Assembly (NCBI GenBank): GCA_020024635.1
Contig: JAHHTL010000002.1
Location: 19,139-83,138, forward strand
Reading direction: 5' to 3'
DNA length: 64,000 nucleotides
From: Ruminococcus sp.
Lineage (GTDB): Bacteria > Bacillota > Clostridia > Lachnospirales > Lachnospiraceae
Part shown: piece by piece, positions 1-64,000 of the stretch
How positions within the stretch are numbered: the first letter of the stretch is position 1
Layout of the letters: each line of letters begins with the position of its first letter
Made by a program: the position numbers and the translations under genes
Notes under the pieces: model-generated
Databases searched by the model: none
What the model was told of the DNA's origin: nothing
The model's input: only the letters and a program-made list of their open reading frames with translations

Positions 1-281
1 TCAAGATTATGCTTCCGATTGCAAGACCGGGAATTTTTACTGCAGCTATGCTCGCATTTATGAATTACTGGAATGAATATTATTGGGCATCTATGGTACT
101 TACAACAAAGGAATTAAAAACAGTACCTGCGATTTTAGCGCAGTTCCAGACAGCATTCTCTACAAACTATAATGGTATGTTTTCAGCAATTGTGGTTATT
201 TTGTTGCCACCAGTAATTTTATTCTGCTGTTTCAGTAAATATTTTATTGAGGCACTTTCAGGTGGAGCTGTGAAAGGTTAA
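1..281 (+). CDS. carbohydrate ABC transporter permease, C-terminal fragment (gene begins upstream of window)
   Basis: Frame is open from the window edge to the stop at 279-281. The hydrophobic tail PIARPGIFTAAMLAFMNYWNEYYWA...LLPPVILF is typical of MalG/AraQ-type sugar permeases. Confidence 0.75.
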   Translation, partial: KIMLPIARPGIFTAAMLAFMNYWNEYYWASMVLTTKELKTVPAILAQFQTAFSTNYNGMFSAIVVILLPPVILFCCFSKYFIEALSGGAVKG

Positions 282-302
282 AACGAGGAGGAGACAAGAA
301 GA

Positions 303-1553
303 ATGAAACAAGTTACTGCAATCCTGCTTGGAGCAGGACAGCGAGGAGCAGAAGCATATGCTTCGTATGCATTGGATTATCCAAATGAATTGAAATTTGT
401 AGGCGTTGCAGAACCTAGAGAAGATAGAAGAGAAGAGTTCGCAAAGCTTCATAATATACTGCCGGAAAATGCAGTTGAGACAGATATAGAACTTCTTAAT
501 AGACCGAAAATGGCAGATTGTGTTCTTATTTGTACTCAGGATCAGATGCATTATGATGCCATCAAACTTGCGGTGGAGAAAGGATATCATATCTTATGTG
601 AAAAACCGATTTCTCCGGTACAATCTGAGTTAGAAGAAATTGGAAAGATTGCAGAGGAATATGAAAATGTGCTTAGTATCTGTCATGTACTTCGTTACTC
701 ACCGTTTTTCCGTCAGATTAAAAAACTTCTAGACGAAGGGGCTATAGGACAGCTTGTAGATATCCAACATATTGAAAGTGTAGGATATTGGCATATGGCT
801 CATAGTTTTGTCCGTGGAAACTGGAGAAATAAAGAATTAAGCAGTCCTATGATTTTACAGAAATGTTGTCATGACATGGATATTCTTTTATGGCTTGTAG
901 GATCCTCTTGCAAACGTCTAAGTAGTTTTGGAAATCTTACACATTTCAAAGAAGAAAATGCACCGGAAGATGCTCCAAAATTCTGTCTTGACGGATGTAG
1001 CCACAGAGAGGAATGTCCATACTTTGCGCCAAGATTTTATCTGGAAGATTTAGAAGAAAATGGCGGAAGCTTTGCCAAGATTGTAAGCATCAATACGGAT
1101 AAGGCCTCCCTTCTTGAAGCTTTGAAAGAAGGTCCTTACGGACGTTGTGTATATCGTTGTGATAACAATGTTGTGGATCACCAAGTAGTCAATCTTGAAT
1201 TTGAGAATGGTGTAACAGCAAGTCTTACAATGTGTGCATTTACCAATAAATGTGAAAGAATCATAAATCTTATGGGAACCAAAGGACAGATTCGAGGCAA
1301 TATGGAGGAAAACGAGATTATTCTTCAGGATTTTGCATCAGGTAATACAACAAAAATTGCTGTGAAGATTCCAAAAGGTGGACACAGTGGAAGTGATGTG
1401 GCAATGATGAAAGAATTTGTTAATTTGGTAGCAACCGATGGAAAGGCAAAAAGCGTGAGTGCTGCATCTGAGGCCGTGGAAAGTCATTTAATGGCGCTTG
1501 CAGCAGAAGAAAGTAGAGAGCACAATGGGGCTGTCTGTGAGATGAAAGGATAA
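303..1553 (+). CDS. Gfo/Idh/MocA family NAD(P)-dependent oxidoreductase
   Basis: N-terminal Rossmann motif AILLGAGQRGAEAY, then the EKP motif (ILCEKPIS). Size 416 aa. RBS GAGGAGGAG upstream. Sits in a sugar-utilisation context. Confidence 0.85.
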   Translation: MKQVTAILLGAGQRGAEAYASYALDYPNELKFVGVAEPREDRREEFAKLHNILPENAVETDIELLNRPKMADCVLICTQDQMHYDAIKLAVEKGYHILCEKPISPVQSELEEIGKIAEEYENVLSICHVLRYSPFFRQIKKLLDEGAIGQLVDIQHIESVGYWHMAHSFVRGNWRNKELSSPMILQKCCHDMDILLWLVGSSCKRLSSFGNLTHFKEENAPEDAPKFCLDGCSHREECPYFAPRFYLEDLEENGGSFAKIVSINTDKASLLEALKEGPYGRCVYRCDNNVVDHQVVNLEFENGVTASLTMCAFTNKCERIINLMGTKGQIRGNMEENEIILQDFASGNTTKIAVKIPKGGHSGSDVAMMKEFVNLVATDGKAKSVSAASEAVESHLMALAAEESREHNGAVCEMKG

Positions 1554-1559
1554 TGCTAT

Positions 1560-2870
1560 ATGAATCAGGAAATATGGGACCGTACCGATTGGTTTAGAAA
1601 AGACAGATTTGGAATGTTTATTCACTGGGGGCTCTATGCAATCCCTGCATTAGGGGAATGGGTCATGTCAGAAAAACAGATGACAGTAGAAGAATATGAA
1701 CGCTATTTTGATCAGTTTGATCCTGTGGATTATGATCCTGCTAAATGGGCCAAGCTTGCGAAAAAAGCAGGGATGAAATATGCTGTTCTTACAGCGAAAC
1801 ATCATGATGGATTTTGTCTCTTTGATTCTGCGCTGACAGATTATAAGGCAACAAATACAAAGGCCGGAAGAGATCTTGTAAGAGAATTTTTGGATGCCTT
1901 TCGTGCCGAGGGAATTAAAGTGGGACTTTATTTTACGTTAATTGACTGGCATCATCCGGATTATCCAAAATATGATGATATGTTCCATCCAATGAGAGGA
2001 AATGAGGCCTACAAAGACGAGAAAATTGATTTTGACAGATACTTAGATTATATGCACGGTCAGGTGAAGGAACTTGTAACAAATTATGGAAAATTGGATA
2101 TTCTATGGTTCGATTTCTCTTATGATAAGATGTGTAATGAAACATGGAGAGCAAAAGAGTTGATCGAAATGGTTAGAACATATCAGCCAGATGTGATCAT
2201 TGATAATAGACTGGAAGGATCTGGAGAAAAAAATGGAAGTATTGTTACAGATACACCAAACAGTTACAGCGGTGATTTTGTAAGTCCAGAGCAAATCATT
2301 CCACCAGGTGGTATGAGAGATTTGAATGGAAGACCAATTCCATGGGAACTTTGTGCGACTTTGAATAATCACTGGGGATATTGCTACCACGATCATGTAT
2401 ATAAAACACCACAGACACTGATTCGAAAATTAGTAGAGTGTGTAAGTAAAGGTGGAAACTTTATCCTAAATGTAGGACCAGATGCAAAAGGAAAGATACC
2501 AAAAGAAAGCGAAGAGATATTGCTGGAAGTTGGAAAATGGTTAGAAGACAATAAGGAAAGTATCTATAACAGTGGGATTTCAGAGTTTGAAAAACCAGAG
2601 TGGGGACGTTATACGCAGAATGGCAATCACGTTTATGCGCATATTTATGAAACACCACTTGGAGCACTTCCTCTTTATCATATCCCACCAGAGAGGGTTG
2701 GAAAAATAAGTTACCTGTCCAGTGGAGCGCAGGTGCAAAGAGGAGAAGCATGGAATACCGCGATGTACTCCGATACCGCGTTTGTTGCACTTGGAGAAAA
2801 TCCAGTGTTTACATATCCACTTGTAGATGAAAAAGATACAGTTTTAAAAATTGAGTTAAAAGATCAGTAA
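1560..2870 (+). CDS. alpha-L-fucosidase (GH29 family)
   Basis: GH29 signature stretches FGMFIHWGLYA and AVLTAKHHDGFCLFDS. 436 aa. Confidence 0.9.
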   Translation: MNQEIWDRTDWFRKDRFGMFIHWGLYAIPALGEWVMSEKQMTVEEYERYFDQFDPVDYDPAKWAKLAKKAGMKYAVLTAKHHDGFCLFDSALTDYKATNTKAGRDLVREFLDAFRAEGIKVGLYFTLIDWHHPDYPKYDDMFHPMRGNEAYKDEKIDFDRYLDYMHGQVKELVTNYGKLDILWFDFSYDKMCNETWRAKELIEMVRTYQPDVIIDNRLEGSGEKNGSIVTDTPNSYSGDFVSPEQIIPPGGMRDLNGRPIPWELCATLNNHWGYCYHDHVYKTPQTLIRKLVECVSKGGNFILNVGPDAKGKIPKESEEILLEVGKWLEDNKESIYNSGISEFEKPEWGRYTQNGNHVYAHIYETPLGALPLYHIPPERVGKISYLSSGAQVQRGEAWNTAMYSDTAFVALGENPVFTYPLVDEKDTVLKIELKDQ

Positions 2871-2874
2871 TCTT

Positions 2875-2936
2875 AAGAAGGTCATTCATTTTTTGAATAC
2901 AAAAGCGATATTCAAAGAATGGTGACCTTCTTTTAT
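2875..2936 (+). terminator. rho-independent terminator after the fucosidase gene
   Basis: 10-bp outer stem AAGAAGGTCA (2875-2884) / TGACCTTCTT (2923-2932). Inner hairpin TTTGAATA/TATTCAAA. Followed by TTTT. Confidence 0.6.
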
Positions 2937-2964
2937 TGTAATTTTTGCGAATTCTACCTATAAT
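2936..2964 (+). promoter_or_regulatory. sigma-A type promoter for dgkA
   Basis: TTGTAA (2936-2941), 17-nt spacer, TATAAT (2959-2964). Confidence 0.5.
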
Positions 2965-3042
2965 GAGAAAAAAGAGGTGTAGGTTGTTTTTTAAGAAAAT
3001 AGCATCGAAAATTGTAGAACATATGATGAAAGGAGAAGTCAG

Positions 3043-3417
3043 ATGAAAAAAGGCAAAAAAGATCCGCTTTATAAGAGTTTTGGTTATGCTTTTGAAGGCA
3101 TTTTTACCTGTATCGCAAAAGAAAGGAATATGAAGATCCATTGTCTGGCAGTGATCATAGTTGTACTTCTTGGTACATTGCTTCGTTTATCTGTGACAGA
3201 ATGGTGTATTTGTTTGATTCTTTTTGGACTTGTAATGGCGTTGGAACTGGTAAATACATCTGCAGAAGCAATCGTTGACCTTGTGACGGAAGAAAGAAAA
3301 CCCTTGGCAAAGGTTGCAAAAGATACAGCGGCAGGAGCGGTTCTTATAGCAGCAATTATGGCGGCAATTATCGGAGCAATCATATTTATCCCAAAAATTT
3401 TAGAATTATTTATATAA
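3043..3417 (+). CDS. dgkA: diacylglycerol kinase family protein (undecaprenol kinase type in Gram-positives)
   Basis: 124 aa with three TM helices. Motifs NMKIH, ELVNTSAEAIVD and KDTAAGAVL are typical of the DgkA family. Confidence 0.85.
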   Translation: MKKGKKDPLYKSFGYAFEGIFTCIAKERNMKIHCLAVIIVVLLGTLLRLSVTEWCICLILFGLVMALELVNTSAEAIVDLVTEERKPLAKVAKDTAAGAVLIAAIMAAIIGAIIFIPKILELFI

Positions 3418-3492
3418 TATTGATTAAATGTTTTGAAAAAAGGTGTATAATATTGTATATCATAATTAAATTTTGCTAAAGGAGGAAATTCT

Positions 3493-3840
3493 ATGGATAA
3501 ACCACTGGATGGATTAAAAAAACTTTTATATGCAGGGATTGGTGGTGTAGCAGTTACAGCAGAGAAGACGAAAGAAATATTAGAAGACATGATTGAGAAA
3601 GGAGAACTTACCGTAGAACAAGGCAAGGCTCTTAATCAAGAATTAAAACACAATATTAAAAAAACGGTAAAAGATAATTTAAACGTTTCCGTAAAGCCAA
3701 ATACACCAGATGAACTTAACGAATTACTGGATAAGATGACTCCGGAGCAGATTGAACTTCTAAAGGTGCAGATTTCAAAATTAGAATCTGATGCAGAACA
3801 AGAAAAGACAGCAGAAGAAAACGGAGAAGTGGATGAGTAA
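3493..3840 (+). CDS. phasin-like protein (COG3937-type, PHA synthesis regulator-like)
   Basis: 115 aa, helical. N-terminus LKKLLYAGIGGVAVTAEKTKEILEDMIEKGELTVEQGK resembles the phasin-family proteins of Clostridia. RBS AAGGAGG upstream. Confidence 0.6.
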   Translation: MDKPLDGLKKLLYAGIGGVAVTAEKTKEILEDMIEKGELTVEQGKALNQELKHNIKKTVKDNLNVSVKPNTPDELNELLDKMTPEQIELLKVQISKLESDAEQEKTAEENGEVDE

Positions 3841-5431
3841 AACGAAGACAGCTCAGGACGGAGAGGGAAAACAAAAATCACGATTAAAAGAGATTACAGA
3901 TGTGCTCCGTAAGCATAAAATTACAAGAGGCGTTTCTCCGGAAAAATTACGCTTGATCATAGAAGATCTTGGGCCTACATATATTAAACTAGGGCAGATT
4001 ATGTCCCTACATTCAGATATATTGCCCAAAAGATATTGTGATGAGTTGTTACGCTTACAGTCAGAGGTTCCACCGATGCCTTTTGAGCAGGTGGAGCAAG
4101 TAATCGAAGAGTCTTATGGGTTTCCATGGCAGGAAGTGTTCGAGTATGTAGAGAAAAAACCACTTGGTTCAGCTTCGATTGCACAGGTTCACAGAGCAGT
4201 TTTAAGGACAGGTGAAGAAGTAGTCATTAAAGTGCAAAGACAGGGAATTGCAGAGATTATGGCACGTGATATCGGACTTCTTCGTAAAGCTGTAAAGCTT
4301 CTTCCAATTGAAACCATTAAAGGGATGGTGGATTTAGATCTTGTGTTGAACGAACTTTGGAGAGTGACACAAGAGGAGATGAATTTTCTCATTGAAGCAG
4401 CAAATATCGAGGAATTTACAAGAAATAATAAGGATGTCGTATTTGTGCAAATACCAAAATTATACAAAGAGTATACTGCGGGGCATGTTCTTGTTATGGA
4501 GTATATCGATGGATATGCGATCAATGATAAAGAAAATCTTTTGAAAAATGGATATGATCTTCAAGAAATAGGGAGTAAGCTGATCGACAATTTTATCAGA
4601 CAAGTCATGGAAGATGGCTTCTTTCATGCAGACCCACATCCTGGCAATGTAAGGATTAAAGATGGAAAGATTGTCTGGATTGACATGGGGATGATGGGTA
4701 GATTGACAGACAGGGACAAAGAATTGATTGGAAAAGCTGTTCGTGGAGTTGCGATCAAAGATATTGGACTGATCCAAGAAGCAGTTCTTGCATTGGGTGA
4801 ATTTAACGGAAAACCAGATCAAAGTCGGTTGTATGAAGATATTGGAGTACTCTTATCCAAATATGGAACGAGAGATATGGGAGAAATTGATATTGCTGAA
4901 ACCATGCAAGATCTTATGGAAGTCATGAAAGAGAATAGGATTTCCATGCCTCATGGTCTTACAATGCTTGCTAGAGGACTTACCCATATGGAAGGAGTTT
5001 TGGCAGAGATTTGTCCCGAGATCAATATGGTAGAGATTGCAGCTGCTCGGGTAAAAGACAGTTATATTCAGAATTTTAACCTAAAAAAAGAACTAAAACG
5101 TGGTGGGAAACATATTTACCGTTCTATTTCAAAGGCCATAGACTTACCGTCACTGGCAGCGGATGTGTTAGAAGGACATTTGAAAGGGCAGACAAGCGTG
5201 AATCTTGAACTTCATGCAGCAGACGATTTAGAGCAATTGTTGAGAAGAGTGGGAAGGAACGTTGTCATGGGATTATGGGTCATGGCACTTCTTATCAGTT
5301 CTAGCATTATCTGTACAACGAGTATGACACCGAAGATATTTGGAATACCGGCGATAGGAGTTTTGGGGTATTTGCTCGCATTTATCATCGTCATTTATGT
5401 GTTTATCAAACATATTTTTTCAAAGAAGTAA
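3833..5431 (+). CDS. ABC1/UbiB (AarF) atypical kinase family protein
   Basis: ABC1 motifs PLGSASIAQVHRA and FFHADPHPGNV, plus a C-terminal TM pair. I chose the ATG at 3833 (MSKTKT), which overlaps the phasin stop as ATGAGTAA. The ORF-track start at 3791 lies inside the upstream gene. Confidence 0.85.
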   Translation: MSKTKTAQDGEGKQKSRLKEITDVLRKHKITRGVSPEKLRLIIEDLGPTYIKLGQIMSLHSDILPKRYCDELLRLQSEVPPMPFEQVEQVIEESYGFPWQEVFEYVEKKPLGSASIAQVHRAVLRTGEEVVIKVQRQGIAEIMARDIGLLRKAVKLLPIETIKGMVDLDLVLNELWRVTQEEMNFLIEAANIEEFTRNNKDVVFVQIPKLYKEYTAGHVLVMEYIDGYAINDKENLLKNGYDLQEIGSKLIDNFIRQVMEDGFFHADPHPGNVRIKDGKIVWIDMGMMGRLTDRDKELIGKAVRGVAIKDIGLIQEAVLALGEFNGKPDQSRLYEDIGVLLSKYGTRDMGEIDIAETMQDLMEVMKENRISMPHGLTMLARGLTHMEGVLAEICPEINMVEIAAARVKDSYIQNFNLKKELKRGGKHIYRSISKAIDLPSLAADVLEGHLKGQTSVNLELHAADDLEQLLRRVGRNVVMGLWVMALLISSSIICTTSMTPKIFGIPAIGVLGYLLAFIIVIYVFIKHIFSKK

Positions 5432-5473
5432 AATAACAATAAAACGATTCAAACATCAGAGGAGGAAAAAAAG

Positions 5474-6127
5474 ATGAGATTTTTTATTGATACAGCAAAT
5501 GTAGAAGATATTAGAAAAGCAAATGATATGGGCGTAATTTGTGGTGTTACAACAAACCCATCTTTGATCGCCAAAGAAGGGCGTGTGTTTGAAGAGGTAA
5601 TTAAAGAAATTGCATCTATTGTAGAGGGACCGATCAGTGGGGAAGTAAAAGCCACCACTACAGATGCAGAAGGTATGATCAACGAAGGGCGTGAAATTGC
5701 AAAAATCCATCCAAATATGGTTGTAAAGATCCCAATGACAGTAGAAGGATTAAAGGCTTGTAAGGTGCTTTCGGCTGAAGGGATCAAGACAAATGTGACG
5801 CTTATTTTTACTGCAAACCAGGCACTTTTAGCAGCACGTGCAGGTGCAACATATGTGTCTCCATTTCTTGGAAGATTGGACGATATCTCTGTAAGAGGAG
5901 TTGATCTTATAAGTGAGATTGCAAAGATGTTTGACGTGGCAGGAATTCAGACACAGATTATTGCAGCTAGTGTACGGAATCCAATTCATGTGACAGATTG
6001 TGCGCTTGCAGGAGCAGATATTGCCACCGTTCCATATAAAGTGATTGAGCAGATGGTACGCCATCCACTTACAGATGCTGGGATTGAAAAATTTAAGAAA
6101 GATTATATTGCGGCATTTGGAGAGTAA
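5474..6127 (+). CDS. fructose-6-phosphate aldolase / short transaldolase (TalC-Fsa family)
   Basis: 217 aa. [21 protein letters not shown] and the catalytic-Lys region VVKIPMT. RBS GGAGGA. Confidence 0.9.
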
Positions 6128-6129
6128 AG

Positions 6130-7104
6130 ATGGATCACAGGACAATAAAAGAAATTCCCAAAATTGATCTGCACTGCCATCTTGATGGATCTTTAAGTAA
6201 AGAATGTCTTCAAGAGCTTTTCGGACGACAGATCAGCACAAAAGAACTGCAGGTAGAAGAGGACTGCAAAAGTCTTTCGGAGTATCTAGAAAAATTCGAC
6301 CTTCCACTGCAATGTCTTCAGACAGAAAATGGACTTCGAAGAGCAGGATACGATTTTATAAAGAATGTTTCAGAGGAAAATGTAAAATACATAGAAGTAA
6401 GATTTGCTCCATCACTTTCAAAAGGAAAAGGTCTAGATTGTGAAAAGGTTATGGGTGCTGTACTAGAAGGTCTCGAGGCAGGGAAAAAAGAGTATGGTGT
6501 AGAATACAATGTAATTGCATGCGCTATGAGACATCTAAGTTACGAAGAAAATTTGAAAATGGCAGAAGAGGTAAAGGGATTTTATGGCAAAGGATTTTGT
6601 GCATTTGATCTTGCAGGAAATGAAGCTGCTTTTCCAATAGAAGGGTTTTCAAAACTGTTTCAACAGATTGCTGCTATGGGAATCCCGTTTACCATTCATG
6701 GTGGAGAGTGTGGCCGTGTTGAGAATGTTACGAAAGCAGTAGAATTTGGTGCAAAACGTATTGGACATGGCATTGCACTTCGAGGACATGATGCGGCTAT
6801 CAGCTTTTGCAGAGATCATAATATCGGAATAGAGATGTGTCCCATCAGCAATCTTCAGACAAAAGCGGTCAAGACAATCGAAGAATATCCAATTCGAGAA
6901 TTTATACAAAAAGGGTTGCGTGTGACACTTAATACAGACAACAGAACAGTAAGTAATACGAATATAGAAAAGGAAATACGTTTTGTTCAGAAGAACTGGG
7001 CTGTAACGGATGAAGAAATTATGACAATGATGCGTCAGGCTATAGAAGTGTCTTTTGCAGAAAACAGCGTAAAGCAAAAACTTCGTAAAATATTTGAAGG
7101 ATAA
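6130..7104 (+). CDS. add: adenosine deaminase
   Basis: Metal-ligand motifs IDLHCHLDGS, FTIHGGE and TLNTDN. 324 aa. Confidence 0.9.
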   Translation: MDHRTIKEIPKIDLHCHLDGSLSKECLQELFGRQISTKELQVEEDCKSLSEYLEKFDLPLQCLQTENGLRRAGYDFIKNVSEENVKYIEVRFAPSLSKGKGLDCEKVMGAVLEGLEAGKKEYGVEYNVIACAMRHLSYEENLKMAEEVKGFYGKGFCAFDLAGNEAAFPIEGFSKLFQQIAAMGIPFTIHGGECGRVENVTKAVEFGAKRIGHGIALRGHDAAISFCRDHNIGIEMCPISNLQTKAVKTIEEYPIREFIQKGLRVTLNTDNRTVSNTNIEKEIRFVQKNWAVTDEEIMTMMRQAIEVSFAENSVKQKLRKIFEG

Positions 7105-7132
7105 ACACCAGACCTTAAAGGAGAAATTTGAC

Positions 7133-8134
7133 ATGAAAAGACTGGACATTTTAGGAAAAGAGTTGCTTGATGAAGCGAAAAATATAGAATTTCACTATAA
7201 CAAAGAAGGAAGTTTATATGAAATATATGATCAGCTTCTTAAGACATATTGCTACCCAATAAGAGGGCTGGATCAATACAATTTAATTCTGGGATCTGGA
7301 TATGAAGAGCGTTATTGGAAGTGGAAGAGAATCCAAGAGGCAAAGAAAAAAAGAGAATCAGATCAAGTACAATTAGACGCGCAGCAGGAAGAAGAAATAG
7401 ACTACAAAAAGCTTGCCAAAAAATTGGTTGATTTGGTTGATGATGCCGCTATTTCCAGTACAAAAAATATCAATCAGCCAAGTGAAAATCTTGTACGCGA
7501 GTTGATTCTAAGGCATCCGTATCATTTTTATCTCGATGTATGTGAGCAGTTGTATTATGCTCTTATAGATCAAAACACAAAAGAAGAGCTGATTGGGAGT
7601 TTGGACACCACCACAGATCAAGACTTTATAGAAACGATGTACGATTTTACCCAATTTGTTCTCTATATGGAACGACTAACACAGGAAGATATAGAAGGGG
7701 AGCTTTCAGAGGCACTCAAAGAATTAGCCGCTCAGGTAAGGAACAATCTTCCGAAGTATTTAAGCCTCCTTATGTTGGATGAGATCAGTATTTTGATGTT
7801 CAATGAACGGGCTGTGAAGGTTGAGGAACAGGAAGAGTACAGAAAGGAAGCCAGTGATCAGATTAGAAAAGCTGTGGATATCATGACGGATTTCACAGAT
7901 ACAGTAAATGAAGTATATGTGGCATTTTCAGAATTAATGTACGGAGTAATTTTTGACAGAGCCAAAGGAAATGAAGAGAAAATGACTTCCTTGCTTAAGT
8001 CAGAAATCGAACAGACGAAGAAGATCTTAAAAATAGAGAAAAAAGAAAATCAAGAGCAGTTAGGATGCCGAATCTTTTGTGTGCAGGAAAGAACACAAGA
8101 AGATACCTTGTATCAGGTAATAGCTTCCATGTAG
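7133..8134 (+). CDS. hypothetical acidic, all-helical protein
   Basis: Long ORF with the ATG at 7133 preceded by AAAGGAG. The TTG at 7094 lies inside add. No recognisable motif. Rich in E, D, K and L. Confidence 0.55.
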   Translation: MKRLDILGKELLDEAKNIEFHYNKEGSLYEIYDQLLKTYCYPIRGLDQYNLILGSGYEERYWKWKRIQEAKKKRESDQVQLDAQQEEEIDYKKLAKKLVDLVDDAAISSTKNINQPSENLVRELILRHPYHFYLDVCEQLYYALIDQNTKEELIGSLDTTTDQDFIETMYDFTQFVLYMERLTQEDIEGELSEALKELAAQVRNNLPKYLSLLMLDEISILMFNERAVKVEEQEEYRKEASDQIRKAVDIMTDFTDTVNEVYVAFSELMYGVIFDRAKGNEEKMTSLLKSEIEQTKKILKIEKKENQEQLGCRIFCVQERTQEDTLYQVIASM

Positions 8135-8141
8135 GAAAAAG

Positions 8142-8175
8142 AGAAGTCCTCATTTGATGTGGGGACTTCTTTTTT
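8142..8175 (+). terminator. rho-independent terminator
   Basis: Stem AGAAGTCC (8142-8149) / GGACTTCT (8163-8170), followed by TTTTT. Confidence 0.75.
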
Positions 8176-8335
8176 GTATTTTCATACAGAAACAAAATAT
8201 TGACTATATAATAACAATGTTGAACATAGTATAATTTAACTAGATTAATTATTAAAAAAAGAGAAATTATATGCAAAAAGCACTAAAATCGTACAGGTGC
8301 TTTTTCAAAAGAAATAACCGTGAAAGGAGTTTTAC

Positions 8336-9007
8336 ATGAAAGCATATAAGGTGTTGGAAGTTAAGCAAAGTGTGTTTGCGGCAAATGACAAAGAGGCAGA
8401 GGAACTTCGCTTGAAGTTAAAAGAAAAAGGAGTGTTTTTGCTGAATCTAATGAGTAGCCCAGGTTCTGGAAAAACTACAACTCTGCAGCGCACAATCGAA
8501 GCATTAAAAGAGGAAATGAAAATTGGAATCATGGAAGCAGATATTGACTCAGAAGTAGATGCAAAAACCATTTCCGACATGGGGGTAAAAGCCATTCAGC
8601 TGCATACAGGGGGCATGTGTCATCTAGATGCACAGATGACAAGTCAGGGATTAGAAGGTCTAGGAACTGAAGACGTGGATCTTGTAGTTCTTGAGAATGT
8701 GGGAAATTTAGTCTGTCCCGCGGAATTTGATACGGGTGCTTCAAAAAATGCAATGATTTTATCTGTACCAGAAGGACATGATAAACCGCTAAAATATCCA
8801 CTAATGTTTTCCATTTGTGATGTAGTACTGATTAATAAAGTTGACGTTTTGCCATATTTTGATTTTGATATTGAAAAGTGCCGTGAATATGTACATATGC
8901 GTAATCCGAAGGCAAAAGTGATCCCAATTTGCGCACGGACAGGAGAAGGAATGGAAGAATGGTACCGTTGGCTGAAAGAAGAAGTAAATACCTGGAAAGG
9001 GAAATAA
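8336..9007 (+). CDS. hypB: hydrogenase/urease nickel incorporation GTPase HypB
   Basis: Walker A SSPGSGKTT, the CH-type metal motif GGMCHLD, ENVGNLVCPAEFD, and G4 motif INKVD. 223 aa. Confidence 0.9.
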   Translation: MKAYKVLEVKQSVFAANDKEAEELRLKLKEKGVFLLNLMSSPGSGKTTTLQRTIEALKEEMKIGIMEADIDSEVDAKTISDMGVKAIQLHTGGMCHLDAQMTSQGLEGLGTEDVDLVVLENVGNLVCPAEFDTGASKNAMILSVPEGHDKPLKYPLMFSICDVVLINKVDVLPYFDFDIEKCREYVHMRNPKAKVIPICARTGEGMEEWYRWLKEEVNTWKGK

Positions 9008-9036
9008 AGGAATAAGAAGGAAAAGGAGAATGAAGG

Positions 9037-11709
9037 ATGGCACAATTACGTTCTAAAATTGTGAAATTAGCGAAAATGGTGGGTGGTATTGCTGGTGTGA
9101 TGAATAAAATTGATGAAAATGCACCGGAGTATTATGCACTCGAATGTGTGGTCAGTGATGAACAGGCAGATGTGGCGCTGACAATGGGGCTTCGCAAACC
9201 TCGGACGGTGGAATATGTTTCCCAAAAGTGTGGAAAGACAATCGAAGAAACACACAAAATATTAATGGAACTTTCTAAGATTGGTGTATGTAAAGTTTGG
9301 CATGAGGATGGACAAGAATTATTTTGGGTTAATATTTTTGCACCGGGCATGTTGGAAATGATGGTCAACAATAGAGAACAGTTAGAAAAGTATCCACAAA
9401 TTGGAAAGGCATTTGAAGCATATACTCGTACTAGGCTTGCTCCAATGACCCCAATGCTTCCAGAGGGAATGGCGATGATGCGAGTAATTCCGATAGAATC
9501 AGCCATTGAAAACATACCAGGAGTCCAACCATGGGAAAAATTGTCCCACTACCTTGACAAATACGATAAGTTTAGCGTTTCAGACTGTTCTTGTCGCGCA
9601 TCTCGTCGCCATTTAGATGAGGGATGTGGTCATTTGGAACAAGATCTTTGTATACAGATGGGATCAGGGGCGGAATATTATATCAATACAGGTCGAGCCA
9701 GAGAAATTACAAGAGAAGAGGCCGAGGAAATTATCCATCGAGCAGAAGAAATGGGATTGATGCATGAAATGCCACATACAGAAGAATGTGGAGAGGCGTT
9801 TGCTATTTGTAATTGCTGTGGATGTTCTTGTTTTTCTATGCGTATTGCATCGATGTTTAAAACACCGGATGCTATTCGTTCAAATTTCTGTGCAGAAGTG
9901 AATACAGCTAACTGTGTAGCCTGTGGACAGTGTGTGGAAAATTGTCCGGTGAATGCGATTCAATTAGGGCAGCGCTTATGTGCAAAAGAACCGCTACCAG
10001 AGAAAAAGGAACGTACGGTTCGAGATCATATATGGGGGAAAAAAGACTGGAATGTAGATTATCGTGAAAATAGAAAAGACGTAGCGGAAGAAGGAACATC
10101 TCCGTGTAAAACAGCCTGTCCAGCGCATATTGCAGTGCAAGGATATATTAAGCTTGCCAGCCAGGGGCGCTACAAAGAAGCCTTGGAACTGATCAAAAAA
10201 GAAAATCCATTTCCAGCGGTATGCGGTCGAATCTGTCCACATGGCTGTGAGAGTGAATGTACCAGAGGAGATATTGACGAACCGATTGCAATTGATGAGA
10301 TCAAGAAGTTTATTGCAGATCAAGAGTTAGATAGCAATCAGCGGTTTATCCCAGAGAAACGTCATGATTATGGTAGAAAGATTGCGGTTGTAGGAGCAGG
10401 CCCTGCGGGACTTTCTTGTGCCTATTATCTTGCCATTGACGGTTATGCAGTTACAGTGTTTGAAAAGCAAGAAAAATTAGGGGGAATGTTGACCTTAGGA
10501 ATTCCGGCTTTCCGTCTAGAGAAAAATGTAGTAGATGCAGAAATCGATATTTTAAGAGAGATGGGGGTAGAGTTTAAGACAGGAATCGAAGTAGGAAAAG
10601 ATCTTACATTAGATGAGCTAAGAAACCAAGGATATGAGGCTTTCTATCTTGCAATTGGCGCACAAGGAGGACGGTCGCTTGGAGTAGAAGGGGAAAATGC
10701 ACTTGGTGTAATTACTGGGGTAGAGTTTTTGCGAGATGTAAATCTTGGAAAAGAGGTACAACTTTCAGGAAAAGCGGTTGTCATAGGTGGTGGAAATGTT
10801 GCCATTGATGTAGCACGTACAGCGACACGAACAGGAGCATCCGAAGTTTCCATGTTCTGTCTGGAAAGCAGAAAAGAAATGCCGGCTCTAACAGAAGAAA
10901 TAGAAGAAACCTTAGAAGAAGGAATTTCCATTGAAAACAGTTGGGGACCAAAGCGCATTCTTGTGGAAAATGGAAAGGTTACAGGTGTAGAATTTAAGAA
11001 ATGTGTCTCTGTTTTCGATGAGAATGGACGTTTTGCACCAAAATATGATGAAAACAATACGATTATCGTAGAAGCACAAACTGTACTTATATCAATTGGT
11101 CAGTCCATTCAGTGGGGAGGACTTCTAGAAGGAAGTGCTGTAGAAATCAATCCAAATAGAACGGCAAAGGCAGATGCACATACCTATCAAACGGCTCAAA
11201 AGGATGTATTTGTAGGTGGAGATGCCTATACAGGACCGAAATTTGCAATCCATGCGATCGCAGCAGGAAAAGAAGGTGCAATTTCTATCCATCGTTATGT
11301 ACAACCAGGACAAAGTTTGACCTTTGGACGAGATCGACGAGAGTACCATGCCTTTGATAAAAATAACATTGTTGTGGAAGGATTTGACAATACGGCACGT
11401 CAAAAGATAGGTCATAATCCAGCGGCCAAAAATTCTTTTAAAGATGATCGCATTACATTTACAGAAGAACAAATGAAAAAAGAAACAGAACGTTGCCTTG
11501 GATGTGGAGCGGCACAAGTAGATGCGTATATGTGTGTGGGATGTGGACAGTGTACAACAAAATGTAAATTTGATGCTATCCACCTTATACGAAAATACGA
11601 TAATACACCGGACACCTATGAAAAACTTCCAATGAAAATGGCTGCAAATGCCGTGAAACGTGCAGGGAAAATTGTTGCTACGGGTGTAAAAGAAATCGGA
11701 AAAAATTAG
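9037..11709 (+). CDS. multidomain Fe-S flavoprotein: Cys-rich N-terminal module, ferredoxin domain, GltD-like NAD(P)H/FAD oxidoreductase, C-terminal ferredoxin domain
   Basis: Cys-rich stretches CSCRASRRH..GCGH..CNCCGCSC. Ferredoxin motif CVACGQCVENCP. GltD-type cluster CKTACPAH...CGRICPHGCESECTRG. Dinucleotide folds VVGAGPAGLSCAYYL and VVIGGGNVAIDVA. C-terminal CLGCG..CVGCGQCTTKC. Confidence 0.8.
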   Translation: MAQLRSKIVKLAKMVGGIAGVMNKIDENAPEYYALECVVSDEQADVALTMGLRKPRTVEYVSQKCGKTIEETHKILMELSKIGVCKVWHEDGQELFWVNIFAPGMLEMMVNNREQLEKYPQIGKAFEAYTRTRLAPMTPMLPEGMAMMRVIPIESAIENIPGVQPWEKLSHYLDKYDKFSVSDCSCRASRRHLDEGCGHLEQDLCIQMGSGAEYYINTGRAREITREEAEEIIHRAEEMGLMHEMPHTEECGEAFAICNCCGCSCFSMRIASMFKTPDAIRSNFCAEVNTANCVACGQCVENCPVNAIQLGQRLCAKEPLPEKKERTVRDHIWGKKDWNVDYRENRKDVAEEGTSPCKTACPAHIAVQGYIKLASQGRYKEALELIKKENPFPAVCGRICPHGCESECTRGDIDEPIAIDEIKKFIADQELDSNQRFIPEKRHDYGRKIAVVGAGPAGLSCAYYLAIDGYAVTVFEKQEKLGGMLTLGIPAFRLEKNVVDAEIDILREMGVEFKTGIEVGKDLTLDELRNQGYEAFYLAIGAQGGRSLGVEGENALGVITGVEFLRDVNLGKEVQLSGKAVVIGGGNVAIDVARTATRTGASEVSMFCLESRKEMPALTEEIEETLEEGISIENSWGPKRILVENGKVTGVEFKKCVSVFDENGRFAPKYDENNTIIVEAQTVLISIGQSIQWGGLLEGSAVEINPNRTAKADAHTYQTAQKDVFVGGDAYTGPKFAIHAIAAGKEGAISIHRYVQPGQSLTFGRDRREYHAFDKNNIVVEGFDNTARQKIGHNPAAKNSFKDDRITFTEEQMKKETERCLGCGAAQVDAYMCVGCGQCTTKCKFDAIHLIRKYDNTPDTYEKLPMKMAANAVKRAGKIVATGVKEIGKN

Positions 11710-11731
11710 AACTTATGTCTGGAGGAAGAGC

Positions 11732-12073
11732 ATGCACGAACTGGGAGTTATAAGTTCAATGGTTAAGACAATAGAAGAAATCATAAAAGAAGAGGGTTTT
11801 ACAGAAGTACAAAAGCTTGTATTAGAAGTAGGAGAACTGTCTGGAGTAGTACCACATTATATGGAAGTATGCTTTCCGGCAGCGGTTTATAAAACTTTTA
11901 TGGAAAACACGGTATTAGAAATGGAGACTGTACCGGGAATCGTAAAGTGCAAAGACTGTGGAAGAGAATTTAACGCGGTGGCTCAAGATTTTCGTTGCCC
12001 GAAATGTGGGAGCAATGATATGGAAATCCTCTCGGGAAATGATGTGATGATTAAAGAACTTCTATGTAGTTAA
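11732..12073 (+). CDS. hypA: hydrogenase nickel insertion metallochaperone HypA
   Basis: 113 aa. N-terminal MHE nickel site. Zinc site CKDCG...CPKCG. Confidence 0.9.
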   Translation: MHELGVISSMVKTIEEIIKEEGFTEVQKLVLEVGELSGVVPHYMEVCFPAAVYKTFMENTVLEMETVPGIVKCKDCGREFNAVAQDFRCPKCGSNDMEILSGNDVMIKELLCS

Positions 12074-12087
12074 AAGGATAAAAAGAC

Positions 12088-12115
12088 AAAATGGATAGCG
12101 TTTGCTATCCATTTT
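12088..12115. terminator. bidirectional terminator between hypA (+) and hsp20 (-)
   Basis: Hairpin AAAATGGATAGC / GCTATCCATTTT, flanked by an A-run and a T-run. Confidence 0.75.
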
Positions 12116-12128
12116 GCATGATCACAGC

Positions 12129-12548
12129 TTATTCAATTGCTATTCTTGTCTGAGATGTAACATTTTGAGGAGCTTTTTTCGGAATGAGCAATTTTAGAAC
12201 GCCATCGGAAAATGCAGCTTTGATGTCCTCTTTTGTAACATCCTTTCCTACATAAAATTTTCTAGTACAGTTTCCAGTGTATCTTTCTCGACGGATACAA
12301 TTTCCTTTCTGATCTTTTTCTTCGTTTGTCTGATCTTTCACTGCACTGATGCAAAGATATCCATCTTTTAAATCAGCGGAAATATCTTCTTTTGTATATC
12401 CAGGAAGTTCCATTTCAACCATATAGTTTCCGTCTTTTTCATGAATGTCTGTTTTCATGATCTGTGCGGAGGTGTTTTCAAATGGACGTGTAAAGAAAGG
12501 ATCCTGAAACATCTCATCAAAAAAATTATTTCTGTTTGCTAATAACAT
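12129..12548 (-). CDS. Hsp20/alpha-crystallin family small heat-shock protein
   Basis: 139 aa. Alpha-crystallin domain (DIHEKDGNYMVEMELPGYTKEDI...GVLKLLIPK). Confidence 0.9.
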   Translation of the reverse strand: MLLANRNNFFDEMFQDPFFTRPFENTSAQIMKTDIHEKDGNYMVEMELPGYTKEDISADLKDGYLCISAVKDQTNEEKDQKGNCIRRERYTGNCTRKFYVGKDVTKEDIKAAFSDGVLKLLIPKKAPQNVTSQTRIAIE

Positions 12549-12594
12549 AAGTCATACCTCCTTGAAAAACATTTGTTTTATTTGTTCTATATAT

Positions 12595-12623
12595 TATATA
12601 ACATATATTATTAGCAATGTCAA
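12595..12623 (-). promoter_or_regulatory. sigma-A promoter of hsp20
   Basis: On the minus strand: TTGACA (12623-12618), 17-nt spacer, TATATA (12600-12595). TATAAT sits 2 nt further along. Confidence 0.6.
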
Positions 12624-12637
12624 CAGGTGAGTGCTAA
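12611..12637 (-). promoter_or_regulatory. CIRCE element (HrcA operator)
   Basis: On the minus strand it reads TTAGCACTC-N9-CATTGCTAA. The consensus is TTAGCACTC-N9-GAGTGCTAA, so one arm is perfect and the other matches 7 of 9. It overlaps the -35 box. Confidence 0.7.
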
Positions 12638-12751
12638 TTTTCTAAAAAAATAAAAATAGAAGTTTTTCAAGGTACATCGGTTATGCTACAATAACGTTAT
12701 ACAAAATAAGATGTTGCGAGGAAAAACGGATAGATTGCTTTGGGATAGAGG

Positions 12752-13300
12752 ATGAATATGAATCAGTTGGAACATGTGGAGGTTATACAAAGTAACCGTA
12801 AGACAATGTCCATTCAAATAAAAAAAACAGGACAAGTGATAGTTCGTGCGCCGTATTGGATGAAGGATGCGGATATTCACAGGGTTGTGAAGGATAGAGA
12901 AGAATGGATCAAAAAACATTTAAAAATAGTAGAAGAAGAAAAAAAACATCAAATGTGTATCAGTGAAGAAGAGGTGCAAGAACTTGTGCGCAAAGCAAAG
13001 AGGATACTACCACAAAAAGTGTCTTACTATGCAGAAAAGATAGGAGTTACATACGGACGGATTACGATCAGGCATCAAAAGACTAGATGGGGAAGTTGTA
13101 GTTCTAAAGGAAATCTTAATTTTAATTGTGTACTGATGATGGCGCCGGAAGAAGTGCAAGATTACATTGTGGTACATGAACTGTGTCATAGGAAAGAAAT
13201 GAATCATTCAAAAAAATTTTGGGACGAAGTAGAGAAGATTTTGCCGGAATACAGAAAACAAGAACAGTGGCTAAAAACAAAAGGGCGTGTATTGATTTAA
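12752..13300 (+). CDS. YgjP-like zinc metallohydrolase (DUF45 / M48-like)
   Basis: 182 aa. WGSCSSKGNLNFN and the zinc motif VVHELCHRKEMNH. Confidence 0.8.
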   Translation: MNMNQLEHVEVIQSNRKTMSIQIKKTGQVIVRAPYWMKDADIHRVVKDREEWIKKHLKIVEEEKKHQMCISEEEVQELVRKAKRILPQKVSYYAEKIGVTYGRITIRHQKTRWGSCSSKGNLNFNCVLMMAPEEVQDYIVVHELCHRKEMNHSKKFWDEVEKILPEYRKQEQWLKTKGRVLI

Positions 13301-13336
13301 TTTCAAATATTCAAAACAGTGGTTAGGAAAGTTAGA

Positions 13337-14536
13337 ATGAAAGAACAAAAAGACTGGTTTACGGGGATAGATTATTATAATAATTATAAAGAGAAAGAAA
13401 TTCAGGTGGAAAAACTTGAAATTAGCAAAACAATTGATCTCCATGCTCATGTGCAGGTAGAACTGTGGTATGTACTGGATGGAATCGCGAAGATGGATGT
13501 GAATGGGAAAACGTATCCCTTGGAAAAAAATGCATTTTTATGTTTGTATGCGCATCATCTTTATCAAGTTTATGAAATTAAAGAAAGCTTAAAAGTAATT
13601 AGAATTCGATTTTTTATCGGTTTATTTATGCATATGATGTGGGAAAAACATGAATCTGCCACACATGCCCAGTTGGTTTATGAAACCAAACCAATCATTG
13701 ATGGGAACTGTGACAAACATATTAAAGAACTGTTTCTAAGTATTTGCAAGGAACAGGAAGAGGAAAAATTTGGAGCACGCAATATGATTGTTTATCGGGT
13801 GCTGGAATTGCATACGTTATATTGTCGTTATGCTTTGGAGGATACAAGAAAGGTGGATGAAAAAGACATATGGTATATCATTCAACAAATTTTGGTATCA
13901 CCGGCAAAATCTTATAAAATCGATGAAGCAGCAAACAAGCTAGGTTATCATCCCAATTACTTAAATCAGAAATTAAAACAATTGTGCGGAATGACTTTTT
14001 TGGAGCTAAAGCAGTTTGCGAAGGTATTAAATGTATGTGCACTGCTCCATTTTGAAGAACTGGAAATTTCCTATATTATTGAGCAATTAGGGGATTGTTC
14101 CAAGGCAACTTTTTACCGTATTTTTGAAGAATATACAGGGATGAGTCCAACAACTTACCAGAAGAAAATGATTTTAGACCAAGAGCATTATTATCATGGT
14201 CAAGATCGCTTTTTGAAAATACTTCAATATTTGTCATTTTACTTTACCGGCAACATTACAATACAGGATTGTGCACAAGAATTAAATATCAAAGAATATG
14301 CAATTGAACAATTATTAAAGGATTACGATCTAACTTTTAAAACATTACTAGAAGATATTCGGTTTCTATATGCAAAAACCTTAATTGAGACAACAGACAT
14401 CCCACTGACAACTATTGCAATGGATTGCGGATTTGGTAGCTTGTCTACCTTTCAGAGAGTATTTCAAAATAAACGAAATTGTATGCCTAGTGAATATCGA
14501 AAAAAGATAAAAACCTTAAAAAATGAGAATAATTAA
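13337..14536 (+). CDS. AraC family transcriptional regulator with cupin sensor and two tandem AraC-type DNA-binding modules
   Basis: Cupin-like HAHVQVELWYVLDG...YAHHLYQV. First AraC module ends ...FYRIFEEYTGMSPTTYQKK. Second module ends ...FQRVFQNKRNCMPSEYRKK. I chose the ATG at 13337 over the GTG at 13319. Confidence 0.8.
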   Translation: MKEQKDWFTGIDYYNNYKEKEIQVEKLEISKTIDLHAHVQVELWYVLDGIAKMDVNGKTYPLEKNAFLCLYAHHLYQVYEIKESLKVIRIRFFIGLFMHMMWEKHESATHAQLVYETKPIIDGNCDKHIKELFLSICKEQEEEKFGARNMIVYRVLELHTLYCRYALEDTRKVDEKDIWYIIQQILVSPAKSYKIDEAANKLGYHPNYLNQKLKQLCGMTFLELKQFAKVLNVCALLHFEELEISYIIEQLGDCSKATFYRIFEEYTGMSPTTYQKKMILDQEHYYHGQDRFLKILQYLSFYFTGNITIQDCAQELNIKEYAIEQLLKDYDLTFKTLLEDIRFLYAKTLIETTDIPLTTIAMDCGFGSLSTFQRVFQNKRNCMPSEYRKKIKTLKNENN

Positions 14537-14604
14537 ACTTAAAATGAATGTTAGAATGCTCTATTGCGAGTTATAATGTATTTAGATAAATTTAGGAGGT
14601 TCTT

Positions 14605-16539
14605 ATGAAGTATAATAATTTGTTTCAACCTTGTGATATACGTGGGTTGCATATGAAAAATCGTATTATTCTTCCGGCCATGGGAACAAGAATGGCTGGA
14701 GAGCATGGAGAGATCACACCTCGCTTGATCGCGTATCATAAAGCGCGTGCAAAAGGTGGTTGCGGGTTAAATATTGTGGAAGTAGCAGCGGTACATACAC
14801 CGAGTGCACCAGCACATTTCGTGTCTATTAGTGAGGATTCCCATATCGAAGGACATAAGAAACTAACCGATGCGATTCATGAAGCCGGTGGAAAAGCAGG
14901 AATTCAATTATGGCAGGGAAGTATTGCAGTAGGGATGGATCCAAAAGCGAAAATGTTTGTAGTAGATGACATGAATTTTGGAGAATTTACATTACCGGCA
15001 ATTACAAAAGAAGAAATCAAGGAAGTCGTAGAAGCATACGGGAAAGCGGCCAAAAGAGTTGCACTTGCGGGGTATGACTGCGTAGAATTTCATTGTGCAC
15101 ACAATTACCTGCCACATTCTTTCTTAAGTGGTGGACTAAACCATAGAACAGATGAATATGGCGGAAGTTTTGAAAATCGTTCTCGTTTTCCATTAGAATG
15201 TATTCGTGCAATTCGTGAAAACATGCCAGAGGATATGCCATTGTTTATGCGTATTGATGCCCATGACGACTGTTTGCCAAATGGATTGACAATTGACGAA
15301 GTGATTGCATTTTGTAAGCTTGCTCAAAAAGAAGGCGTAGATGTTTTGGATGTATCAAGAGGAAATATCATTACATCAGCTACTGTTTACGAGGTACCGC
15401 CATTAGATGTACCAAGAGGATTTAATGTTGCAAATGCAGAAAAGATTCGTAAAGAAACAGGGATGTTAACGATTGCTGTTGGAAGAATTAATACTCCAGA
15501 GCAGGCAGAAGAGATCCTTGCAAAGAAAAAAGCAGATTTTGTAGTTATAGGAAGAGGACAGCTTGCGGATCCAGAATTCTCTATAAAGGCAGAGGAAGGA
15601 AGAGCACAAGATATTGTACATTGTGTTGGATGTAATCAGGGATGTTACGATGGATTCTGTGATTTGGAAAATCGCTCGTTTATTACTTGCCTGCGAAACC
15701 CAATGATCGGACATGAAGAAGAGTGGGAGATCAAATCTACAGAGGCTCCGAAACGTGTTGCGATTATCGGAGGAGGTATGGCAGGATTAGAAGCAGCTAA
15801 AATTTTAAAACAAAGAGGTCATCAGCCAGAAATTTTTGAAGCAGGAAGTCAGTTAGGCGGGCAGATTATTACAGCAGGAAAAGCGCCTGGAAAACAAGAA
15901 ATGGAAATGGCAGCACATGCATTTGGAAAACAAGTTGAATCCATGGGAGTTCCAGTACACTACAACACAAAAGTTGATGCAAAGATGTTAAAACAGGAAG
16001 TATTTGATGAAGTAATCATTGCGGCAGGTGCGAAACCAGTGGAAATCTCGCTTCCGGGAGCAGAAAAAAAATGCATGGCAGATTCTCATTCCGTATTAAA
16101 TGGAACGAAAGAAGTAAAAGGTCGTGTATGTGTAATAGGTGGAGGACTTGTAGGCCTTGAGGTGGCTGACTACTTAGCGGAAAAACAGCATGAAGTTCAC
16201 GTTGTTGAGATGATGGATGAAGCTGGAAAAGATTTAGGAAACTTACGAAAAATCTGTGTAAACGAAAAGCTCAATAAACTTGGGGTAGACATACAGTGTA
16301 ATAGTAAATGTGTTGCTGTTACAGAGGAAGGTGTACAGATTGAGACAGATGGAAAAATAAAAGTAGTCAATTGCGACAGTGTAGTTATTGCAATTGGAGC
16401 ACGTTCTCGGGATATGGAAGATGTGAAAACATATTGCGAAGAAAATAAGATTCCGGTTCATGTTATCGGTGATGCAAAAAAAGCAAGAAGAGCATTGAAT
16501 GCAATAGAGGAAGCATTCGAAGTTGCGCGTACAATATAA
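14605..16539 (+). CDS. NADH:flavin oxidoreductase of the 2,4-dienoyl-CoA reductase / 2-enoate reductase family (OYE barrel + 4Fe-4S + FAD/NAD domain)
   Basis: OYE-like MKNRIILPAMGT, HCAHNYLPHSFLS and RTDEYGGSFENR. Cys cluster CVGCNQGCYDGFC...C. Rossmann motifs IIGGGMAGLEAA and VIGGGLVGLEVA. Confidence 0.85.
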   Translation: MKYNNLFQPCDIRGLHMKNRIILPAMGTRMAGEHGEITPRLIAYHKARAKGGCGLNIVEVAAVHTPSAPAHFVSISEDSHIEGHKKLTDAIHEAGGKAGIQLWQGSIAVGMDPKAKMFVVDDMNFGEFTLPAITKEEIKEVVEAYGKAAKRVALAGYDCVEFHCAHNYLPHSFLSGGLNHRTDEYGGSFENRSRFPLECIRAIRENMPEDMPLFMRIDAHDDCLPNGLTIDEVIAFCKLAQKEGVDVLDVSRGNIITSATVYEVPPLDVPRGFNVANAEKIRKETGMLTIAVGRINTPEQAEEILAKKKADFVVIGRGQLADPEFSIKAEEGRAQDIVHCVGCNQGCYDGFCDLENRSFITCLRNPMIGHEEEWEIKSTEAPKRVAIIGGGMAGLEAAKILKQRGHQPEIFEAGSQLGGQIITAGKAPGKQEMEMAAHAFGKQVESMGVPVHYNTKVDAKMLKQEVFDEVIIAAGAKPVEISLPGAEKKCMADSHSVLNGTKEVKGRVCVIGGGLVGLEVADYLAEKQHEVHVVEMMDEAGKDLGNLRKICVNEKLNKLGVDIQCNSKCVAVTEEGVQIETDGKIKVVNCDSVVIAIGARSRDMEDVKTYCEENKIPVHVIGDAKKARRALNAIEEAFEVARTI

Positions 16540-16548
16540 AAATAAAAG

Positions 16549-16582
16549 AAGCCCTAGTCTTCCAGATCGGAAGGTTAGGGCT
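16549..16582. terminator. bidirectional terminator between convergent genes
   Basis: Hairpin AGCCCTAGTCTTCC-AGAT-CGGAAGGTTAGGGCT, with an A-run on one flank and a T-run on the other. Confidence 0.75.
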
Positions 16583-16588
16583 AAAATT

Positions 16589-17959
16589 TTACAAAGATTC
16601 TGTGATCTTATGTGCAACATAAACACCACTGGCTGAAGCGTGTGATAAGGAATGGGTAACTCCACTTCCATCACCGATGATATAAAGACCTTTGTATTTT
16701 GTCTCAAGGTTTTCATCAATATCTACTTCCATGTTGTAGAATTTAACTTCAATACCATAAAGAAGCGTATCGTCGTTTGCGGTACCAGGTGCGATTTTAT
16801 CAAGGGCATAAATCATCTCAATGATACCATCTAAAATACGCTTTGGAAGGACAAGACTTAAATCTCCTGGTGTAGCAGCTAATGTTGGAGTTACGAGTCC
16901 TTCTTCGATACGTTTTGCATTACTACGACGTCCACGTACTAGATCGCCGAAACGTTGTACAATAACACCGCCACCTAGCATATTGGAAAGGCGGGCAATA
17001 CTTTCGCCATATCCGTTGCTGTCCTTAAAAGGTTCAGAGAAATGTTTTGCAACAAGAAGCGCAAAGTTTGTATTCTCCGTTTGTTTTTCAGGATCTTCAT
17101 AGCTATGACCATTTACAGTGATGATGCCGTTTGTATTTTCGTTAACAACAATTCCGTGTGGGTTCATGCAGAAAGTACGCACGTTGTCTTCGAATTTTTC
17201 AGTACGGTATACAATTTTGCTTTCGTATAATTCATCTGTAAGATGGGAAAATACAACAGCAGGAAGTTCTACACGAACTCCTAAATCTACACGGTTTGAT
17301 TTTGTTGGAATATTTAGATCTTTACAGACAGATTCCATCCATTTACTGCCACTTCGACCAACGGAAACGATACAGTCTTTACAGTCAGCAGATGCATCTT
17401 TGTAAAGAACGCGGTATCCTCCATCTATAATTTCGATTCTATCTACAGGAGTGTTAAAATAGAAATCAACGTGGTCTTTTAACTCATCATAAATATTTTC
17501 AAGAACAATATAGTTAATGTCTGTACCTAGATGACGCACAGAGGCATCTAGAAGATTTAACTTGTTTTGAATGCATAATTTTTTGAATTTTGTTCCGGCA
17601 GTAGAATACATCTTTGTACCTTCTCCACCGTGGGAAAGATTAATTTCATCTACATATTTCATAAGTTCTAAAGCTTTTTTCTTTCCAATGTGCTCAAATA
17701 ATGTTCCGCCGAAATCATTTGTAATATTATACTTTCCATCAGAGAAAGCTCCGGCTCCGCCAAACCCACTCATAATAGCACAGGTTTTACATTTGATACA
17801 GCTTGGCACTTTGTCTCCATCAATGGGACATTTTCTTTTGCTAAGAGCATAACCAGATTCAAATACTGCAATTTTCAGATTAGAATTTTTCTGCATTAGT
17901 TCATAGGCAGAAAAAATACCACCAGGACCAGCGCCTACAATAATTACATCATATTTCAT
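16589..17959 (-). CDS. FAD-dependent dehydrogenase (COG2509-like, NAD(FAD)-utilising)
   Basis: N-terminal YDVIIVGAGPGGIFSAYEL. Cys motif CPIDGDKVPSCIKCKTC. 456 aa. Confidence 0.8.
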   Translation of the reverse strand: MKYDVIIVGAGPGGIFSAYELMQKNSNLKIAVFESGYALSKRKCPIDGDKVPSCIKCKTCAIMSGFGGAGAFSDGKYNITNDFGGTLFEHIGKKKALELMKYVDEINLSHGGEGTKMYSTAGTKFKKLCIQNKLNLLDASVRHLGTDINYIVLENIYDELKDHVDFYFNTPVDRIEIIDGGYRVLYKDASADCKDCIVSVGRSGSKWMESVCKDLNIPTKSNRVDLGVRVELPAVVFSHLTDELYESKIVYRTEKFEDNVRTFCMNPHGIVVNENTNGIITVNGHSYEDPEKQTENTNFALLVAKHFSEPFKDSNGYGESIARLSNMLGGGVIVQRFGDLVRGRRSNAKRIEEGLVTPTLAATPGDLSLVLPKRILDGIIEMIYALDKIAPGTANDDTLLYGIEVKFYNMEVDIDENLETKYKGLYIIGDGSGVTHSLSHASASGVYVAHKITESL

Positions 17960-17990
17960 TTAAAACGCTCCTTTTCATATCAGCTTTTGT

Positions 17991-18038
17991 ATTAAAACGC
18001 AAAAAGAGCACGGAATCTTTTAGAAGATGCGTGCTCTT
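17991..18038 (-). terminator. terminator-like hairpin inside the 5' leader of the FAD-dependent dehydrogenase gene
   Basis: The minus-strand RNA reads AAGAGCACG-17 nt-CGTGCTCTT followed by TTTTGCGTTTT. It lies about 12 nt after the predicted TSS and about 45 nt before the RBS. Confidence 0.5.
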
Positions 18039-18056
18039 GTAATCACATTCCGTCTC

Positions 18057-18086
18057 ATTATATCGCGAATCGCTAAAGAGTGTCAA
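18057..18086 (-). promoter_or_regulatory. near-consensus sigma-A promoter (minus strand)
   Basis: TTGACA (18086-18081), 18-nt spacer, TATAAT (18062-18057). Confidence 0.65.
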
Positions 18087-18213
18087 GGGGGAAAATCTTT
18101 TCTAAAGTAGGAACATCCCTACTACAAAATATAACTTCCATGTTGTTTTTTTTGCGTGTTCAGTGTTATAATAGAAACAATGTTAAAATTGTAAGGAATA
18201 AGGAGTAAAACAG

Positions 18214-19605
18214 ATGGACTTGATTACAATTCGTGAATTATTTAAAAACAGAGAAGCATATTTGGATAGAGAAGTAGAAGTAGGTGGATGGATTCGCAGT
18301 ATTCGTGACTCTAAGACATTTGGATTTATTGTTGTAAATGATGGGTCTTATTTTGAACCGCTTCAGGTTGTTTACCATGATACAATGGAAAATTTCGGAG
18401 AGATTTCAAAGCAAAATGTAGGTGCGGCAATTATTGTGAGAGGTACACTTGTAGCAACGCCACAGGCAAAGCAGCCATTTGAGATTCAGGCAGAAGAGGT
18501 AATCGTGGAAGGTGCATCTGCTCCAGATTATCCATTACAGAAGAAGCGTCACAGTTTTGAGTATTTGAGAACAATCTCACACCTTCGTCCTAGAACAAAT
18601 ACATTCCAGGCGGTTTTTAGAGTGCGCTCTTTGATTGCTTATGCAATTCACCAGTTTTTTCAGGAAAGAGGATTTGTGTATGTGCATACTCCACTTATTA
18701 CAGCAAGTGACTGTGAAGGCGCAGGAGAAATGTTTAAAGTAACCACTCTTGATCTGGATCATGTTCCAAAGAAAGAGGATGGGAGTGTAGATTATAGTCA
18801 GGATTTCTTCGGGAAAGAGACAAGTCTTACGGTAAGTGGACAGCTCAATGGAGAGACATTTGCACAAGCATTCAGAAGTATTTATACATTTGGACCAACA
18901 TTCCGTGCAGAAAATTCAAACACCACACGTCATGCGGCAGAGTTTTGGATGATTGAGCCAGAGATTGCGTTTGCAGATCTTGAAGATGATATGGATTTGG
19001 CAGAGGATATGTTAAAATATGTAATTTCTTATGTGTTAGAAAATGCACCGGAAGAAATGAACTTCTTCAATTCCTTTGTGGATAAGGGACTTTTGGATCG
19101 ACTAAAAAATGTTGTTGAGTCTGATTTTGCAAGAGTGTCCTACACAGAAGCAGTGGAGCTTCTTGAACAAAACAATGATAAGTTTGAATACAAAGTTTCT
19201 TGGGGAGTTGATCTTCAGACAGAGCATGAGCGTTATTTGACAGAGAATATATTTAAACGTCCTGTCTTTGTTACAGATTATCCAAAAGAGATCAAGGCAT
19301 TTTATATGAAGTTAAATGAAGATGGAAAGACAGTCGCAGCGGTGGATTGTTTGGTGCCTGGTATTGGAGAAATCATCGGAGGAAGCCAAAGAGAAGATGA
19401 TTACGACAAACTTTGTGAAAGAATGAAAGAGATGAATTTATCAGAAGAAGATTATAAGTTCTATCTTGATCTTAGAAAATATGGATCTACAAGACATGCA
19501 GGATTTGGACTTGGTTTTGAAAGATGTGTTATGTATCTGACAGGAATGTCAAATATCCGTGATGTGATACCATTCCCAAGAACAGTGAACAACTGTGATT
19601 TATAA
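18214..19605 (+). CDS. asnS: asparagine--tRNA ligase
   Basis: 463 aa class IIb aaRS. OB-fold N-terminus, then GPTFRAENS and [12 protein letters not shown]. Confidence 0.95.
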
Positions 19606-19656
19606 AAAGATAAAAGAGACAGTGCATAAAACGATTGTATTGTGTAGTAAGATACA

Positions 19657-19692
19657 AAAGGACGTAACGAGGGTGGAAGTTACGTCCTTTTC
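19657..19692 (+). terminator. rho-independent terminator after asnS
   Basis: Stem AAGGACGTAAC / GTTACGTCCTT, followed by TTT. Confidence 0.8.
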
Positions 19693-19718
19693 TGGCTTGA
19701 AGTATAAGGAGACGGAAG

Positions 19719-20762
19719 ATGAAATTTATTCATATAGCGGATGTGCACCTAGGTGCAGCTCCCGATTCAGGAAAAGCATATAGTGCAAACAGACCAAAAG
19801 AATTGTGGGAATCATTCAAACAAATTATAGAACTTTGTGAAAGAGAGCAAACCGATATTTTGTTGATTGCAGGAGATTTATTTCACCGCCAGCCTCTGCG
19901 GAAAGATTTAAAAGAGGTTGACTATCTTTTCTCAACTTTAACCCATACCAAAGTGGTTCTAATTGCGGGGAATCATGATTATATCAAACCCGATTCTTTT
20001 TACCATAGTTTTAAATGGAGTGAAAATGTGTATCCTTTGTTTGGACAAAATACAGAATATGTGGAATTTGATGAATACAACCTTGCAGTTTATGGATTTA
20101 GTTACTATGCAAAGGAAATGAAAGAAGAGAGATATTCCTTTAAAGCTCCAGGATATTGCAAGAGAGAAATTCTTCTTGCACATGGAGGAGATGAAAAACA
20201 TATACCAATCCGAAAAGAGGCACTGGCAAGAAGTGGGTTTGATTACGTGGCACTGGGGCATATTCATAAACCGCAGATTCTTTTAGAAAATCAAGCGGCA
20301 TATTCAGGAGCCTTAGAACCCGTCGATAAAAATGATGTAGGAGAACATGGATATATTAAGGGAGAGATCACAAGCAAAGGTGTGAAGATTAAATTTGTAC
20401 CGTTTGCATCTAGGCAATACATTCCTATGAATGTGACGGTTCATGAAAATATGACAAATGGAAGTTTAAAAGAATTTGTGACGCAGCAAATAGAAGAAAA
20501 AGGAATCCAAAATATGTTTAAGATTACATTAATTGGGGAGCGAGATGTGGACATTCAATTTGAACCAGAAACTCTAGATGTTTACAATAATGTACTGGAA
20601 GTAATCGACAAAACGTATCCAGCCTTTGATTACAAGAAGCTATATCATGAAAATAAAGAGAATCTTATTGGCTGTTTTATAGACAGTATTGGAACCTGCG
20701 ATAAGGATACCGTAGAATTTTTAGCGTTACAAGAAGGAATACGTGCACTTTTGGATGAGTAG
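19719..20762 (+). CDS. SbcD/Mre11-like metallophosphoesterase nuclease (YhaO/SbcF-like)
   Basis: Calcineurin-like motifs FIHIADVHLG, IAGDLFH, IAGNHDY and LGHIHKP. Confidence 0.8.
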   Translation: MKFIHIADVHLGAAPDSGKAYSANRPKELWESFKQIIELCEREQTDILLIAGDLFHRQPLRKDLKEVDYLFSTLTHTKVVLIAGNHDYIKPDSFYHSFKWSENVYPLFGQNTEYVEFDEYNLAVYGFSYYAKEMKEERYSFKAPGYCKREILLAHGGDEKHIPIRKEALARSGFDYVALGHIHKPQILLENQAAYSGALEPVDKNDVGEHGYIKGEITSKGVKIKFVPFASRQYIPMNVTVHENMTNGSLKEFVTQQIEEKGIQNMFKITLIGERDVDIQFEPETLDVYNNVLEVIDKTYPAFDYKKLYHENKENLIGCFIDSIGTCDKDTVEFLALQEGIRALLDE

Positions 20763-20774
20763 AAAGAGAAAATT

Positions 20775-22316
20775 ATGGAGATCAAAGAATTACATATTAA
20801 AAATTTTGGGAAATTTTCAGATCGTCATTTTTTCCTCAATAGTGGAATGAATATTTTTTATGGTGAAAATGAATATGGAAAATCTACCATTTATGCATTT
20901 ATTAAAGCCATGCTTTTCGGTATGGAACGAGGAAGGGGAAGAGCGGCTCAGACGGATGAATTTAGTAGATATGAACCGTGGGAAAATCCAAACTATTATG
21001 CGGGAGTCATGCGATTTACAAGTGGTGGAAAAACATTTCGCTTGGAGAGAAATTTTGACAGATATTCTAAAAAAGCGGTTTTATTATGTGAAGACGATGG
21101 AGAAGAACTCTCTGTAGAGCATGGGGATTTGGAAATGCTGCTTGATGGTCTTACAAAGAAAAATTTTGAAAGCACCATCTCAGTTGGACAGCTTTCGGCC
21201 AAGCCGGGAATGGAATTGGCAGAGGAACTTAATAATCATGCCTCCAACTATTATGAAACAGGGAGTGGAAGTTTGGATGTTTCAAAGGCTTTCCATAAGC
21301 TTCATGAAAAAAAGAAAATGCTAGACAAAGAAAAAAGAGTACTTCGTCAAAAGCGGGAAAAAAAGAGAGAACTATTAGAAAATGAATGTACGTATCTTAC
21401 AAGAGAGATAGAGAAGCTAGACAAAGATTTAGCGGAATCAGAAGTGGAACTACAAAGAGTTCAGGAAGCCTTTCAAGAGTTACATACATCCCCAAAAAGT
21501 GACGAAACTGCGGAAAAGAAGAAAAAGGGAGTGCCGTTTTTCTTGGCTGGTGCTGCTTGTATTATTGTGGGAGTACTTCTGCTTCTTTTTAAAATCATGT
21601 TAAAACTCCAAGGGGGAACCGTTTTTATAACGGGCATAGCCGCACTTTTTGGTATTGGAATGGCAAGTTTCCTGATAGGTAGTTGGCGGAGGAAAAAAAC
21701 AGAAGCGGAGAAAAAGTCGCCCGCATCAAAGGAGAACAAAAGGGAATTTTTGAAAGAACAATTCCGAAAACAAAAGTGGAAACGGGCACACATTTTAGAG
21801 GAAAAGAGAGAAAAGCAAGTGCAATATCAAAATCTTTTGGAGCAGATTGAGGAGCAAAGGGAGCCAAATGAGCAAGAAAAAGTGCTGGAACGCAAAAGTG
21901 AGGCGGTTGAACTTGCTGAGAAAAAAATGGGCGAGGCGGTAGAAAAAATGAGCAGTGGTTTTGGGGGCGTTCTCAACCGAAAGGCATCTTCCATACTTGC
22001 ATCCATCACAGAGGGAAAATACACAGATGTATTTGTTGATCGTGATATGAAGTTGTTTCTTGTTTATCAGGGAAGGAAAATTTTGGTGGAACGTGTTTCA
22101 TCAGGAACCGTGGAACAGGTTTATTTTGCACTTCGAATGGCGGTTGCTGATATTTTATTTGAGGAATCTTTACCGCTTATCTTTGATGAAGCTTTTGGAT
22201 TTTATGATGATAAAAGATTAAAATCTACCCTAAAATGGTTGAGAGAACAGCCACGACAAGTTATAATATTTACTTGTCAAAGACGTGAAATGGATATGGA
22301 AAGGACAAGCATATGA
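20775..22316 (+). CDS. SMC/SbcC-like AAA ATPase with central transmembrane hairpin (YhaN/SbcE-like, short form)
   Basis: Walker A GENEYGKST. Coiled-coil arms. Two hydrophobic helices, VPFFLAGAACIIVGVLLLLF and VFITGIAALFGIGMASFLIG, encoded at about 21531-21690. C-terminal Walker B/D-loop LIFDEAFGFYDD. Confidence 0.75.
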   Translation: MEIKELHIKNFGKFSDRHFFLNSGMNIFYGENEYGKSTIYAFIKAMLFGMERGRGRAAQTDEFSRYEPWENPNYYAGVMRFTSGGKTFRLERNFDRYSKKAVLLCEDDGEELSVEHGDLEMLLDGLTKKNFESTISVGQLSAKPGMELAEELNNHASNYYETGSGSLDVSKAFHKLHEKKKMLDKEKRVLRQKREKKRELLENECTYLTREIEKLDKDLAESEVELQRVQEAFQELHTSPKSDETAEKKKKGVPFFLAGAACIIVGVLLLLFKIMLKLQGGTVFITGIAALFGIGMASFLIGSWRRKKTEAEKKSPASKENKREFLKEQFRKQKWKRAHILEEKREKQVQYQNLLEQIEEQREPNEQEKVLERKSEAVELAEKKMGEAVEKMSSGFGGVLNRKASSILASITEGKYTDVFVDRDMKLFLVYQGRKILVERVSSGTVEQVYFALRMAVADILFEESLPLIFDEAFGFYDDKRLKSTLKWLREQPRQVIIFTCQRREMDMERTSI

Positions 22317-23647
22317 AAATAGATTTACCAAACAATGTGGTTTCCATTATAAACAATCTTCAAATGCACGGATATGAAGCATACGCAGTCGGCGGATGTG
22401 TCAGAGATACTATATTATGTAGGAATCCAGAAGACTGGGACATTACAACTTCTGCGAAACCAGAGGAAATTAAAAAACTCTTTAATAGAACAGTTGATAC
22501 AGGAATTGAGCATGGAACTGTGACGGTTATGATTGGAAAAGAAGGATATGAGGTTACAACATACCGCATAGATGGACAATACGATGATAGTCGTCACCCA
22601 AAGGAAGTTACATTTACAAAAAATCTTGAAGAAGATTTAAAACGCAGAGATTTTACAATTAATGCAATGGCATATAACGATGAGGTGCGTTTAGTAGATA
22701 TTTTTGGTGGAATGAAAGATTTAAACCACCACTTGATTCGCTGTGTTGGAGATCCGATGGAAAGATTTTCAGAAGATGCACTTAGAATTCTTCGAGCAGT
22801 GCGATTTTCCGCACAACTTGCTTGTAAAATAGAGCCGATGACTGCAAGAGCCATTGAACATCTAGCGCCAAATCTCATTAACATCAGTGCAGAGAGAATA
22901 CAGGCGGAACTTGTAAAATTACTTACTTCTGATCATCCAGAGATGCTTCAGGATGCCTATTCTCTTGGAATTACGAAAGTGATCCTTCCGGAGTGGGATG
23001 CAATGGTCGGAGTAACACAAAACACACCACATCATCAGTATGATGTTGCAGATCATACGTTGCAAGCTTTGCGCAATGTAAAAAAAGACAAGATTCTCCG
23101 TTTTGTCATGTTGTTCCATGATATGGGAAAACCAATGATGAAGACAACAGATGGAAAAGGTGTGGATCATTTTAAAGGACATGCCATTGTCAGTGAAGAA
23201 ATAGCAAGAACGGTTTTAAGACGTCTGAAATTTGATAATGATACTGTTAAGAAGGTTACAAAGTTAGTATGTTATCACGATTATCGAATCGAGGCTACGG
23301 CACAAAATGTGCGTCGTGCAATGAATCGAATCGGAGTGGACTTATTCCCTTACTATTTGGCAGTTCGAATGGCGGATGTGAAAGCACAAAGTCCATACAA
23401 AAGACGAGAAAAGATCGAAAATATTATTGCAATGAGAGATCTATATCAAGAAACAATATTAAACGATGATTGTGTTACGTTAAGACAGCTGGCGGTTACA
23501 GGTACAGAATTAAAAGAACTTGGTATGCAGCCGGGACGCCAGATGGGAGAGATGCTCTCAGAACTGTTGGAATTTGTTATTGATTATCCGGATATGAATA
23601 CAAAAGAAAAACTATTAGGATATGTAAAAGAAAAATTAGAGATGTAG
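22313..23647 (+). CDS. cca: CCA tRNA nucleotidyltransferase with HD domain
   Basis: Pol-beta motif GGCVRD..DWDITT. HD region HHQYDVADH...FHDMGK. The start overlaps the upstream stop as ATGA. Confidence 0.85.
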   Translation: MKIDLPNNVVSIINNLQMHGYEAYAVGGCVRDTILCRNPEDWDITTSAKPEEIKKLFNRTVDTGIEHGTVTVMIGKEGYEVTTYRIDGQYDDSRHPKEVTFTKNLEEDLKRRDFTINAMAYNDEVRLVDIFGGMKDLNHHLIRCVGDPMERFSEDALRILRAVRFSAQLACKIEPMTARAIEHLAPNLINISAERIQAELVKLLTSDHPEMLQDAYSLGITKVILPEWDAMVGVTQNTPHHQYDVADHTLQALRNVKKDKILRFVMLFHDMGKPMMKTTDGKGVDHFKGHAIVSEEIARTVLRRLKFDNDTVKKVTKLVCYHDYRIEATAQNVRRAMNRIGVDLFPYYLAVRMADVKAQSPYKRREKIENIIAMRDLYQETILNDDCVTLRQLAVTGTELKELGMQPGRQMGEMLSELLEFVIDYPDMNTKEKLLGYVKEKLEM

Positions 23648-23711
23648 CATACAATAGCTGTCCTCTTCATACATTAAAAAGAGTTATGAAGTGTAGAGAC
23701 AGGGGGCAGCC

Positions 23712-24749
23712 ATGAAAGAATATGAATTAGAAATTTTAGACCAATATGACTTAGGAATAAAAGGCACCCGCAAAATAAGGGGTGCGTTTTTTTGCGATAC
23801 AAAAGAGGGGACGATGCTGTTAAAAGAAACGAAAGTTTCAGACAGGCGTGCCCTTTTGCTGTATCAGATTCTAGAAGAACTTGAAAAAAACAAACATATA
23901 AAATTGGATCTTCCAATCTATAACAAAGAAGGAAAATTAATTACGACTTCCCGGTACGGAAAAAATTATATGATGAAGCATTGGTTTATAGGAAAAGAAT
24001 GTGATGTTACGAATGAAACGCAAATACTTCGGGCGGTATCAGAATTGGCAAAACTTCATAAAGAATGGACTTTTCCTAAACTTACAAGCAGGGATTCATC
24101 TGAGGAGAAAGAGGAGAGATCAGAACCAATGATTGGGAGGTCGTTGCAAGAAGAATTCATAAGACATAATCGTGAAATGAAGAAAGTAAGGAATTATATT
24201 AGAAAAAGAGTATCGAAAGGAAATTTTGAGTTTCTTTATTTAGAAAACTTTGAAAAGATGTTTTGTCTGGCTGAAAAGATAACCGAGAAACTCAAAGGGT
24301 TTGAATGTGCAGAACTCTATGAAAAAAGTATAGAGCAAAAAACATTGGTACACGGAGATTATAATTATCATAATATCCTCTTTACAGCAGAAGGAGCGGT
24401 GGTGACCAATTTTGAACATGTAAGAATCGATGTTCAAGTTCATGATCTGTATTATTTTATGCGAAAAGTGTTGGAAAAAAATCAATGGAATTATGAACTT
24501 GGAAATGCAATGCTGCAAACCTACAACAGGGAAAGAAAATTGCAAAAGAATGAAATAGAATATCTGGCATTATGTCTTGCATATCCGGAAAAATTTTGGA
24601 AGATGGCAAGTACCTATTATCATTCAAACAAAGCATGGATTCCAGAAAAAAACGTAGAAAAGCTCAAACTTGTAATTGAGCAGACAGATGAACGGATAAA
24701 ATTTTTAAATGAGATATTTGCTTTTCATTTACGACAGCCTGTTGTATAA
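23712..24749 (+). CDS. CotS family spore coat protein / aminoglycoside-phosphotransferase-like kinase fold
   Basis: Catalytic-loop-like HGDYNYHNILF and the DLYYF motif. 345 aa. Confidence 0.7.
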   Translation: MKEYELEILDQYDLGIKGTRKIRGAFFCDTKEGTMLLKETKVSDRRALLLYQILEELEKNKHIKLDLPIYNKEGKLITTSRYGKNYMMKHWFIGKECDVTNETQILRAVSELAKLHKEWTFPKLTSRDSSEEKEERSEPMIGRSLQEEFIRHNREMKKVRNYIRKRVSKGNFEFLYLENFEKMFCLAEKITEKLKGFECAELYEKSIEQKTLVHGDYNYHNILFTAEGAVVTNFEHVRIDVQVHDLYYFMRKVLEKNQWNYELGNAMLQTYNRERKLQKNEIEYLALCLAYPEKFWKMASTYYHSNKAWIPEKNVEKLKLVIEQTDERIKFLNEIFAFHLRQPVV

Positions 24750-24781
24750 TGGGGACAAAGTATGAAGTAGGAGGTACCAAA

Positions 24782-26512
24782 ATGGAATACAAAAAAAGAT
24801 ATGAAGAATGGTTGAATAATACTTACTTTGATGAAGCAACTAAAGAAGAACTTAGAAGCATCCAAGATGATGAAAATGAGATGAAAGAACGATTTTATAC
24901 AGATCTTGAATTTGGTACAGCAGGATTAAGAGGAATTATTGGCGCGGGCACGAATCGTATGAATATTTATACTGTACGAAAAGCAACGCAAGGACTTGCA
25001 AATTACATTACAAAAAGTGGAAATGAAAAAAGAGGAGTTGCTATTGCGTATGATTCTCGTCGGATGTCTCCGGAATTTGCACAAGAAGCGGCATTATGTC
25101 TGGCGGCAAATGGAATCAAAGCGTATGTATTTGAATCATTAAGACCAACTCCAGAATTATCTTTTGCAGTTAGGAAGTTAGGATGTATTGCGGGAATTAA
25201 TATAACAGCAAGTCACAATCCTCCAGAATATAACGGATATAAAGTGTACTGGGAAGATGGTGCACAGATCACTCCACCACATGATCAAGGAATTATGGCA
25301 GAAGTCAAGGGAGTGGAAGATTATACAACGATGAAGAGCATGAGTTTAGAAGATGCAAAAGCATCAGGACTTTATGAAGTAATCGGAAAAGAAATTGATG
25401 ATGCATACATGGTAGAACTAAAAAAACAGATTCTTCACCAAGATGCGATCGATGCAGTTGGAAAAGATTTAAAAATTGTCTATAGTCCACTGCATGGTAC
25501 AGGAAATATTCCGGCACGTCGTATTTTAAAAGAACTTGGATTTGAGAATGTTTATGTTGTAAAGGAGCAGGAACTTCCAGATGGTGAGTTCCCAACAGTT
25601 TCTTACCCAAATCCAGAGGCAGAAGAAGCATTTGAATTAGGGCTAAAATTGGCAAAAGAAGTGGATGCAGACATTGTGCTTGCAACAGATCCGGATGCAG
25701 ATCGCCTTGGAGTGCGTGTAAAAGATAAAAATGGGGAATATCATGATTTGACAGGAAATATGTCTGGATGTTTGCTTGCAGACTATGAAATTGGACAGAG
25801 AAAAGAAACGCAAGGACTTCCAGAGGATGGATACCTTATTAAGACCATTGTAACTTCGAATATGGCAGATGCTATCGCTAAGTATTACCAGACAGGATTG
25901 ATTGAAGTTCTTACAGGATTCAAATACATTGGACAGCAGATTCTGGGATTTGAGACAACAGGAAAAGGGTCATACTTGTTTGGGTTTGAAGAAAGTTATG
26001 GATGCCTAATCGGAACGTATGCAAGAGACAAAGATGCCATTGTGGCTACGATGGCGCTTTGTGAAGCGGCAGCTTATTATAAGACAAAAGATATGACACT
26101 TTGGGATGCCATGATTACGTTGTATGAGCGATATGGATATTATAAAGATGATATTCAGGCAATTACGTTAAAAGGAATCGAAGGACTGGAAAAGATTCAG
26201 GAGATACTAGAAACACTTCGTAAAAATCCACCGACTCAGATTGCAGGCTATAAGGTCATTAAAGCAAGAGATTACAAGGCAGATACAATTAAAAATTTGG
26301 AGACAGGTGAAGTTACAGCAACGGGACTTCCAAATTCAAATGTTCTTTATTATGATCTTACAGAAGATGCATGGTTATGTGTAAGACCGTCAGGAACAGA
26401 GCCAAAAGTAAAATTTTACTACGGAGTTAAGGGGACTTCTCTAGAAGATGCAGAGGAAAAATCAGAAACCATGGGCAAAGAAATACTTTCCATGATTGAT
26501 CAAATGCTGTAA
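24782..26512 (+). CDS. phosphoglucomutase / phospho-sugar mutase
   Basis: Phosphoserine loop ITASHNPPEYNGYKVY and metal loop ATDPDADR. The ATG at 24782 is preceded by GGAGG. Confidence 0.85.
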   Translation: MEYKKRYEEWLNNTYFDEATKEELRSIQDDENEMKERFYTDLEFGTAGLRGIIGAGTNRMNIYTVRKATQGLANYITKSGNEKRGVAIAYDSRRMSPEFAQEAALCLAANGIKAYVFESLRPTPELSFAVRKLGCIAGINITASHNPPEYNGYKVYWEDGAQITPPHDQGIMAEVKGVEDYTTMKSMSLEDAKASGLYEVIGKEIDDAYMVELKKQILHQDAIDAVGKDLKIVYSPLHGTGNIPARRILKELGFENVYVVKEQELPDGEFPTVSYPNPEAEEAFELGLKLAKEVDADIVLATDPDADRLGVRVKDKNGEYHDLTGNMSGCLLADYEIGQRKETQGLPEDGYLIKTIVTSNMADAIAKYYQTGLIEVLTGFKYIGQQILGFETTGKGSYLFGFEESYGCLIGTYARDKDAIVATMALCEAAAYYKTKDMTLWDAMITLYERYGYYKDDIQAITLKGIEGLEKIQEILETLRKNPPTQIAGYKVIKARDYKADTIKNLETGEVTATGLPNSNVLYYDLTEDAWLCVRPSGTEPKVKFYYGVKGTSLEDAEEKSETMGKEILSMIDQML

Positions 26513-26590
26513 TTGGCCTAGAAAGAAGCGAAAAAGACGGTTAAAATTACAAAATATGGGCAATTGTTGACTTAAATATAGATAAAATCC

Positions 26591-26619
26591 TTGACAAAGA
26601 TAAGGGAAACAGTTATAAC
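26591..26619 (+). promoter_or_regulatory. sigma-A promoter of the HU gene
   Basis: TTGACA (26591-26596), 17-nt spacer, TATAAC (26614-26619). Confidence 0.6.
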
Positions 26620-26713
26620 AATACTTAAGGAAAGCCACAGTTAAGGGGCTTTTATGCATATTTTGAACTGGAGCGGATGTGATTCCGGTACAAAAAGAAG
26701 GAGGAAATTACCT

Positions 26714-26989
26714 ATGAATAAGACAGAATTTATCGCAGCAATCGCTGAGAAAGCAGATATTTCAAAAAAGGATTCTGAAAAAGCATTAAAAGCATTTATG
26801 GATGTTGTATCTGAGGAATTAAGAAAAGGCGAAAAGATTCAATTAGTAGGATTTGGAACATTCGAAGTTAGCGAAAGAGCTGCAAGAGAAGGAAGAAATC
26901 CACACACTGGAGAGGCTATGAGCATTGCGGCTTGTAAAGCTCCAAAATTCAAAGCTGGAAAAGCATTAAAAGATGCTGTAAACGCTTAA
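26714..26989 (+). CDS. hup: HU family DNA-binding protein
   Basis: MNKTEFIAAIAEK...GFGTFEVSERAAREGRNPHTGE. 91 aa from the ATG at 26714, which has RBS GGAGGA. The upstream extension in the ORF track is implausible. Confidence 0.9.
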   Translation: MNKTEFIAAIAEKADISKKDSEKALKAFMDVVSEELRKGEKIQLVGFGTFEVSERAAREGRNPHTGEAMSIAACKAPKFKAGKALKDAVNA

Positions 26990-27017
26990 GTACCAGTTGT
27001 TACAAAAAACAAAGTGA

Positions 27018-27053
27018 AAGCACTTATGATGTCCGCATTGTAAGTGCTTTTTT
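27018..27053 (+). terminator. rho-independent terminator after hup
   Basis: Stem AAGCACTTA / TAAGTGCTT, followed by TTTTT. Confidence 0.8.
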
Positions 27054-27075
27054 ATAAACAAGAAAGTGAGAGAAC

Positions 27076-27315
27076 ATGCGATTAGATAAATTTTTAAAAG
27101 TTTCCAGATTGATCAAGAGACGTACAGTGGCAAACGAGGCATGCGATGCAGGACGTGTTATGGTCAATGGAACAGTAGCAAAAGCATCGGTAAAGGTAAA
27201 AGCGGGGGATATTATTGAAATTCAATTTGGAACAAAAACAGTAAAAGTAGAAGTGCTGATCATCCAAGAAACAACAAAGAAAGAAGAAGCAAAGGAAATG
27301 TTCCGCTACTTGTGA
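27076..27315 (+). CDS. RNA-binding S4 domain protein (YabO/Hsp15-like)
   Basis: 79 aa. MRLDKFLKVSRLIKRRTVA S4 motif. Conserved position next to yabP. Confidence 0.8.
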   Translation: MRLDKFLKVSRLIKRRTVANEACDAGRVMVNGTVAKASVKVKAGDIIEIQFGTKTVKVEVLIIQETTKKEEAKEMFRYL

Positions 27316-27394
27316 TTTCATTTTTTATCTCTTTAGGAATAATCAAATTCCCTTTTTCATATATATGTTAGAGTATAGTGAAAGGGGAATAGCT

Positions 27395-27679
27395 ATGGAA
27401 GAAAGGCAGATGCCAAAGACACACAAAGTTGTTTTTAATAATCGAAAGAGTGGTATGGTCACAGGGGTAATTGATGTGATTTCATTTGATCTTAACGAGG
27501 TATTACTTCAAACAGAATTGGGGCTGTTAACGGTAAAAGGGACGGATCTTCATGTGAATCGATTGAATTTGGAAAAAGGTGAAGTGGATTTGGCGGGCAA
27601 TGTTGACAGTTTTACATATTCTGGAACCAGTCAAACGACGCATCACGAAGATGGATTTTTTGCAAAATTATTCAAATAG
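27395..27679 (+). CDS. yabP: sporulation protein YabP
   Basis: YabP-like core VTGVIDVISFDLNEVLLQTELGLLTVKGTDLHV. The ATG at 27395 has RBS AAAGGGGA. Synteny with yabQ and divIC. Confidence 0.8.
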   Translation: MEERQMPKTHKVVFNNRKSGMVTGVIDVISFDLNEVLLQTELGLLTVKGTDLHVNRLNLEKGEVDLAGNVDSFTYSGTSQTTHHEDGFFAKLFK

Positions 27680-27688
27680 GTATGTGGT

Positions 27689-28015
27689 ATGTTTGAAGTT
27701 GGAAGGGAATTTTTTATATTTATTTATGCTGTTTTGGCAGGGATTTTTCTTATGCTCTTCTATCAGTTTTTGCAGTTGACGCGATGTCTGATTTCCCATA
27801 AACTGTGGATCGTGAATTTGGGAGATATTATCTTTTGGATTTTTGCATCCATCTATTTGTTTCGGCAAATGTATAGAACGACCTATGGAAGTATTCGATG
27901 GTTTTTTGTGCTCGGAATCTTTCTGGGAGTAGGGCTTATTTGGTATATCAGTTGTCGAGGAAGAAGATACATTAGAGATAAGAAAAATGTTGAAAAGAAA
28001 AACAAGAAAGGATAA
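27689..28015 (+). CDS. yabQ: spore cortex biosynthesis protein YabQ (membrane)
   Basis: 108 aa with three hydrophobic helices and a basic tail. Sits directly after yabP, as in Bacilli and Clostridia. Confidence 0.65.
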   Translation: MFEVGREFFIFIYAVLAGIFLMLFYQFLQLTRCLISHKLWIVNLGDIIFWIFASIYLFRQMYRTTYGSIRWFFVLGIFLGVGLIWYISCRGRRYIRDKKNVEKKNKKG

Positions 28016-28054
28016 AATAAAATTAAGAAATTCAAAATAAGTCAGGTGAATAAA

Positions 28055-28387
28055 ATGAAGAACAATCAAAAACGTACCCAGGCAAGACCAAAGAGACCAC
28101 AGTATGCTTTGGGTCGCTATCGTCGAAGTGCAGTGGTGGTTAGCAGCGTCTTTGTTTTTCTTGTAGGAATACTTTTGGTCAATGCGATCAATCTAAAAAA
28201 GAAAAAAGAAAATTACAGACAAGAGCAAAAAGAACTTCAGATTCAGATTGATGCACAAAAGCAAAGAATGCAAGAAATTGAAGAATTAAAAGAGTATGTA
28301 AAGACAGAAGAATTTGAAAAGGAAATTGCGGAAGAAAAGTTAGGTCTAGTTGATCCAGACGAAATTATATTTAAACCAGTGAAATAA
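28055..28387 (+). CDS. septum formation initiator family protein (DivIC/FtsB-like)
   Basis: Basic N-terminus, a single TM (VVVSSVFVFLVGILLV), then a coiled coil. The ATG at 28055 is preceded by AGGTGA; a GTG at 28046 is an alternative start. Confidence 0.7.
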   Translation: MKNNQKRTQARPKRPQYALGRYRRSAVVVSSVFVFLVGILLVNAINLKKKKENYRQEQKELQIQIDAQKQRMQEIEELKEYVKTEEFEKEIAEEKLGLVDPDEIIFKPVK

Positions 28388-28405
28388 GAGAAATTACAGA
28401 AGAGA

Positions 28406-28431
28406 AGCTCCGGAAAAATCCGGGGCTTTTG
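28406..28431 (+). terminator. rho-independent terminator
   Basis: Stem AGCTCCGG / CCGGGGCT, followed by TTTT. Confidence 0.6.
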
Positions 28432-28482
28432 TATTGGAGGAAAAGTTACATCAGCTTGAATAAAAGGACAGGAGGAAAAAAG

Positions 28483-29883
28483 ATGAGTGATGGACAGGCT
28501 CTACATACAAGTCCTTATGTAGTTCAGATAGAAAAATTTTCGGATTCTTTAAAGCGATTATCTCAAATTTACATGGGACTTGGGGAAAAAAAGAAATGTT
28601 TTACCAATGAAGAAATCGATCTGATTTTCGAACATGTAAAGGAAAAGGTTTGTAAAAAATGTGAAAAATGCGAATGGTGTCTCAAAGATAATATTGTACA
28701 TACCTGTCAGATGGAATACGAATTACTTTCTGCCATTGATCGGTATGGAAATGAATTAAATACAGAGACAAAAAGAAATTTGCAGGCAAAGTGTATTCGG
28801 GCGCCTCGGTTTTTAAGAGAATCTTTAGAAGCGTTCCATGAAGCCAGACAAAATATGATGTGGACCAATAAAATGGCACAAAGCCGAGAAGGGTGTGCGG
28901 CACAAATGAATACGTTTGCCGAGATGCTTAGAGTTACAGCCAAGGAATTAGAAGACAGCGTTTTTTCAGATGACCGCATGGAAAAACGGGTGATGGAAAC
29001 GTTAAGAAAATTAGGACTTCGAGTGTTAAGTATAAATTTACTTATTAATAAAGACGGAAAGTATGAAGTTCAGGTAATTGCGCGGGCCATGAATAAGGAA
29101 TGTGTGACGATGAAAGAAGTCATTCATGGAATTTCGGAAACACTGGGAAGAAAATTTGTTTTGGATCATGCAAATTGTTCGATTGTGGGACGAGAATATA
29201 CCACAATTATTTGTATGGAAGGGCCAATGTATTATACACTTCAAGGAATTGCAAAAATCGGAAAAGGATGCAGTGAAATTTCAGGAGACAATTTTACAAT
29301 GATGGAACTTCCGGGTGGAAAACAAGGGGTTGCACTTTCGGATGGAATGGGGTCTGGAGAAATAGCATGTAAGGAAAGTACATTGGTTATCGAACTTTTG
29401 GAAGAACTTTTAGAAGCTGGTTTTCCAGAAAAAATGGCAATTCAGATGATTAATTCTACATTAGTAATGGGGAGGGAGGAACTTCGTTTTTCAACCATTG
29501 ATCTAAGTGTTTTCGATCTCTATACAGGAACATGTGAGATGATCAAGGCAGGTGCATCCACCACCTTTATCAAAAAGAAAGAGAAAGTAGAACTTCTTAC
29601 TTCGACTAGTTTACCAATCGGAGTTTTACATACCATTGAATTGGACTCCATTGTTCGACAACTGGAAGATGGGGATTTTGTGATTATGGTTACCGATGGT
29701 ATAATGGATGCCCTTCCGGTGGGAGAACAGGAAATTATTTTGGAAACAATTATACGGGGAACAGATCTTAACAATCCAAAAGATCTTGCACATCACATTT
29801 TAGAGCAAGTGTTAAACTGGAATGAAAAACCACCAATGGATGATATGACGGTTCTTGTAGTAGGAATGTGGAAACGGCAATAG
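28483..29883 (+). CDS. spoIIE: SpoIIE-like PP2C phosphatase lacking the N-terminal polytopic membrane domain
   Basis: C-terminal PP2C motifs ISGDNF, ALSDGMGSG and MVTDGIMDA. Sits at the spoIIE position upstream of tilS-hpt-ftsH. No TM helices. The ATG at 28483 has RBS GGAGGA. Confidence 0.75.
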   Translation: MSDGQALHTSPYVVQIEKFSDSLKRLSQIYMGLGEKKKCFTNEEIDLIFEHVKEKVCKKCEKCEWCLKDNIVHTCQMEYELLSAIDRYGNELNTETKRNLQAKCIRAPRFLRESLEAFHEARQNMMWTNKMAQSREGCAAQMNTFAEMLRVTAKELEDSVFSDDRMEKRVMETLRKLGLRVLSINLLINKDGKYEVQVIARAMNKECVTMKEVIHGISETLGRKFVLDHANCSIVGREYTTIICMEGPMYYTLQGIAKIGKGCSEISGDNFTMMELPGGKQGVALSDGMGSGEIACKESTLVIELLEELLEAGFPEKMAIQMINSTLVMGREELRFSTIDLSVFDLYTGTCEMIKAGASTTFIKKKEKVELLTSTSLPIGVLHTIELDSIVRQLEDGDFVIMVTDGIMDALPVGEQEIILETIIRGTDLNNPKDLAHHILEQVLNWNEKPPMDDMTVLVVGMWKRQ

Positions 29884-29924
29884 AATGCCTTGCATTCAAA
29901 AGGAAAATTCGCTATAGTTGATAT

Positions 29925-31337
29925 ATGATGAAAAAAATAGAGCAGTTTATTGAAAAAAATCATATGATTGATAATGGAGACAGAATTATTGCGGGGATAT
30001 CGGGCGGAGCGGATTCGGTATGCCTGCTTTTTGTGCTACTAGAGCTTCAAAGAACCTATGACATCGAAATTATTGCTGTTCATGTCAATCATGGCATCCG
30101 TGGACAAGATGCGTTAGCAGATGAGCAGTTCACAGTAGACTTGTGTAAAAAACAGAATATAAAATGCGTTGTTTTTCGAAAAGAAGTGGAATTAATTGCA
30201 AAAAAAAGGAAACAATCTGTGGAGGAGGCAGGTCGAGATGTGCGAAGAGAAGCTTTTTTTGAAGTTTTAAAAGAGGAACATGGAACGAAAATTGCAACGG
30301 CACATCATCAGAATGACAATGCAGAAACTTTTTTGATGAACTTGGTTAGAGGAACAGGATTAAAAGGATTGGGAGGAATCCGGCCTGTAAATGGAAAGGT
30401 GATCCGTCCTCTTCTTTGTATGACACGGAGTGAAATAGAAAAATTTGTAAGAAATAAGCAATGTGGATGGTGTACAGACGAGACAAATAATGAACAAGAA
30501 TATACGAGAAATAAAATTAGGCATTCGGTTCTTCCCGTGCTAGAGCAGCAAATGAATCTTCATGCTATACAGCATATGAATGAAACGATGGAACAATTAC
30601 GTCAGGTATGGGATTATATGGAAATGCAAGCCGAAGTAGCTATGGAAAGCTGTGTAGAGCAAACCCAAGAAGGAGAACTGCAAATTAATAAGGAAGACTA
30701 TGAGCAGCTACATGAAGTAGTGCAGTCCATGGTTCTAAAGAAATGTTTAAGTGAGGTTGCGGGGGAACAAAGGAATCTTACTTCCGCTCATATCGAAGCA
30801 ATCGCACAGCTCATGAACAAACAATGTGGAAAAAGTAGAAATCTGCCCTATGCGGTAGAGGCAATCCGCAATTATAAGGGAATATTGCTAAGGCGAAGGA
30901 AACAAGACAAAAAACAAGATATGGAAGCGCTTATTCTAAACGTCCCAGGAAAAACTGTGATTCCACAGAAGAACCTAATCATTAAGTGTGTCATACGAAA
31001 CGCAGATGAAATGATAATGGATGAGATACCACAAAAAATCTACACGAAATGGTTTGATTATGATATAATAAAGGGTAACCTGACTGTGAGAAGTAGACAG
31101 ACAGGGGACTATATCGTGATTGATAAAATGGGAAGAAAACAAAAGATAAAGTCTTATTTTGTCAATGAGAAAATACCGGCAGATCAGAGAAATCTGATTC
31201 CATTAATCTGTGATGGTGAAAAAGTGATATGGATTGTAGGTTATCGCATGAGTAGCGCGTGCCAGGTGGTTAAAACGACGAAGAAAATACTTGAGATAAC
31301 AGTAATGGAGGAAAAAGAAAATGTCAGAAAAGATTAA
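29925..31337 (+). CDS. tilS: tRNA(Ile)-lysidine synthetase
   Basis: PP-loop ISGGADSVCLL. 470 aa. Conserved tilS-hpt-ftsH order. Confidence 0.9.
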   Translation: MMKKIEQFIEKNHMIDNGDRIIAGISGGADSVCLLFVLLELQRTYDIEIIAVHVNHGIRGQDALADEQFTVDLCKKQNIKCVVFRKEVELIAKKRKQSVEEAGRDVRREAFFEVLKEEHGTKIATAHHQNDNAETFLMNLVRGTGLKGLGGIRPVNGKVIRPLLCMTRSEIEKFVRNKQCGWCTDETNNEQEYTRNKIRHSVLPVLEQQMNLHAIQHMNETMEQLRQVWDYMEMQAEVAMESCVEQTQEGELQINKEDYEQLHEVVQSMVLKKCLSEVAGEQRNLTSAHIEAIAQLMNKQCGKSRNLPYAVEAIRNYKGILLRRRKQDKKQDMEALILNVPGKTVIPQKNLIIKCVIRNADEMIMDEIPQKIYTKWFDYDIIKGNLTVRSRQTGDYIVIDKMGRKQKIKSYFVNEKIPADQRNLIPLICDGEKVIWIVGYRMSSACQVVKTTKKILEITVMEEKENVRKD

Positions 31338-31848
31338 TGTATTAGTATCAGAAGAAGAAGTGACAAAGCGATTAAAAGAACTCGGGGAGCAGATTAGCAA
31401 AGATTACGAAGGAAAAGAAATTCATATGATCTGCATCTTAAAAGGCGGAGTATTCTTTATGGTAGATCTTTCGAAGAGAATCAGTGTTCCAGTATCTTTA
31501 GATTTTATGAGCGTAAGCAGTTATGGAAATGGGACAAAGTCAAGTGGAGTAGTGCGTATTGCCAAAGATTTAGATGAGTCTATTGAAGGCAAAGATGTGC
31601 TGATTGTAGAGGATATTATTGATTCAGGAAGAACATTATATTATTTGATGGACATTTTGAAAAAGCGCAATCCAAATAGCATTCGTCTATGCACATTGTT
31701 AGATAAACCTGAGAGAAGAGAAAAAGACGTAAAAGTTGATTACGTTGGATTTGAAATCCCAGATGAATTTGTGGTTGGTTACGGTCTTGATTATGCTCAG
31801 AAGTATAGAAACCTTCCATACATCGGTGTGGTAGAAGGCGTAGAATAG
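31321..31848 (+). CDS. hpt: hypoxanthine phosphoribosyltransferase
   Basis: PRPP motif [13 protein letters not shown]. 175 aa. Overlaps tilS by 17 nt. Confidence 0.9.
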
Positions 31849-31861
31849 GAAGGAGAACATA

Positions 31862-33691
31862 TTGTTGGAAAATAAAAAAAGTAAAGGGATGGGGGGAGCT
31901 GCCTTTCTGACGTTCTTAATCGTTGTATTTGTGGTCCTTTGGACAACAAATCGTATGCAGATGAAGAATCAAGAAATGACATATCAAAGCTTTGTCCAAG
32001 AAGTAAAAAATGAGAACGTAAAGGAAGTGGTGATTCGTCCCAATAAGGTTGTGCCTACTGGGGTAGTTACCGTTGCTTTAAAAGATGGAAGAACAGTAAA
32101 GACGGTAAATGTATCGGATGTAAAAGAAGTGCAGAATCTGCTAGAAGATCGGGTGGACTATCGGATGCTTGATGTTCCGCGTGATTCATGGGTCTCTACG
32201 ATTTTATTGCCGCTTCTTCTTACATTTTTAGGAGTGATACTTTTGTTTTTCCTTATGAATCGTCAAAGTGGCGGGGCCAATAATAAGGCGATGAACTTTG
32301 GAAAAAGCCGGGCAAGATTAACGACCGATGAAGATAAAAAGGTTACGTTTGCAGATGTGGCTGGATTAAGAGAGGAAAAAGAAGAACTGGAAGAAATCGT
32401 GGATTTTCTAAAATCTCCCAAAAAATATATTCAAGTGGGAGCTAGAATTCCAAAAGGTGTGTTACTAGAGGGACCTCCTGGTACAGGTAAGACTTTGCTG
32501 GCAAAGGCTGTTGCCGGAGAAGCAAAAGTTCCATTTTTTAGTATTTCAGGTTCAGACTTTGTGGAGATGTTCGTCGGTGTTGGAGCATCACGTGTACGTG
32601 ATCTTTTTCAGGATGCCAAGAAAAATTCTCCGTGTATTGTTTTTATAGATGAGATTGATGCTGTTGGTAGACAAAGAGGAAGTGGACTTGGTGGTGGTCA
32701 CGACGAACGCGAGCAAACGTTAAATCAGCTCCTTGTAGAGATGGATGGGTTTGGTGCAAATGAAGGGATTATTGTGATTGCGGCTACCAATAGAAAAGAC
32801 ATCTTAGACCCTGCAATTTTACGTGCAGGACGATTTGACCGTACCGTTATGGTAGGTCGACCAGATGTTCAAGGCAGAGAAGATATTTTGAAAGTCCATT
32901 CAAAAAACAAGCCGCTAGGCGATGATGTTGATTTGAAACAAATCGCACAGACAACAGCAGGATTTACGGGTGCAGATCTTGAAAATCTATTAAATGAGGC
33001 TGCCATTCTTGCTGCGAAAGAGGGAAGAGTCTACCTTCAACAGGCGGATATTCGACATGCCTTTGTAAAACTTGGAATAGGACCGGAAAAGAAAAGTCGT
33101 ATTATTTCAGAAAAGGAACGTCGTATTACAGCGTTTCATGAGTCAGGTCATGCACTTTTATACCATTTGCTCCCAGATGTAGGCCCTGTATATAGTGTAT
33201 CGATTGTTCCTACAGGAGCAGCAGGGGGATATACAATGCCTCTTCCAGAAAAAGATGATATGTTTAGTACAAAAGGACAGATGTTGCAGGAGATCATTGT
33301 TTCTCTGGGCGGACGTGCTGCAGAAGAAAAAGTGTTTGAGGATATTACAACAGGGGCATCTCAAGATATCAAACAAGCTACAGCCATTGCAAAGTCTATG
33401 ATTACAAAGTTTGGTATGTCTGAAAGACTTGGACTTATTAACTATGATAGTGATAATGATGAAGTATTTATCGGACGTGATTTTGGGCATGCTTCTCGAG
33501 GATACGGAGAAAAGGTAGCCAGTACAATTGATGAAGAAATTAAACGCATCATAGATGAGTGTTACGTAAAAGCAAAAGAAATGTTGGAAGAGTATAGTGA
33601 TATTTTGTACAACTGCGCCGAATTGCTGCTCGAAAAGGAAAAAATTAACAGAAGTGAATTTGAAACACTGTTTGATAGCAAAGAAAGTTAA
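31862..33691 (+). CDS. ftsH: ATP-dependent zinc metalloprotease FtsH
   Basis: Walker [15 protein letters not shown] region and zinc motif FHESGHAL. Two N-terminal TM helices. TTG start with RBS GGAGA; the in-frame ATG at 31889 is an alternative. Confidence 0.95.
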
Positions 33692-33727
33692 GATGCAAAG
33701 AAACACTTAACTCAAAGGAGGTTTCCT

Positions 33728-35797
33728 ATGAATAAGGACGCACTGTTTAGTGATGGAACGTCCAGTTATATGATTCCGGCAGAACCGGCAGAATACGAAA
33801 AAGTAAAAATTAGATTTCGAACGGCAAAAGCAGATGTGGATGATGTGTATTTGTACACAAAAACTGAATCATTTCGGATGCATAAAATTCTATCTGAAGA
33901 AGTGTTTGATTATTATGAGATAGAGTGGCAGCTAAAAGATGAACCATTTGGATATTGCTTCCAAGTAAAAAAGGCAAATGAGATCTGGTTTTATGATAGA
34001 TGTGGTGTGGCAAAAGATTATCAGCCATATTATTCTTTTATGATAGTGCCTGGCTTTTCTACACCAGAGTGGGCAAAAGGCGCTGTAATGTATCAGATAT
34101 TTGTGGATCGCTTTTATAATGGAGATCCCAAAAACGATGTGGAAGATCGAGAATATATTTACATTGGTCAACCATGTGAGAAAGTGGAAGATTGGGAGGA
34201 GCTCCCAAAGTCTATGGATGTCCGGAGATTTTATGGTGGAGATCTTCAAGGGGTGATAGACAAACTCGATTACTTAGAAGATTTGGGAATTGAGGTGATT
34301 TATTTTAATCCCTTGTTTGTTTCTCCATCCAATCATAAATACGATATTCAAGATTATGATTATATTGATCCACACTATGGAAAAATTGTTGATGATGGCG
34401 GGGAAACGCTCCCACAATGGGCGACAGACAATGTCAATGCGACAAAATACCAAAAGCGTACTGGCGAAAAGGCGAACTTAGAAGCAAGCAATCAGCTCTT
34501 TGTGAAATTAGTAGAGGAAATGCACAAAAGAGGAATGCGAGTCATTTTAGATGGGGTATTTAATCACTGTGGTTCTTTCAATAAATGGATGGACAAAGAG
34601 CGGATCTATGAACAACAAGAAGAATATGAAAAAGGCGCATTTATAAGCAAGGATAGTGTGTACAATAGTTTCTTTCATTTTGATAACGAAAATCCGTCTG
34701 CGTGGCCTTACAATGCCAGTTACGATGGGTGGTGGGGACATGATACCTTGCCAAAATTAAATTATGAAAGTTCTCCGAAATTGGAACAATATATCATCGA
34801 TATTGGGAAAAAATGGGTGTTACCTCCTTACAATATTGATGGGTGGAGGCTGGATGTTGCGGCGGATCTTGGATATAGTAATGAATATAACCACATGTTC
34901 TGGAAGCGATTTAGAAAAGAAATTAAAGCTGTAAGGCCAGATGCTTTGATTTTGGCGGAGCATTATGGAAATCCAACAGAGTGGTTAATGGGAGATGAAT
35001 GGGATAGTGTGATGAACTATGATGCATTCATGGAGCCTGTGACATGGTTTTTAACAGGAATGGAAAAACACAGTGATGAACAGCGGGAAGAACTGTGTGG
35101 AAATTCCTATAACTTTGTAAATACAATGAACCATTTTATGGCTAGTATACATACCGCGTCCTTACAAGTTGCTATGAATGAGTTGTCCAACCATGATCAT
35201 TCTCGATTCCTTACAAGAACTAACCATGTTGTTGGTAGAGTGGAGACGAAAGGAAGCAAAGCGGCAGAAGAAGGAATTAATAAAGCGGTAATGCGAGAAG
35301 CCGTTGTTCTTCAGATGACGTGGGTAGGTGCTCCTACGATTTATTATGGAGATGAGGTTGGATTATGTGGATTTACAGATCCAGATAGCAGAAGAACCTA
35401 TCCTTGGGAACATCAAGACAAACAAATGTTAAAGTTCCATCAAGAATTGATCCGCATTCACAAGCAAGAGAAGTCTTTAAAGAAAGGCTCTCTGCGAATG
35501 CTTTATTGGGCGGATGATGTGATTGCCTATGCCAGATTTGAGGAAGGCAATCAAATAGTTGTTATTTTAAATAATAGTGAAGAATTAAAAGAGATCACAG
35601 TTCCTGTGTGGATAGCGGAAGTTCCAATGAAAGGTCGAATGGAACGCCTTATATACAGCTATGAAGAAGGCTACACTACGGCTCCAGATGATTATATTGT
35701 GGAAGATGGAGAAGTGGTATTAAATATGGGACGACATTCAGCTGTTATCATGAGAACGAAAACAAGACAGGGTCTATTAGATCGAGGAATTTCATAA
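33728..35797 (+). CDS. GH13 alpha-amylase family glycoside hydrolase (neopullulanase/cyclomaltodextrinase-like)
   Basis: GH13 regions I-IV: DGVFNHCG, GWRLDVAAD, ILAEHYG and LSNHDHSRF. No signal peptide. Confidence 0.85.
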   Translation: MNKDALFSDGTSSYMIPAEPAEYEKVKIRFRTAKADVDDVYLYTKTESFRMHKILSEEVFDYYEIEWQLKDEPFGYCFQVKKANEIWFYDRCGVAKDYQPYYSFMIVPGFSTPEWAKGAVMYQIFVDRFYNGDPKNDVEDREYIYIGQPCEKVEDWEELPKSMDVRRFYGGDLQGVIDKLDYLEDLGIEVIYFNPLFVSPSNHKYDIQDYDYIDPHYGKIVDDGGETLPQWATDNVNATKYQKRTGEKANLEASNQLFVKLVEEMHKRGMRVILDGVFNHCGSFNKWMDKERIYEQQEEYEKGAFISKDSVYNSFFHFDNENPSAWPYNASYDGWWGHDTLPKLNYESSPKLEQYIIDIGKKWVLPPYNIDGWRLDVAADLGYSNEYNHMFWKRFRKEIKAVRPDALILAEHYGNPTEWLMGDEWDSVMNYDAFMEPVTWFLTGMEKHSDEQREELCGNSYNFVNTMNHFMASIHTASLQVAMNELSNHDHSRFLTRTNHVVGRVETKGSKAAEEGINKAVMREAVVLQMTWVGAPTIYYGDEVGLCGFTDPDSRRTYPWEHQDKQMLKFHQELIRIHKQEKSLKKGSLRMLYWADDVIAYARFEEGNQIVVILNNSEELKEITVPVWIAEVPMKGRMERLIYSYEEGYTTAPDDYIVEDGEVVLNMGRHSAVIMRTKTRQGLLDRGIS

Positions 35798-35810
35798 ATG
35801 ATACAAAGAG

Positions 35811-35844
35811 AAAATGCAGCGACGGTCTTACCGCGCTGCATTTT
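35811..35844. terminator. bidirectional terminator between the GH13 gene (+) and map (-)
   Basis: AAAATGCAGCG-12 nt-CGCTGCATTTT. Confidence 0.75.
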
Positions 35845-35850
35845 GTGTTT

Positions 35851-36714
35851 TTATTTTGTTAAAACTTCTACACCAGTTTCGGTGATTAAAACCATATATT
35901 CAATCTGTGCGGATAATCCATCATCAATGGTATATACCGTCCAGTCGTTATCTTCGTCTACAAAGAAATCAGGACTTCCTTCATTGATCATAGGTTCAAT
36001 CGTAAACATCATGCCAGGAACAAGGAGCATTTCACTTCCCTTTGGAGTTACATAACTGACAAAAGGTTCTTCGTGAAATTGAAGGCCGATTCCGTGTCCG
36101 CCAATATCTATTACAACAGAATATCCATTTTTTTGCGCATGTGTGTTAATTGCATCTGCGATATCTCCTAGATGCCCCCATGGCTTTGCGGCGGCCAATC
36201 CTAATTCTACACATTCTTCTGTAACACGTACAAGTTTTTCCGCGCGGTCTGAGACTTTTCCAATCTTAAACATTCTAGAAGCATCTGAAAAATAACCGTC
36301 CAAAATTGTGGAAACGTCCACATTTACAATATCTCCCTCTTTCAAGATATGATTCTCATCAGGGATTCCGTGGCATACTTCATTATTGATAGAAGTACAA
36401 ACACTTTTAGGAAAACCTTCATAATTAAGTGGAGCAGGAATTCCGCCATGAGCGGTTGTAACGTCATAGACGATTTTGTTGATTTCTTCCGTACTCATAC
36501 CGGCATGGATATTTTTCGCTACCTCATCTAGCACAAGCGTATTAAGAGCAGCGCTTGCTTTTATCTTTTCAATCTGAGCAGGTGTTTTTAAAAGCTTTCG
36601 AGATGGGACAATTTCCCCTTTATCTGCATGAAACTGCATTTTTTCTTCAATAGCCATGTGACACTTTTTGTATTTTTTTCCACTACCACACCAACAAAGT
36701 GCATTTCTTTCCAT
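35851..36714 (-). CDS. map: type I methionine aminopeptidase with N-terminal SEC-C zinc motif
   Basis: SEC-C CWCGSGKKYKKCH. Pita-bread-fold metal ligands (VNVDVS..., GGHGIG, FTIEP). 287 aa. Confidence 0.9.
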   Translation of the reverse strand: MERNALCWCGSGKKYKKCHMAIEEKMQFHADKGEIVPSRKLLKTPAQIEKIKASAALNTLVLDEVAKNIHAGMSTEEINKIVYDVTTAHGGIPAPLNYEGFPKSVCTSINNEVCHGIPDENHILKEGDIVNVDVSTILDGYFSDASRMFKIGKVSDRAEKLVRVTEECVELGLAAAKPWGHLGDIADAINTHAQKNGYSVVIDIGGHGIGLQFHEEPFVSYVTPKGSEMLLVPGMMFTIEPMINEGSPDFFVDEDNDWTVYTIDDGLSAQIEYMVLITETGVEVLTK

Positions 36715-36850
36715 GAAAACACATCTCCTTATATAAACATTTGTAGATTTTCTAATCTACATTTTAATAATAAGTATCTATAAACCTCTTACATTCTATC
36801 ATACTAAAAAATAAAATACCATAATATAATTTAAATGTATGTTAATAGAT

Positions 36851-36892
36851 AAAAAATAGGCAGATACCAAAGAGTGGATCTTGGTATCTGCC
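36851..36892 (-). terminator. rho-independent terminator after glgD
   Basis: Minus-strand hairpin GGCAGATACCAA / TTGGTATCTGCC, followed by a T-run. Confidence 0.8.
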
Positions 36893-36914
36893 GTGAATGG
36901 TAAAGAATGGATAG

Positions 36915-38030
36915 TTAAAGGATATCATTTCGTTTAATATAACCCGGTTGATTTGCAGGAGCAATAATTTTATCGGCATGAATAACGTTTGCTGCTTTGT
37001 CAACAACTTGGTTTTCCAAATGAATATTTTTTCCAATTACTGCTCGTGGGAGAAGAATACAATTCTTTACGACTGCACCTTCTTCGATGATACATCCACG
37101 TCCAATTACGGAATTCTCAACAGTTCCTGCAATCGTACATCCATTTGAAATGACAGAAAGCTTCACGCTGGCAGAGTGGGCATACTTTGTAGGACAGGAA
37201 TCATTGGTACGTGTGTAGATTGGCCAGTCTTTATCAAACAAGGATCGGGTTGTCTCGTAATCAATTAATGAAAGATTGGCATCAAAATAACTCTTAAAGT
37301 CTGTTATAGTAGCAAAAAACCCTTCATGAGAGGCAGCTAGAACATTTAACTTGTTGCATTGATTATTTACAATTTGAGCCAATGTAAACATAGAAGAGGT
37401 ACTTTGTGCTTTTTTGATCAATTCAATAAATAGTTCTGTTTTCATGATATAGGTGTCCATAAAAATTTGTTGATTGGCTTGTATTCCACGATTTTTATGA
37501 ATAGAAAGAACACCTTTTTGTGGATTTAAATCAAGGTAATCACAATTTAAAAATTTTTCTTTTGCCTGATCAGTTGTATGATAAAGTAGCGTAATATCAG
37601 CTCCGGATTCAATGTGTCGATCAATAAGCGTATTAAAATTCTGTCTGTAAACCATGTAACTTGGAAGAATTACAACATAAGGCTCTGACATTCGTTCAAT
37701 GCATTCAAGATTTTCAGCAAAGGAAGCGATGTCTGTATTATAAATTTTATTGTCGCAATTGTTAGATGCGAATAGTGTACGTAGTTTTCCACTTTTAGAG
37801 TTGATGTTATAATTACGTCCGGTTCCGATATGTTCCACAAGGGAGCGAGGGTTGTCGCGGGTATAGACCTGGATTTGTTCGATTTCGCTATTGCTTAAGT
37901 TAGAAATAGGAAAGTCGATGACTCTGTATCTTCCGAGAAAAGAAAAGGCACCAATGGTTCGGTAAGATTGAAGTCCTTGTACCCAGATATGATTTCCGGC
38001 AGGATATACAATTCCAAATGCTTTTTTCAT
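36915..38030 (-). CDS. glgD: glucose-1-phosphate adenylyltransferase regulatory subunit GlgD
   Basis: Paralogue of GlgC lacking the GGxGxRL loop. C-terminal left-handed beta-helix repeats. Immediately downstream of glgC. Confidence 0.85.
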   Translation of the reverse strand: MKKAFGIVYPAGNHIWVQGLQSYRTIGAFSFLGRYRVIDFPISNLSNSEIEQIQVYTRDNPRSLVEHIGTGRNYNINSKSGKLRTLFASNNCDNKIYNTDIASFAENLECIERMSEPYVVILPSYMVYRQNFNTLIDRHIESGADITLLYHTTDQAKEKFLNCDYLDLNPQKGVLSIHKNRGIQANQQIFMDTYIMKTELFIELIKKAQSTSSMFTLAQIVNNQCNKLNVLAASHEGFFATITDFKSYFDANLSLIDYETTRSLFDKDWPIYTRTNDSCPTKYAHSASVKLSVISNGCTIAGTVENSVIGRGCIIEEGAVVKNCILLPRAVIGKNIHLENQVVDKAANVIHADKIIAPANQPGYIKRNDIL

Positions 38031-38031
38031 C

Positions 38032-39174
38032 TTATGCTTCCCCCTTTATATTTTTAGAAATAAGTTCGATGTGTTCACTGTCTGCAGAACCGACAATAGC
38101 ATTTTTGCCGATTCGGACACCATCTGCGATCAGCGCTCGTGTTACGACTGCACCTTCTTCCACAATTGCACCTGGCATAAGAACACTATCGATCACCTGA
38201 GCGCCGGTATGTAGGATGGCACCTGTAAATAAAACAGAATTTTTTACCACACCATTTACAGCACAGCCCTCTGTGATAAATGCATGGTTGATCGTAGCAT
38301 ACGGCCCAATATAATGAGGGAGAGTATAACCGTCTTCCGTATAAATTTTCCAAGAGTTATCATTTAAATCTAGGGTATTGTTGTCATCGAGTAAATCCAT
38401 GTTTGCTTCCCATAGAGAGTCAATCGTTCCCACGTCTTTCCAATAACCATTAAACTCATATGCATAGAGATCCTTTCCATTGTTGAGCATGGTAGGAATA
38501 ATATCTTTCCCAAAGTCGTGATTGGAAGTTTCGTTTTTCATATCGGAAACAAGCATCTCTCGTAAAAGCTTCCAATTAAATATATAAATTCCCATGGAAG
38601 CAAGGTTACTTTTTGGTTCTGCCGGCTTTTCTTCAAATTCTACAATTCGTCCAGTTTCTTTGTTGGTATTCATAATACCGAATCGACTGGCTTCTTTGAT
38701 CGGAACTTCAATGACAGCGATAGTTGCATCAGCGTGTCGTTCGTTATGGAAGGCTAGCATTTTTGAGTAATCCATTTTGTAAATGTGATCTCCAGAGAGA
38801 ATCAATACATATTCAGGTGAAAAGGAATCGATAAAGTCTATATTTTGCGAGATCGCATCTGCAGTGCCCCTATACACATCCAGTCCGGTATCTGCTTTTT
38901 CACGAGGTGGCAATACATAGACACCACTATTGACAGTGTCAAGCCCCCAACGTCGTCCAGCAGCAACATAGCTGTTTAGTAAAATGGATTCATATTGTGT
39001 GAGTACACCGACGACATCAATGCCACTGTTTGCGCAGTTACTTAATGGAAAGTCTACAATGCGATATTTTCCCCCATATGAAACTGCTGGTTTAGCTACT
39101 TTGTTTGTTAAATCATGCAAGCGAGATCCACGGCCGCCGGCTAAGATCATGGCTAACATACTGTTATGTTTCAT
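38032..39174 (-). CDS. glgC: glucose-1-phosphate adenylyltransferase
   Basis: [30 protein letters not shown] and FEEKP motifs. 380 aa. Confidence 0.9.
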
Positions 39175-39334
39175 AATGTGTCCTCTCTTTCATAGTACTT
39201 AATTATATTGTACATGTAATTTAGCTAAAAGACAACGACTTTGTCTGAAAATAAGCTTATTTTTACAAGATTTTACTGAAATAAATATTTTCCTATTAAA
39301 ATCATAAAAATCAAGGGAGTGTATTTTAGAAGTC

Positions 39335-39363
39335 TTGTTCCGAGAAGCAAAATAGAGTATATT
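39335..39363 (+). promoter_or_regulatory. candidate sigma-A promoter for pfkA-dnaX
   Basis: TTGTTC (39335-39340), 17-nt spacer, TATATT (39358-39363). Confidence 0.4.
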
Positions 39364-39403
39364 TATTGTATTGACTGATGGAGAGATAAAGGAGGATGAT
39401 TTC

Positions 39404-40477
39404 ATGTTAAGAATAGGGATGCTTACAAGTGGAGGAGACTGTCAGGCGTTAAATGCCGCAATGAGAGGGGTTGTAAAAGGGGTATGTTCGAAGCGTGATG
39501 ATGTAGAGATTTATGGATTTCAAGATGGCTATAAAGGACTGATCTATGGGAATTTTGAAATGCTCTCTTCAAAAGAGTTCTCGGGAATTTTAACAAGAGG
39601 GGGGACGATTCTTGGGACATCTCGCCAGCCATTTAAATTAATGCGTGTTCCAGATGAAAATGGTCTTGATAAAGTGGAAGCGATGAAACATACTTATCAT
39701 AAATTATGTTTGGATTGTATCGTGATTCTGGGAGGGAATGGAACCCATAAAACAGCAAATCTTTTACGGGAAGAAGGGTTAAATGTTATTACACTTCCTA
39801 AAACCATTGATAATGATCTGTGGGGAACGGATATGACATTTGGGTTTCAAAGTGCGGTGGATATTGCTACAGATACGATTGATCGAATTCATACAACAGC
39901 AACTTCTCATAGCCGCGTTTTTATTGTAGAAGTGATGGGACATAAAGTAGGGCATGTAACCCTCCATGCAGGAATTGCAGGAGGAGCAGATGTGATTCTT
40001 CTTCCGGAAATTCCTTATGATATTGAGGTCATTGTAGAAGTGATTCAAAAACGATCCGAGGCTGGGAAAGCTTTTACAATTATTGCGGTTGCAGAAGGAG
40101 CAATTTCAAAAGAAGATGCAAAATTAAAGAAAAAAGAGTATAAAGAAAAACTTGTGAATAGAACGTATCCTTCCATTGCATATGAGTTGGCAGAACAGAT
40201 TCGCGAACGCACGGATAAAGAGGTAAGAATTACCGTTCCTGGTCATACTCAAAGAGGAGGATCACCGTGTCCGTATGATCGTGTGTTTGCCACGAGAATG
40301 GGGGCAGCAGCATCACAATTAATTTTAAAGAAAGAATATGGATATATGTTAGGTGACAAAAATGGAAATACTATAAAAATGCCGCTGCAAGATGTGGCTG
40401 GTAAATTGAAATATGTAGATCCAGATTGTGGACTTATAAAGGAAGCCAAGATGATAGGAATTAGTTTTGGATGCTAA
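39404..40477 (+). CDS. pfkA: 6-phosphofructokinase
   Basis: MLTSGGDCQALN, LGGNGTH, KTIDNDL and VEVMGHKVG. The ATG at 39404 has RBS AAAGGAGGA. Confidence 0.9.
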   Translation: MLRIGMLTSGGDCQALNAAMRGVVKGVCSKRDDVEIYGFQDGYKGLIYGNFEMLSSKEFSGILTRGGTILGTSRQPFKLMRVPDENGLDKVEAMKHTYHKLCLDCIVILGGNGTHKTANLLREEGLNVITLPKTIDNDLWGTDMTFGFQSAVDIATDTIDRIHTTATSHSRVFIVEVMGHKVGHVTLHAGIAGGADVILLPEIPYDIEVIVEVIQKRSEAGKAFTIIAVAEGAISKEDAKLKKKEYKEKLVNRTYPSIAYELAEQIRERTDKEVRITVPGHTQRGGSPCPYDRVFATRMGAAASQLILKKEYGYMLGDKNGNTIKMPLQDVAGKLKYVDPDCGLIKEAKMIGISFGC

Positions 40478-40502
40478 AAATATAGAAACAGAGGTGGAGA
40501 AC

Positions 40503-42074
40503 ATGTCGTATACGGCGCTCTATAGGAAATTTCGTCCTTCTGAATTTGAAGACGTAAAAGGGCAAGATCATATTATAAAAACATTACAAAATCAGATTAA
40601 GGCAAACCGAATCGGGCATGCATATCTTTTTTGTGGAACGAGAGGAACAGGAAAAACAACGGTGGCTAAGATTTTTGCTAAAGCTGTAAACTGTGAACAT
40701 CCGATCAATGGAAGTCCATGTGGTGAATGTGAGATGTGTAAAACGATTGCAGCAGGAAAATCCATGAATGTGATCGAAATCGATGCAGCTTCCAATAATG
40801 GAGTTGATAATATTCGTGAAATCCGAGAAGAGGTTACCTATCGTCCAACAGAAGGCAAGTATAAAGTTTATATTATTGATGAGGTACATATGTTATCAGT
40901 TGGGGCTTTTAACGCTCTTTTGAAAACATTAGAAGAACCTCCGGAGTATGTGATCTTTCTTCTTGCTACCACAGAGAGACATAAAATCCCGATCACGATT
41001 TTGTCTCGTTGTCAACAATACGATTTTCGAAGAATTGGCATCGAAACCATTACGGATCGATTGCGTCAGTTAATGGATATAGAACAGGTGGAAGTAGAGG
41101 AGCGAGCGCTGCGTTATGTGGCAAAAGTAGCAGATGGTTCTATGAGAGATGCGTTAAGTTTGATTGACCAATGCATTGCATTTTATTTAGGCCAAAGACT
41201 GACATATGAAAATGTATTGGAAGTGTTAGGGGCGGTGGATACAGATGTATTTAGCAAACTGTTACGAAAAGTACTGAAAAGAGATGTGACAGGGGTACTT
41301 GAAATGGTAGAAGAATTGGTGATGGGCGGCCGTGAATTCACGCAGCTTGTGGCGGATTTTGTATGGTACTTAAGAAACTTGCTTCTCGTGAAAACTTCTG
41401 ATAATATAGAGGATGTGCTAGATGTATCTACGGAAAATCTAAAACAACTACAAGAAGAATCCAAGATGATTGAGACAGAAACATTGCTTCGATACATCCG
41501 TGTTTTTTCAGAATTGTCCGGACAGATTCGGTTTGCAACACAAAAAAGAGTGCTTCTTGAAGTAACTTTGATTAAAATGTGTATTCCAGCTATGGAAACG
41601 AATCAAGATTCCGTTCTTGACCGTGTTCGTGTATTGGAGGAAAAAGTGGAACAGGGAGCTTTTATGGCGCCGTCTTACGAACACAATAGAAGTCAGAGAA
41701 ATCAAGCAGATGGTGATGAAAAGCAACAAAAAAAACCAGAATTACCATGTGCTATTCCAGAGGATATTCAAGAAGTGGTGAAGAATTTCAGATCCATTGC
41801 AAATGAAGCATCTGGTTTACTAAAGACTTATTTAAAGAAAGCAAAATTAAGTCTTGGTGGGGAAAACCGATTAATGATTGTTTTGCCGGAACAGATGGAT
41901 GCTCAGATTGTAGGAGAAGACAGTAGACGACAGGAATTAGAAGAACTGATCGAAGAGAGGATTCATAAAAAAGTAGAGGTAGAAGTTCGTTGCGTTGAAC
42001 AAGGAAGACGCTTTGAAGATACATTTGTAGATATTGAGAAAAAAATAAATATGGATATCATAGTGGAGGACTAA
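40503..42074 (+). CDS. dnaX: DNA polymerase III subunit gamma/tau
   Basis: Walker [10 protein letters not shown] and zinc module [11 protein letters not shown]. The ATG at 40503 has RBS GAGGTGGAG. Followed by ybaB-recR, as is usual. Confidence 0.9.
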
Positions 42075-42076
42075 AT

Positions 42077-42430
42077 ATGGCTAAAAGAGGTGGATTTCCG
42101 GGAGGCGGAATGCCAGGGAATATGGCGAATCTTATGAAACAGGCGCAGAAAATGCAGCGTCAAATGGAAGAACAGGCAAAAGAGCTTGAAAGCAAAGAGT
42201 TTACTGCAACTTCCGGTGGAGGAGCAGTGGAAGTAAAGGTTTCAGGAAAAAGAGAAATCGTAAGTGTAAAATTACAGGAAGAAGTTGTAGACCCAGATGA
42301 TATTGAAATGTTAGAAGATCTCATTGTTGCAGCAACCAATGAAGCACTTCGTCAAGTAGAGGAAGCGTCTGGATCAGCAATGAGCAAACTAACAGGTGGA
42401 TTTGGTGGCGGAATGCCAGGCTTATTCTAA
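42077..42430 (+). CDS. ybaB: YbaB/EbfC family nucleoid-associated protein
   Basis: 117 aa. [18 protein letters not shown] motif. Conserved dnaX-ybaB-recR synteny. Confidence 0.9.
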
Positions 42431-42514
42431 GACAGAGGATATAAAGGATCAGGCTCCGAAAAAAGAGTTTGATCCTTTTGGTATGTTTATATCAGTGATA
42501 GGAGTGCATAGCGT

Positions 42515-43111
42515 ATGGATTATTATAGCAATCAAATAAGCAGACTGATTGAAGAGTTTTCCAAATTACCTGGGATCGGTGCAAAATCAGCACAAAGACT
42601 TGCGTTTCATATTATCAATCTTCCCAAAGATCAAGTAGAAAATTTTGCGAAGGCAATGGTGGATGCAAGAAATAATGTAAAATACTGTCAACAATGTTGC
42701 ACCTTGACAGATCGGGAACTTTGCCCCATCTGCAGCAATCCGGATCGAGATCAAAAGACGATTATGGTTGTGGAAACTCCAAGAGATTTAGCGGCATATG
42801 AAAAGACTGGAAAATACAACGGAGTATACCATGTGCTTCATGGAGCAATTTCGCCAATGCTTGGTATAGGACCATCAGATATTCGTTTAAAAGAATTGAT
42901 TGAACGACTGCAAGGAGATGTCAATGAGGTGATTATTGCGACGAATTCCAGCTTGGAAGGGGAAACGACAGCGATGTATATTAGCAAATTGATTAAACCG
43001 GTGGGGATTAAAGTTAGCAGAATTGCAAGTGGAGTGCCGGTAGGTGGAGATTTGGAATACATTGATGAGGTTACCTTATTGCGGGCATTAGAAGGCAGAA
43101 CAGAATTATAG
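42515..43111 (+). CDS. recR: recombination protein RecR
   Basis: Hh[16 protein letters not shown]4 zinc finger CQQC...CPIC, and a Toprim domain. 198 aa. Confidence 0.95.
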
Positions 43112-43152
43112 AATTATTTTTGACGAAAAAACTGTTCTTTGGGAAAGGAGAC

Positions 43153-43181
43153 TTGACCTAATATAGGATAAAAGATATAAT
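43153..43181 (+). promoter_or_regulatory. sigma-A promoter for the transketolase genes
   Basis: TTGACC (43153-43158), 17-nt spacer, TATAAT (43176-43181). Confidence 0.55.
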
Positions 43182-43249
43182 TTAACAGAGTATAGTAGTC
43201 GTTATATAGAAGCAATTTGGTTAACATGTAGTAAGCAGGAGGGTATTCG

Positions 43250-44086
43250 ATGAATAAGTTAGAATTGATGAAGACTGCGAATGAAATCCGCAAAGGTATC
43301 ATAGAAGCAGTTCACAGTGCAAAGTCTGGACATCCAGGGGGATCTCTTTCGGCGGCAGATATATTTACTTATCTGTATTTCGAGGAGATGAACATAGATC
43401 CAGAAAATCCAAAAAAAGAAGACAGAGACAGATTTGTTCTTTCTAAGGGACATACAGCGCCTGGACTTTATTCTACATTGGCTCACAGAGGATTTTTCCC
43501 AGTAGAAGATTTGAAAACATTACGTCATGTAGGATCCTATCTTCAGGGGCATCCAGACATGAAGCATATACCGGGGGTAGATATGTCATCAGGATCCTTA
43601 GGTCAAGGAATCTCAGCAGCAGTAGGGATGGCGTTATCTGCAAAACTATCCAAAGCAGATTACAGAGTTTATACATTACTTGGAGATGGAGAGATTCAAG
43701 AAGGTCAGGTATGGGAAGCATCCATGCTTGCAGCATCAAGAAAACTTGACAATCTTGTAGTGATTGTAGATAACAACAATCTTCAGATTGATGGAACCAT
43801 TGAGGAAGTAAATTCTCCTTATCCAATCGACAAAAAATTTGAGGCGTTTAATTTCCATGTGATCAATATTGACGGAAATGATTTTGATCAAATCGATGCA
43901 GCATTTAAAGAAGCAAAGAAGGTAAAAGGACAGCCTACCGCTATTATTGCGAAGACAATTAAAGGCAAAGGTGTTTCTTTTATGGAAGATCAGGTTTCTT
44001 GGCATGGAGCAGCTCCAAATGATGAGCAGTTTGCAGTAGCTATGGAAGATTTAGAGAAAGCAGGTGAAGCATTATGTCAGATGTAA
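43250..44086 (+). CDS. transketolase, N-terminal (TPP-binding) subunit
   Basis: SGHPGGSLS, LGQGIS and LLGDGEIQEG motifs. 278 aa split form. Confidence 0.9.
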   Translation: MNKLELMKTANEIRKGIIEAVHSAKSGHPGGSLSAADIFTYLYFEEMNIDPENPKKEDRDRFVLSKGHTAPGLYSTLAHRGFFPVEDLKTLRHVGSYLQGHPDMKHIPGVDMSSGSLGQGISAAVGMALSAKLSKADYRVYTLLGDGEIQEGQVWEASMLAASRKLDNLVVIVDNNNLQIDGTIEEVNSPYPIDKKFEAFNFHVINIDGNDFDQIDAAFKEAKKVKGQPTAIIAKTIKGKGVSFMEDQVSWHGAAPNDEQFAVAMEDLEKAGEALCQM

Positions 44087-45012
44087 AGAAAATAGCAACA
44101 AGAGAAAGTTACGGGAAAGCTCTTCTTGAATTAGGAAAATTACATGACGATGTAGTTGTTTTAGATGCTGACCTAGCGTGTGCCACAAAAACAGGTGTAT
44201 TTCAAAAAGAATTTCCAGACAGACACTTTGACTGTGGAATCGCAGAAAGCAATATGATTGGAGTTGCGGCAGGGTTTGCGGCATCTGGTAAAGTTCCATT
44301 TGCCAGTTCTTTTGCTATGTTTGCGGCAGGGCGTGCATTTGAGCAGATTCGTAACTCGGTTGGATATCCTCACCTTAATGTGAAGATTGGAGCAACCCAT
44401 GCTGGAATTTCTGTTGGAGAAGATGGAGCTACCCATCAGTGTAATGAAGATATTGCGTTGATGAGAACAATTCCTGGGATGGTGATTATCAATCCATCAG
44501 ATGGAGTGGAAGCAGAAGCAGCGGTAAAAGCAGCATATGAACATGTGGGACCTGTTTACATGCGTTTTGGAAGATTTGCGATCCCAGTGATCAATGAGAG
44601 AGAAGATTACAAATTTGAGCTTGGAAAAGGTGTGGTACTCCGCGAAGGAAAGGATGTTACAATTATAGCATCTGGGCTTCCAGTAGCAGCATGTCTTGAG
44701 GCAGCAGATCGATTGGCAGAAGATGGAATTGATGCGAAAGTTGTTAATATCCATACAATTAAACCTTTGGATGAGGAACTTGTGATCGCCTCTGCAAAAG
44801 AAACGGGGAAAGTTGTTACGGTGGAAGAACATTCTGTTATTGGCGGACTTGGAAGCGCAGTATGTGATGTTCTTTCAGAGAATGCACCTACCAAAGTTAT
44901 GAAAATTGGTGTAAATGATAGATTTGGCGAATCTGGACCAGCAGCAGAACTGATCAAAAAGTATGGACTAGATGCAGAAAGTATTTATCAGAAAATTAAA
45001 AAGTTTGTATAG
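44074..45012 (+). CDS. transketolase, C-terminal (pyrimidine-binding) subunit
   Basis: FDCGIAESNM and EDGATHQ motifs. Overlaps the N-terminal subunit gene by 13 nt. Confidence 0.9.
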   Translation: MSDVKKIATRESYGKALLELGKLHDDVVVLDADLACATKTGVFQKEFPDRHFDCGIAESNMIGVAAGFAASGKVPFASSFAMFAAGRAFEQIRNSVGYPHLNVKIGATHAGISVGEDGATHQCNEDIALMRTIPGMVIINPSDGVEAEAAVKAAYEHVGPVYMRFGRFAIPVINEREDYKFELGKGVVLREGKDVTIIASGLPVAACLEAADRLAEDGIDAKVVNIHTIKPLDEELVIASAKETGKVVTVEEHSVIGGLGSAVCDVLSENAPTKVMKIGVNDRFGESGPAAELIKKYGLDAESIYQKIKKFV

Positions 45013-45026
45013 AGATTCAATTTTTC

Positions 45027-45064
45027 AAGGAGTCGTTTTCAGAATGATACGACTCCTTTTTCTT
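45027..45064 (+). terminator. rho-independent terminator
   Basis: Stem AAGGAGTCG / CGACTCCTT, followed by TTTTCTTTT. Confidence 0.8.
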
Positions 45065-45198
45065 TTGCGTATGAAAGGAAGAACTTCCGAAATAGGAGCG
45101 AAAAGAGGAAGATTTGTCGAATTCATCTGACATAGATTGATAAATTTATTCATTTACATATGCTATGCTTTAGAAAAAATATTTAAGAGGTGAGTGTA

Positions 45199-46389
45199 AT
45201 GGAAAGACAGATTCCTAAAAACGTACGTCAGATTGGTAATGTAAGTGGAAGTCCAAAAGTTTATGTTGAAGATTACGTAGATACATTTTTTACACAAATG
45301 TGTGAAAAAGCAGGAGAAGAACCGTTAGGCGCATTTCTAGTAGGAGAAACACAGAAGACAGAGGAAGAAGAATATATATACATATATGGAGCAATCCAAA
45401 TGCACGACTTAAAAATGGAAGACAAAAATTATGTGATTGATGAGGAAACCTGGAAGGATGCCTATGAGGATTGCAAAATGTATTTTGAAGAGGGGGAAAT
45501 GATTGGGTGGTTTGTGACACATTCTGGAACACCATTACAATTGGAAGGAAATATTGTAAAACTTCATAAAAAATCATTTCCAAAGCAAAATACCTTGTTT
45601 ATCATGAAAGATTCGGTAGAGAAAGAAGAGGTATTTTATATACAAAAATTTAATGATCTAATAGAAATGGGAGGACATTATACATATTATGAGAAAAATC
45701 CTTCTATGCAAAACTATATGATTGCAGCGAGAAAGAAAAATGGGGTGAGTCCCTCGGAAACTGTGGAAGATCGAGCGACAAAGGATTTTCGCAGCGTTAT
45801 AAAAAGCAGGGAAGAAAGGCAGAGAAAAAAATCAAATCACATGCTCCATGTGGCCAGTGCATGCTTGGTGGTAGTGGTTCTTGCCATGTTTGCTGCCACA
45901 ATGAATAATCTAGATAAAATGAAATCAGTACAGACAGCGTTGAATAAAATCACTGCAGAAAATTTATCGAATCAGGATTCTTTAGCGGATGAGGAAACAG
46001 ATCAATCGCAAGAGGATACAACAGAGGAAGCAAAAGACAAACAAGAAGAATCAAAAACGAAGCCAAATCAGGCAGATTATGAGAATGATACGACAAAAGA
46101 TGATGTGACACAGGATAACATGACACAAGAGCAAAAAGGACAAGACAGTGAAGGGATAGAACAAAAAGACGAGGAACGTGTTTCTAGTGACACTGTGCAA
46201 GGAAGAACGATGGAAAACAACGTGACAAACGGAGACAATGGAGTATACATTGTGGAGCAAGGAGATACGTTGGTTATTATAAGTAAAAAGATATACGGCG
46301 ATATGGACCATGTAGATGTAATCTGTAAAATGAATGGATTGGAAGATGGTAATCTTATTTACGTGGGACAAAAACTGGTGCTGCCATAA
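45199..46389 (+). CDS. membrane protein with N-terminal cytoplasmic degenerate MPN/JAB-like domain, one TM, acidic linker and C-terminal LysM domain
   Basis: TM segment VASACLVVVVLAMFAATM. C-terminal LysM YIVEQGDTLVIISKKIYG...IYVGQKLVLP. N-terminal GWFVTHSG resembles a decayed JAMM motif. The ATG at 45199 has RBS AAGAGGTGA. Confidence 0.7.
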   Translation: MERQIPKNVRQIGNVSGSPKVYVEDYVDTFFTQMCEKAGEEPLGAFLVGETQKTEEEEYIYIYGAIQMHDLKMEDKNYVIDEETWKDAYEDCKMYFEEGEMIGWFVTHSGTPLQLEGNIVKLHKKSFPKQNTLFIMKDSVEKEEVFYIQKFNDLIEMGGHYTYYEKNPSMQNYMIAARKKNGVSPSETVEDRATKDFRSVIKSREERQRKKSNHMLHVASACLVVVVLAMFAATMNNLDKMKSVQTALNKITAENLSNQDSLADEETDQSQEDTTEEAKDKQEESKTKPNQADYENDTTKDDVTQDNMTQEQKGQDSEGIEQKDEERVSSDTVQGRTMENNVTNGDNGVYIVEQGDTLVIISKKIYGDMDHVDVICKMNGLEDGNLIYVGQKLVLP

Positions 46390-46434
46390 AGTTTGTGCTA
46401 TACTTCAATCATAAAAAAGTATAAGGGGAGACAT

Positions 46435-47628
46435 ATGATACGAAAGAAAAATGTAGATCTGCATCTTGTGAGTGATTGGGATTCGGACAAGCAGCAGGGA
46501 AATATTCGAAGAAAAAAGTTGAAACGGTCGCATCGTTGGATGATTTATATGTTACTAATTATAATGATAGTGTGTGGTACGCTTTTGCTTCTTGAAAATC
46601 AAACCTATACAAAGTTGTTGAAAGTTGCCACATATGAGGCGAATACTTCGGATGCCAATCAGTATGCGACATTTGAAAATGGTTTGGTGCGTTATAGTCG
46701 AGATGGGATTGTTTATTTGGATCGAAAAAATAAAGAACGTTGGATTCAACCCTGTCAGATGAAAAATCCAGACATAAAAGTTGTGGGACAAACATTTGCA
46801 GTTTCAGATATTGGTGGGAATTCCATTATGGTATTTAATGAGCAAGGAATAAAAGGGGAGATGAAAACTACCAGACCAATTGAAAAGTTCACGATTTCGT
46901 CGCAAGGAATCGTAGGAGTAATTCTAAATAGTGAAGATGCTCCAATTATTACACTTTATGATGCAATGGGGAATATATTGGTTGAATATACGGTTCCAGT
47001 AGGTACGCTTGGTTATCCGATTGCTCTTGAGTTATCTCAAGATGGGAAGATTCTGGGGGTTTCCTATCTGTTTACGAAAGGCGGAGTTTTAGAGTCCAAA
47101 GTGGTATTTTATAATTTTGGAGAAAAAGGAAATGAAAATACAGATTATCAAGTGACACAAGATACATATAAAGATAAAATTATTCCAGAAATCTATGCCC
47201 TTGATCAAAATTCTTTTGTGGCAGTTAGCGATGATTCCTTTCTCGTTTATGAGGGGGATGAGGTGCCCAAAAAGAAGAGAGAAGTGCAACTTAAACAAGA
47301 GATAAGAAGTAGTTTTCATACAGAAAAATACATTGGTTTTATTCTGCTCAATCAAGACAAATCGGGCTATGAAGCGAGAGTGTATCGTAAAGATGGAAAA
47401 CAACTTATGAGCAAAGAGTTTTCAGGTGAATATACGGATGTAAAAATGGTACAAGGTGATATCATCATGAATTCAGGAAAAAATGCCTGCATTATTACAA
47501 AAAACGGAACGATAAAATTTCAAGGTGAGTTTACTACCGAGGTTTTGGAAATCATTCCTACGTTTGGCTTTCACAGATATTTAATGGTAAGTGCAGAAGA
47601 ATTAAGTGTTGTTTATCTTATAAAGTAG
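46435..47628 (+). CDS. membrane-anchored repeat (beta-propeller-like) protein, possibly DUF5711 family
   Basis: Basic N-terminus, a single TM (MIYMLLIIMIVCGTLLLL), then a beta-rich extracytoplasmic region. The ATG at 46435 has RBS AAGGGGAG. Confidence 0.55.
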   Translation: MIRKKNVDLHLVSDWDSDKQQGNIRRKKLKRSHRWMIYMLLIIMIVCGTLLLLENQTYTKLLKVATYEANTSDANQYATFENGLVRYSRDGIVYLDRKNKERWIQPCQMKNPDIKVVGQTFAVSDIGGNSIMVFNEQGIKGEMKTTRPIEKFTISSQGIVGVILNSEDAPIITLYDAMGNILVEYTVPVGTLGYPIALELSQDGKILGVSYLFTKGGVLESKVVFYNFGEKGNENTDYQVTQDTYKDKIIPEIYALDQNSFVAVSDDSFLVYEGDEVPKKKREVQLKQEIRSSFHTEKYIGFILLNQDKSGYEARVYRKDGKQLMSKEFSGEYTDVKMVQGDIIMNSGKNACIITKNGTIKFQGEFTTEVLEIIPTFGFHRYLMVSAEELSVVYLIK

Positions 47629-47636
47629 GAGTTGAT

Positions 47637-48350
47637 ATGAAAAATTGGTTATTAATTGTAGTAATAATGATATTTGCAGTGTGCATAATCATGGGGGCGA
47701 CGCGAGGATTTTTGAAAATGAGTTTGTCCCTGTTTTCAACAATTTTGTTAGTGGCGTTGATTAGTTTTCTAAATCCATATGTATCCAATGTGCTATCTAA
47801 GCATACGCCTGTACAAAAAACATTAGAAAAAAAATGTAAAGTTGTCCTGTTTGATAAATTTTCCGATGAAATAAAAGAACCTCAAAATCCAGATATGTTG
47901 TCTTTGGAAGAGCAGATTCAATATATAGAGGAGACGTATCTTCCAGCTTTTATTAAGGAAAGGCTGATTGAAAATAATAACACGCAGATTTATAAAGAAC
48001 TTGGAGTGGAAGTATTTACGGATTTTGCAGCGGCATATGTGGCAAGAATGATTTTAAGAATTATTTCATTTTTGGTTACATTTCTTGTGGCGCTGATTGT
48101 GATAAGGATTTTACTTGCAACGGCAGGGATTATAGAAATGATACCTGTGATAGGAGGAATCAACCGACTGATCGGCATGGCGGCTGGTTTTGTGATTGCG
48201 GTACTGATTGTATGGGTGTTGTTTCTGGCCTTGACGGTAATGAATTCGACAGAATTCGGACGAGCCGGGATACAGATGATCAATGATAACGAATGGTTAT
48301 CTTTTCTTTATGAGCATAATTTATTACTTCGTGGTATTTTGAAATTTTAA
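47637..48350 (+). CDS. CvpA family membrane protein
   Basis: 237 aa. Four hydrophobic helices with a CvpA-like N-terminus (LLIVVIMIFAVCIIMGATRGFLKMS). Confidence 0.65.
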   Translation: MKNWLLIVVIMIFAVCIIMGATRGFLKMSLSLFSTILLVALISFLNPYVSNVLSKHTPVQKTLEKKCKVVLFDKFSDEIKEPQNPDMLSLEEQIQYIEETYLPAFIKERLIENNNTQIYKELGVEVFTDFAAAYVARMILRIISFLVTFLVALIVIRILLATAGIIEMIPVIGGINRLIGMAAGFVIAVLIVWVLFLALTVMNSTEFGRAGIQMINDNEWLSFLYEHNLLLRGILKF

Positions 48351-48390
48351 TCTGGAAAGATAAGAAAAATAAAATGTTTTAAAAATACTA

Positions 48391-48419
48391 TTGACGATAT
48401 ATAAATAGTGTGCTATACT
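48391..48419 (+). promoter_or_regulatory. sigma-A promoter for the tRNA-Ala/tRNA-Asn operon
   Basis: TTGACG (48391-48396), 17-nt spacer, TATACT (48414-48419). Confidence 0.6.
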
Positions 48420-48448
48420 ACAAAAGTTGTTACAGATAACAACTTTTT

Positions 48449-48521
48449 GGGGGATTAGCTCAGTTGGGAGAGCGCCTGCCTTGCAAGCAGGAGGTCACGA
48501 GTTCGAATCTCGTATTCTCCA
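48449..48521 (+). tRNA. tRNA-Ala (anticodon UGC)
   Basis: Cloverleaf folded by hand. Acceptor GGGGGAT/ATTCTCC with the G3:U70 identity pair. Anticodon loop CTTGCAA. T-loop GTTCGAATC. No CCA is encoded. Confidence 0.9.
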
Positions 48522-48558
48522 TTTGTTTGGTTTTTGATCAAACATAAAGTGCATATAA

Positions 48559-48630
48559 TCCTCGATAGCTCAGCGGCAGAGCATTCGGCTGTTAACCGAA
48601 GGGTCGTTGGTTCGAACCCAACTCGGGGAG
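48559..48630 (+). tRNA. tRNA-Asn (anticodon GUU)
   Basis: Acceptor TCCTCGA/TCGGGGA. Anticodon arm TTCGG-CTGTTAA-CCGAA. T-arm GTTGG-TTCGAAC-CCAAC. Confidence 0.9.
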
Positions 48631-48634
48631 CTTC

Positions 48635-48668
48635 AAAGTCCTATAAACAAAACGTTTATAGGACTTTT
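48635..48668 (+). terminator. rho-independent terminator after tRNA-Asn
   Basis: 14-bp stem AAAGTCCTATAAAC / GTTTATAGGACTTT, followed by T residues. Confidence 0.85.
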
Positions 48669-48713
48669 GCTATAAGTAAATTTAAAGACTTTTCTGTGGA
48701 ATGGAGTGATGGA

Positions 48714-50048
48714 ATGCAGACAAAAAAAGAAAGAGAATCATTTGGTACAAAATTTGGTTTTATTGTTGCGTGTGTTGGTTCAGCAGTAGGGATGGGAAAT
48801 ATTTGGATGTTTCCGTATAGAACAGGAGCCTTTGGAGGTGCTGCGTTTCTCATTCCGTACTTCATTTTTGTAATTCTGCTAGGGTTCTCTGGAGTTATTG
48901 GAGAAATGGCGTTTGGTCGGAGTTGTCAGACAGGACCGCTAGGCGCTTTTTCAAAAGCAATGGAGATGCGCTTCGGAAAGAAGGGAAAAGGAGCCGGAAA
49001 GCTAATTGGGATGATTCCGGTCATAGGATCCCTTGGAATTGCGATTGGATATTCTGTTGTTGTTGGGTGGTTTATCAAATACCTTTTTAGTGCATTGACT
49101 GGAGAGTTAGCCCAAATAGACAATATGGGAAGCTATTTTGGAAATCTTGCAGTGGAGTTTGGAAGTGTGGGTTGGCAACTACTTGGGCTTGCCATTACCT
49201 TTGTGATTATGGTGTTTGGGATCAACAAAGGAATTGAAAAAATGAATAAATTTATGATGCCTATATTTTTCCTATTTTTTATAGCGTTGTTTGTTCGGGT
49301 GGCGACTCTTCCGGGGGCGATAGAAGGATACCGATATTTATTTGTGCCAGATTGGAAACAACTTGGGAATGTAAAGACATGGGTGTATGCACTAGGGCAA
49401 GCATTTTTCTCTTTATCCTTAGCAGGGTCAGGAACAATTGTCTATGGAAGTTATCTTAGAAAAGATGTAAATATCGTAGAGTGTGCAAAAAATGTAGCGT
49501 TTTTTGATACATGTGCGGCACTTCTTGCCGGTGTGGTTGTGATTCCGGCGGTGTTTGCATTCGGATTAGATGTATCGAGTGGTCCGCCGCTTATGTTTAT
49601 TACCCTTCCGGCGGTATTTCAGAAAATGCCTTTTGGAGAAGTTTTTGCGGTGATCTTTTTTGTGGCAGTTTTATTTGCAGCATTAACTTCGCTTGTAAAT
49701 TTGTTTGAAACACCAATAGAAGCGATTCAGGAGCAGTTAAAACTTTCTAGAGGAAAGGCGGTAAGTGTGGTAGCCGTTATATCAGCAATAATCGGGATTT
49801 TCATAGAAAGTGGAAATGCGGTGGGAATGTGGATGGATGCGGTATCCATTTATATTATACCACTGGGAGCATTGCTTGCAGGAATTATGTTTTACTGGAT
49901 CTGCCCAAAAGGGTATGCCAGGGAGCAAGTAGAGATTGGAAGTAACAAATCTTTGGGACGTTGGTTCGAACCTCTTACAAAGTATGTATTTGTCGGGATT
50001 ACATTGATTGTATATGTACTTGGAATTTTCTTCGGAGGAATTGGATAA
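48714..50048 (+). CDS. sodium-dependent transporter (neurotransmitter:sodium symporter / SNF family)
   Basis: NSS signature GSAVGMGNIWMFPY. About 11-12 TM helices. The ATG at 48714 is the first start downstream of the tRNA and its terminator. Confidence 0.85.
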   Translation: MQTKKERESFGTKFGFIVACVGSAVGMGNIWMFPYRTGAFGGAAFLIPYFIFVILLGFSGVIGEMAFGRSCQTGPLGAFSKAMEMRFGKKGKGAGKLIGMIPVIGSLGIAIGYSVVVGWFIKYLFSALTGELAQIDNMGSYFGNLAVEFGSVGWQLLGLAITFVIMVFGINKGIEKMNKFMMPIFFLFFIALFVRVATLPGAIEGYRYLFVPDWKQLGNVKTWVYALGQAFFSLSLAGSGTIVYGSYLRKDVNIVECAKNVAFFDTCAALLAGVVVIPAVFAFGLDVSSGPPLMFITLPAVFQKMPFGEVFAVIFFVAVLFAALTSLVNLFETPIEAIQEQLKLSRGKAVSVVAVISAIIGIFIESGNAVGMWMDAVSIYIIPLGALLAGIMFYWICPKGYAREQVEIGSNKSLGRWFEPLTKYVFVGITLIVYVLGIFFGGIG

Positions 50049-50065
50049 AAAAATAAAAAAAGTGC

Positions 50066-50094
50066 TTGATTTTTTGGGGGCCATATGATAATAT
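50066..50094 (+). promoter_or_regulatory. sigma-A promoter for tRNA-Glu/tRNA-Cys
   Basis: TTGATT (50066-50071), 17-nt spacer, TAATAT (50089-50094). Confidence 0.55.
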
Positions 50095-50131
50095 AAAAAA
50101 CGGTCACGGAAAAAGTGACTGTAAGAGATAT

Positions 50132-50203
50132 GGCTCCTTGGTCAAGCGGTTAAGACATCGCCCTTTCACGGCGGTAACACGGGTTCGATTCCCGTAGGAG
50201 TCA
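50132..50203 (+). tRNA. tRNA-Glu (anticodon UUC)
   Basis: GGCTCCTTGGTCAAGCGGTTAAGAC... Anticodon loop CTTTCAC. T-arm ACGGG-TTCGATT-CCCGT. Confidence 0.9.
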
Positions 50204-50208
50204 TTTGC

Positions 50209-50279
50209 GGCGCAGTAGCCAAGTGGTAAGGCGTGGGTCTGCAACACCCTGATCATCGGTTCAAATCCGATCTGTGCCT
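50209..50279 (+). tRNA. tRNA-Cys (anticodon GCA), copy 1
   Basis: Acceptor GGCGCAG/CTGTGCC with discriminator U73. Short 3-bp D-stem. Anticodon loop CTGCAAC. T-arm ATCGG-TTCAAAT-CCGAT. Confidence 0.9.
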
Positions 50280-50284
50280 CTAAA

Positions 50285-50325
50285 AGTCTTAAGTGATGAT
50301 TTATCATACGCTTAAGGCTTTTTTG
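50285..50325 (+). terminator. rho-independent terminator after tRNA-Cys copy 1
   Basis: Stem AGTCTTAAG / CTTAAGGCT (9 bp, one G-U pair), followed by TTTTTT. Confidence 0.8.
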
Positions 50326-50432
50326 TTTACACTTTTTCGCAAGATTTAAAGCGATTTGTGGAAGATCAAGAGAAATTCTATCTATTTTATCTAAAATAGT
50401 CTAATTTATTCAAAAAAAATACCCTCAAAATT

Positions 50433-50468
50433 AAAAAAAGGACTTCAAAGTAAACTACCTTAAAGTCC
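50433..50468 (-). terminator. rho-independent terminator after tRNA-Cys copy 2 (minus strand)
   Basis: Minus-strand hairpin GGACTTTAAGG / CTTTGAAGTCC, followed by TTTTTTT. Confidence 0.8.
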
Positions 50469-50478
50469 CATAAAGAAG

Positions 50479-50549
50479 AGGCACAGATCGGATTTGAACC
50501 GATGATCAGGGTGTTGCAGACCCACGCCTTACCACTTGGCTACTGCGCC
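50479..50549 (-). tRNA. tRNA-Cys (anticodon GCA), copy 2, inverted and identical to copy 1
   Basis: The reverse complement of 50479-50549 equals 50209-50279 at all 71 positions. Confidence 0.9.
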
Positions 50550-50580
50550 ATTGATTACATTCTATCCATATAACTTCTTT

Positions 50581-50609
50581 ATTATACCAATAAAATGTAA
50601 AAGCGTCAA
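50581..50609 (-). promoter_or_regulatory. sigma-A promoter dedicated to tRNA-Cys copy 2
   Basis: On the minus strand: TTGACG (50609-50604), 17-nt spacer, TATAAT (50586-50581). Confidence 0.65.
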
Positions 50610-50610
50610 C

Positions 50611-50639
50611 TTGAAAAACAAACAATGAACTCTTATAAT
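50611..50639 (+). promoter_or_regulatory. sigma-A promoter of the LRR-VWA-AAA-sortase cassette, back-to-back with the tRNA-Cys promoter
   Basis: TTGAAA (50611-50616), 17-nt spacer, TATAAT (50634-50639). Its -35 box is 1 nt from the divergent -35 box. Confidence 0.65.
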
Positions 50640-50677
50640 GAAAAAGAAATTTAAGAAAAATAGAGGTCAGTTGTCAC

Positions 50678-51637
50678 ATGACGATAGAATATAGGATCAT
50701 AGAAAATGAAATTGAGATTATTCGGTGTTACGGAGTCGACGAAAAGATAGTGATTCCAGAGAAAATAAATGGTTTTCCGGTTACCATGATTGCGCCCTAT
50801 GCGTTTTCAGACCGAAAAAGACAGGAAGAAAACGAGGTTCTTGTACAGGAAGAAGAATCAGATCGTTTGTTTCGAGATCAATTTCGTTTGTTGGCGGGGG
50901 CATATGTGAAAGAAATTGTATTTCCGGATAGCGTGAAAAGAATTGGTAATTATATCTTTTATGGATGCAAAAATTTAAAAGCGCTTTCATTTTCCAATTT
51001 GCTTACGCAGATTGGAAGTGGGGCCTTTACAGGATGTGGAAGGCTAGGTCAATTATCTGTGAATATGATTATAGGAAAACAATCTTGTGTAAAAGAAATA
51101 TTAGAAGATCTTTGGCAGAGAATGGATGTGATTTTTACATATTCCAAGGGGCAAACTGTGGTGAAAGTGGTTTTTCCAGAGCATTATGAAGAAGCAGTGG
51201 AAAACACGCCGGCCAGAATTTTGTTTACAAAGCATCATGGTTCTGGGAATGATTATCGGCAGTGCTTTTATGAAAGAACGTTGGATTATGAAAAATATGA
51301 TCGCATCTTTCCGCTTGCAGCAGCGAGAGAGAAGATAGAGGTGTTAATTGCTATTATCTTTTCTAGATTGCTGTATCCGCAACAACTCTCTGAAAAAGCA
51401 AAAGAAAAATATGTTGCTTTCGTGAAAGAGAATATTACACGGATTCTACCTGTCCTTTTAAAAGGAAATGCAATGGAGGAGATTCAGTGTATCACGCGCT
51501 ATCATGCCTGGACAGAAGAGGGAATTGACGCTGCCATAGAAATGGCTTCGACATCTCAAAAAGCAGAGATCACCGGGTACCTCATGAATCAAAAGCAGAG
51601 AGAGTTTAAGGCGAAAAAGAAAAAATATTTGTTGTAA
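50678..51637 (+). CDS. cytoplasmic leucine-rich repeat protein (BspA-type LRR_5 repeats) with helical C-terminal half
   Basis: Repeats of the IPxxVxxIGxxAFxxCxxL type: VIPEKINGFPVTMIAPYAF, VFPDSVKRIGNYIFYGCKNLKAL and LTQIGSGAFTGCGRLGQL. No signal peptide and no TM. Confidence 0.75.
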   Translation: MTIEYRIIENEIEIIRCYGVDEKIVIPEKINGFPVTMIAPYAFSDRKRQEENEVLVQEEESDRLFRDQFRLLAGAYVKEIVFPDSVKRIGNYIFYGCKNLKALSFSNLLTQIGSGAFTGCGRLGQLSVNMIIGKQSCVKEILEDLWQRMDVIFTYSKGQTVVKVVFPEHYEEAVENTPARILFTKHHGSGNDYRQCFYERTLDYEKYDRIFPLAAAREKIEVLIAIIFSRLLYPQQLSEKAKEKYVAFVKENITRILPVLLKGNAMEEIQCITRYHAWTEEGIDAAIEMASTSQKAEITGYLMNQKQREFKAKKKKYLL

Positions 51638-51661
51638 AAATCGGAAGGAGGGGAGAGAAAG

Positions 51662-53044
51662 GTGAAAAAATGGGAGGAGTTTGACGAAAAGGAAGCAATC
51701 ATTCGCTTAGATGAGCTGGGAAAACAGATTCTTTTTGCGGCGAGAGATGAATTATATATGGGCATGCGTTTTCTGGATGTTGCATTATGTAGTTTTGATT
51801 ATGCAATGGATACGACTATTTCTCCATTTGGAACAGATGGGAGAATCATCTATTTCCACCCACAGCAACTAGGGGGAATGTATCGAACAAATAGAGTGGA
51901 AGTGAATAGAGGGTATCTTCACATGGTAATGCACTGCATTTTCCGACATTTTCTAAAAGGAGATCAAACGGATTTATATTGGAATTTGAGTTGCGATATT
52001 GCAGTAGAGAGAATCATGGATGGATTTTTTCACCGTTCTGTTCGACACCCTAAAAGTCTGTTGAGAAGGGAAACCTATAGAAAATTAGAACGTGCAAAAA
52101 AAGTACTAAATGCAGAAAGAATCTATGTACTGTTAAAGCAATGGAACTTAACGGAAAAAGAATTTCATAAGATAGCCCAAGAATTTTATGTAGATGATCA
52201 TAAATATTGGATTTCGGATGATCCACAAAAAAAGCCAGATCCAAATTTGCAACAAAAATGGAAAGATCTGGAGGAAAAAATGGAAACGGATTTGGAGACG
52301 TTTTCAAAAGAGGCTGTGGAACAAACCGGAGAGTTACTTGGACAGATCAAAATAGAAAATCGAGAAAAGTACGATTATAAAAAATTTCTTAGAAAATTTG
52401 CAGTTATGCGAGAAGAAATCGGAGTAGATCCAGATTCATTTGATTATTCTTTTTATAGTTACGGACTTCGGTTATATGGAAATATGCCTTTGATTGAGCC
52501 GCAAGAAACAAAAGAAGTTAAAAAAATCGATGACTTTGTTGTGGTAATTGATACGTCTATGTCCTGTTCTAAGGAACTTACAAAGAAGTTTTTGGAAGAA
52601 ACGTATTGTGTACTCAGCGAAGAGAATAGTTTTATGAAAAAAGTGAATGTTCACATATTGCAATGCGATGAGAAGGTGCATTCGGATGTGAAAATTACTT
52701 CAAAAGAGGAATTGAAATCCTACATGGATCATCTAGAATTGTATGGACAGGGAGGGACCGATTTTCGCCCTGCATTTGCATATGTGGAGGAGCTTTTAGA
52801 ACGGGGAGAATTTCAGCAGTTAAAGGGACTGATTTATTTTACGGACGGTTATGGGACCTATCCAAAGAAAATGCCTCGCTATAAGACTGCATTTGTGTTT
52901 ATGCAAGAGGATTATCAAGACAGAGACGTTCCGCCATGGGCTGTTAAGTTGATACTGCGGGAAGATGAATGGAACATAGAAAATGGAAAGGATAGAAATT
53001 ATGGATATAAAAAGAGCGAAACAAGAGGTGAAGAATTCGATTGA
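51662..53044 (+). CDS. DUF2201-type protein: zincin-like N-domain with degenerate active site plus VWA domain
   Basis: TDGRIIYFHP...LHMVMHCIFRH...WNLSCDIAVE layout. HMxxH stands where HExxH is expected. VWA MIDAS residues VVIDTSMSCS, GGTDF and YFTDGYG. GTG start with strong RBS GGAAGGAGGGGAG. Confidence 0.75.
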   Translation: MKKWEEFDEKEAIIRLDELGKQILFAARDELYMGMRFLDVALCSFDYAMDTTISPFGTDGRIIYFHPQQLGGMYRTNRVEVNRGYLHMVMHCIFRHFLKGDQTDLYWNLSCDIAVERIMDGFFHRSVRHPKSLLRRETYRKLERAKKVLNAERIYVLLKQWNLTEKEFHKIAQEFYVDDHKYWISDDPQKKPDPNLQQKWKDLEEKMETDLETFSKEAVEQTGELLGQIKIENREKYDYKKFLRKFAVMREEIGVDPDSFDYSFYSYGLRLYGNMPLIEPQETKEVKKIDDFVVVIDTSMSCSKELTKKFLEETYCVLSEENSFMKKVNVHILQCDEKVHSDVKITSKEELKSYMDHLELYGQGGTDFRPAFAYVEELLERGEFQQLKGLIYFTDGYGTYPKKMPRYKTAFVFMQEDYQDRDVPPWAVKLILREDEWNIENGKDRNYGYKKSETRGEEFD

Positions 53045-54512
53045 AGCTTATCTTTTAAAAGATGAGTATGGGAACTATAGAATTCCAGTCATCCGACAAA
53101 GACCTGTGTTTTTGATTGGACCACCGGGAATAGGAAAGACACAGATTATGGAACAGATTGCAAAAGAATGTAAAATTGCATTGGTTTCTTATACCATTAC
53201 ACATCATACCAGACAAAGTGCAGTGGGACTTCCTTTTATAAAAGAGAAAACGTATGAGGGTAAAACTTATTCGGTGACCGAATATACAATGAGTGAAATT
53301 ATTGCATCGGTGTACGAAAAGATGGAGCAGACAGGCTTAAAAGAAGGGATTTTGTTTATCGATGAAATTAATTGTGTATCAGAGACACTTGCGCCTACGA
53401 TGTTGCAGTTTTTGCAAGGAAAAACATTTGGAAATCAGAAAGTGCCAGAAGGATGGGTAATTGTAGCCGCAGGAAATCCACCAGAATACAATAAATCTGT
53501 AAGAGAATTTGACGTAGTGACTTTGGATCGAATTAAAAAGATTGATGTAGAAAGCAATTTTGAAGTTTGGAAGGAATATGCATATAAACACGAAATACAT
53601 GCAGCTGTGATTTCCTATTTGGAATTAAGAAAAGAGAATTTTTATCGAATAGAGACAACGGTGGATGGAAAATATTTTGCCACTGCAAGAGGATGGGAAG
53701 ATCTTTCGCAGTTCATAAAAACATATGAATATTTAGGAAAAACAGTAGATCGAGAAGTAATACTTCAGTATATTCAGCACACGAAAATTGCAAAGGATTT
53801 TGCGAATTATTTGGAATTATATTACAAATATAAAAAAGACTATGCAATCGAACAGCTTTTAGACGGTCACTGGGATGTGGGAACGTTAAAGAAAATAAGA
53901 ACAGCGCAGTTTGATGAACATTTAAGTATCATCAGTCTTTTAAATGGAAAATTAGGGGAACACTTTAAAATTTGTTATGAAAATAGTAATTCTATTGAAA
54001 AACTTTATGATTATTTGTTGATTTATAAGCAAAATCACGATACACTGCATATGGAAGATATCGTAAAGAAAGCGGATTCTGATTGGAAGGAAAAAAAGAA
54101 ATCAGAACTTCTTACCCGTCAGGAAGATAAGATGTTCCGACGGACTGTGGATACGTTGGAAACCTTTTCCATGAATATGAAAGGGAAGTCCTATACGAAC
54201 CAACAAGCGTTTGATCGGGTTAAAACGCTGTTTGATGAGTTGGTAGCAGAAGAAGAAAAAGAAACGCAAAAAACAGCAGAACAATTGGAAAATGTATTCC
54301 GTTTTCTGGAAGAAGCTTTTGGAGAAAGCCAAGAAATGGTTGCCTTTATTACAGAATTAAATGCAAATTATTATAGTATGTGGTTCATTAAAGAAAATGG
54401 CAGCGATTTATATTTTAAATATAATAAAGGACTTTTATTTGATGCGCGTCAAAAGAAACTCGTACATCAAATGGAAGATATTGAAGAAATGTTGAATTTT
54501 ACGTTAAAATAA
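53001..54512 (+). CDS. MoxR-like AAA+ ATPase (AAA_5 type) with ~300-aa helical C-terminal extension
   Basis: Walker A LIGPPGIGKTQ, Walker B ILFIDEINC, sensor-1 VIVAAGNPPEY. Start at 53001 or 52983; either way it overlaps the VWA gene by 44-62 nt. Confidence 0.8.
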   Translation: MDIKRAKQEVKNSIEAYLLKDEYGNYRIPVIRQRPVFLIGPPGIGKTQIMEQIAKECKIALVSYTITHHTRQSAVGLPFIKEKTYEGKTYSVTEYTMSEIIASVYEKMEQTGLKEGILFIDEINCVSETLAPTMLQFLQGKTFGNQKVPEGWVIVAAGNPPEYNKSVREFDVVTLDRIKKIDVESNFEVWKEYAYKHEIHAAVISYLELRKENFYRIETTVDGKYFATARGWEDLSQFIKTYEYLGKTVDREVILQYIQHTKIAKDFANYLELYYKYKKDYAIEQLLDGHWDVGTLKKIRTAQFDEHLSIISLLNGKLGEHFKICYENSNSIEKLYDYLLIYKQNHDTLHMEDIVKKADSDWKEKKKSELLTRQEDKMFRRTVDTLETFSMNMKGKSYTNQQAFDRVKTLFDELVAEEEKETQKTAEQLENVFRFLEEAFGESQEMVAFITELNANYYSMWFIKENGSDLYFKYNKGLLFDARQKKLVHQMEDIEEMLNFTLK

Positions 54513-54540
54513 CAGGTGGATTATAGAAGAAGGATAGAAC

Positions 54541-55323
54541 ATGAGCAAAAAACAGAATCGAAAAAAAAAGAGAAAAAAGACTGTGGGAGAAAAGATCCTA
54601 AACGTCTTATTGTATACCGCAATTGCAGTTTTTGTTTTTTCGCTGATAAAAGTTGTGGTTATGTTGGCTCCCTATTACAGTGGAGAAAAAACGTATGACC
54701 AAGTAAAAGCGGATGCAATTATTGTGGAAGATAAGGACAAAGAAGAGAAGCCTGCATTTCAGGTGGATTTTAAAATGTTAAAAGCGGAAAATCCAGATAC
54801 CGTCGGTTGGATCCGTTTTGAAGAACCATCGGTCATTAGTTATCCGATTGTGAAGAGTTTGGATAATCAGGAATATTTGACTTTAACATTTTCCAGAACA
54901 CCAAACAAATTAGGAGCCATATTTATGGATAAAGATAATTCTTCTGATTTTTCTGATCGGAATACCATTATATATGGTCATAATATGATGGTAGGGGAGC
55001 AAATGTTTACCAGTCTTCATAACTATAACGAAGAAGAATTTTTACGCAAACATCCATACTTCTATATTTACGATTTAGAGAATAAAGAAATGAAGTTTCG
55101 TATTTTTTCTGTCGGCGAAATAAAGAGTGAAGAAGACAATTATAGGATTGATTTTCCAACAGAAGAGTCGGTAAATGAATTTTTAGAAACATGTAAATAT
55201 TCGTCTTACTATGATGTGGATGTAAAGCTAGATGCAGAGTCGAAAATTGTCACGCTGTCTACATGCACAGATTCCAATAGTGAGGAGAGTCGTTTTGTAA
55301 TACAAGGGGTGCTGGAGGAATAG
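54541..55323 (+). CDS. srtB: class B sortase
   Basis: Basic N-terminus plus a TM anchor. Catalytic His in IIYGHNM, Cys in TLSTCT and Arg in RFVIQG. 260 aa. Confidence 0.85.
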   Translation: MSKKQNRKKKRKKTVGEKILNVLLYTAIAVFVFSLIKVVVMLAPYYSGEKTYDQVKADAIIVEDKDKEEKPAFQVDFKMLKAENPDTVGWIRFEEPSVISYPIVKSLDNQEYLTLTFSRTPNKLGAIFMDKDNSSDFSDRNTIIYGHNMMVGEQMFTSLHNYNEEEFLRKHPYFYIYDLENKEMKFRIFSVGEIKSEEDNYRIDFPTEESVNEFLETCKYSSYYDVDVKLDAESKIVTLSTCTDSNSEESRFVIQGVLEE

Positions 55324-55325
55324 GT

Positions 55326-55514
55326 ATGGAGAATAAGTTTGAAGTTGGCGATGTGATTAAAATGAAAAAAGCACATCCATGTGGAAGTTATGAATGGCAG
55401 ATTTTGCGCGTAGGAGCAGATTTTCGATTAAAATGTACAGGGTGTGGACATCAAATTATGATTGCAAGGAAATTGGTGGAGAAGAATACAAAAGAAATTC
55501 GTAAAAAGGCTTGA
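55326..55514 (+). CDS. DUF951 family small protein
   Basis: 62 aa. MKKAHPCGS..W.ILRVGADFRLKCTGCGH, the Cys4-type motif typical of DUF951. This family is commonly found upstream of rpsF in Firmicutes. Confidence 0.8.
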   Translation: MENKFEVGDVIKMKKAHPCGSYEWQILRVGADFRLKCTGCGHQIMIARKLVEKNTKEIRKKA

Positions 55515-55539
55515 TATAAAAGAAAATCTATGCTATCAT
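55511..55539 (+). promoter_or_regulatory. sigma-A promoter of rpsF-ssb-rpsR
   Basis: TTGATA (55511-55516), 17-nt spacer, TATCAT (55534-55539). Confidence 0.6.
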
Positions 55540-55545
55540 ATGTAT

Positions 55546-55642
55546 TCGTGACGTACTGTGAAATTTGATGATTTCACGTAAATCAAAATTCCTTGTTCCC
55601 GTGGAAATTGGGAGCCAGAGACCATAAGGAGGTGCAAAAGAC
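55546..55642 (+). ncRNA. structured rpsF 5' leader (candidate S6:S18 autoregulatory element)
   Basis: About 97-nt leader with hairpin TGTGAAAT/ATTTCACG (55557-55578). An alternative pairing TTTGAT/ATCAAA exists. Lies upstream of the GGAGG RBS. Confidence 0.35.
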
Positions 55643-55930
55643 ATGAACAAGTACGAATTAGCTGTTGTAGTCAGTGCAAAAATCGAAGACGACGCTAGAG
55701 CAGAAGTTGTTGAAAAAGTGAAAGAATTAATCACACGTTTTGGCGGCAATGTTACTGACGTTGATGAATGGGGTAAGAGAAGATTTGCTTACGAAATTCA
55801 GAAAATGAAAGAAGGATTTTACTATTTCATCCACTTCGAATCTGATAGTACTGTTCCAGGAGAAGTGGAAAACCGTATCCGCATCATGGACAATGTACTC
55901 AGATATTTATGCGTTAAACAGGAAGCATAG
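55643..55930 (+). CDS. rpsF: 30S ribosomal protein S6
   Basis: MNKYELAVVV...WGKRRFAYEI. 95 aa. Confidence 0.95.
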   Translation: MNKYELAVVVSAKIEDDARAEVVEKVKELITRFGGNVTDVDEWGKRRFAYEIQKMKEGFYYFIHFESDSTVPGEVENRIRIMDNVLRYLCVKQEA

Positions 55931-55944
55931 AGAAAGAGGTAAAT

Positions 55945-56388
55945 ATGAATAAAGTTGTTTTAGTAGGGCGTCTTACAAGAGACCCTGAAGTGAGATATTC
56001 ACAAGGTGAGCATGCAACTGCTGTTGCCAGATATACATTAGCAGTTGATCGTAGATTCAGAAGAGACAATGAACCCACAGCAGACTTTATTCCGTGTGTA
56101 GTTTTTGGCCGTTCCGGTGAATTTGCTGAGAAGTATTTTCGTCAGGGAATGCGTGTATCTGTCTCAGGACGTATCCAGACAGGAAGCTATACAAACAAAG
56201 ATGGAATGAAAGTTTATACAACGGAAGTAGTTGTTGAAGAACAAGAATTTGCAGAAAGCAGAGCTGAAAGCGAAGCGAATAGAAATTCCTTTAGTCAGCC
56301 GGCAAGAAACTCATCTCCAAGTGTTGATGCAGGTGACGGATTCATGAATATTCCAGATGGAATCGATGAGGAGTTACCATTCACATAG
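55945..56388 (+). CDS. ssb: single-stranded DNA-binding protein
   Basis: OB-fold MNKVVLVGRLTRDPE and an acidic tail ending DEELPF(T). Confidence 0.95.
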   Translation: MNKVVLVGRLTRDPEVRYSQGEHATAVARYTLAVDRRFRRDNEPTADFIPCVVFGRSGEFAEKYFRQGMRVSVSGRIQTGSYTNKDGMKVYTTEVVVEEQEFAESRAESEANRNSFSQPARNSSPSVDAGDGFMNIPDGIDEELPFT

Positions 56389-56435
56389 GATATCGTTGTG
56401 AATCTCGCGATGATTAATATAGGAGGTAAAGCGAA

Positions 56436-56702
56436 ATGGCTTTCGAAAAAGGTAGCAGACCAGAAGGCGGCTTCAAGAGAAGAGGTCCAGCCCGTAGAAG
56501 AAAAAAAGTTTGTGTATTCTGTGGTAAAGAGAATAACGAAATCGATTATAAAGACGTAGCAAAATTAAAGAAATATATCTCTGAAAGAGGTAAAATTCTT
56601 CCTAGAAGAATCACAGGAAACTGTGCAAAACATCAGAGAGCGATCACTGTAGCAATCAAGAGAGCAAGACATATTGCTTTAATGCCATACGTTCAGGATT
56701 AA
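56436..56702 (+). CDS. rpsR: 30S ribosomal protein S18
   Basis: [10 protein letters not shown]...[24 protein letters not shown]. Confidence 0.95.
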
Positions 56703-56715
56703 TCAGTAGAGATAG

Positions 56716-56751
56716 GATGCTGTTGTAGTAAATACAATGGCATCTTTTTTT
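56716..56751 (+). terminator. rho-independent terminator after rpsR
   Basis: Stem GATGCTGTTGTA / TACAATGGCATC (two mismatches), followed by TTTTTTT. Confidence 0.75.
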
Positions 56752-56765
56752 GTGCTTTATGCTAC

Positions 56766-56794
56766 TTGACGGAAAAAGGAATTATCCCTATAAT
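56766..56794 (+). promoter_or_regulatory. sigma-A promoter for the AI-2E transporter gene
   Basis: TTGACG (56766-56771), 17-nt spacer, TATAAT (56789-56794). Confidence 0.55.
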
Positions 56795-56832
56795 AGCTGT
56801 ACAGTGATAACAGATTAGAAGGTGGAGATTAC

Positions 56833-58029
56833 ATGAATTTAGAGAAAGAAAATTTAAGAAAAATCAGAGGATTGATCCTATTTACAATTATTGTTCTTAT
56901 CACGTTATGGCAGTACAATACAGTACTACATCTGGCTGTTATGTGTATGCACATTTTATTCCCATTCATAGTGGGTGGGGCAATTGCTTTTATTTTAAAC
57001 GTTCCTATGAATTTTATAGAAAAAAAGCTGTTTAAAAACAAAGAGAAAGCGGAGGGAACGTATGCAAGAGGAATTAGTCTTCTTCTAACGATCGTATTTG
57101 TATGTAGTATCATAGCAATTGTTATTTTTGTTGTAGTTCCAAAACTGGGAACCACGCTGATTTCACTGGGAAAAAATATTCAGGTGTTTATCGTGGATGT
57201 ACAAAGATGGTTGGAGTCACTTTTTACGGATAATCCTGAAATTATCCGTGTGATAGAAGATATAGAAATCAACTGGGATAAATTAATAAACAGTATGATT
57301 ACGTTTTTCAAAAGTGGAGCAGGAAGTGTACTTGGTTCTACAGTGACAGTTGCCAAAAGTATTGTGAGTGCAGTTACTACATTTGTGATTTCATTTGTTT
57401 TTTCGTGCTATATTTTATTGCAGAAAGAACGGTTAAGTATTCAGAGCAAAAAAATATTGTACGCTTATCTCAAGGAAAATCGAGTAGAAAAGATTTTATC
57501 AATCTGCAAACTCACTTATCGAACATTTTCTAATTTTTTGACAGGACAATGTGTAGAGGCAGTTATACTGGGGACGATGTTTGTAGTTGCGATGAGTGTT
57601 TTACGGATGCCATACGCATTGTTAGTTGGTGTATTGATTGCATTTACGGCTTTGATTCCGATTTTTGGGGCATTTATTGGCTGCGTAATTGGTACATTTT
57701 TGATTCTTGTGGAATCTCCGATAAAAGCCTTGATTTTTCTTATTTTATTCCTTGTTCTGCAACAGGTTGAAGGAAATTTTATTTATCCAAAAGTTGTTGG
57801 AAATTCAGTGGGACTTCCATCTATATGGGTTCTTGCGGCAGTGAGTATTGGTGGAAGCTTAATGGGAGTTGTTGGAATGCTTATTTTTATTCCGATGATT
57901 TCGGTACTCTACACACTTTTACGAGGAAATGTGTATCAAAGATTGGAGGAAAAAGGAGTTTATGTAGATACTTCTTCTGGAAAACTCCTTCCAATTTCAG
58001 AGGAAAAGGAAAATGCTTCGGAAAAGTAA
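56833..58029 (+). CDS. AI-2E family transporter (PerM/YhhT-like)
   Basis: 398 aa with about 8 TM helices. Conserved LVLQQVEGNFIYPKVVG motif. Confidence 0.85.
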   Translation: MNLEKENLRKIRGLILFTIIVLITLWQYNTVLHLAVMCMHILFPFIVGGAIAFILNVPMNFIEKKLFKNKEKAEGTYARGISLLLTIVFVCSIIAIVIFVVVPKLGTTLISLGKNIQVFIVDVQRWLESLFTDNPEIIRVIEDIEINWDKLINSMITFFKSGAGSVLGSTVTVAKSIVSAVTTFVISFVFSCYILLQKERLSIQSKKILYAYLKENRVEKILSICKLTYRTFSNFLTGQCVEAVILGTMFVVAMSVLRMPYALLVGVLIAFTALIPIFGAFIGCVIGTFLILVESPIKALIFLILFLVLQQVEGNFIYPKVVGNSVGLPSIWVLAAVSIGGSLMGVVGMLIFIPMISVLYTLLRGNVYQRLEEKGVYVDTSSGKLLPISEEKENASEK

Positions 58030-58105
58030 AAGTGGAATAATTATGGAAAAAGTGATATACTAGATGCGTTAACGAATGAAAGTGAGTATATGAGGAAATA
58101 AGTTC

Positions 58106-60151
58106 ATGAAAAAGAAAAATATGCGTTTAAAGGGTCAGCTGCGCCTCTATATGCAGTGGCCGCTCATAATGATGGTTTTTCTGTGGGCAATGGATATATG
58201 GATGTATCAGCTAGATAGAAAGGCTGGAGTAATAATGTCCGTATTCATTGTGATATATATGATCGTTGCAGGAACATTGTATTTTTACAATCGTTCTTTG
58301 ATTCTTGCGGATCTTATTCAATTTTCCACGCAATATCAGGGCATTCAAAATACCCTACTGAAAGAACTGTCCCTTCCGTATGCAATTCTCCAAGAGAACG
58401 GACATATTTTGTGGGGAAATGACAGTTTTAAATCGATTATTTTTAATTCCAAAAGGGAGAAGGATATCAATAAGATTATTCCGGATCTAGATGTGAGAGC
58501 GTTTTCAAGCAAGAATACAGATCGCTTGGAAGTAGAGGTTACCTTTAAAGACAGAGAATATCAGGTGGAGCTTCAAAAAATATCTGTAGAAGGATTTAGT
58601 GAAGAGGAACGGATTCTTCAAATTCCACCAGAAGCAGAATATTTTATTGCTCTTTACATGCGTGACATAACAGAATTAAAATCTTATATCAAGAAAAATG
58701 AAGCACAAAGGATGCTTGCCGGTCTTATTTACATTGACAATTATGAAGAAGTTATGGAGAGTGTGGAAGAAGTTCGACAGTCTCTTCTTGTAGCTTTGAT
58801 TGATCGGAAGATAAACAAGTATATTGGAGATGTAGACGGACTTGTAAAAAAGTTGGAAAAAGATAAATATTTCTTTGTGATGAAAGTAGAAGGGTACCGC
58901 AAACTGGAACAAGACAAGTTTACGATTCTTGAAGAAGTAAAGCATGTAAACATTGGAAATGCACGTTCAGCTACATTAAGTATTGGAGTTGGATTAAATG
59001 CGCCTACCTATGCACAGAGTTATAATAATGCACGTGTTGCCATCGATTTGGCTCTTGCAAGAGGGGGAGATCAGGCGGTTGTAAAAAACTTAACAGGAAT
59101 TACGTATTTTGGTGGGAAGAAAGAGCAGACAGCAAAGAATACCCGTGTAAAAGCGCGTGTCAAAGCAGAGGCATTGCGGGAGTTTATCATGGGAAAAGAT
59201 CAAGTGATCGTTATGGGACATAAGATTGCAGATGCCGACTGTTTTGGAGCATGTATGGGGATTTATCGTGCTACGGTTTCCCTTGGAAAAAAAGCACACA
59301 TTGTAATCAATGAAGTTACCAGTTCCATTCGTCCTTTGTACGATGAAATTGCGCACAGCAGTTCCTATGAAAAAGATTTATTTCTTACACCAGAAGAAGC
59401 ATTGTCTTATGTATCAGACAATACCATGGTCATTGTAGTAGATACCAATAAGCCACAGCTTACAGAGTGCCCAGAGTTGCTGAAGAAATCAAAAACCATT
59501 GCGGTTTTGGATCATCACAGACAGGGAAGTAATGTAATTGAAAATGCAGTTCTTTCTTATGTAGAGCCATATTCATCCTCTGCAAGTGAAATGATTGCAG
59601 AAGTATTGCAGTATATTGTAGATGATATTAAATGTCCTTCCGTGGAGGCGGATTGTCTATACGCAGGGATTATGATCGATACGCGTAATTTTATGAACCG
59701 TACAGGGGTGCGAACCTTTGAGGCGGCGGCTTATCTTAGAAGATGTGGGGCAGATATTACGCGAGTGCGTAAAATGTTCCGAGATGATATGGATTCCTAT
59801 CGCGCAAAGGCAGAAGCGGTTCGCCGTGCACAAGTATATCGGGAAGAATATGCGATTGCACAGTGCCCCAATAATATAGATAGTCCAACTGTGCTTGCGG
59901 CACAAGCGGCCAATGAACTTTTGGATATTGGAGGAATTAAGGCATCTTTTGTGTTTACCGTATACGAAGGAAGGACGTTTTTAAGTTGTCGATCCATTGA
60001 TGAAGTCAATGTTCAGATTATTGCAGAAAAGTTAGGCGGCGGTGGACATATTAATGCAGCAGGAGCCCAATTCGAAGGGACAGATGTAGAATCGGCCATG
60101 GGACTATTAAAAGCAACCATTGATCTTATGATAGAAGAAGGAGATATATAG
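58106..60151 (+). CDS. gdpP: GdpP/YybT-type DHH-DHHA1 phosphodiesterase (cyclic-di-AMP phosphodiesterase)
   Basis: Two N-terminal TM helices, a PAS-like region and a degenerate GGDEF region. DHH motifs MGHKIADADCFG, VVDTN and LDHH. DHHA1 motif GGGGHINAAG. Conserved position upstream of rplI-dnaB. Confidence 0.85.
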   Translation: MKKKNMRLKGQLRLYMQWPLIMMVFLWAMDIWMYQLDRKAGVIMSVFIVIYMIVAGTLYFYNRSLILADLIQFSTQYQGIQNTLLKELSLPYAILQENGHILWGNDSFKSIIFNSKREKDINKIIPDLDVRAFSSKNTDRLEVEVTFKDREYQVELQKISVEGFSEEERILQIPPEAEYFIALYMRDITELKSYIKKNEAQRMLAGLIYIDNYEEVMESVEEVRQSLLVALIDRKINKYIGDVDGLVKKLEKDKYFFVMKVEGYRKLEQDKFTILEEVKHVNIGNARSATLSIGVGLNAPTYAQSYNNARVAIDLALARGGDQAVVKNLTGITYFGGKKEQTAKNTRVKARVKAEALREFIMGKDQVIVMGHKIADADCFGACMGIYRATVSLGKKAHIVINEVTSSIRPLYDEIAHSSSYEKDLFLTPEEALSYVSDNTMVIVVDTNKPQLTECPELLKKSKTIAVLDHHRQGSNVIENAVLSYVEPYSSSASEMIAEVLQYIVDDIKCPSVEADCLYAGIMIDTRNFMNRTGVRTFEAAAYLRRCGADITRVRKMFRDDMDSYRAKAEAVRRAQVYREEYAIAQCPNNIDSPTVLAAQAANELLDIGGIKASFVFTVYEGRTFLSCRSIDEVNVQIIAEKLGGGGHINAAGAQFEGTDVESAMGLLKATIDLMIEEGDI

Positions 60152-60153
60152 TT

Positions 60154-60603
60154 ATGAAAGTTATTTTATTACAAGATGTGAAAGCACTTGGAAAAAAAGG
60201 AGAAATTGTAAATATAAATGACGGGTATGCAAGAAATTTTATTTTGCCAAAGAATCTTGGGGTAGAAGCAAATAATAAAAATTTAAATGAATTAAAATTA
60301 CAGAAGAGAAAAGAAGAAAAAATTGCACAAGATCATTTTGATGCGGCCAAAGAACTTGCAGGAAAACTGGAAGCAGGAAAAATAGAGTTGTCCATAAAAG
60401 TCGGAAATGGCGGAAGAGTATTTGGATCTATATCAAGTAAGGAAATTGCACAGGCCGTAAAAGAACAGATGGGACTGGAAATCGATAAAAAGAAAATTCA
60501 AATGAAAGATCCGATCAAGATGCCTGGAATACAGCACATTTCAATTAAACTTCACCAAAAAGTAACTGCCCAGTTAAAAGTAATTGTAGCAGAAGAAGTA
60601 TAA
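60154..60603 (+). CDS. rplI: 50S ribosomal protein L9
   Basis: MKVILLQDVKALGKKGEIVNINDGYARNFILPK. Confidence 0.95.
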   Translation: MKVILLQDVKALGKKGEIVNINDGYARNFILPKNLGVEANNKNLNELKLQKRKEEKIAQDHFDAAKELAGKLEAGKIELSIKVGNGGRVFGSISSKEIAQAVKEQMGLEIDKKKIQMKDPIKMPGIQHISIKLHQKVTAQLKVIVAEEV

Positions 60604-60616
60604 GGGGATATACTTT

Positions 60617-61969
60617 ATGGAAACAGAAGCAGCCATTAAACGAATACTTCCACATAGTATAGAGGCAGAAAAATCAGTAGTAGGAGCAATGCTGATGAAC
60701 AAAAATTCTATTCAGGTTGCATCGGAAATCCTTACAGGAAGTGATTTTTATCAAAATGTTTATGGCATTTTGTTTGATGCAATGGTAGACTTGTTTCAGC
60801 AGGGAAAGTCTGTAGATTTAATTATTTTACAAGAGTACTTAAAAGAGAAAGATTTTCCACCTGAAATAAGCAATATGGAATTTGCAAGGGAATTAGTGGA
60901 AAATCTTGATGTTTTATCAGTAGAAGTAAAAGATTATGCTCAAATTGTGCATGATAAAGCAGTTTTGCGTCGAATGATCAAAACAAACGAAAAAATCATG
61001 AGTGCCTGTTATCAGGAAAATCAGCCGTTAGAAGATATCTTAAATGATGCAGAAAAAGAGATTTTTGAGATTACAGAATGTGGGAATACAAGAGAATTCA
61101 CGCCAATTAGAGAAGTTGTCATGAATGCTTTGAATGTGATTGAAAAAGCATCAAAGACCTCTGGAAATGTAACCGGAATCCCAACAGGCTTTATTGATTT
61201 GGATTATAAGTTATCAGGACTTCAGCGTTCAGATTTAATTTTGATTGCGGCAAGACCGTCTATGGGTAAGACAGCATTTGTGTTGAATATCGCACAATAT
61301 GCGGCCTTTCGTAAGAATTTAAGCGTTGCAATCTTTAGTTTGGAGATGTCAAAAGAGCAGCTTGTAAATCGTTTGTTTTCTCTAGAATCGCTTGTGGATG
61401 CACAAAGTCTTCGTACAGGTAATTTAAAAGATACTGAATGGGAAAAACTCATAGAAGGTGCAGGCAGGATCGGAGAGTCGCGTCTGATCATTGATGATAC
61501 ATCAGGAATCACAGTCGGTGAGATGCGTTCTAAATGTAGAAAATTTAAAAGTGAGATGGGACTGGATCTTATTATCATTGACTACCTACAGTTAATGAGT
61601 GGATCGGCAGGGAGACGAAATGAAAGTCGGCAGCAAGAAATTTCAGAAATTTCACGTTCGCTAAAAGGCTTGGCAAGAGAATTGAACGTTCCAGTCATTG
61701 CGTTGTCACAGCTTAGCCGTGCGGTTGAGCAAAGAACGGATAAGCGGCCAATGCTTTCCGATCTTCGTGAATCTGGGGCGATTGAGCAGGATGCCGATGT
61801 ATGTATGTTTATCTATCGGGAAGATTATTATATTAAAGATACCAAAGATAAAGGGATTGCGGAAATTATTATTGCAAAGCAAAGAAACGGTCCGATTGGT
61901 ACGGTACGTCTTGCATGGCTACCGCAATATACAAGGTTTGGAAACGAACTTCGTCAACAGGATGAATAA
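60617..61969 (+). CDS. dnaB: replicative DNA helicase (DnaB family; DnaC in Bacillus nomenclature)
   Basis: PHSIEAEKSVVGAML N-terminus. Walker A AARPSMGKTAF. IIDYLQLM. 450 aa. Confidence 0.95.
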   Translation: METEAAIKRILPHSIEAEKSVVGAMLMNKNSIQVASEILTGSDFYQNVYGILFDAMVDLFQQGKSVDLIILQEYLKEKDFPPEISNMEFARELVENLDVLSVEVKDYAQIVHDKAVLRRMIKTNEKIMSACYQENQPLEDILNDAEKEIFEITECGNTREFTPIREVVMNALNVIEKASKTSGNVTGIPTGFIDLDYKLSGLQRSDLILIAARPSMGKTAFVLNIAQYAAFRKNLSVAIFSLEMSKEQLVNRLFSLESLVDAQSLRTGNLKDTEWEKLIEGAGRIGESRLIIDDTSGITVGEMRSKCRKFKSEMGLDLIIIDYLQLMSGSAGRRNESRQQEISEISRSLKGLARELNVPVIALSQLSRAVEQRTDKRPMLSDLRESGAIEQDADVCMFIYREDYYIKDTKDKGIAEIIIAKQRNGPIGTVRLAWLPQYTRFGNELRQQDE

Positions 61970-62014
61970 AAAACAGATGATTTTGTAAGTTATGTTACAA
62001 AATCATCTGTTTTT
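61969..62014. terminator. bidirectional terminator between dnaB (+) and the MerR gene (-)
   Basis: Perfect long hairpin AAAACAGATGATTTTGTAA-GTTATG-TTACAAAATCATCTGTTTT. Confidence 0.85.
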
Positions 62015-62017
62015 ATG

Positions 62018-62602
62018 TTAAGTAAGAATTTTTTTCAGCTTAACCAAAGGAGTTTCTTTAACCGATTCTTTTCGATTAGCCTGTTGTTGACGTATCAGAC
62101 AGTCAAGCTTTCGAAAGTGTTCTTCTTCTTGACGCTCTTTTGCTTGAAATAAAAAGTCAACTTCTCTTATCACGTTCCTTGTTACAGACTGACTAATTTC
62201 TTGTTTTAATGTTTCATTATTAGTGGATAGGATTTCTGAAAAAACTCCACCAATTAGTGCGCGTGTTTGTTCTAGTTTGTCTGGTAAAATTTCAGAAGAT
62301 ACTTTTGGGGTAACTTCTGTTTTAATGATTGCAGGCATTGTTTGAGATGGTGGCTTGTGGATCTTTTCTTTGGTTGACTTTAATTGTGGAATTAAAGGTT
62401 TTAGATCTTTCAAAAGCATACCTTCATCTTTCAGTTTTTTGATACATTTGAAAAGTTGTATATCATCATTTGTATAATAACGGTGTCCATTTTCTGTTCT
62501 TCCGATTGAAAGATCAAGTTCTTCTTCCCAGTAACGTAAAACGTGGGATTCTACATGAACTTGCTTTGCAGCTTCGGAAATCATAAATTTGACTTCACCC
62601 AT
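62018..62602 (-). CDS. MerR family transcriptional regulator
   Basis: N-terminal HTH ISEAAKQVHVESHVLRYWEEE...NGHRYYT, followed by a helical C-terminus. RBS AAGGAGGG upstream. Confidence 0.8.
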   Translation of the reverse strand: MGEVKFMISEAAKQVHVESHVLRYWEEELDLSIGRTENGHRYYTNDDIQLFKCIKKLKDEGMLLKDLKPLIPQLKSTKEKIHKPPSQTMPAIIKTEVTPKVSSEILPDKLEQTRALIGGVFSEILSTNNETLKQEISQSVTRNVIREVDFLFQAKERQEEEHFRKLDCLIRQQQANRKESVKETPLVKLKKILT

Positions 62603-62713
62603 ATTATACTGATCCCTCCTTAAGACAAGGATGTAATAGCCTGTCTAAGATGATTATAGCATATTCAATTGGAAAATCCGCCTAAAATCGTTCGTCAAAT
62701 TGTGCCATAAAAA

Positions 62714-62741
62714 CAAAAAAATACCGCCTAAAAGACGGTAT
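62714..62741 (-). terminator. rho-independent terminator after the ferredoxin gene
   Basis: Minus-strand hairpin ATACCGTC-TTTTAG-GCGGTAT, followed by TTTTTTT. Confidence 0.7.
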
Positions 62742-62775
62742 TTTATGTTCATGTTTCATTTGTGATCATGAAAGA

Positions 62776-62946
62776 TTATTCTGGCTGAACAGCGCCTGTT
62801 GGACATGCAGCTTCACAAGCTCCACAATCTACACAAGCATCAGCGTCCACTACGTATTTATCTTCTCCTTGAGAGATAGCTCCTACTGGACATTCAGCTT
62901 CGCAAGAACCACAACTTACACAATCGTCATTAATAATATGTGCCAT
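62776..62946 (-). CDS. fdx: 2x[4Fe-4S] clostridial-type ferredoxin (56 aa; absent from the ORF track)
   Basis: Hand translation: MAHIINDDCVSCGSCEAECPVGAISQGEDKYVVDADACVDCGACEAACPTGAVQPE. Two CxxCxxCxxxCP motifs. RBS AGGAGGG 7 nt upstream. Terminator downstream. Confidence 0.9.
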   Translation of the reverse strand: MAHIINDDCVSCGSCEAECPVGAISQGEDKYVVDADACVDCGACEAACPTGAVQPE

Positions 62947-63163
62947 GGATAATTCCCTCCTTTTTAAAAATCTAACAGAATTTCAATGCTGTCATTAAGC
63001 CTATTGTAATATAAATAAATAAAATATACAAGATATTTTGTTGTGAAAATTAATTGGAAAAAAATATCATAGAAAATTAATAAAATATTGCTTTATTTTT
63101 CACAAGAATAGTGTATAGTATAAAAAGTAATCATATGGTAAAATGGCCATGGAGGAAAAGAAT

Positions 63164-64000
63164 ATGAAAAGAAAGGCAATCACAGTAGCAGTGGTTCTGT
63201 TTGCGGCACTTGGTATTAGCGCGTGTGCAGAAAAGAAAAAAGAAGAACCACAGATAACTGGTAAAGTTACAGAGGCCCCAGCATATCAAAATAATTTAAA
63301 AACCATTTCCCCTTCTGCATATAGTAATGTAAAAGGAATCCCTCTCCAACCAGGAACATATATCTCTATTATAGGGAAGAGCACAGGCTCAACTTATTGG
63401 AAAGAAGTTGAAAAAGGAGTTGAGCAGGCAACGAAAGACCTAAATAAAGAACTTGGATATACAAAGGATAAAAAAATAAAGGTGTCTTACAATGCACCAA
63501 GTGAGGTAGAGGATATTGATCAGCAAGTGAATATACTAGATGAAGAGCTTGCACGTTATCCAGATGCTCTGGCAATTGCAAGTATTGGACTAGATGCATG
63601 CAGAGTGCAACTTGATCTAGCAGAGGAAAATGGGATTCCGATTATTTCCTTTGACTCATCGAATACTCACAATAGTATTCTAAGTGAGGTCTCTACAAAT
63701 AACGATAAAGCAGCACGCACTTGTGCAAACAAGATTAGTGATGAGATTTTAGAAACAGGGAGCATTCTTATCATTGCACACGATTCAGAGTCAGGGACTG
63801 CTATTGCTCGAGAAAATAATTTTAAAGACGAAATCGGGCGAAAGGACGGAGCGATCAAGATCGCAGATACCTTATATTTAGACAAGTTGGATGAAATAAA
63901 AAAGGAAATCGCAGTTGCGAAAAATAAAGATTTAAAACAAGAAGAAACGGAAGTAACGATAGAAAGTATTTCGGATGAAGAAGTACTTGCGTACTATTTA
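63164..64000 (+). CDS. lipoprotein, periplasmic-binding-protein (PBP1, sugar/LacI-type) substrate-binding protein; 3' end beyond window
   Basis: The ATG at 63164 has RBS GGAGGAAAAG. Signal peptide and lipobox MKRKAITVAVVLFAALGISAC. Frame stays open to the window end (279 codons). ISIIGKSTGSTYW...DALAIASI... resembles the ribose/galactose-binding fold. Confidence 0.7.
   Translation, partial: MKRKAITVAVVLFAALGISACAEKKKEEPQITGKVTEAPAYQNNLKTISPSAYSNVKGIPLQPGTYISIIGKSTGSTYWKEVEKGVEQATKDLNKELGYTKDKKIKVSYNAPSEVEDIDQQVNILDEELARYPDALAIASIGLDACRVQLDLAEENGIPIISFDSSNTHNSILSEVSTNNDKAARTCANKISDEILETGSILIIAHDSESGTAIARENNFKDEIGRKDGAIKIADTLYLDKLDEIKKEIAVAKNKDLKQEETEVTIESISDEEVLAYYL

Follow-up and report, generated by a model that had tools for sequence, protein, structure and literature searches.

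The genome of this Ruminococcus sp. encodes a compact module, hypB-X-hypA, in which the genes of a HypB/HypA metallochaperone pair enclose the gene of an 890-aa Fe-S flavoprotein (X). With moderate confidence, we regard the module as one operon for a reductase of the IsrA family (‘clade 9’) and a metallochaperone pair of its own, in which HypB and HypA would load nickel and X would hydrogenate C=C bonds. As judged from the described architecture and gene neighbors of IsrA (VUZ27132.1), X appears to be one more member of this family of suspected nickel enzymes. The first-pass annotation considered the arrangement to be outside the textbook, which holds true, but the pairing with hypAB is not new, as it was already published in 2023 (PMC10134865).

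Gene organization of the module

Open reading frames and profile matches confirm the first-pass annotation of the window (the whole stretch of 64,000 nucleotides that was analyzed), in which hypB and hypA bracket the gene of an 890-aa Fe-S flavoprotein with gaps of 29 nt (hypB/X) and 22 nt (X/hypA) (Table 1). The source annotations of these genes have generic names throughout. Each of the two gaps contains a GGAG-type ribosome-binding site, and the close spacing suggests that the three genes are co-transcribed as one operon. Upstream of hypB (8176-8335), the promoter scan yielded no plus-strand site of the sigma-70-like type, and single-unit transcription is therefore deduced from the spacing.

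The module had also been described as bounded by terminators, which agrees with the hairpins located at its two ends, the second of which was called on the minus strand for hsp20. Because this second hairpin is palindromic, it probably works in both directions. Between both hairpins there is hypB-X-hypA and no other gene. The upstream 333-aa acidic protein (7133-8134) was considered as a part of the module and rejected, as it shows no relationship to the membrane proteins found with X in other loci.

Table 1. Features of the hypB-X-hypA module and its boundaries (positions in the window)
Feature	Position	Strand	Evidence or remark
Terminator-like hairpin at the end of the upstream 333/346-aa gene	8137-8175	+	Left module boundary; stem of 17 pairs, then a T run
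Module, in the order hypB, X, hypA	8336-9007, 9037-11709, 11732-12073	all +	Open reading frames at these positions
hypB, G3E GTPase metallochaperone, short type	8336-9007	+	TIGR00073 match
X, 890-aa IsrA-type (clade 9-like) NAD(P)H/FAD Fe-S oxidoreductase	9037-11709	+	Fer4, Fer4_20, and Pyr_redox_2 domains
X, N-terminal domain (aa 1-255), winged-helix-like and then Cys-rich subdomain	9037-9801	+	Covered by no Pfam model
X, candidate catalytic/metal site (‘Cys6’)	9586-9831	+	Alignments A1 and A2; 80 full-length homologues
X, ferredoxin half-motif CxxCxxCxxxC (C293-C303)	9913-9945	+	Pfam Fer4 at 287-309; invariant Cys
X, GltD/NfnB-like core: Fer4_20 (aa 355-432, two [4Fe-4S]) and FAD/NAD(P)-binding domain (aa 448-744)	10099-11268	+	Domain and PDB matches
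X, C-terminal ferredoxin-type Cys motif (C820, C823, C833, C836, C839, C843)	11494-11565	+	Cys positions; IsrA equivalent
hypA, metallochaperone with MHE N-terminus (Ni site) and CxxC...CxxC zinc site	11732-12073	+	PF01155
Palindromic hairpin between hypA and convergent hsp20	12086-12117		Right module boundary; called on the minus strand

Nickel-related proteins in the host genome

HypA and HypB form the nickel-delivery pair for [NiFe]-hydrogenase, and for urease in Helicobacter. The module shares with those systems a HypB G3E GTPase with a CH...C site and a HypA with an MHE nickel site and a zinc ribbon, but it resides in a host without the hydrogenase large subunit, HypCDEF, or urease. Hydrogenase, urease, and CODH genes had been noted as missing from the window, and this absence extends to the whole assembly (2.14 Mb, 96.6% complete, not closed), in which profile searches gave no match to the [NiFe]-hydrogenase large subunit (PF00374), HypD (PF01924), CODH/prismane, urease, LarA, or ARD. 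Neither the large-subunit client nor, as judged from PF01924, the HypCDEF set of [NiFe]-hydrogenase maturation was thus found in the assembly. The nickel importers CbiM, NiCoT, and HupE/UreJ and the regulator NikR also had no match in the host genome, so that any nickel requirement would need an unrecognized uptake route. The genome encodes a single X, a single HypA above cut-off, and a single HypB, which is the sole G3E GTPase clearly above cut-off.

One of two readings in the first-pass annotation made X the redox partner of a distal nickel enzyme, i.e., a [NiFe]-hydrogenase, CODH, or urease matured by HypAB. Although GltD/NfnB-like modules often supply electrons to partner enzymes, this reading is very improbable given that none of the known nickel enzymes was found in the 96.6%-complete genome and that 13 of the 21 sampled genomes with X-hypA have no [NiFe] large subunit (PF00374).

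HypB and HypA of the module

HypB scores 255.1 bits against TIGR00073 (equivalog cut-off 121.2) and has a P-loop (SSPGSGKT), a CH...C metal site with the CH motif, and the sequence ENVGNLVCP, with neither an N-terminal CxxCGC nor a His-rich metal site. HypA exceeds the cut-off of PF01155 (113.3 versus 28.9 bits) and scores 80.6 bits against TIGR00100, under the equivalog cut-off of 88.1. This lower score distinguishes it from the HypA of [NiFe]-hydrogenase systems and fits a divergent sub-lineage, as the X-linked HypAs are placed separately in the HypA tree. The motifs of both proteins are retained among orthologues of related loci, including the CH motif (52/53) and ENVGNLVCP (53/53) in HypB and an MHE-like start (65/67) and two CxxC (67/67) in HypA.

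The X-linked HypAs form a lineage of their own, apart from the hydrogenase-linked ones. A single branch of the HypA tree has all 20 of them on the same side, and a 99/97 split lies between these HypAs and 24 of the 26 that are linked to hydrogenases. The branch uniting the X-linked HypAs has values of 90/37, with weak SH-aLRT support. Two subclades of HypA mirror two similarity groups of X.

Conservation of the linkage between X and HypAB

The frequency of hypB-X-hypA in Clostridia, a question raised by the first-pass annotation, was surveyed in 80 related loci and, separately, in 400 sampled Clostridia species. Chance is a poor explanation for the arrangement, which recurs in most related loci, with hypB-X-hypA in approximately 53 of the 80 and X-hypA in 67. 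These loci are spread over Lachnospiraceae, Oscillospiraceae, Eubacterium, and Blautia, together with one Anaeroplasmataceae MAG and one Spirochaetia MAG. The 400 species contain 24 fusion-type X genes, and 21 of these have hypA next to them on the same strand. The first-pass annotation had named a hydrogenase/hyp locus elsewhere in the genome, combined with an unconserved gene order, as what would speak against its proposal; no such locus was found, and the order hypB-X-hypA is conserved.

HypAB could also serve another nickel protein, or nickel storage and homeostasis, with their position around X reflecting co-regulation only. Novel nickel enzymes may escape family searches, and the assembly is neither complete nor closed, both of which leave room for such a client. 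Against it, X-hypA adjacency persists across many families down to ~36-40% identity of X and includes rearranged orders with hypA upstream of X (G097, G336, and G150), the HypA subclades follow the X similarity groups, and genomes that have both the X module and a hydrogenase usually keep a separate hypA for the latter, which is beside the large subunit in five of eight. A different client is accordingly improbable. The second reading in the first-pass annotation, in which HypAB deliver metal to X, is favored by the same comparative evidence, i.e., the persistent adjacency, the separate HypA lineage, and the second hypA beside hydrogenases.

Architecture of protein X and its candidate metal site

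Residues 336-756 of X align with NfnB/GltD/DPD-type NAD(P)H-FAD-2x[4Fe-4S] modules (4ylf_B, 5jca_L, 9n5u_A, and 8oh5_C; E 1e-57 to 1e-110), but X is extended by 335 aa at the N-terminus and has a ferredoxin motif at the C-terminus. A PDB sequence search with X matched the GltD/NfnB core only (9bov_A, 8oh5_C, 9n5u_A (NfnA), 4ylf_B, and 5jca_L). Unlike Nfn and glutamate synthase small-subunit enzymes, X falls below the cut-offs of all NCBIfam equivalogs (the best being PRK12771, 469.6 versus 516) and has no adjacent NfnA or GltB gene.

Pfam and NCBIfam searches with the N-terminal 318 aa of X identified one Fer4 motif and nothing else. Homologues of the N-terminal domain exist as standalone ~360-aa ‘4Fe-4S binding proteins’ (approximately 354-390 aa), with 24-31% identity over X residues ~25-312. 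In a Foldseek search of the PDB with an AlphaFold model of residues 1-345 (pLDDT 75.7), the top 50 matches listed are all wHTH-type proteins at residues ~40-110 (E > 1e-3, TM ≤ 0.22), and none matches the Cys-rich subdomain. The listed matches all contain wHTH, most are transcription regulators, and the standalone homologues have weak TrmB/MarR matches, which would suit a redox- or metal-sensing DNA-binding module and make X a regulator-enzyme hybrid. Such a role is hardly credible, however, as every Foldseek match is weak, the domain is part of a fusion with an electron-input module of 550 aa and two further ferredoxin motifs, and the operon of relatives is accompanied by regulators of its own (TetR or GntR) that are encoded separately.

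The candidate site of X comprises six cysteines (C184, C186, C205, C258, C260, and C265) that are invariant family-wide in both alignments and in the 80 full-length homologues; C197, H199, H243, C261, and C263 are additionally invariant inside the X clade. A Cys-rich site that ends an Fe-S chain, with putative nickel in or next to an Fe-S cluster, recalls the acetyl-CoA synthase A-cluster and double-cubane or P-cluster-type sites, an analogy made by Kronen et al. (PMC10134865), but no sequence or fold similarity of X to these sites was detected. Maturation would also differ, with CooC/AcsF serving CODH/ACS and HypAB proposed for the X module.

Whether this site contains nickel is the point on which a further explanation departs, in which HypAB handle zinc, iron, or cobalt, or assemble an unusual Cys6 Fe-S cluster, and X is a pure Fe-S flavoenzyme. 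HypB and HypA bind zinc as well, and the host genome has no recognizable nickel importer or NikR. Moreover, the Cys6 site is invariant in the standalone ~360-aa homologues, which are not beside hypA in the class sample, and X copies without an adjacent hypA retain every candidate ligand; only R56 and N111 differ between hypA-linked and unlinked copies, so that linkage to HypA has no residue signature at the site. On the other hand, the hypA-free copies usually occur in genomes holding another X-hypA pair, H199 is variable in the standalone homologues, and the nickel-binding MHE start (HypA) and the CH...C site (HypB) show strict conservation among X-linked orthologues. A function without nickel is therefore considered rather unlikely.

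Comparison with the IsrA family

The architecture of X was described by Kronen et al. (2023, mSystems, PMC10134865) for IsrA, which is putatively the isoprene reductase of Acetobacterium wieringae ISORED-2 / strain Y. That study analyzed the genome neighborhoods of 988 ‘clade 9’ homologs and obtained HypA (0.73), HypB (0.56), and DUF5692 (0.40) as neighbors, proposed a Cys6 nickel site (‘cluster V’) for IsrA, and concluded that non-cluster-I homologues have other substrates. Isoprene induces IsrA, HypA, and HypB in A. wieringae, a host without [NiFe]-hydrogenase (PMC10134865), and hypA and hypB were upregulated 373-fold and 585-fold, respectively, in Pelotomaculum with isoprene (bioRxiv 10.64898/2026.02.25.708027).

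X has the clade 9 architecture of a ~900-aa fusion (890 aa versus 901 aa in IsrA), consisting of an uncovered ~270-aa N-terminal domain with the CxC/Cys6 site, one ferredoxin motif at approximately residue 290, the core of PF14691 and PF07992, and another ferredoxin motif at the C-terminus. Its two CxC motifs, C184/C186 and C258/C260, correspond to C180/C182 and C254/C256 of IsrA, and its N-terminal domain is homologous to standalone ~350-aa 4Fe-4S ‘ferredoxins’, as in clade 9. Both proteins also have hypA and hypB within a few genes, a host without [NiFe]-hydrogenase, and a family link to DUF5692, although DUF5692 is on another contig here. The gene order differs, being hypB-X-hypA here and isrA-hypA-hypB-fdx-hypA there. 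The isoprene-specific five-gene isr operon (cluster I: isrA, hypA, hypB, a 350-aa ferredoxin, and a second hypA) is not present, as the second hypA and the adjacent 350-aa ferredoxin gene are missing.

In the nickel enzyme that we favor, electrons would pass from NAD(P)H to FAD, to the two [4Fe-4S] of the GltD/NfnB-like core, to a ferredoxin-like pair that the motifs at 293-303 and 820-843 would form, and finally to the N-terminal Cys-rich site. During maturation, GTP-driven HypB together with HypA would load nickel into or beside this site, which may then hydrogenate the C=C of a hydrophobic substrate, for which a conjugated diene is the most likely candidate. Isoprene is probably not the specific substrate because the two additional genes of the isoprene-type operon are missing.

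Partner genes and possible substrates

In close relatives, the X module is joined in one gene set with a membrane protein, a CrtI-like flavoprotein, and an FNR-like reductase, a link that is an addition of this study. The genes for a 284-aa membrane protein (mem284), CrtI-like, FNR-like, hypB, X, and hypA are contiguous in that order in L003 and L015. CrtI-like and FNR-like genes are beside X in five other loci (L045, L046, L055, L057, and L062), three of which also have mem284 (L046, L055, and L057). In the host genome, the genes for a CrtI/carotenoid-isomerase-like flavoprotein, an FNR-like protein, and a membrane protein are located on contig C24 under a TetR regulator. The best solved-structure matches of the CrtI-like protein are carotene desaturases (4rep and 4dgk), and there was no sequence match to solved fatty-acid isomerases at E ≤ 0.01.

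DUF5692 could possibly be the missing nickel importer, but this role is not favored because the host encodes it in a TetR-flanked operon with the CrtI-like flavoprotein and because it follows X copies without hypA in L067 and L069. A tentative proposal of rather low probability is that X, as a nickel-iron-sulfur enzyme of gut-type Clostridia, would hydrogenate the conjugated C=C of long hydrophobic molecules (such as conjugated fatty acids or polyene/isoprenoid lipids) in one pathway with the CrtI/carotenoid-isomerase-like flavoprotein, its FNR-like reductase, and the two membrane proteins that are joined to the module in relatives (DUF5692 and the 284-aa family).

Implications

The host genome is a clean test case for this family, as it is small, has one X, one HypA, and one HypB, and gave no match to another known nickel enzyme, importer, or NikR, so that a phenotype related to nickel would be expected to derive from X. 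The gene set that is split between contigs here and contiguous in close relatives provides concrete partner genes and a hint of the substrate class. If X is indeed a nickel enzyme that hydrogenates such lipids, it would represent a third class of HypAB client and a candidate enzyme for a reductase step that has long been sought in lipid biohydrogenation. Hundreds of anaerobes encode IsrA-type proteins, and many of these organisms come from gut and rumen samples. If IsrA-type proteins receive nickel from HypAB, they would constitute a new class of nickel enzymes that hydrogenate unactivated or conjugated C=C bonds.

Organization of the hypB-hypA module

The window carries three ORFs in the same direction at 8336-12073, namely hypB, a gene for an 890-aa IsrA-type Fe-S flavoprotein (hereafter X), and hypA, which confirms the order and the gaps of 29 nt (hypB/X) and 22 nt (X/hypA) described in the first-pass annotation. 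A GGAG-type ribosome-binding site lies in each gap, and hairpins are found on both flanks, in agreement with the earlier claim that terminators bound the module. No + strand promoter was called 5' of hypB in the promoter scan, and we infer that the three genes lie on a single transcript. HypB contains the P-loop SSPGSGKT, the CH motif and ENVGNLVCP; its N-terminus, as read from the sequence, has neither CxxCGC nor a His stretch. HypA has an MHE start and two CxxC motifs, and passes the Pfam cut-off easily. Its score of 80.6 bits against the NCBIfam equivalog TIGR00100 does not reach the cut-off of 88.1, which fits a separate X-linked HypA lineage.

Features of the window module, of X and of the operon on another host contig (C24)
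Feature	Position	Strand	Description
Hairpin	8137-8175		strong; closes upstream gene
hypB	8336-9007	+	223 aa; TIGR00073 255 bits (cut-off 121)
X	9037-11709	+	890 aa; GltD/NfnB-type core plus ferredoxin-type motifs
hypA	11732-12073	+	113 aa; PF01155 113 bits
Hairpin	12086-12117		palindromic; between hypA and convergent hsp20
X, GltD/NfnB-type module	residues 336-756		Fer4_20 + FAD/NAD(P) domain
X, ferredoxin-type Cys motifs	residues 293-303 and 820-843
C24 operon	L082:3649-8823
C24 gene 1			284-aa membrane protein; 63% identical to neighbour membrane-protein family
C24 gene 2			CrtI/carotenoid-isomerase-like FAD protein, 510 aa
C24 gene 3			FNR-like FAD/NAD/[2Fe-2S] reductase, 395 aa
C24 gene 4			DUF5692

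Directly 5' of the module, a 333-aa acidic protein (7133-8134) has no Pfam or NCBIfam match and is unrelated to the membrane proteins found with X at other loci. A gene for an AraC-type regulator and one for a 644-aa product (13319-16539) lie 1.2 kb 3' of the module, past hsp20 and a YgjP-like gene; neither belongs to the neighbours of X that are conserved across 80 loci.

Nickel proteins in the host genome

The host assembly (2.14 Mb, 86 contigs, 96.6% complete) has no profile match to the [NiFe]-hydrogenase large subunit, prismane/CODH, HypD, LarA or acireductone dioxygenase, no urease above cut-off, and no match to CbiM/NikM, NiCoT, HupE/UreJ or NikR. The absence of hydrogenase, urease and CODH, previously noted for the window, thus holds across the whole assembly, and the HypB of the module is the sole clear G3E GTPase. 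One reading of the module was that X partners a distal nickel enzyme; with no known nickel enzyme matched, it is unsupported in this genome.

Relationship to IsrA

[quoted passage not shown] The unannotated N-terminus of IsrA (~270 aa) is homologous to this ferredoxin, and besides four canonical [4Fe-4S] sites there is a fifth, ‘Cys6’ (CxC at C180/C182 plus C254/C256), proposed as a nickel site (PMC10134865). X agrees with this description in each respect, its CxC motifs being offset by four residues, but unlike the isoprene-specific cluster it has no second hypA and no adjoining ferredoxin gene; other substrates are expected for homologues lacking the features of that cluster (PMC10134865). 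Among 988 ‘clade 9’ homologues, neighbour frequencies are 0.73 for HypA, 0.56 for HypB, 0.40 for DUF5692 and 0.21 for TetR (PMC10134865), and in Pelotomaculum isoprene strongly induces hypA and hypB (two 2026 preprints). By its architecture and neighbours, the hypB-X-hypA module therefore belongs to a family known since 2023, whose nickel role is a published, unproven hypothesis and whose substrates are putative.

Conservation of the arrangement

How often this order recurs in Clostridia had been left as a question by the first-pass annotation, and it proved recurrent. The 80 loci from a scan of GTDB species genomes (X 64-90% identical) span Lachnospiraceae (Lacrimispora, Anaerocolumna, Blautia, Butyrivibrio) and also come from Oscillospiraceae, Ruminococcaceae, Caproiciproducens, Eubacterium, an Anaeroplasmataceae MAG and a Spirochaetia MAG. 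By tblastn, ~53 of the 80 have hypB-X-hypA and 67 have X-hypA. In an even draw of 400 Clostridia species, HypA exceeds the cut-off in 59 genomes and fusion-type X is encoded by 24 genes across 21 genomes. Directly adjoining hypA on the same strand accompanies 21 of the 24, down to 36-40% N-terminal-domain identity, and lies 5' rather than 3' of X in three genomes (G097, G336, G150). The three exceptions are one contig-end fragment and two second paralogues in genomes with an X-hypA pair elsewhere. PF00374, the [NiFe]-hydrogenase large subunit, has no match in 13 of the 21 genomes, and five of the other eight have a second hypA beside the large-subunit gene. A Clostridiaceae MAG carries tandem full-length X paralogues (L072:3986-6679 and L072:7194-9863); neither hypA nor hypB lies within 4 kb of them.

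In a tree of 58 HypA sequences, including 20 X-linked and 26 hydrogenase-linked copies, all 20 X-linked HypAs fall on the same side of one branch of limited support (90/37). A split with 99/97 support sets this group apart from hydrogenase-linked HypAs (24 of 26 copies), and the two X-linked subclades mirror the two similarity groups of X. In X-linked HypA orthologues the N-terminal MHE and the two CxxC motifs are nearly always kept, as are CH and ENVGNLVCP in the HypB orthologues. Three HypAs adjoining neither X nor hydrogenase (L131-L133; G285:C14, G097:C15, G336:C33) are sister to the X-linked clade (93/93); G097 and G336 each also have a second X paralogue with no neighbouring hypA. A divergent HypA-like lineage (L134-L138 in G184, G211, G068, G237 and G032, and ~five more genomes of family f34) matches PF01155 from profile position 7 only (58-68 bits) and forms its own long branch (100/100); its host genomes have no [NiFe] large-subunit match and no X.

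Anatomy of X

The best solved relatives of residues 336-756 are 9bov_A, 8oh5_C, 9n5u_A (NfnA), 4ylf_B and 5jca_L. Residues 1-255 match no Pfam or NCBIfam model, and 1.8 billion representative proteins, scanned in full, yielded 2,404 relatives of the N-terminal region, including X-like fusions (800-945 aa) and many standalone forms (~355-370 aa) with two C-terminal ferredoxin motifs. C184, C186, R187, C205, C258, C260, C265 and the ferredoxin Cys are invariant in both forms, and C197 nearly so; the X clade adds G196-C197-G198-H199, H243, C261, C263 and R269. X copies with no adjoining hypA, mostly extra paralogues, keep all candidate ligands. The AlphaFold model of residues 1-345 (pLDDT 75.7) retrieves only wHTH-containing proteins from the PDB by Foldseek among the top 50 matches listed (E > 1e-3), none of which covers the Cys-rich subdomain.

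Partner genes and a possible substrate

A divergent GntR/FCD regulator lies 5' of hypB in 36 of the 80 loci (e.g., L012:2345-3088). FCD domains usually sense carboxylates, a possible hint of an acidic substrate in those lineages. The regulator listed as common for clade 9 neighbourhoods is TetR (PMC10134865).

DUF5692 lies immediately 3' of hypA in 17 of the 80 loci, and a polytopic membrane protein of 285 aa that matches no Pfam model is a neighbour in 13-15. The C24 operon of the host, with a divergent TetR gene opposite, holds both membrane proteins. In two close relatives (L003 and L015), the genes for the 284-aa-type membrane protein, the CrtI-like protein, the FNR-like protein, hypB, X and hypA are contiguous and co-directional in this order, and the CrtI-like and FNR-like genes also adjoin X in L045, L046, L055, L057 and L062. 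The module in the window resembles half of a larger gene set that is split in this genome. Among 15 genomes of the 400-species sample with DUF5692, 11 also have X, and in eight of those DUF5692 adjoins the module. The nearest solved relatives of the CrtI-like protein are carotene desaturases (4rep, 4dgk). Taken together, these neighbour links point to a putative hydrophobic polyunsaturated substrate, and they make handling of that substrate a more likely role for the membrane proteins than nickel import.

Of the two readings in the first-pass annotation, delivery of metal to X by HypAB is the best-supported explanation; it coincides with the published hypothesis, itself still unproven. The host, in which no further known nickel enzyme and no known nickel importer or regulator was found, represents a minimal case with single copies of X, HypA and HypB.

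Follow-up and report, generated by a model that had tools for sequence, protein, structure and literature searches.

Organization of the locus

Within the 64-kb stretch of Ruminococcus sp. DNA analysed here (the window), five plus-strand genes follow a single promoter-like sequence beside a tRNA cluster, which raises the question of which of their products work together, and at what. The first-pass annotation had treated the five as one cassette. Comparison of gene neighbourhoods indicates that the functional unit is three genes (50678-54512), not five, and it is this triad, encoding an LRR protein, a VWA protein and an AAA+ ATPase, that most of what follows concerns.

The genes, their domains, junctions, promoter and sequence motifs were all found as that annotation had given them. 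The sigma-70-type promoter (TTGAAA-17-TATAAT; 50611-50639, plus strand) agrees with the consensus at 11 of 12 positions and lies 38 nt 5' of the LRR start codon. Four other loci (L004, L007, L042 and L071) also have a promoter-like site 35-46 nt upstream, and among 70 upstream regions, the window's included, seven score at least 10/12, compared with about 2.5 expected from shuffles. Behind the promoter come the LRR gene (gene 1, 50678-51637, 319 aa), the VWA gene (gene 2, 51662-53044, 460 aa), the AAA gene (gene 3, 53001-54512, 503 aa), a class B sortase gene (SrtB, 54541-55323) and a gene for a small DUF951 protein (55326-55514). Genes 1 and 2 lie 24 nt apart and genes 2 and 3 overlap by 44 nt; gaps of 28 nt and 2 nt then precede SrtB and DUF951, respectively. 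The reported lack of an internal terminator holds for these five genes, but the terminator-free run extends through eight, because the first plus-strand intrinsic terminator in our scan (56714-56746) is located 3' of rpsF-ssb-rpsR. This last group (55643-56746 with its terminator, plus strand), delineated from ORFs and from promoter and terminator scans, has its own promoter-like site upstream of rpsF at 55511-55539.

Three genes are inherited together

To see how far the arrangement extends, we tabulated neighbourhoods in 80 GTDB species loci, mostly from Lachnospiraceae, together with Caproiciproducens and Caproicibacter. The tight order LRR-VWA-AAA is present in 66 of the 80; where there was room for the gene in question, LRR was found in 75 of 78 loci and AAA in 74 of 77, and reverse look-ups starting from LRR homologues returned the VWA/AAA pair downstream in all three cases. 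No fourth conserved gene emerged, as no other gene family is common to more than 22 loci. Five loci (L012, L013, L015, L016 and L017) have other genes between VWA and AAA, so strict co-transcription is not required.

A divergent clade, represented in metagenomes, either places LRR last, in the order VWA-AAA-LRR, or has giant LRR_5 partners of 981-1290 aa, again with no fourth conserved gene. These partners are detected (18-63 bits) by an HMM of the C-terminal helical module of the LRR protein that was built from genome-scan orthologues only; the divergent partner thus keeps this module, and the linkage therefore survives rearrangement. Taken with the counts above, this upholds both the expected co-occurrence of the three genes across Clostridia and the proposal that a cytoplasmic LRR protein is the third partner of the VWA/AAA pair.

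Median identity to the window's proteins is 38% for LRR, 56% for VWA and 62% for AAA, and the latter two are 51-71% identical across genera. By taxon, identity to the window is 61-69% in Mediterraneibacter, 51-66% in Blautia, ~58% in Dorea and Coprococcus, and 54% in Caproiciproducens, a gradual genus-to-genus fall that is consistent with vertical descent. Architecture is uniform within the canonical-order clade, and the genes on either side have ordinary housekeeping functions and vary with the genus. Judging from the synteny counted in the 80 species loci, the triad appears to be inherited together in hundreds of species of gut Clostridia.

Features of the three proteins

All three proteins are cytoplasmic: none has a TM segment or a signal-like hydrophobic stretch, as had been proposed for the LRR protein. 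In the LRR protein, an N-terminal BspA-type LRR_5 domain (Pfam, 46 bits) is followed by a flexible loop of invariant sequence (aa 168-197) and then by a C-terminal helical module that ends in a basic tail with a terminal Leu. Its AF2 model is of good overall confidence (pLDDT 89.6) and matches only BspA/TpLRR-type LRRs in Foldseek. The sole segment with pLDDT below 50, residues 172-186, is where the invariant residues 171-187 fall, on a loop that is exposed in the model; invariant positions include H169, E171, E172, E175, H186, H187 and C196. The alignment restricts this loop to the canonical-order clade, and because the divergent clade carries a CGEEDY motif instead, the loop is perhaps not a universal docking element. 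Partners in the divergent clade range from 295 to 1290 aa, and one locus (L121) has multiple LRR paralogues; such a wide size range would fit a sensor role too. No LRR-VWA fusion was seen among 10 long representatives.

The VWA protein, which starts at a GTG codon with a GGAGG ribosome-binding site, has an N-terminal zincin-like domain (DUF2201_N, 28.8 bits) and a C-terminal VWA domain (DUF2201, 44.4 bits), and the four motifs first noted in it (HMVMHCIFRH, DTSMS, GGTD and FTDG) are all present. In the zincin-like motif, H87-M-x-x-H91-x4-H96, the catalytic Glu is missing; in the VWA domain, the MIDAS site is complete (D297, S299, S301, T366 and D395). Across the query and 150 representatives at 50% clustering (n = 151), the His triad is kept in 141-147 proteins and the MIDAS residues in every one, and the six commonest residues at position 88, M, L, S, T, V and I (127/151), do not include Glu. 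The domain is therefore a pseudo-peptidase with its three-His metal ligands intact, as originally suggested. Pfam gives only DUF2201, VWA_2 and VWA for this protein, and we found no similarity to NorD, CbbO or BchD beyond generic VWA.

The AAA reading frame opens at 52983, and we assigned its start to 53001 because orthologues (67-89% identical) are mostly 503 aa long and align over 98-100% of the query. The ATPase motifs, invariant among orthologues, comprise an intact Walker A (G43-K46-T47), Walker B (D121-E122), sensor-1 N159 and R177 in LDR, and the sequences GPPGIGKT, LFIDEINC and AAGNP are present as described. Pfam matches AAA (39.9 bits) and AAA_5 (34.9 bits) and, as the annotation had it, nothing in the C-terminal helical region of ~300 aa; the bpMoxR score of 25.1 bits is under the 27-bit cut-off. 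The AF2 model is poor (pLDDT 62.7), with generic AAA+ matches only in Foldseek, and a helix-2 hairpin is visible solely in this low-confidence model. In a profile search against solved structures, midasin was the top match, with alignment confined to Walker A/P-loop. A provisional AAA_5/MoxR-type assignment is thus suggested by the AAA_5 match together with the pattern of motifs and the presence of a VWA partner.

A putative protein-remodelling machine

On balance, we favour the reading that genes 1-3 form a self-contained, apparently vertically inherited cytoplasmic module, in which a chaperone-like MoxR-type AAA+/VWA pair acts with a dedicated LRR/helical partner; the triad is probably an ATP-driven protein-remodelling machine. 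The AAA+ ATPase, with its catalytic residues complete, would be a hexameric motor by analogy with its family, and the DUF2201 protein its VWA co-factor. MoxR-type ATPases have been proposed to pair with VWA co-chaperones whose MIDAS binds extended peptide (Kaur et al., 2020; PMC7159879), and the MIDAS site here should likewise take hold of an extended peptide by an acidic residue. With three His kept and the Glu lost, the zincin-derived domain most likely serves not as a protease but as a clamp that binds peptides and is stabilised by metal. The helical module of the LRR protein and its basic tail ending in Leu would dock to the VWA/AAA pair, and the strongest candidate for what the MIDAS site or the clamp binds is the acidic invariant loop. 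The LRR face would bind a conserved cytoplasmic client, or the LRR protein would itself be switched between states, and ATP hydrolysis would remodel or release the bound protein, as in other MoxR-VWA chaperone pairs.

The characterised MoxR/VWA pairs mostly serve metalloenzyme maturation, and their client is often encoded by a neighbouring gene. The triad might by that precedent be a chaperone for metal-cofactor insertion or enzyme activation, modelled on NorQ-NorD, CoxD-CoxE, CbbQ-CbbO and the chelatases BchI-BchD-BchH and CobS-CobT-CobN, with the LRR protein as client or carrier and its His/Cys/Glu-rich loop binding metal. The invariant His, Glu and Cys residues of that loop fit this idea, as do the three-His metal site retained by the VWA protein without catalytic capacity and a strong conservation and apparent vertical descent of the kind expected of metabolic housekeeping. 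We nevertheless consider it unlikely: neither clade conserves a metalloenzyme gene beside the triad, the divergent clade does not keep the His/Cys-rich loop, the VWA protein lacks detected similarity to NorD, CbbO and BchD beyond generic VWA, and LRR folds are not known to carry cofactors.

A second alternative is a role in conflict or immunity like that of MoxR-vWA ternary systems, with the LRR protein detecting an invader and the MoxR-VWA pair setting a threshold for the response. LRR domains do serve as sensors in other immune systems, the divergent-clade partners vary in size and are duplicated in L121, phages and conjugative plasmids carry distant DUF2201 homologues, and PADLOC matches the AAA protein to IetA, albeit weakly and below threshold. 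The three-component MoxR-vWA layout, too, has precedent (Kaur et al., 2020; PMC7159879). However, the triad contains no effector domain, its sole enzyme-like domain being catalytically dead, and PADLOC gave no match for LRR or VWA. Conflict systems are reported to diverge rapidly (Kaur et al., 2020; PMC7159879), contrary to the 51-71% identity of VWA and AAA across genera, the uniform architecture and the gradual fall in identity over the 80 species loci; the gene order is unlike VMAP-MoxR-vWA, and the flanks are housekeeping genes. With variable effectors, rapid turnover and patchy distribution all absent, an immune function seems to us quite improbable.

Sortase B and DUF951 are lineage-specific neighbours

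The fourth gene does encode a class B sortase (NCBIfam TIGR03064, 182.8 bits against a cut-off of 153.75), with an N-terminal membrane anchor (TM segment, residues 22-40), and the fifth a DUF951 protein (Pfam, 102 bits). Among the 64 species loci whose downstream flank spans at least 5 kb, SrtB is near the triad in 15, all of them from Mediterraneibacter-like close relatives, and is missing from the flanks in the other 49, which include Blautia, Dorea, Coprococcus, Anaerostipes, Faecalicatena and Caproiciproducens. Where linked, SrtB accompanies DUF951 and rpsF, and a LUD_dom gene usually parts it from AAA; DUF951 immediately follows SrtB wherever the two were detected together and, in loci with rpsF, immediately precedes that gene, and in one locus (L010) the SrtB-DUF951-rpsF block is 7 kb from the triad. 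DUF951 thus goes with SrtB and rpsF rather than with the triad, where it had first been grouped, and the adjacent tRNA cluster is particular to this window. By these synteny comparisons, SrtB, DUF951 and the tRNA genes are neighbours through lineage-specific synteny only.

It is accordingly very improbable that all five genes are one functional operon in which the triad matures or licenses a surface protein that SrtB anchors: srtB does follow AAA at a short, terminator-free gap in the window (28 nt) and its close relatives, and in Mediterraneibacter-like genomes is never more than a few kb from the triad, but its linkage is limited to these relatives, and the idea is therefore without comparative support, the triad proteins are cytoplasmic, no candidate C-terminal sorting signal was found in the window among ORFs of 80 aa or more, as had been noted, and the terminator-free stretch takes in rpsF-ssb-rpsR as well.

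Comparison with known systems

Among the closest described layouts is that of the MoxR-vWA ternary systems, which likewise combine an AAA_5/MoxR ATPase, a MIDAS-containing VWA protein and a third protein that are encoded together and co-inherited, the third component having a conserved docking-type module and a variable part and outpacing the ATPase in divergence. The classes described are VMAP, iSTAND, FtsH and beta-propeller (Kaur, Burroughs, Iyer and Aravind, 2020; PMC7159879), and the LRR_5/helical third component of the triad is outside all four. The triad also differs from these systems in its order (LRR-VWA-AAA or VWA-AAA-LRR, unlike VMAP-MoxR-vWA), in a VWA protein that has a dead zincin at its N-terminus and lacks a C-terminal effector, in a main clade of unicellular gut Clostridia without architectural diversification, with high conservation and apparent vertical descent, and in its sub-cut-off bpMoxR score and lack of PADLOC matches for LRR or VWA.

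The succession of DUF2201_N and DUF2201/VWA with an AAA_5-type ATPase partner is shared with the DUF2201 + MoxR pairs of jumbo phages, with Bacillus phage G gp576 and with plasmid copies, including one from Cupriavidus (DUF2201_N, 162 bits), although the VWA protein is just 20-25% identical to the phage and plasmid copies. For the jumbo-phage pairs, a role in virion protein processing has been proposed (Iyer et al., 2021; PMC7824862). Unlike them, the triad is chromosomal and has an LRR partner, and whereas gp576 retains a canonical HEVLHPALGH, Glu is not among the commonest catalytic-position residues in the triad's subfamily (n = 151).

An uncharacterised E. coli cluster, yehI-yehK-yehL-yehM-yehP-yehQ, similarly places a MoxR protein (YehL) and a VWA protein (YehP) beside a large helical partner, the DUF4132 protein YehI. 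One divergent locus (L115) has a partner in which LRR_5 repeats are fused to a DUF4132 domain (81 bits), the only one of 39 partner proteins scanned with this domain, the other match being YehI itself; DUF4132 was not detected in the window's LRR protein, nor YehI by the helical-module HMM, and hhalign comparisons of AAA with YehL and of VWA with YehP gave no specific similarity beyond the P-loop and the generic VWA core.

In MoxR-VWA pairs and chelatases, an ATPase and a VWA/MIDAS co-factor work on a third protein, Mg-chelatase having three subunits, and the triad resembles RavA-ViaA, CbbQ-CbbO, NorQ-NorD, CoxD-CoxE, BchI-BchD-BchH and CobS-CobT-CobN in this respect. It differs in having no detectable orthology to them (solved structures are matched over the P-loop region only), no metalloenzyme client gene nearby, a pseudo-zincin domain on its VWA protein and a ~300-aa helical tail without a Pfam match on its ATPase. 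In midasin/Rea1, an AAA_5-type motor works with a MIDAS domain; the latter holds a partner (Ytm1 or Rsa4) by an acidic residue, and ATP hydrolysis removes that partner. Midasin, unlike the triad, is eukaryotic and carries its six AAA modules on one giant chain, and its likeness to the triad is one of mechanism, not of membership.

Genes, signals and boundaries of the locus

Five ORFs follow one another on the + strand of the window, LRR (50678-51637; Pfam LRR_5), VWA (51662-53044; Pfam DUF2201_N and DUF2201), AAA (53001-54512; Pfam AAA and AAA_5), the class B sortase SrtB (54541-55323; NCBIfam TIGR03064) and the small protein DUF951 (55326-55514; Pfam DUF951), and each of the five start codons is preceded by a purine-rich ribosome-binding site. 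All five ORFs of the first-pass annotation were confirmed in the sequence, and its domain calls (LRR_5, DUF2201_N, DUF2201, AAA_5 and class B sortase) were each matched by profile search. The AAA ORF opens at 52983; since its orthologues are mostly 503 aa long and their alignments cover 98-100% of the query, we place the start at 53001, which upholds the 44-nt overlap between VWA and AAA. The near-consensus promoter TTGAAA-17-TATAAT is also present (50611-50639, + strand, 11/12 positions matched). A terminator scan of the + strand found none within the five genes, as had been stated, and the first lies at 56714-56746, 3' of rpsF-ssb-rpsR. Because it lies that far downstream and rpsF has a promoter-like site of its own (TTGATA-17-TATCAT with TG, 55511-55539, + strand, overlapping the end of DUF951), the absence of a terminator does not define a five-gene cassette.

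The rpsF leader (128 nt, within 55511-55642) also holds a hairpin, gtgaaatttgatgatttcac, and may be an autoregulatory S6:S18 leader; it matched no Rfam family, and the only Rfam matches were five tRNAs, with no riboswitch or leader. tRNA-Cys(GCA) occurs twice, at 50209-50281 (+) and 50477-50549 (-); the two copies form a perfect inverted repeat of 73 nt, an arrangement that could lead to inversion of the 195-nt spacer between them. The minus-strand copy has its own TG-extended promoter (11/12, 50609 to 50581), back-to-back with that of LRR, as well as a terminator of its own (50469 to 50439); tRNA adjacency is peculiar to this window. In L168, a locus from a close relative, rpsR is followed by genes for an AI-2E-family transporter and a GdpP-type DHH phosphodiesterase, then rplI and dnaB, and the window ORFs at 56833-58029 and 58106-60151 (region 56833-60151) match the first two in size, so that the window's LRR, VWA and AAA genes sit in a conserved rpsF...dnaB chromosomal block.

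Three of the five genes are conserved together

With each GTDB species represented by a single genome, a pattern scan turned up VWA-gene relatives in at least 578 species; 80 of these loci, with flanking sequence of up to 10 kb, were kept and then searched (tblastn) for homologues of the window's eight proteins. LRR was found in 75/78 loci with room for it and AAA within the fetched VWA flanks in 74 of the 77 species loci with room; the three genes stand in the order LRR-VWA-AAA, with gaps below 400 nt, in 66/80. Reverse look-ups starting from LRR homologues found DUF2201 and AAA genes downstream in every case (3/3). The genera with this triad include Mediterraneibacter, Blautia, Dorea, Coprococcus, Anaerostipes and Faecalicatena, as well as Robinsoniella, Marvinbryantia, Hungatella, Schaedlerella and Caproiciproducens. 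Its architecture is uniform across the main clade, and the identity of VWA and of AAA (51-71% for each across the 80 species) declines gradually between genera. When the flanking ORFs were clustered all against all, no fourth conserved gene emerged, other families being present in at most 22 loci each.

SrtB does not share this pattern. An orthologue is present in 15/64 loci having at least 5 kb downstream, all of them from Mediterraneibacter-like close relatives, where DUF951 comes after SrtB and rpsF, if present, after DUF951. A LUD-domain gene usually intervenes between AAA and SrtB in these loci and is lacking there in the window and its ~85% identical relatives; at one locus (L010) the SrtB-DUF951-rpsF block lies 7 kb from the triad. 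As SrtB is linked in so few loci, and there in company with DUF951 and rpsF, both SrtB and DUF951 are neighbours within a lineage, which leaves the triad as the functional unit; that the sortase gene adjoins it is fortuitous, a matter of local synteny beside the rpsF-ssb-rpsR block. The co-occurrence that the first-pass annotation had envisaged therefore holds for LRR, VWA and AAA and fails for SrtB, and its five-gene cassette contracts to three genes. SrtB itself matches TIGR03064 with 182.8 bits (cut-off 153.75) and has an N-terminal membrane anchor (TM segment at residues 22-40), and DUF951 scores 102 bits with its Pfam model. As previously reported, no candidate sorting-signal substrate was found in the 64-kb window.

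Departures from the tight arrangement are found in Blautia schinkii relatives and a Schaedlerella MAG, where unrelated genes are inserted between VWA and AAA (L012, 9800-13100; L013 and L015, from 11290 onward; L016, 11300-15150). Judged by eye, these encode glycoside-hydrolase-like, sugar-ABC-transporter-like and membrane proteins. With the order LRR-AAA-...-VWA in L017, they indicate that the VWA-AAA junction tolerates insertions. Two loci labelled as a Bacteroides thetaiotaomicron MAG (L077) and as Holdemanella biformis (L030) contain a triad of Lachnospiraceae type whose VWA shares 53-61% identity with that of the window; contaminated bins are more likely here than true occurrence in those taxa.

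The VWA protein contains a pseudo-zincin domain

Both DUF2201 Pfam domains are present in VWA above cut-off and in the expected N-to-C order (DUF2201_N, residues 27-159, 28.8 bits, cut-off 23.2; DUF2201, residues 293-429, 44.4 bits, cut-off 26.4). The zincin motif reads H87-M88-V-M-H91 in place of a catalytic HExxH. Among 23 orthologues, H87, H91, H96 and the MIDAS residues are invariant and M88 nearly so. In a wider set consisting of the query and 150 representatives at 50% clustering (n=151), the MIDAS residues D297, S299, S301, T366 and D395 are each kept in 151/151, and the positions around the zincin site are only slightly less constant (H87, 145/151; H91, 147/151; H96, 141/151; D112, 147/151; E116, 137/151). 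Position 88 is most often M, L, S, T, V or I, these six accounting for 127/151, and Glu is not among them. The loss of Glu from this position while the three His are kept marks the subfamily, as judged from its alignments, as an ancient pseudo-zincin with metal ligands retained, in which metal binding appears possible and the general base is lacking; the earlier pseudo-peptidase call holds. In gp576 of Bacillus phage G, a homologue with 24% identity, the motif is HEVLHPALGH with equal His spacing. Neither Pfam searches and alignment nor the long representatives revealed a C-terminal extension or effector domain in VWA, and comparison with the sequences of solved structures, by single sequence and by profile, gave nothing at E < 0.03.

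A MoxR-like ATPase and a cytoplasmic LRR protein

AAA scores slightly higher with the generic Pfam AAA model (39.9 bits) than with AAA_5 (34.9 bits, cut-off 22), which it covers over profile positions 1-138 of 139; its bpMoxR score (25.1 bits) is below the cut-off of that model. Walker A, Walker B (D121, E122), N159 and R177 (in LDR) are invariant among orthologues, and the pattern NP-x-E...LDR is one that we take to be closer to MoxR than to classical AAA. When PDB was searched by phmmer and hmmsearch, the matches of AAA (VCP, AFG2 and midasin) were confined to the Walker A region, and no RavA, CbbQ or NorQ chain was among the sequence matches. An AF2 model built with 28 close orthologues is poor (pLDDT 62.7), and its Foldseek matches are to generic AAA+ proteins, mostly at rmsd > 10 Å, which are not clade-specific. 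The model places, at low confidence, a hairpin (strands 81-85/88-92, pLDDT < 50) inside helix 2, after strand 2 (60-65) and before the Walker B strand (116-123), in a region whose sequence is invariant among orthologues. What defines the MoxR clade is a beta-hairpin inserted into helix 2 of the AAA+ core (PMC7159879).

LRR_5 (46.1 bits, cut-off 27.7) is the sole Pfam domain of the third component. Its AF2 model is good (pLDDT 89.6, pTM 0.86) and consists of a BspA-type LRR half, matched by Foldseek to TpLRR 6mlx (E 1e-4) and to 4oju (rmsd 1.6 over 134 columns), and a half of eight helices for which Foldseek gave no significant match, only TPR-like ones at E > 0.6. The one segment with pLDDT < 50, residues 172-186, lies inside the longest invariant run of the protein, FPEHYEEAVENTPARILFTQHHGSGNNYRQCF; in the model this conserved, exposed and flexible acidic loop looks like a binding epitope. 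BspA-type LRR proteins are typically found on the cell surface, yet the window LRR, which is BspA-type by Pfam and by fold, is without a signal peptide. As no hydrophobic segment is present in LRR, in agreement with the initial description, or in VWA or AAA, the three triad proteins are cytoplasmic.

A second clade with a different gene order

When 1.84 billion representatives were scanned in full by HMMER with VWA as query, the clusters at 50% identity numbered 870 at E ≤ 1e-30 and 2199 at E ≤ 1e-10. The representatives furthest from the query (36-40% identity) were aligned, and a scan of metagenome contigs with this alignment returned 80 loci; profile searches of these revealed two arrangements, LRR-VWA-AAA and VWA-AAA-LRR. 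The partner in the second clade is usually ~300 aa, with a giant LRR_5 protein of 981-1290 aa in some loci (L115, L128 and L159). An HMM of the helical half (query residues 205-319 of LRR), made from the genome-scan orthologues, all of which have the canonical gene order or one close to it, detects second-clade partners with 18-63 bits, in or near the C-terminal part of the small ones. When aligned, the partners of both clades share the N-terminal LRR domain and the helical half, together with an aromatic or hydrophobic residue-any-Leu motif close to the C-terminus. No fourth conserved gene was found among the flanks of the second clade.

The partner remains linked despite the altered gene order, which is good comparative evidence that LRR, VWA and AAA have a functional ternary relationship, and the idea of LRR as a third partner gains support from this as well as from the species loci and reverse look-ups. 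A search for a Rosetta-stone LRR-VWA fusion found none; ten long VWA representatives have only a longer linker and no LRR. In L115 the 981-aa partner (1780-4725) lies between the VWA and AAA genes and combines three LRR_5 blocks with DUF4132 (81 bits).

Searches of phages and plasmids gave only remote DUF2201 homologues. VWA genes 35-65% identical to that of the window occur in several 'Bacteriophage sp.' records (MT839739.1, MT837836.1, MT837937.1 and others, hits H1-H7, H12 and H15), which are short (4-15 kb) unannotated contigs from human faeces and are probably bacterial fragments in virome data rather than phage genes. A conjugative plasmid of Cupriavidus taiwanensis (L086, 1918-5140) encodes a distant DUF2201 protein (DUF2201_N, 162 bits) preceded on its 5' side by genes for a 341-aa AAA_5-like ATPase and a 305-aa protein without a Pfam match, another three-gene layout around a DUF2201 protein.

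A model for the triad and its alternatives

Three cytoplasmic proteins are co-inherited, and they include an ATPase with all catalytic residues and a VWA protein with a complete MIDAS. Peptide gripping through MIDAS, and remodelling, by MoxR/VWA pairs is the family precedent (PMC7159879) on which a mechanism can be drawn: the ATPase would form a ring, the VWA/MIDAS site would grip an acidic residue of an extended peptide, and the bound protein would be remodelled or released by ATP hydrolysis. We infer that the LRR partner uses its helical module and tail for docking, that its invariant acidic loop may be the ligand of the MIDAS site or of the zincin groove, and that the LRR face may bind a conserved client, unless the partner itself is what is switched between states. 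Our tentative reading, held at somewhat less than even confidence, is that the triad forms a fifth, undescribed MoxR-vWA ternary class with a housekeeping rather than a conflict role in gut Clostridia (Lachnospiraceae, Caproiciproducens and relatives), in which the dead, metal-binding zincin would act as a peptide clamp, the invariant disordered acidic loop as a ligand of MIDAS or the clamp, and the LRR face would recruit a conserved cytoplasmic client for remodelling by the ATPase.

The triad might instead be a chaperone for metal-cofactor insertion or enzyme activation, as precedents in the MoxR/VWA family and the His/Cys/Glu-rich loop of LRR would allow, but this we consider unlikely, given that no metalloenzyme gene is co-conserved and that the loop is not common to the second clade. 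A conflict system of the MoxR-vWA ternary type, which the first-pass annotation had raised and with which the three-part layout and the varying partner sizes of the second clade agree, appears quite improbable: there is no effector domain in the triad, main-clade architecture is uniform, VWA and AAA diverge gradually across genera, the flanks are housekeeping genes, and in PADLOC-DB 2.0 LRR and VWA have no match and AAA only weak ones in the P-loop region (IetA, 23.9 bits). That the triad matures a surface protein for SrtB is highly improbable in view of the sparse linkage and the lack of a sorting-signal substrate in the 64 kb, and the analysis removes this misleading lead. Overall, the observation made in the first-pass annotation is confirmed and its interpretation partly supported.

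Relation to known MoxR-vWA systems

MoxR-type ATPases with VWA partners are widespread, and few of their clients are known. The triad, present in at least 578 species-level genomes that include many abundant human-gut Lachnospiraceae (Blautia, Dorea, Coprococcus, Anaerostipes and Mediterraneibacter), has AAA and VWA subunits about as conserved as core enzymes, and neither a function nor a publication was found for it; literature searches on DUF2201, COG3864, MoxR with vWA and LRR, or Clostridia returned no description, in line with the earlier statement that none was known. It is tractable, being compact, with a fixed partner and a pseudo-enzyme signature (metal ligands kept, Glu lost), and could help to explain substrate selection by VWA/MIDAS co-factors and the contribution of a dead zincin domain.

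The published MoxR-vWA ternary classes are four, VMAP, iSTAND, FtsH and beta-propeller (Kaur et al., 2020; PMC7159879). Variable effectors occur in all four, and neither a zincin-VWA fusion nor an LRR partner in any of them, whereas in the triad the third component contains LRR_5 only and the VWA protein has no variable effector; nor does the triad show their rapid divergence, patchy distribution and lateral transfer. Jumbo phages encode a metallopeptidase-vWA and MoxR pair with a proposed role in virion-protein processing (PMC7824862), and the one phage copy read, gp576, keeps the HExxH from which the window's subfamily has lost the Glu.

An uncharacterised analogue in E. coli, the yehI-yehQ cluster, has MoxR and VWA genes (yehL, yehP) and a DUF4132 partner, YehI, and DUF4132 is common to YehI and the divergent partner of L115, where it is fused to LRR_5. 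Orthology was rejected: hhalign gave no specific AAA-YehL or VWA-YehP relation, L115 was alone in having DUF4132 among the 39 partner proteins scanned, the other match being YehI, and YehI went undetected by the helical-module HMM. The shared DUF4132 is kept as a possible lead. The triad is best described as an AAA+/VWA pair of MoxR type that has its own dedicated partner, its mechanism presumably that of the family; the type of pair is known and the LRR partner is new.
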